Positions 1 to 17,086 of a stretch of 17,086 bases of DNA are shown piece by piece. The notes beneath the pieces are model-generated. The model was given only the letters and a program-made list of their open reading frames with translations. It did not search any database and was not told the DNA's origin. The stretch's first letter is position 1. Each line of letters begins with the position of its first letter. The translations under genes were made by a program, and so were the position numbers. The DNA comes from Promethearchaeota archaeon (lineage in GTDB: Archaea > Asgardarchaeota > Lokiarchaeia > Sigyniarchaeales > SOKP01), in NCBI GenBank assembly GCA_016930515.1, contig JAFGGO010000135.1:1-17086 (forward strand), read 5' to 3'.

Positions 1-2
1 GT

Positions 3-2879
3 AAAAGTGAGATCGACGTGGAGGTATTTTTACGTAGGGCAGAACGGCCTTTTAAAGAAAAGATTGGCGAAGATAAAGCAGAAAACATGCTGGAAAAGAT
101 TAAAAAAGCAGCTAATGAAATTCCCGCAAAATTTAGGAGGACAATAGGATCTGAAATACCAAAATATGTTTTTAATTTCTCGCAAGAAATTGAGGATATT
201 TCTCCTGAAACTGTTGAGGGCGTGCTTTTACATGTACTCTTGTTCGCAGAATCCTTGAAAGACCTCGTTAATAAAACTGGAAACGAAGTAAATAAAATGC
301 TTATCGACAGGAGCGGCAATCAAATGCGGAACCTTTCTGACCTGCTCGATGCTTTCGTAAACAAGGCAAAAATAGGCTCCGTCCTCGAAAACGCCAATAA
401 TTTTGATGGTATTCTCTCGTTTATGCTAGGTGGGAAAGTTGAGGCGAAACAATTTAGCGATGTCGATCTGTTTGTAAATCGTGCTGAGAAAAATTTCTCA
501 CAAAGACTAAGCGAAGAAAAATTAAAAGGATTCAACCAGCAATTTAATGATGTTTTACAAAAAGTTGATGGAGAAATTCAGGAATATATGAGATCGGAAC
601 TACCTAAATATTTTTTCAAGTTATCTCAGAACCTTGATGCTTTTTCAAAGGAAGTATTACAAAATATTTTAGATCACACGATATCTTTTCTCATAGCTTT
701 AGCAGATATTAGCGGAAAGACGATGGATCAAGTCAACCAAGAACTCCTGCGGAGAAGCAAGGGAGATACTAGGACCATATTGGACCTATATATTAAACTG
801 ATCCAATCTGTTTCTCAAGGCACTTGCCTTGAATCGAACGAATGCCTGGAAAACGTGATCTCTCACTTGTTTGGTAAAGAAGAAGTCCGCCAGCAGTTCT
901 CAGATATTGAAGCTTTCTTAAAACGGAGCGAGAAAAAATATGCAACGATTATCGGCGAGGATATGATTCAAATGCTCATTGAAGAATTTTTAGATGCCAT
1001 TGAAACCATCCCAGAAATTCACAGAGAATATTTAGGTTCTGATCTAGCAAAATATATTTTTAAACGCTCAGAAACCGCCTCTTATCACGAACCGGAAAAA
1101 GTCGAACTTATGTTTAACACGGCAATTATGTTTGCAAATTCTCTAAGCGAAATCGAAGATTTAAACAAGGCTGAAATAAACCAGTTCCTCATAAATAGGT
1201 CTGAACGGAAAGTGAGGAGCTTGTTTGACTTGTACATTGCCTTTTTAGAAAAAAATGCAGTGAGATCACCACTTGCCTTGGATCCTACATTTGACGAGGT
1301 TTTAAATCACACGCTAGGAAGGTATAGCGGACCGAAGATGATAGAAGACGCGGGATTAATTCACGAGATCGTGAACGATTTACATGAGGAAATACCATTA
1401 ACAAAAGAGCATTCTTCATGGGCAACGAGTATCATGAGCATTATTCCTCGATATTTGGAAATACTTCCGAACGGTAAAGGAGACCGTATAATGGATCTAC
1501 TCTGGGAAAATAAACTGTCAGAAGAGCAGATCGAAGAAGATTTTAGAACAAAAGTTGCAGAAATTCCACGAGAGCATGAAAAACCATTTCTATTCAAATT
1601 ACTTCACTTGTTAACTCATAAAATATTAATGAATGAAGAAGACGACAAGGCCTTAACTGCTGCTGTTGCTTTTCGCATATTAGGTTCGATATTTATTGAC
1701 ATGTTTAGCGGGAGGAATGCCCAAATTCGAGGGATCCGGCTCAATTCGCTTATTAAAGAACGGAAAATCGCAAACCCCGAACACAAGAATGAAATCGATG
1801 TAAATATAAAAAGGATATTAGACGAGGATCTCAAATCGTTGATGCAAAAAACAATGACTATCAACACCATTATCCCCATCATCAACAAGAAGGGTTATTT
1901 TATCAAAATTTACGATATTGTAACAAAAGATATGCCACAACCCGTTCTCAAACTCATTACTGAACGAGAGGCGGATCGTATTAAGGATATTGGCCAGGAA
2001 TACAAGAAAGAAAGCGTTTCGGGTGAACTCATACCCTTAGTAAATAACATTTTAATTCAATTGGAACTGGCACGCGGTTTTTATAAAAAATACTTTGAAG
2101 AAATGTACACTATATCGATGGACGCTCAAAAAAACATGTTGTCCTTAAGAAAATTCTTCAAGATGCTTGTGGAAATAAGCGATAATACGGAGACTATCTC
2201 TTTTTACGATTTTTCCATAGCAAATACGGAACACATCCTTTACATGGATGTTTTGAAATACCTTTACGAACTTCTCCCTGAAATCCTTAGCACGACACGA
2301 ATGATACTTACAGAACAGGAATATCAAACAAAGATAATGAAGCTCGATAAATATCTCAGCAACGAAAAGTTAGAAGAACTTCATCAAGAAATAAAACACA
2401 CCCAAGATAAAATTAATGAATATGAACAAATGGAGGAATTCGATACAACTCAAAAAATTCTCAATTTAAACAAGGCACTACAAAGAGATACAAACGAAAT
2501 CAAGTACTACGATATAATGTTTAAAGTATTGAACGAGGCTGAAAAAATACATGATGTGGTGCAATCAAGACTTGATTTTGCCAAAAAAATATTAACCTAT
2601 TCAAACTCCCTAAAAAAAGTGCATCCAAACTTACCTGCTGCCATACCCGATTATTTAGCACGATTTGCCGAATTTGGACAGGAAATAGATAAGATCGTTG
2701 ACGAACTAAAAAAGAAAAGTGAAACTGGAATCATATCCCCATTTGATCTTAAAGAACGAAACGATGCTGCTGTTGATTCTAAAAAGGAATTAAATGACCT
2801 AATTTCAAATGAGCAATTTATGGAACATTTGAATAAGATGTTAGATAATTCTAAAAAAGAATTTTTTGATTATTATTAG
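3..2879 (+). CDS. Large alpha-helical hypothetical protein with at least three N-terminal 148-aa tandem repeats and a C-terminal coiled-coil-like region; probably 5'-truncated by the window
   Basis: 953-aa ORF from GTG 18. The frame stays open to the window edge (KSEID before V18). Repeat units start at nt 18, 462 and 906. No catalytic motif recognised. Confidence 0.85.
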   Translation, partial: KSEIDVEVFLRRAERPFKEKIGEDKAENMLEKIKKAANEIPAKFRRTIGSEIPKYVFNFSQEIEDISPETVEGVLLHVLLFAESLKDLVNKTGNEVNKMLIDRSGNQMRNLSDLLDAFVNKAKIGSVLENANNFDGILSFMLGGKVEAKQFSDVDLFVNRAEKNFSQRLSEEKLKGFNQQFNDVLQKVDGEIQEYMRSELPKYFFKLSQNLDAFSKEVLQNILDHTISFLIALADISGKTMDQVNQELLRRSKGDTRTILDLYIKLIQSVSQGTCLESNECLENVISHLFGKEEVRQQFSDIEAFLKRSEKKYATIIGEDMIQMLIEEFLDAIETIPEIHREYLGSDLAKYIFKRSETASYHEPEKVELMFNTAIMFANSLSEIEDLNKAEINQFLINRSERKVRSLFDLYIAFLEKNAVRSPLALDPTFDEVLNHTLGRYSGPKMIEDAGLIHEIVNDLHEEIPLTKEHSSWATSIMSIIPRYLEILPNGKGDRIMDLLWENKLSEEQIEEDFRTKVAEIPREHEKPFLFKLLHLLTHKILMNEEDDKALTAAVAFRILGSIFIDMFSGRNAQIRGIRLNSLIKERKIANPEHKNEIDVNIKRILDEDLKSLMQKTMTINTIIPIINKKGYFIKIYDIVTKDMPQPVLKLITEREADRIKDIGQEYKKESVSGELIPLVNNILIQLELARGFYKKYFEEMYTISMDAQKNMLSLRKFFKMLVEISDNTETISFYDFSIANTEHILYMDVLKYLYELLPEILSTTRMILTEQEYQTKIMKLDKYLSNEKLEELHQEIKHTQDKINEYEQMEEFDTTQKILNLNKALQRDTNEIKYYDIMFKVLNEAEKIHDVVQSRLDFAKKILTYSNSLKKVHPNLPAAIPDYLARFAEFGQEIDKIVDELKKKSETGIISPFDLKERNDAAVDSKKELNDLISNEQFMEHLNKMLDNSKKEFFDYY
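18..1349 (+). repeat. Three diverged 444-nt (148-aa) protein-level tandem repeats
   Basis: Ungapped alignment of VEVFLRRAE/VDLFVNRAE/IEAFLKRSE, SEIPKYVF/SELPKYFF/SDLAKYIF and RSGNQMRNLSDL/RSKGDTRTILDL/RSERKVRSLFDL at an exact 148-aa period. Confidence 0.9.
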
Positions 2880-3355
2880 TGACAGCAACATTCTTCGTAA
2901 ATAATGTTCAGAGGAATGAGGTACTCATCTGCCACATCGGTTATGATTTCCATGTTTACTTTTACAACGTCTTTATTGTTTCTGATATGATAATTAATTA
3001 TTTTATCCAAATCTTCTATTTGAAAGCTAGCAACCAATACAATCAAGTTGAAATCTCCACTCGTTCTAAAGGCATTGATTAAGAAAGGACAAGATTTCAC
3101 GATGTTCATAATGGTTTCAGGCTTGTTAGTTAAAATGTCGACCTTTGCAAAATATAAATCTATTTTTTGCATGCTAATTCCTGCTTGAAATTGCAACACT
3201 CCTGAATCCTCTAATTTTCGAATTCGCATTCCAACTGTTGGTTGAGAGCGGCTTACATGCGTGGCTATTTCCGTGTGAGTTAAATTGGGTTCTTGTTGAA
3301 TTAAGCGCACTATTTTTTGGTCAATTTCATCTATCCTAAAACTTTGACTAATCAT
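2876..3355 (-). CDS. Lrp/AsnC family transcriptional regulator with C-terminal CCCH
   Basis: IDEIDQKIVRLIQ...THTEIA...SQPTVGMRIRKLEDSGVL HTH, followed by a RAM-like domain (AFRTSGDFNL). Its stop overlaps the stop of the convergent upstream ORF by 4 bp. Confidence 0.92.
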   Translation of the reverse strand: MISQSFRIDEIDQKIVRLIQQEPNLTHTEIATHVSRSQPTVGMRIRKLEDSGVLQFQAGISMQKIDLYFAKVDILTNKPETIMNIVKSCPFLINAFRTSGDFNLIVLVASFQIEDLDKIINYHIRNNKDVVKVNMEIITDVADEYLIPLNIIYEECCCH

Positions 3356-3602
3356 TTAATCATCCGATCATTTTATTTATTGCTTATTCGATATGAACCA
3401 GATAAATGCGATTTGAAAGGTTGAATTCGTCTACCAATATTTCCCTTGATTCATTATTCGAATTTATCAAAGGAATTTTTATCACCTTTTTTAGGCTCTT
3501 AGAATAATAATTCAGGTATATTTTTTTTAATTCCTTATCAAAATCCACAAAAGACTTCATGATTCATTATCGATTATTTGAGCTATATTGATATATAACG
3601 AT

Positions 3603-3626
3603 ATGGCAATATTTAAATATTTCCAT
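3603..3626. promoter_or_regulatory. 24-bp near-perfect palindrome in the divergent lrp/arsR intergenic region; candidate operator
   Basis: ATGGCAATATTTAAATATTTCCAT has a single mismatched pair and a perfect 14-bp core. Confidence 0.45.
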
Positions 3627-3705
3627 CACCCTATATTTACATATAAATAATAATTTTTTATATTGATATACCAAAATTACACTTAATTACTTGAATTATT
3701 GAAAA

Positions 3706-4056
3706 ATGAGCATTTTAACAAAAAATACAGCAGATTTTCTTAAAGTCTTAGGAGATCAAACGCGCCTTGAAATTTTAGAACTCTTGAAAAAAGGGTCAAT
3801 GTCTTCAAGGGATATTGAAGTCGAACTTGATAAAAAACAACCAACCATATCACAGCAACTTAAAATCCTCTATAAATCAGACCTTATCAGCTACGAATTA
3901 AGACAAAATTCAAATGGAAATAATACAAAATATTACACATTCAAGGATAAGGAAATATTTAATCTATTATCGAGCGTGAACTCTTTTATTTTAAAAAAAA
4001 ACAACGAAAAGGTAAAAAATTTAGCTGATCTTGATGTGCTTGATACTTTATCTTGA
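3706..4056 (+). CDS. ArsR/SmtB family winged-HTH regulator, lacking Cys and His
   Basis: FLKVLGDQTRLEILELL...QPTISQQLKILYKSDLI...KYY is the ArsR signature. Confidence 0.9.
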   Translation: MSILTKNTADFLKVLGDQTRLEILELLKKGSMSSRDIEVELDKKQPTISQQLKILYKSDLISYELRQNSNGNNTKYYTFKDKEIFNLLSSVNSFILKKNNEKVKNLADLDVLDTLS

Positions 4057-4106
4057 ATAATATGCTCTTTTGAGGAAAAAATCGTTAGCTTGGAGTATAG
4101 AAAAAA

Positions 4107-4649
4107 TTGGAAAAGCAAGAGAAACAAGATAAAAAAAAAATAATCTTAGTCGGCATAGATAAGGCGGGAAAAACATCAATTGTTCAGAGTCTTCAAGGAA
4201 TCCGTAATTTAACAGCCTTTAATTCCCTTGTCCCTACGCGAGAATTCAATAGCATTAAGTTCCAAGCAATGGGATTAAATTATTTAATATTAGATCTTGG
4301 AGGTCAAGAATCTTATCGGTTTCGTCATTTAGAAAAATTCGAAGAGCACATACTAGAAGCTAGCAAGATTATTTATGTGATTGATATCCTGGATCGCAAT
4401 CGATACAATTTAAGCTTGGAATATTTGGAGAAGATAATAGATAAATTAAAAAATATACCAATAAATGTTGAGATTTCAATATTTTTTCACAAATACGACC
4501 CCGATTTAGAACCTAAAATCGAAGAATTAGCCCAAAAATCCATGAAGGAGCTCATTGAAAGAATAAAAGTTATAATACCTAACAATTTTAATTATTCAAT
4601 TTTTAAGACTTCAATTTATACCATTTTTGAAAAGTCTAAAATAGATTGA
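4107..4649 (+). CDS. Ras-superfamily small GTPase, Arf/Rag(Gtr)-like
   Basis: G1 GIDKAGKT, G2 PT, G3 DLGGQ, IIYVID strand, G4 HKYD, G5 TSIY. TTG start is uncertain. Confidence 0.92.
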   Translation: MEKQEKQDKKKIILVGIDKAGKTSIVQSLQGIRNLTAFNSLVPTREFNSIKFQAMGLNYLILDLGGQESYRFRHLEKFEEHILEASKIIYVIDILDRNRYNLSLEYLEKIIDKLKNIPINVEISIFFHKYDPDLEPKIEELAQKSMKELIERIKVIIPNNFNYSIFKTSIYTIFEKSKID

Positions 4650-4722
4650 TACGATTTATTATTATAAACGACTTTATTTTTATAGGTGTTATATTCTGTC
4701 CTCACCCAAGCAGGATCGATTT

Positions 4723-7308
4723 ATGAAAGGAATAGAAGAAATAGGCAAAGAATACCTCATTATAATATTTATTCTTTTTATCACATTTCTAACGCAATAT
4801 TACAATTTTTTGCTATTTCACTCTATTGCTGAACTATTTAGCATCATAATCGCAGGTGGAATATTCGTAATAGGATGGAATTCCAAAAAATACATGGATA
4901 GTTCCTTTTTCTTAATCATAGGAGTTTCTTTTCTATTTATCGGAATTTTAGACCTCTTACATACTTTATCGTACAAGGGAATGGGTATATTTATAGAATA
5001 CGGATCCAATTTGCCCACACAATTATGGATTTCAGCTCGATATCTCGAAATATTATCGTTTCTACTCGCAATTTGGCGAATAAACAAAAAAGTACACTCT
5101 TCTTATTTAATCAGTGGATATATGATCATTACAAGCATATTAATCGTATTAATTTTCACAGGAATTTTTCCAACATGTTATATTGAAGGAATTGGCTTGA
5201 CGATGTTTAAGATAACTAGCGAATATATCATAGTTTCGCTCCTGATTCTCTCATTCTTTTTTATAGTCAAGCTTCGAAAGGAATTTAGTAAAAACATTTA
5301 CCGCTGCTTATTAATTTTCATTATCTCAACTATTATCTCTGAAATGGCTTTCACATTTTATATAGGAGTCTATGATTTCTCAAATTTATTAGGCCATATT
5401 TTCAAGATCGGAGCCTTTTATTTCCTCTACAAGGCAATTATCCAAAAGGGTATAGAAAATCCGTTCATATTACTTCACGATAAACTCAGTAATTCAGAAA
5501 AAAAATTTCGCTTCGCTTTTGATAACGCCGCAGATGCCATTCTATGGATTAACGAAAAGGAGAGAAATATAATTAATTGTAATAAAGCGGCTGAACACTT
5601 GTTAGGTAAAAAAAGGGATCAAATTATCGGAACGCCATTATCGGAAATACACGATCATCCGGATCAAGAAAATTTATCTCAATCAATAACCGATTTCTTA
5701 GAACGAGTCGGGAACATAAATATGGATGGTATTGTTGTTTCTAATTCTGGAGAAGTGATACCTGTAAACATTAACGCTTCTCATGTGATTGTTGATAATC
5801 AGAGAGTCATTCAAGAGCTCATTAGAGACATCTCTGTAAGAAAAAAGATTGAAGAATTGAACTACAAGCTTGCATCAATTGTAGATACAACTGACGATGC
5901 AATTATTGGAAAGGAATTAAATGGAACTATAACAAGCTGGAATAAAGGAGCAGAGAGATTATATGGCTATCAAGAAGAAGAAATCCTAGGAAAAAATATT
6001 AGGGTAACATTTCTTCCAGATAAAGAAAATGAATTAGACTACATTATGGATATCATAAAAAAAGACGCTTCGATCGCGCGCTACGAGGCAATGCGTCTAA
6101 GAAAAGATGGCAGCGAGATTGTAGTATCTTTAACAATTTCTCCTATAAAAGATGAAAAAGGAACCATCATTGGAGCGTCTACGATTAGCCGGAACATAAC
6201 GGAAAAGAAAAAGATGGAAGAACAATTAGCGGCTTCAGAAGAAAAATATCGGAACTTGTTTAGCACAGCTCCTTTTGGAATCGTACTTTTTACTCTGGAT
6301 GGAACAATTATTGATACCAACCTCGCAATATCAGATATTATAGGTTATTCAAGCGAAGAATTGATTGGAAAAAATTTTCGAAATGTGATAGTTCCCTCCG
6401 AAAGCCAATTTCTCGATTATTCGAGAAGAGAAGAACTTGCACGCCAGAATATCATTCCCGAACCGAGAGAAATTATCTTGAATAAAAAAGACGGAAGTGA
6501 TATCTGGATATCGTCTAAATTATCTTTCGTTGAGATCGGAGGTAAAAAATTCATACAAGCCCTTATTAACGATGTAACTCGTAGGAAACAAGCAGAAAAA
6601 AGATTAGAACAATTTGTTTCTACTGTATCTCACGAGTTGCGAACTCCAATCACAGTATTATCAATGTCAACTGATTATTTAATCAATTCAAAGGGTGAGA
6701 TATCTGATGAAATAAAAAATAATTTATTAAATGCAATATCACGTAATACATCGTTATTGGCAGAATTAATTGAAGATCTTTTAATTATCTCAAAAATGGA
6801 CGAAAAAAAACTTCGTTTAACTAAGAAAGAATATAATCCAAAAAAAATTGTTGATGACATCATAAAAACAATGGTTCCTGTATCAGAAGAGAAAAATCTA
6901 AAATTTTTGGTTGATATTGACGAAGATCTGAACCTTATTGGTGATTATAAGAGAATAGAACAGGTTTTTCGAATTTTGATCGACAACGCAATAAAATATT
7001 CTGAAAAAAATCCTCAAATCCATATTAAAGCAATCTCTAATTATGAAGGAAAACTCAATCCCAAAAAAATCCCTGGAGTTTTATTTCAAATCTCGGATAA
7101 TGGAATGGGGATGCGAGAAAAAGATCTCAATCATTTATTTGAGCGTTTTTATCGTTCTGATGATGTCGCTGATATCCCTGGAACGGGTTTAGGATTAAGC
7201 ATAGCAAAAGATCTTATTGAATTACACGATGGAAAGATCCATGTCGAAAGCCAATTTGGTAAAGGAACAAATATTTCTATCTTTTTTCCTTTTTTAGAAA
7301 ATATTTAA
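4723..7308 (+). CDS. Membrane sensor histidine kinase: MASE3 + 3 PAS + HisKA + HATPase
   Basis: MASE3-type motifs (FHSIAELFSIIIA, DLLHTLSYKGM, NLPTQLWISARY). PAS motifs NKAAE, WNKGAERLYGY and IGYSSEELIG. H-box SHELRTP (H637), N-box LIDNAIKYS, DNGMG, LFERFYR, GTGLGLSI. Confidence 0.95.
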   Translation: MKGIEEIGKEYLIIIFILFITFLTQYYNFLLFHSIAELFSIIIAGGIFVIGWNSKKYMDSSFFLIIGVSFLFIGILDLLHTLSYKGMGIFIEYGSNLPTQLWISARYLEILSFLLAIWRINKKVHSSYLISGYMIITSILIVLIFTGIFPTCYIEGIGLTMFKITSEYIIVSLLILSFFFIVKLRKEFSKNIYRCLLIFIISTIISEMAFTFYIGVYDFSNLLGHIFKIGAFYFLYKAIIQKGIENPFILLHDKLSNSEKKFRFAFDNAADAILWINEKERNIINCNKAAEHLLGKKRDQIIGTPLSEIHDHPDQENLSQSITDFLERVGNINMDGIVVSNSGEVIPVNINASHVIVDNQRVIQELIRDISVRKKIEELNYKLASIVDTTDDAIIGKELNGTITSWNKGAERLYGYQEEEILGKNIRVTFLPDKENELDYIMDIIKKDASIARYEAMRLRKDGSEIVVSLTISPIKDEKGTIIGASTISRNITEKKKMEEQLAASEEKYRNLFSTAPFGIVLFTLDGTIIDTNLAISDIIGYSSEELIGKNFRNVIVPSESQFLDYSRREELARQNIIPEPREIILNKKDGSDIWISSKLSFVEIGGKKFIQALINDVTRRKQAEKRLEQFVSTVSHELRTPITVLSMSTDYLINSKGEISDEIKNNLLNAISRNTSLLAELIEDLLIISKMDEKKLRLTKKEYNPKKIVDDIIKTMVPVSEEKNLKFLVDIDEDLNLIGDYKRIEQVFRILIDNAIKYSEKNPQIHIKAISNYEGKLNPKKIPGVLFQISDNGMGMREKDLNHLFERFYRSDDVADIPGTGLGLSIAKDLIELHDGKIHVESQFGKGTNISIFFPFLENI

Positions 7309-8244
7309 ATGTTGCTGACAAATACCATGCAAGAAGAATTAAAAATAAAAAAAGACCTTATGGGCTTCCGGATATTAGTTGTAGACGATAATAAAGACAT
7401 CTTATTTAATATCCAGCTCATTTTAGAATCTAGGGGGATTAATGTTATTCCCGCTCGAAATGGAAAGGAAGCTTTAGCGATACTTTCAGATTCGGATGAA
7501 GTCCCCGACATGATCATTAGCGATATAATGATGCCACAGATGAATGGCTACGATTTTTTTAAAACTGTTTCAACAAATTCTCGATTAAGTTCCATACCTT
7601 TTATCTTTCTCACGGCGCGATCCTCTCCAGAAGACGTGAGATTAGGTAAATTACTGGGTGTAGACGATTACATAACTAAGCCAATAAACGAAAAAGACTT
7701 GGTTGCCATCGTTCAAGGTAAAATCTCTCGATTTAATAAAATTAAAAACTACAACAATATACTTCTTGAAGCGTTTAGAGAAATTAATTTAAGTCTCGAT
7801 CCTTCCGTTTCGAAGGAAGAAGTGGATTTAATCCTGTTGTTACTGATGTATTGGGACGATGCATATGGTCCGGAATTATTAAAATATCATCCAAGCGAGA
7901 AAAAAATCCCTTATTCCATAGAAAATATCGGTTTTCAATTATTTAACGCTGCAAGCCTCATTTATGGTCAAGGACGAATGCTTAAAGCGGAAGGGATATT
8001 GTTAAACATCGATAATATAAAAATGAGTGCATATGTATATTTTAATGCTCAAGAGGATAACTCTACTAGATCGGGACAGAGATTGTACATGCTTTCTGTT
8101 ATTGCACCTAAAATCAACTATTTTGAATCTTTACAGATCAAGGAGGTCCTTGCAAGAATATTTTCAAATGTGAAAGAAAATGTAGAATGGAATGTAGAGC
8201 ATTACTATAGTGATGTTATAAAAATACTTTCTTCAAATATATAA
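7309..8244 (+). CDS. Response regulator: REC domain fused to a C-terminal longin/uDENN-like domain
   Basis: REC motifs ILVVDDN, DMIISDIMMPQMNG (D72), FLTA and DDYITKP. The C-terminal domain has YWDDAYGPELL..HP and EDNSTRSGQRLYMLSVI. The ATG directly follows the kinase stop; the true start could be 7327 or 7360. REC call is secure, longin call is by-eye inference. Confidence 0.88.
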   Translation: MLLTNTMQEELKIKKDLMGFRILVVDDNKDILFNIQLILESRGINVIPARNGKEALAILSDSDEVPDMIISDIMMPQMNGYDFFKTVSTNSRLSSIPFIFLTARSSPEDVRLGKLLGVDDYITKPINEKDLVAIVQGKISRFNKIKNYNNILLEAFREINLSLDPSVSKEEVDLILLLLMYWDDAYGPELLKYHPSEKKIPYSIENIGFQLFNAASLIYGQGRMLKAEGILLNIDNIKMSAYVYFNAQEDNSTRSGQRLYMLSVIAPKINYFESLQIKEVLARIFSNVKENVEWNVEHYYSDVIKILSSNI

Positions 8245-8404
8245 AATTCTTGAATATGGGTTTTATCTCTTTAGTTATAAAGACATCTAAATTTATAAAA
8301 TATAATTGCAAAGTTAAATTGCATTATCAGCAATTATTATATGTTTTATATCTTTATATAAAACAAAGCCAAAGTAGTTATAATCACGAAAAGTTACGAT
8401 TTAA

Positions 8405-8977
8405 ATGGACATGAAAAAAAAAAGTTTCAACGAATTGCTGGGTATAGACGAGGCCGATAAGAAGATCATTGAAATGATCGAAGAGAATCCCGATATCACG
8501 CACTCTAGAATAGCGGAAGAAATAGACAAATCTCAACCCGCCGTGGGTGCGCGGATTATTAAGCTTGAGAGAAAAAACCTTTTGACAAAACAAGTGGGAT
8601 TTAACATAAAAGAAGTGGATATAAAAGTAGCTATTGTATATATATCGACTAAAGATGTTGATGGTATCGTGGAAAAAATCATATCTTGTCCATTTATTAA
8701 CCACGCGTTTAAAATCTCAGGTGAATTCAATTTATTATGCTTCATCGCTGCATCGGATCTACAAACAATCGAGAAACTCGTAGATCTCTGTTTCAGGAAG
8801 GATCCAGAAGTTATAAATGTAAAAACAAACATATTAATCGAATCGATTCACGATTTCGTCGTTCCTATTGATTTTACAATAGAAAAATTTGATGGAAAGT
8901 TCTGTGGACCTGGATGCAACATGAGGCAAGAATCGCCTAAATTCAAGTTTGACAAGCCAAAACAAGTGGAAGAATAA
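8405..8977 (+). CDS. Lrp/AsnC family regulator with C-terminal CxxxC
   Basis: IDEADKKIIEMI...THSRIA...SQPAVGARIIKLE HTH, AFKISGEFNL, tail FCGPGC. Confidence 0.92.
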   Translation: MDMKKKSFNELLGIDEADKKIIEMIEENPDITHSRIAEEIDKSQPAVGARIIKLERKNLLTKQVGFNIKEVDIKVAIVYISTKDVDGIVEKIISCPFINHAFKISGEFNLLCFIAASDLQTIEKLVDLCFRKDPEVINVKTNILIESIHDFVVPIDFTIEKFDGKFCGPGCNMRQESPKFKFDKPKQVEE

Positions 8978-9102
8978 TCTTGTAAGAAGTAATTTAAGAA
9001 TATCAATTAAAATCGTTTTTTTCTGAAAATTCTTTCATAACTTTAGATACTTTAAAATAATCCCATCTATGGATATTTTAAATCATTTAACTAAATAGGA
9101 AT

Positions 9103-9651
9103 TCAATAAAATTGTGCGAGTCCTGCCTCGTTCGCTTTTTTATACTTGCACAATTCTCCACATCCGTGTTCTTCGTTTGGATTGTGATTTTCCGAGTCGA
9201 AATCTATTGGGAGGATCAAGTCTTTGGCAATGTCGGTGACGAGCTCCATTGAGACATTTTGAACCTCTGGTCTGTTTCTAAAGTGGTAATTTATGATCGC
9301 GTCGATTTTTTCCAGCTTTGAACTAGTTAACATTATGCACACATTGTGATCACCACTCACTCTAAAAGCGTTAAGCATGAACGGGCAAAATTTTGCCATT
9401 TCCATGAGCCGTTCGGGCTCTTTCGTGTTAACTTCCACGGTCGCCAAAAAAAGGTCTACCTTTTTGAAGTTAATACCAGGTTGGAATTGCAAAATACCCG
9501 ATTGTTCGAGCTTTTTTATTCTCATGCCAATAGTTGGTTGAGATCGATTGACTCGTTCTGCAATTTCCGTATGTGTCATGTTTGGTTCTTCTTGAACTAT
9601 CGAAATGATTTGCTTATCTATGTCATCGAGTTTTAATTTATCGCTTATCAT
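9103..9651 (-). CDS. Lrp/AsnC family regulator with C-terminal HxCxxxC
   Basis: LDDIDKQII...THTEIA...SQPTIGMRIKKLEQSGIL HTH, AFRVSGDHN, tail HGCGELC. Confidence 0.92.
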   Translation of the reverse strand: MISDKLKLDDIDKQIISIVQEEPNMTHTEIAERVNRSQPTIGMRIKKLEQSGILQFQPGINFKKVDLFLATVEVNTKEPERLMEMAKFCPFMLNAFRVSGDHNVCIMLTSSKLEKIDAIINYHFRNRPEVQNVSMELVTDIAKDLILPIDFDSENHNPNEEHGCGELCKYKKANEAGLAQFY

Positions 9652-9693
9652 TACCCATTCAGTTTTTTTTTTGATGTTAACTTGTATTTTATA

Positions 9694-9710
9694 AAATAGT
9701 ACAACTATTT
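9694..9710. promoter_or_regulatory. 7-3-7 inverted repeat upstream of the lrp gene at 9651; candidate operator
   Basis: AAATAGT-ACA-ACTATTT lies 43-59 nt upstream of the start codon, in an AT-rich context. Confidence 0.35.
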
Positions 9711-9784
9711 ATAGGAATGTAGAAATATTTATATTTTTTACAGGGAATTTTTGAACTTGCTAGAACATCAGAACCTCATTATTT

Positions 9785-10309
9785 TTATGTGTTAGAAAAA
9801 TTCTTACAATAAGAACAATCTCCAGCACCAGGATCCAAATGTTCTTGGAGGTCTAGATTAACTGGAACTACGAAATCTCGTGCAATTTCCACAACAACTT
9901 CCATTTTCACTTCTTGAATCTCGCCCTTGTTCCTAAAATGAGAATTAACTAAACCATATAGTTTTTCAAGGTCACTACTCACGAGAAATAAAAGCATGTT
10001 AAAATCCCCTGTGATTTGAAAACAATTCGCAATGAATGGGCAATGAGCGGCCATTTCATTGATTTCGGAAGGATTATTGGTTTTTAGACGAACTAAAGAT
10101 AAGTAGAGATCGATAAACTTCAAGTTTAGTCCAGCATTTATCGCTAAAACTCCCGATTTTTTCAATTTTTTTAACCTAGCACCAACTGTAGGTTGACTTC
10201 TTTCAATCATCTCAGCTATTTGAGAATGAGTAATATTCGGATCCTTTTGGAGCAAGTCAATAATTTGCTTGTCAATATCGTCTAAAGGGATTTTACTTGG
10301 AAGATCCAT
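9785..10309 (-). CDS. Lrp/AsnC family regulator with C-terminal CxxC
   Basis: LDDIDKQIIDLLQKD...THSQIA...SQPTVGARLKKLKKSGVL HTH, FQITGDFNM, tail DCSYC. Confidence 0.92.
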   Translation of the reverse strand: MDLPSKIPLDDIDKQIIDLLQKDPNITHSQIAEMIERSQPTVGARLKKLKKSGVLAINAGLNLKFIDLYLSLVRLKTNNPSEINEMAAHCPFIANCFQITGDFNMLLFLVSSDLEKLYGLVNSHFRNKGEIQEVKMEVVVEIARDFVVPVNLDLQEHLDPGAGDCSYCKNFSNT

Positions 10310-10391
10310 GATAATTATATAGAAATTAAGTGTTAATTCCGTTTTATAATATGCTTGTTTAATATAATATTATTTTCTAATTAAATTATAA

Positions 10392-11090
10392 TTAATTAAC
10401 AACGATTCCTTCCATTACGAGACCAATGGAATATGAAATGATGAATGCTATCGTGCCAACTAAGACCATTTCAATAGCTCCTTTTAGCGGTTTTTCACCC
10501 GTTATCTTACTTTTTAACGCACCGACTAAAAATAACATGATAAAAGAAACGATAGACGAAAAAATTAAGGATGAAACTCCCAGATTGAGAAAGTAGGGAA
10601 AAAGTGGCACGAAAGCACCAATTACAAAAGCTAAAAACGTCAGTAAAGCTCCAAGAGCTGGATGTTCGGGTTCATCTAATCCCAATTCGCTTTTAGTCAA
10701 GAAATCTAACCACACTTGCTTGTTAGAAGTTATAGTTTCAACGCAAGAATCTAAATTTTTACCTTGAAAGCCCATTTTAGAAAATATATCCCTAACCTCT
10801 TCTTTTTCCTCGTCAGGAAAGAGTTCAATTTCGGCCTTTTCCTTTTTGATTTCATTTCGGGTGAAATTATATTCAGATTTCGAAGAAATATATTCTCCAA
10901 GTCCCATGCTGCAGGCCCCCGAGACCATCGCTGCAAAACCAGTAAGAATGACGATGGAATTTCCCCCCGCAATGGTTGCTGCAGCAACACCTATAAGTAG
11001 TGTGAAAGTTGAGATCAAACCGTCATTTAAGCCTAATATAATCGACCTTATCTTAGTTCCTCCAGTTTTGTGAGGTTCACTTGATTGCAT
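10392..11090 (-). CDS. VIT1/CCC1 family Fe2+/Mn2+ transporter
   Basis: IILGLNDGL, AMVSGACSMGLGEYIS, a Glu-rich cytoplasmic loop (EIKKEKAEIELFPDEEKEE) and FVIGAFVPLFPYF. Confidence 0.95.
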   Translation of the reverse strand: MQSSEPHKTGGTKIRSIILGLNDGLISTFTLLIGVAAATIAGGNSIVILTGFAAMVSGACSMGLGEYISSKSEYNFTRNEIKKEKAEIELFPDEEKEEVRDIFSKMGFQGKNLDSCVETITSNKQVWLDFLTKSELGLDEPEHPALGALLTFLAFVIGAFVPLFPYFLNLGVSSLIFSSIVSFIMLFLVGALKSKITGEKPLKGAIEMVLVGTIAFIISYSIGLVMEGIVVN

Positions 11091-11189
11091 GTTCTGTTAC
11101 CTTTATAATAGTATCGATGAAGATCTTATAAATTAAGGATCGTAATTAGAAAAATCAAAAAGAAATATATAATTTATGCTGAAAAGTAA

Positions 11190-11429
11190 TTAATCTATTA
11201 TAATAGCCCTTGCCTTGCAAGCCGTAGTGCACATATGGCATTTCACGCACATGTCCTCCCGTTCTTCAACAAGAACGCATTTAGGATGATCGTCCTTCCC
11301 AAGCACCTTATAGATGCCTCTAAAGCACGCATCTTCGCATGAAAATTCCGTGCAGTTAAGACACTTACTCGTATCGATGTGATGAAATTTATAGCTTTCG
11401 ATTGAACCTCGAGTTTTCACTTCACTCAT
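11190..11429 (-). CDS. 2x[4Fe-4S] dicluster ferredoxin
   Basis: CLNCTEFSCEDAC and CVKCHMCTTAC..AI give 8 Cys in 79 aa. Confidence 0.9.
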   Translation of the reverse strand: MSEVKTRGSIESYKFHHIDTSKCLNCTEFSCEDACFRGIYKVLGKDDHPKCVLVEEREDMCVKCHMCTTACKARAIIID

Positions 11430-11611
11430 CGTGATAATAAATTTGGCAAGCCCTTAAATGAGTTTAGATTATATTTTATAATAATTGTTTTAAATTAAAT
11501 ATAGAGGGAGTTAAAAAGATTATTAAATTAACTTAATTCTTTTATAGAATATAACCTGACCTTTTTTGTTATTTCCCTTGATAGTTAATCTTGAATATAA
11601 TTAAAATAACT

Positions 11612-12280
11612 ATGACGATCCAAAAAAAAAAGATATTTTCTCTTGAAAATCTTCAATCAGGAATGTTTTTATCGAGACCAAATCGATTCGTAGCAGAGAT
11701 TGAAGTCAACGGAAATATCTACCAGGCTCATGTGCACGATCCAGGAAGGTTAAAAGAGTTACTTGTAAAGGGTGCCGAAGTACTTTTTACAAAATCAAAT
11801 GGTAAACTACCTTATTATATCAGAGCGGTTAAATTAGGAACAGAATGGGTATTAATTGATACAGCACAACATTCAAAAATTGCAAGGAAAGTATTCGAAT
11901 TTATACCTGAATTTAAGGATATCACGGAAATAAAAAGCGAAGTTAAAATTGGGAAGAGTCGTATAGATTTTATGTTAGACGGAATTCCTCTTGAAGTAAA
12001 AGGAGTCACGCTTGTTAACGAAGGTATCGCCTTGTTTCCAGATGCCCCAACTGATCGGGGGACACGACATGTAGGAGAAATTATCGATCACAATGGAATC
12101 ATACTCTTTCTAGTCTTTCGAAAGGCAAAACTATTTGGTCCCAACACAAAGATGGATCCAAAATTCTCGAAAAAGCTTAGCGAAGCCCGAAAAAAAAACA
12201 TAAAAATAATGGCTGTTCGAATTAGTTTTGACGGAGAAATGTTATATTACATGGGAGAAATGGATCTTATAAAGTTTTAA
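11612..12280 (+). CDS. sfsA: SfsA family nuclease-fold protein (sugar fermentation stimulation protein A)
   Basis: FLSRPNRF, HVHDPGRLKELL, SRIDF, LEVKGVTL, FPDAPTDRGTRH, DPKFS. ATG 11612 is preferred over TTG 11591. Confidence 0.93.
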   Translation: MTIQKKKIFSLENLQSGMFLSRPNRFVAEIEVNGNIYQAHVHDPGRLKELLVKGAEVLFTKSNGKLPYYIRAVKLGTEWVLIDTAQHSKIARKVFEFIPEFKDITEIKSEVKIGKSRIDFMLDGIPLEVKGVTLVNEGIALFPDAPTDRGTRHVGEIIDHNGIILFLVFRKAKLFGPNTKMDPKFSKKLSEARKKNIKIMAVRISFDGEMLYYMGEMDLIKF

Positions 12281-12515
12281 CAGCTCATCTTCAATGTTAT
12301 AATTAAATTATTTCACATTTTTATTACCTAACTAAAATTAGATCAAATTCTAAAATAAAAAAAATGATTTTTTTGAATGTTCAAATATTTTTTTTCTCCT
12401 TTTGTCTTTATATCTCGAAGTTTAATTTCGAACCCCTAATATAATAAAATAGTGTTTTATTCCTATTTAAAAGCATAAGGACTAAATATTAAATTTTTAC
12501 ACTAATAATTTGAAT

Positions 12516-13961
12516 TTATTTATCTTCTAAACTAAAACCTAGATTGCTTAATCTTTCTCTGATTTCGTCACTAAGATCGTAAATCTTTTTTTCTCTCAGT
12601 TTCCGTCGAGTGTATTTTAAAAGATCTAATAGTTCATTAATTAAATTAGCTTTTTCGCCTAATAGAAGCGCTTTTTCATTCCTTTTAATTATGGAATCTA
12701 AATTAGGGAACATACCAAAGATTTCCTCAAGAATTTGGAAGAATTCTATTAAATCGTTTTTGGTCTTTGCGCTGATCTTTATGTCTTTTTCGATAATAAC
12801 ATTATTAATTTCCCTAACTAAAACAGAGATTGCAGCAAAAGCCACTGGAGTGTTAAAATCGTCATCCAAGGCATCAAATATTACTTTTTTTGTTAATGTT
12901 AATTTTTGAAGAAGCATGTTAGTATTGTCGTTGTTGAATTCTTCCGGTATTATTTCACCAATAGTACTGATAGTTTTCACAATTTTTTCGTAATTTTTCT
13001 TAGCTCCGTTCATTGTTTTTCTTGAATAATTAATCGATTTTCGGTAGTGACTAGAAAGCAAGAAAAAACGAATCACCATCGGATCGTACTGCTTTACCAC
13101 ATCTGATACCAAGAAGAAATTTCCAAGACTTTTTGACATTTTCTCGTCATTAACATTTACGAAACCATTGTGCATGAAGTAATTTGCAAATTTCTTTCCA
13201 GTATAAGCTTCGGCTTGAGCCAATTCGTTTCTATGGTGTGGAAATTTTAGATCTTGACCACCTCCGTGTATATCAATGGTTTCTCCAAGATGGTGTACTA
13301 CCATTGCTGAACATTCAATATGCCACCCAGGTCTCCCTTTTCCCCAGGGACTATTCCAAAAAGGTTCTCCTTCTTTCCAAGCTTTCCATAACGCAAAATC
13401 CCTCTTATCTTCCTTGTCCTCTCCGACACCAGAGTCTTGATCCTCATGAGCTTCTTCGTCTTCATTATTTTCTTCGCTTGGCATTTTCTTTTCGTTTTGA
13501 AATATTTCAAGATATTTTGGAAATTTTTTCACGGAAAAATATACTGACCCGTTCTTTTCGTAAGCAAACTCCTTTCTTATTAAAACATGAATGAAATCTA
13601 TTATGAATTGAATTGATTCAGTAGCCCTAGGATTAAGATCGTCTTTTTGGACATTGAGCAACGCCATCATTTCCTCGTATTCGTTGATGTATTGTTCGCT
13701 TAAATCATTAAAATCAATATTTCTTTCGTTTGCTCTTTTGATGATTTTATCGTCGATGTCCGTGTAATTTTTAACGACTTTCAGAGTATAGCCTTTGAAC
13801 TTCAGGTATCTGCGAACGAGATCAAATACTATGGCGGACTTTGCGTGGCCTAAATGAGGACTGTCGTATACCGTAGGACCACAAACATACATCAAAACAT
13901 TATTAGGATCGAGAGGATGGAATTCTTCTTTTTGGAATGTTAAACTATTGTATATATTCAT
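12516..13961 (-). CDS. cysS: Cysteine--tRNA ligase (class I CysRS)
   Basis: MYVCGPTVY, HLGH, NYTDIDDKII, DFALWK, PGWHIECSAM, HGGGQDLKFPHHRNE, KMSKSLGN, DDFNTP. Confidence 0.98.
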   Translation of the reverse strand: MNIYNSLTFQKEEFHPLDPNNVLMYVCGPTVYDSPHLGHAKSAIVFDLVRRYLKFKGYTLKVVKNYTDIDDKIIKRANERNIDFNDLSEQYINEYEEMMALLNVQKDDLNPRATESIQFIIDFIHVLIRKEFAYEKNGSVYFSVKKFPKYLEIFQNEKKMPSEENNEDEEAHEDQDSGVGEDKEDKRDFALWKAWKEGEPFWNSPWGKGRPGWHIECSAMVVHHLGETIDIHGGGQDLKFPHHRNELAQAEAYTGKKFANYFMHNGFVNVNDEKMSKSLGNFFLVSDVVKQYDPMVIRFFLLSSHYRKSINYSRKTMNGAKKNYEKIVKTISTIGEIIPEEFNNDNTNMLLQKLTLTKKVIFDALDDDFNTPVAFAAISVLVREINNVIIEKDIKISAKTKNDLIEFFQILEEIFGMFPNLDSIIKRNEKALLLGEKANLINELLDLLKYTRRKLREKKIYDLSDEIRERLSNLGFSLEDK

Positions 13962-14098
13962 GATTTTTATAACAATGATCTAGCGTTATTAAATGAAAAT
14001 GAAATGTATTATAAATATATAATATTGAATTTTTATAAGATAAGAGCCTTTTTATAATTTTAAACACACAAATAAAGATTCTAAATAGTAGATTGAAG

Positions 14099-14671
14099 AT
14101 GGATATAACGATTAAACCTCTTAAGCCAGAATTACTTGAAGATTTTTTGTATTTTTTTGATTCAATTGCTTTTACGGATAATCCAGATTGGGCTAAATGT
14201 TACTGCCATTTTTACCATTTTAATGGTTCTCCTAAAGAATGGGTAAAAACTACGGCGCAAGTAAATAGGAAAGCATCAATAGAATTAATTCTCTCTGAAA
14301 AAATGCATGGTTATCTTGCGTATAGCGATATAAATCCAATAGGGTGGTGTAACGTGAATTTTAAAGAGAATTTTTCAAAATCCATACTTGGAAAAGAAAT
14401 CATCGATCATTCCGAAGGAAAGATTGCATCAATAGTATGTTTTATCATTGCGCCTCATCATAGAAAGCAAGGTATCGCAAGAAAGTTATTAAAAACCGCA
14501 TGTTACGATTTTAAATCTAAAAATTTTGATTTTATTGAAGCATATCCTAGAAAAGGTAAATTAACTGAAGCACTACATTATCACGGTCCGCTTTCCTTGT
14601 ATAAATCTGAGGGATTTTTTATTTATAAGGATTTTGAAAAATATTTAATCGTGCGGAAATCTTTGTCTTGA
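14099..14671 (+). CDS. GNAT family N-acetyltransferase
   Basis: WAKCYCHFY, IGWC, IVCFIIAPHHRKQGIARKLL (acetyl-CoA motif A), IEAYP, YHGPLSLYKSEGF. Start is ATG 14099 or TTG 14093. Confidence 0.92.
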   Translation: MDITIKPLKPELLEDFLYFFDSIAFTDNPDWAKCYCHFYHFNGSPKEWVKTTAQVNRKASIELILSEKMHGYLAYSDINPIGWCNVNFKENFSKSILGKEIIDHSEGKIASIVCFIIAPHHRKQGIARKLLKTACYDFKSKNFDFIEAYPRKGKLTEALHYHGPLSLYKSEGFFIYKDFEKYLIVRKSLS

Positions 14672-14730
14672 TTCATACAATCTTATTAACGATTTATATG
14701 AGAGTTTTATAATATGAAGTTAAATTTTTG

Positions 14731-14822
14731 AGCCAGTGGTGAGATTTGCACTCACGAATAATCGCTTGCTACGAATTAGTGCTCTCTGCAGGCGACCTCC
14801 TTAACTACTCGGATACACTGGC
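14731..14822 (-). tRNA. tRNA-Cys(GCA) with a 19-nt intron at 37/38 (intron 14767-14785); CCA not encoded
   Basis: Minus strand reads GCCAGTG-TA-TCCGAGTAGTTAAGGA-G-GTCGC-CT[GCA]G-(AGAGCACTAATTCGTAGCA)-A-GCGAT-TATTC-GTGAG-TGCAAAT-CTCAC-CACTGGC-T. It has a 7-bp acceptor stem, the U73 discriminator typical of tRNA-Cys, and a complete bulge-helix-bulge motif (CTGC/GTAG central helix). Confidence 0.95.
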
Positions 14823-14830
14823 CTATCTCC

Positions 14831-14859
14831 GTCCTTTAAAATCAATGATTTAAAAGGAC
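14831..14859 (-). promoter_or_regulatory. TATA-like box of the tRNA-Cys gene embedded in a 14-bp-arm inverted repeat
   Basis: Minus-strand TTTTAAA at 14855-14849 lies 27-33 nt upstream of tRNA G1. The repeat is GTCCTTTAAAATCA-A-TGATTTAAAAGGAC with one mismatch. Confidence 0.55.
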
Positions 14860-14967
14860 ATGTATTAAGTTATGTAATATATGAAGGGCTATTAGTATAA
14901 AAACCTAGCCTTCATGTGTTATTATCAATGAATCGTCATAATTGTGATATCAATTCTATAATCATGT

Positions 14968-16029
14968 TTATGATTTCCTATCAGTACGAGCGTGTTTATG
15001 CCCTTTATGGTGATAATGTTCGTGTTCATGCTCGTAATTAAGGTGTTCGTGCTTCACGCCCTTTTTTTCGCGCTTTATTATGCGAACTTCTTGATGCTCA
15101 CTATCGTTTGAAGGAATTAAATGGCTATGGACAAGCGATCCGTGAAAATGTATATGGGAATGTTTTTCCCTCATGAAATAAAAAACGCTAAATAATAAAA
15201 CAGCAAAAATAAAAATATCTAAAATATTTATTGAATCTCCTATTATAAAAATAGACAAAACAGCCGCAATAAAAGGAGAAAGGGAGAGTATAACAATAGT
15301 TTTTATCGTTCCAATGTATCTTAATGCAGTTGTGAAGCAAATGATTGATAAACCAAATGTAAAAAATCCTACAATACCAACATATAGAAAATTCTCTATT
15401 CTTAAAAAAACACTAGAACCTAAAAAAAAAGCAAGTAATAACGACACGATGCCACCGAAAACACATTTAAACGATGTTATTTGGATAGATGATTTTTTAC
15501 TCAAAGTTTGGGTTATATTGTTATCTATCGCCCAGCAGGCACAACCAAGCAAAATAAATAACGCACCAGCGCTTATTATTTGGAAGTGCGCTATCAAGTT
15601 AAAGTCAATTGACCAAAACAAGAGAATAGATAGGATTAAAGCCATTCCTACAGCATTTTTGATGGATATTTTCTCGTGAAAAACAAAAATAGCAATAAGA
15701 ATTGTAAAAACCGCCTCGGAGTTTTGAAACAGCGAAGCTTGGAAGGCACTTGCTCGATTCAAACCAAATAAATAGAATAAAGGTCCTAAAAAACTACCGA
15801 AAAAAACAATAAGAAAAAGTTTTGGAAGATCTTGCCTCATTAACGAACTTTCTACTTTAATCGATTTAAATCCAGGTAAAAGGATTATTCCTGAAAATAA
15901 ATAAGACCACCCAGATAAAACCAAAGGACTTATACTTGATAATAAAAGCTTGTTCAACGGTGTTGATAAACCATATAAAAACGCTGCTACAAAGGCGAGG
16001 TAATATCCGATACTAATGCCCATGATCAT
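14968..16029 (-). CDS. EamA/DMT superfamily transporter with His-rich C-terminal tail
   Basis: About 10 hydrophobic segments in two EamA-like halves (LYGLSTPLNKLLL, GLNRASAFQASL..N.E, FHEKI, WAIDNNIT), with 16 His in the last ~64 aa. Confidence 0.92.
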   Translation of the reverse strand: MIMGISIGYYLAFVAAFLYGLSTPLNKLLLSSISPLVLSGWSYLFSGIILLPGFKSIKVESSLMRQDLPKLFLIVFFGSFLGPLFYLFGLNRASAFQASLFQNSEAVFTILIAIFVFHEKISIKNAVGMALILSILLFWSIDFNLIAHFQIISAGALFILLGCACWAIDNNITQTLSKKSSIQITSFKCVFGGIVSLLLAFFLGSSVFLRIENFLYVGIVGFFTFGLSIICFTTALRYIGTIKTIVILSLSPFIAAVLSIFIIGDSINILDIFIFAVLLFSVFYFMREKHSHIHFHGSLVHSHLIPSNDSEHQEVRIIKREKKGVKHEHLNYEHEHEHYHHKGHKHARTDRKS

Positions 16030-16073
16030 TTCTTGGAAATTTTACTTATTATGCTTTACTGACTTGAATAATT

Positions 16074-16886
16074 TCACGGAATGTCTTGGAAAATCCCGGA
16101 ATCGATGATGTGATTTAATCTATCGCTTCTTGCCTTTAGATAATCGATCTTTCCTCGAACCTTGCTAATTAATAGCCGTTTCTTTAATGTGAGCGTATCG
16201 ACGATATTGACTTCCATCGTATCTTCTGAAATGGTTATTTCATTGAAGCTTGGATGTTCATCTGCCCTAACTTTATCTGAAGTCGTTGTACCACAATATA
16301 AAAGAGATGTTCTTCCGAACTCCCACGCGTGAGGTGCGTGACGATGACCTTGAAGTACCAAGTCCACTCCATATTCTTGGGTTACTTGTAATACCTCTCC
16401 CGCGTCCACGAGAGTACTTCTTTTATGTCCTGCGTTAGGTACGGCAACAAGATGATGGTGAAGAACAACAATCTTGAATTTATATTCGTGTCGGCTTAAT
16501 TGTTGTATGAGCCATTCTAATTGCTCGTCCCCGAGCTCTCCTTCAGAAGTATTGTTTCGAGGACTTCTTAGGCCAATTATCATTGTGTGTTTGTGATTTA
16601 AAGTGAGGAGGGTTCTTCTCGGCCCTATATATCTCTCAAAAAAGACGATACCATTATTACTCGCGTCGTGGTTCCCTATTACATTAAGCATGGGTGCTTT
16701 GATTCTTTTTAAATAGGTTTCAACTACTTTATATTGCGATTTTTTTGCTTTATGTGTAAAATCACCGGTGCAAACCACGGCATCTGGTTTCGTCTCATTT
16801 ACATAATCGATGAACTTTTCTATAGATTCTTCGATAAATCCTGAAGAGCCAAAATGAAGGTCCGACCAATGGACGATTTTTAACAT
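16074..16886 (-). CDS. Calcineurin-like metallophosphoesterase (CpdA/Icc-like)
   Basis: SDLH, TGDFT, GNHD, GELGDEQLEWL, LHHH and GHRH motifs. Confidence 0.93.
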   Translation of the reverse strand: MLKIVHWSDLHFGSSGFIEESIEKFIDYVNETKPDAVVCTGDFTHKAKKSQYKVVETYLKRIKAPMLNVIGNHDASNNGIVFFERYIGPRRTLLTLNHKHTMIIGLRSPRNNTSEGELGDEQLEWLIQQLSRHEYKFKIVVLHHHLVAVPNAGHKRSTLVDAGEVLQVTQEYGVDLVLQGHRHAPHAWEFGRTSLLYCGTTTSDKVRADEHPSFNEITISEDTMEVNIVDTLTLKKRLLISKVRGKIDYLKARSDRLNHIIDSGIFQDIP

Positions 16887-16951
16887 TTTTCTTTCTATAC
16901 CTTTGTCTTTATTGAATTTTAATTTAAATGCCTGTTAATAGAACATGTGTC

Positions 16952-17067
16952 TCGACAATTTGATTGTAATTCCTTCCTCGTTGCGTATTCCCGCTCCTTT
17001 AATTAGCAGGAGGAATGTTCAAGCGGAGAGAGAAAACAGTAAGGTAATTGTCGGCAAATTTTTTTTT
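16952..17067 (+). ncRNA. Candidate ~105-nt long-hairpin non-coding RNA followed by a T9 tract
   Basis: Terminal stem TCGACAATT/AATTGTCGG with inner helices ATTGT/ACAGT, GTATTCC/GGAATGT and TCCT/AGGA. TTTAAAT lies at 16923-16929 upstream and T9 at 17059-17067. No family recognised. Confidence 0.35.
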
Positions 17068-17086
17068 GTTCCTTATATTAAAAATA

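Follow-up and report, generated by a model that had tools for sequence, protein, structure and literature searches.

A Lokiarchaeia gene cassette linking a histidine kinase and a response regulator with a predicted GAP-type longin output domain to a Rag/Arf-like small GTPase

The window analyzed here is a stretch of 17,086 nucleotides from a Loki-type Asgard archaeon. Its central genes are best explained as a four-gene Lokiarchaeia signaling cassette that encodes an ArsR protein, a small GTPase, a MASE3/PAS histidine kinase, and a REC-longin response regulator (Table 1). The ORF coordinates confirm the three co-oriented genes of the initial annotation, with gaps of 73 nt between GTPase and kinase and 0 nt between kinase and regulator. 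The limits of 4107–8244 proposed at that stage enclose three real genes and leave out the conserved fourth, ArsR, which is the first gene of the cassette (cluster 5) and at 55 class A loci directly precedes the GTPase. Most class A loci also have an Lrp/AsnC-type gene (cluster 1) upstream of ArsR, in divergent orientation.

Table 1. Genes, domains, and key residues of the cassette and its conserved neighbor, in window positions
Feature	Position	Strand	Basis or remark
Lrp/AsnC-type regulator	2876..3355	-	Pfam HTH_24/AsnC_trans_reg; divergent from cassette, conserved neighbor
ArsR-type winged-helix protein, 116 aa, without Cys	3706..4056	+	Pfam HTH_5 9.8e-14
Small GTPase, G domain only, 180 aa	4107..4649	+	Pfam, motifs
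Sensor histidine kinase, MASE3 + three PAS + HisKA + HATPase_c	4723..7308	+	Pfam and NCBIfam
Kinase H-box His, H637	6631..6633	+	
Response regulator, whole ORF	7309..8244	+	
Regulator receiver domain + long alpha5/linker helix	7309..7800	+	Pfam REC 1.2e-25; helix from model
Regulator phospho-acceptor Asp, D72	7522..7524	+	
GAP-type longin output domain, aa 165-311 (predicted)	7801..8244	+	fold, conservation
WDDxxGP motif, aa 182-188	7852..7872	+	
R254	8068..8070	+	beta4-beta5 loop

The GTPase matches both the Gtr1_RagA (1.2e-18; 67.8 bits, with the cutoff at 22) and Arf (2.1e-18; 66.8 bits) families of Pfam. Its motifs are GIDKAGKT (G1), T44, DLGGQ, HKYD (G4), and TSI (G5); the P-loop is Arf-like, of the GLDxxGKT type, and the last two motifs display the HKxD and TSI pattern of the Rag/Gtr family, with H128, K129, D131, and T168 conserved. 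Across 59 orthologs there is no variation at G16, G21, K22, T44, D63, G66, K129, D131, or the catalytic glutamine Q67. The protein stops 8 residues past the G5 motif with no roadblock tail, and it is therefore called Rag/Arf-like rather than Rag, as the C-terminal roadblock dimerization domain is absent. Arf proteins combine their G domain with an N-terminal amphipathic helix myristoylated at Gly2; here, the N-terminal stretch is charged, made up of Lys and Glu, and has no Gly2, and no lipidation signal was found in the GTPase sequence. Among solved structures, the Lokiarchaeal GTPases 8yl2 (1e-41) and LokiRagM (9m28/8zla; 2e-33) come closest; the latter is titled a Rag-like GTPase.

The kinase carries its MASE3 membrane domain at residues 25–247 (Pfam 1.3e-82) and its HATPase_c domain at residues 740–857, in addition to the three PAS domains and HisKA. 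The regulator places a receiver domain before a long helix modeled at residues 128–158. Conservation among 102 homologs is high for D27 (95/102), D72 (98/102), T/S102 (101/102), and K124 (98/102). The pair thus possesses the receiver aspartate, acidic pocket, Thr/Ser, and lysine of a two-component system together with an adjacent HisKA/HATPase kinase bearing an H-box histidine, in agreement with the intact phosphorelay residues proposed initially.

Residues 150–311 of the regulator have no Pfam match. An AlphaFold2 model of the C-terminal ∼150 residues adopts the longin topology beta-beta-alpha-beta-beta-beta-alpha-alpha (pLDDT 91.8–92.8) and aligns by VIA-align with the Lst4 longin (Z 11.9), the Lokiarchaeal Roadblock-Longin protein (8yqg; 11.7), FLCN (11.3), and C9orf72-SMCR8 (11.2); the best Foldseek matches are FNIP2 (2.9e-5), NPRL2/3, and FLCN. 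Resemblance extends at Z 7–10 to DENND1, Mon1-Ccz1, TRAPP sedlin/synbindin, and roadblock GAP/GEF platforms. The published signature of GAP longins consists of a GP motif in the beta1-beta2 loop, an adjacent arginine finger, and the WD motif of C9orf72; the GP motif and adjacent arginine are reported absent from DENND, TRAPP, and adaptin longins (PMC12290439). In the regulator, W182-D183 and G187-P188 begin strand 2, which starts at residue 187 in the model, and the conserved R254 is predicted to be spatially adjacent. Among the 102 homologs, W182 and G187 are present in all, P188 in 100, R254 in 98, and D183 in 94; R254 is invariant across 59 cassette copies.

A PDB sequence search with the family profile returned nothing up to E 10, the Pfam Folliculin model was touched by just 2 of 87 family members (E 0.087), the FLCN segment containing R164 (FLCN 152–179) fails to align with the longin family profile, and similarity to the Folliculin/NPR2 families is not significant. 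Since similarity to FLCN, NPRL2, and SMCR8 is insignificant, the assignment to this longin class relies on the fold, the motif position, and the model, which support a predicted longin of the FLCN/NPRL2/SMCR8 type whose R254 lies in the loop between strands beta4 and beta5. The initial annotation was correct in naming the output a longin rather than an HTH domain. The D-x-x-x-R-x-x-Q-R-x-Y likeness to FLCN that it noted by eye is a feature of one protein, not of the family, and is statistically unsupported.

The recurrence of the gene order was examined in other genomes, where GTPase, kinase, and regulator occur in order at 63 of 105 REC-longin genes (101 loci), although these loci are the best-scoring profile matches, come mostly from one family, and are not independent counts. 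The ordered cases span six genera of the family to which the window belongs and one genome of another order, with median intergenic gaps of 38 nt (ArsR/GTPase), 73 nt, and 57 nt. A further 16 of the 105 genes directly adjoin a GTPase: at some of these loci ArsR, GTPase, and regulator follow one another and the kinase is missing, and at others the regulator is followed by a GTPase that is a different paralog. By comparison, a GTPase-like ORF occurs within 3.5 kb of only 13% of the ORFs of at least 150 aa in the window's own genome, and of 2 of its 18 REC genes. Linkage between GTPase and regulator exceeds chance, and the refutation by lack of conserved linkage foreseen in the initial annotation fails. 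An adjacent GTPase is missing from approximately one-fifth of the REC-longin genes sampled, among them the second copy in the window's genome (contig C47), and none was found for DUF1638-longin fusions. Co-transcription is not general, as the GTPase of one genus (g10) is encoded on the other strand.

The partner is also specific. For 60 of 62 cassette GTPases, the best match in the window's genome, which harbors ∼82 GTPase-like ORFs, is the window GTPase; the cassette GTPase forms a dedicated ortholog group. Eleven genomes of the family have no such longin domain, and in ten of them the ortholog is missing too: their best GTPase E-values are 1e-36 to 1e-43, whereas the ortholog scores 3e-72 and the best paralog 9e-52. 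The genomes without both include four of one genus that are 90–100% complete. In the window's genome, one protein joins an Arf-like GTPase directly to a longin of the regulator's subfamily (E 2e-12; YWDENKGP, arginine present) and to PAS domains. An atlas cluster of 274 archaeal Arf + longin proteins gives a fold match of TM 0.75.

A physical contact is suggested by a model of two longin domains with the GTPase, GTP, and Mg. The model reached an ipSAE of 0.71 compared with 0.04 for the best of 3 controls; of 80 solved complexes, 58 attain that mark, as do 2 of 110 mismatched pairs, with the qualifications that the alignments and riding ligands depart from the calibration setup of the tool and that the score may reflect memory of the solved FLCN-Rag, GATOR1-Rag, and C9orf72/SMCR8-Arf1 complexes. 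Runs share at least 80% of contacts, and the partner pLDDT is 81–82. The predicted interface joins longin residues 182–189, 209–223, and 254–257 to GTPase residues 18–19, 23, 41–46, and 67–70. R254 contacts residues 19 of the P-loop and 43 of switch I, and W182, D184, and G187 likewise contact residue 43. The model supports a predicted binding mode in which R254 and the WDDxxGP loop sit on the P-loop and switches.

In the proposed mechanism, the kinase would sense a membrane cue or a cytoplasmic cue through its PAS domains, autophosphorylate at H637, and relay the phosphoryl group to the regulator at D72. Phosphorylation would alter the presentation of two longin domains, probably through dimerization of the receiver and linker helix, and the longin dimer would bind the cassette GTPase across the P-loop and both switch regions. 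The most likely consequence would be stimulated GTP hydrolysis, with R254, next to the WD-GP loop, serving as the arginine finger and assisting Q67 of the GTPase. FLCN, NPRL2, and SMCR8 supply such an arginine finger to Rag and Arf GTPases; longin dimers are, however, more often GEFs (TRAPP, Mon1-Ccz1, DENN) than GAPs. We infer the phosphotransfer, the phosphorylation-dependent control, the GAP chemistry, and the events downstream of the GTPase, where the ArsR protein, co-conserved in the cassette, is a candidate output. Overall, there is roughly an even chance that a phosphorylation-controlled longin dimer has the cassette GTPase as its target, with GAP activity as the probable effect.

The leading alternative retains the binding and changes its consequence: the longin dimer may be an exchange factor or a nucleotide-state-specific effector or scaffold, with phosphorylation tuning activation or localization instead of turning the GTPase off. 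Linkage, co-occurrence, and the modeled interface fit this reading equally well, and the fold matches to GEF and GAP/GEF platforms favor it. It is nevertheless rather unlikely, as the GP motif and invariant arginine reported to be specific to GAP longins (PMC12290439) are near-invariant here, R254 is modeled at the usual arginine-finger site, and the GTPase retains its catalytic glutamine.

Other readings loosen the tie between regulator and GTPase. The GTPase might be an input or parallel branch that modulates the kinase or ArsR, much like its counterpart in the actinobacterial conservon, with the longin acting on another partner. ArsR and the GTPase are indeed the tightest pair of the cassette and stay together where the kinase is missing, conservon kinase, roadblock protein, and GTPase interact without a response regulator (PMC4316618), and some REC-longin genes have no GTPase neighbor. 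That arrangement is improbable, given that kinase-less loci (L111, L127, L137) keep the GTPase directly beside the REC-longin gene, a separate REC-longin clade pairs with a separate GTPase paralog, GTPase-longin fusions exist, and the most conserved longin surface is the modeled interface. Adjacency could even reflect inherited gene order, the GTPase being functionally independent of kinase and regulator, since shared ancestry in a sample drawn mostly from one family inflates counts and the GTPase is divergently oriented in genus g10. This is the least credible reading: order is kept though regulators are just 40–50% identical, linkage survives where the kinase has been lost, where the GTPase is inverted, and where another paralog takes part in a second arrangement, both genes are gained and lost together, and fusions join both domain types.

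A broader and more doubtful proposal is that the cassette represents a surviving prokaryote-style version of the Rag/longin-GAP nutrient switch, with a homodimeric, phosphorylation-gated longin GAP of the FLCN/NPRL2 type, a roadblock-less Rag/Arf-like GTPase as its target, and ArsR as transcriptional output. If so, the pairing of longin GAP and GTPase would predate eukaryotes, its first wiring would have been a His-Asp phosphorelay, and lysosomal amino-acid sensing would have replaced it later. More immediately, the GTPase targets of Asgard GP-motif longins have been posed as an open question (PMC12290439), and in the cultured Lokiarchaeon, GTPase and regulator genes as a rule lie outside operons, so that pairs are difficult to predict (Tran et al., PMC10933270). 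The cassette offers one specific candidate pair, complete with a sensor kinase and with ArsR as candidate transcriptional output, and its parts are small soluble domains amenable to in vitro assays. The preferred GAP reading, or its GEF variant, would if true provide the first demonstrated FLCN/GATOR1/C9orf72-type pair of regulator and GTPase outside eukaryotes and show a bacterial-type phosphorelay driving a eukaryote-like GTPase switch.

The closest precedent qualifies the earlier designation of a new system. In its accessible part, the study by Liu et al. (2020; bioRxiv 10.1101/2020.10.19.343400, Fig. 5c) already reports many Asgard fusions of NPRL2-like longins with two-component domains, proposes that two-component systems drive eukaryote-like regulators, and describes most such genes as lacking conserved neighborhoods. 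The proteins are of the same kind, an NPRL2/FLCN-type longin joined to a two-component domain; the accessible text presents domain architectures and mentions neither a cognate GTPase nor a cassette, whereas GTPase, kinase, and ArsR are fixed here. Novelty is accordingly limited, the domain fusion being published and the fixed GTPase partner, it appears, unpublished. The thaumarchaeal REC-NitrOD3 proteins are also archaeal response regulators with a roadblock/longin-superfamily output in place of DNA binding, but belong to another phylum and to another branch of the superfamily (roadblock/LC7-related), and the accessible part of their description mentions neither GP/Arg motifs nor a GTPase partner (PMC5847659).

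In bacteria, the actinobacterial conservon (CvnA kinase, CvnB roadblock, CvnC, CvnD GTPase) and the Myxococcus MglA/MglB-RomR system (PMC4316618) similarly couple His-kinase/response-regulator signaling to a Ras-superfamily GTPase through a co-encoded roadblock/longin-superfamily protein. Both employ MglA-type GTPases and separate roadblock (MglB) proteins rather than a REC-fused FLCN-type longin and a Rag/Arf-like GTPase, and the conservon has no response regulator. The eukaryotic counterparts, FLCN-FNIP (RagC/D), GATOR1 NPRL2-NPRL3 (RagA/B), and C9orf72-SMCR8 (Arf), share the longin fold and, with the Asgard FLCN/SMCR8-type longins (PMC12290439), the GP at strand 2, the WD, and the arginine in a neighboring loop. 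As in those complexes, two longins are modeled around the switches of a Rag/Arf-like GTPase with a catalytic glutamine, although sequence similarity to the eukaryotic longin GAPs is not significant. The eukaryotic GAPs are heterodimers of large DENN-type proteins, in contrast with the proposed homodimer of one small domain, and the cassette GTPase lacks the roadblock domain through which Rag GTPases dimerize. Their input is amino-acid sensing at lysosomes; in the cassette, a receiver domain takes that place.

The core of the cassette consists of three co-oriented open reading frames (ORFs), with gaps of 73 nt between the GTPase and the kinase and 0 nt between the kinase and the response regulator. 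The GTPase carries the P-loop GIDKAGKT, T44, DLGGQ, the G4 motif HKYD and the G5 motif TSI, and has neither a C-terminal roadblock domain nor a lipidation signal. The C-terminal 150 residues of the regulator have no match in Pfam or NCBIfam. The gene coordinates and the residues H637, D72 and R254 agree with those of the initial annotation, whose observation is confirmed overall. Next to none of the window's words are present in two metatranscriptomes from the source study.

Cassette genes in the window, with profile matches (E-values) and key residues
Gene	Positions	Strand	Features
Small GTPase	4107-4649	+	180 aa; Pfam Gtr1_RagA 1.2e-18, Arf 2.1e-18
Histidine kinase	4723-7308	+	MASE3 membrane domain 1.3e-82, three PAS, HisKA, HATPase_c; H-box His = 637
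Response regulator	7309-8244	+	Receiver domain 1.2e-25, D72

Around the cassette, window positions 2876-3355 (-), 8405-8977 (+), 9103-9651 (-), 9785-10309 (-) and 10392-11090 (-) harbor four Lrp/AsnC-type regulators beside a VIT1 iron/manganese transporter; the Lrp/AsnC-type gene upstream of ArsR is conserved along with the cassette in other genomes. A 953-aa ORF (18-2879, +) enters from the contig start and matches nothing in Pfam at E up to 0.001.

Identification of the output domain relies on structure. Among 1.84 billion representative proteins searched, the C-terminal domain has 161 relatives, mostly receiver-plus-domain proteins of ∼295 aa encoded in assemblies of Promethearchaeota and Helarchaeota. 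With these alignments, the AlphaFold2 model reaches a pLDDT of 92.8 for the whole regulator and 91.8 for the domain alone; its predicted topology, beta-beta-alpha-beta-beta-beta-alpha-alpha, is the longin fold, joined to REC alpha5 by a 30-residue helix. Among 48,161 PDB representatives compared by VIA-align, the highest Z scores belong to the longin of Lst4, the yeast FNIP (11.9), the Lokiarchaeal Roadblock-Longin 8yqg (11.7), FLCN (11.3) and C9orf72-SMCR8 (11.2), with sedlin, DENND1, NPRL, VAMP7, Mon1-Ccz1 and roadblock proteins scoring lower. The leading Foldseek matches are FNIP2, NPRL2/3, 8yqg and FLCN, and a shape search of the ESM Atlas retrieves Heimdallarchaeial folliculin-like, SMCR8-like and FLCN/SMCR8-type uDENN clusters as well as an archaeal Arf+longin fusion family. 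These results bear out the longin/uDENN-like output domain of the initial annotation. The fold assignment is structural because sequence methods detect none of the longin likeness: the family profile has zero matches to PDB sequences at E up to 10, and a Pfam scan of 87 family members returns nothing significant, with Folliculin, Afi1 and NPR2 as faint leads only.

GAP-type longins are distinguished by a GP motif, located in the beta1-beta2 loop or where strand 2 begins, an arginine finger close to this motif in space and, in C9orf72, a WD motif; the DENND, TRAPP and adaptin longins lack these features, and the same arrangement is reported in one class of Asgard longins, with GTPase partners unknown (PMC12290439). 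In 102 aligned REC-longin proteins, W182 and G187 are invariant, P188 is conserved in 100, R254 in 98 and D183 in 94, and the receiver residues D27, D72, T/S102 and K124 are likewise conserved. R254 lies in the beta4-beta5 hairpin loop. A gap-free match to an FLCN motif, put forward in the initial annotation, is not a feature of the family, the consensus of which is [FGY]-G-E-K-Q-Y and not S-G-Q-R-L-Y. The FLCN segment (residues 152-172, including R164, verified in PDB chain 6ulg_L) scores -1.2 bits against the family HMM, whereas shuffled copies reach 7.2, and does not align to it. Only loop position and invariance are counted as evidence for R254, and the motif match is excluded.

The gene linkage recurs in other genomes. 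A longin-domain profile detects the domain in 168 of 400 genomes of the phylum, including 123 of the 134 in the family of the window. Stretches of ∼16 kb were fetched around 100 of the best-scoring matches and annotated with purpose-built profiles. The synteny in question, GTPase, kinase, then regulator, is present at 63 of the 105 REC-longin genes in these loci, against a background of 13% of ORFs of at least 150 aa in the window's own genome with a GTPase-like ORF within 3.5 kb, although the linkage counts are not independent because the genomes are related. The remainder comprises 16 genes with a GTPase less than 400 nt away and no intervening kinase, six with a kinase and no GTPase, 15 in other arrangements and five at a contig end. 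Among the 63 is a locus whose kinase is divided between a MASE3 ORF and a PAS-kinase ORF (L085:6332-8938), which could reflect a frameshift, misassembly or a true division of the gene. Of the 18 REC genes in the window's genome, two lie within 3.5 kb of GTPase-like ORFs, namely the window regulator and a stand-alone receiver domain (contig C167:804-1190).

Clustering of neighboring genes defines the conserved unit as a divergent Lrp gene followed by ArsR, GTPase, kinase and REC-longin, with median gaps of 38, 73 and 57 nt from ArsR onward, and gene order is kept even at 40-50% identity between regulators. Genera g6 and g13 harbor an ArsR-GTPase-regulator variant without the kinase, the GTPase is inverted in g10, and g11 and g12 contain a separate regulator clade in the order regulator then GTPase. 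In eight loci of other genomes (L112, L116, L117, L120, L122, L126, L130 and L132, around position 8000), regulators of a second REC-longin clade have a different GTPase paralog directly downstream (10-180 nt) with no kinase between, which is an independent regulator-GTPase pairing. Two kinase-regulator loci without a GTPase carry a conserved 96-aa acidic ORF just 3' of REC-longin (L003:5950-6240 and L005:3584-3874), to which the GTPase and longin profiles give no match. The small ORFs adjoining relatives (96-97, 125, 182, 199 and 401 aa) were considered as GTPases or longins and are neither.

The cassette GTPase appears as a dedicated partner. This genome contains ∼82 GTPase-like ORFs, and when all its ORFs are compared, the window GTPase is the best match of 60 of 62 cassette GTPases; GTPases of the second arrangement match other paralogs. 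Across 59 orthologs, neither the G motifs nor the catalytic Gln vary. Its closest relatives of solved structure are two Lokiarchaeal GTPases, 8yl2 (1e-41) and LokiRagM 9m28/8zla (2e-33, titled Rag-like GTPase), followed by Arl3/Arf6 (1e-21) and RagC/D (1e-17). Of the 11 family genomes without the longin domain, 10 also lack the ortholog: their best E-values are 1e-36 to 1e-43, whereas the ortholog reaches 3e-72 and the best paralog in the window's genome 9e-52. Four genomes of genus g2 (90-100% complete) and one of g12 (95% complete) are among these 10, and the remaining genome is an assembly of 89% completeness.

The same longin subfamily is also found in other architectures. Contig C101 of this genome encodes a multidomain protein (L009:1-2706, -; 902 aa within the retrieved region, open frame of 994 aa). 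Its Arf-like GTPase (aa 147-308) leads directly into a longin (E 2e-12) that keeps YWDENKGP and the Arg of the loop; two PAS domains come next, uniting sensor, GTPase and longin in a single protein. A similar 630-aa protein on C40 (L010:547-2439) joins an Arf-like GTPase to the longin (E 1e-9). Rag-family GTPases fused to longin domains are also mentioned by Liu et al. (bioRxiv 10.1101/2020.10.19.343400). Elsewhere, DUF1638 takes the place of REC as the fusion partner of the longin (L141:5001-6104 and L143:5001-6098; P0027 and P0032), with no GTPase neighbor and a conserved 199-aa Cys-rich ORF upstream.

A complex of two longin-domain copies, the GTPase, GTP and Mg was predicted with alignments from the same 59 loci. 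Its ipSAE is 0.71, compared with 0.04 for the best of three controls; among solved complexes 58 of 80 attain this mark, as do 2 of 110 mismatched pairs. At least 80% of contacts are shared between runs, with partner pLDDT of 81-82. The modeled interface involves longin residues 182-189 (WDDxxGP), 209-223 (helix 1) and 254-257, and GTPase residues 18-19 and 23 (P-loop), 41-46 (switch I) and 67-70 (switch II with Q67). In the model, R254 contacts GTPase residues 19 and 43; the GTPase is also touched by the second longin copy. The interface resembles the two-longin catalytic pocket of eukaryotic GAP complexes, so the prediction may in part echo those complexes; it establishes a likeness and supports longin-GTPase binding but is not proof of it.

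The rearranged variants that keep the GTPase-regulator pair together are a stronger argument for linkage than the counts. It is quite probable that regulator and GTPase are functionally coupled, and mere inherited adjacency of the GTPase and the kinase/regulator pair is very improbable. In the proposed mechanism, the kinase would sense a signal and pass a phosphoryl group from H637 to D72, upon which the longin dimer would be presented differently and act on the cassette GTPase. In the leading version, which has about an even chance of being correct, the dimer would act as a GAP through R254. Binding as modeled would also serve a longin that acts as a GEF or an effector for the GTPase, a rather doubtful alternative. 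A scheme in which the GTPase is an input or a parallel branch is unlikely.

The interpretation of the initial annotation is partly supported: the cassette holds a conserved longin-GTPase pair with a sensory input and is not a "new system". Liu et al. propose that Asgard growth regulation centers on two-component systems with eukaryote-like regulators, and the longin/two-component fusion and the general idea are already published there. The cassette and a cognate GTPase are not mentioned in the searched passages of Liu et al., Tran et al., the Arf preprint or the archaeal two-component census, and full-text literature searches found no paper mentioning either. The value of the cassette is that it offers a concrete, conserved and testable pair with a defined sensory input. 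The co-conserved ArsR protein is a candidate transcriptional output; it has no Cys and is therefore not a metal sensor. Its presence recalls Group 3 MglA neighborhoods, in which a receiver-like/winged-helix protein is found with MglA and MglB (PMC4316618).
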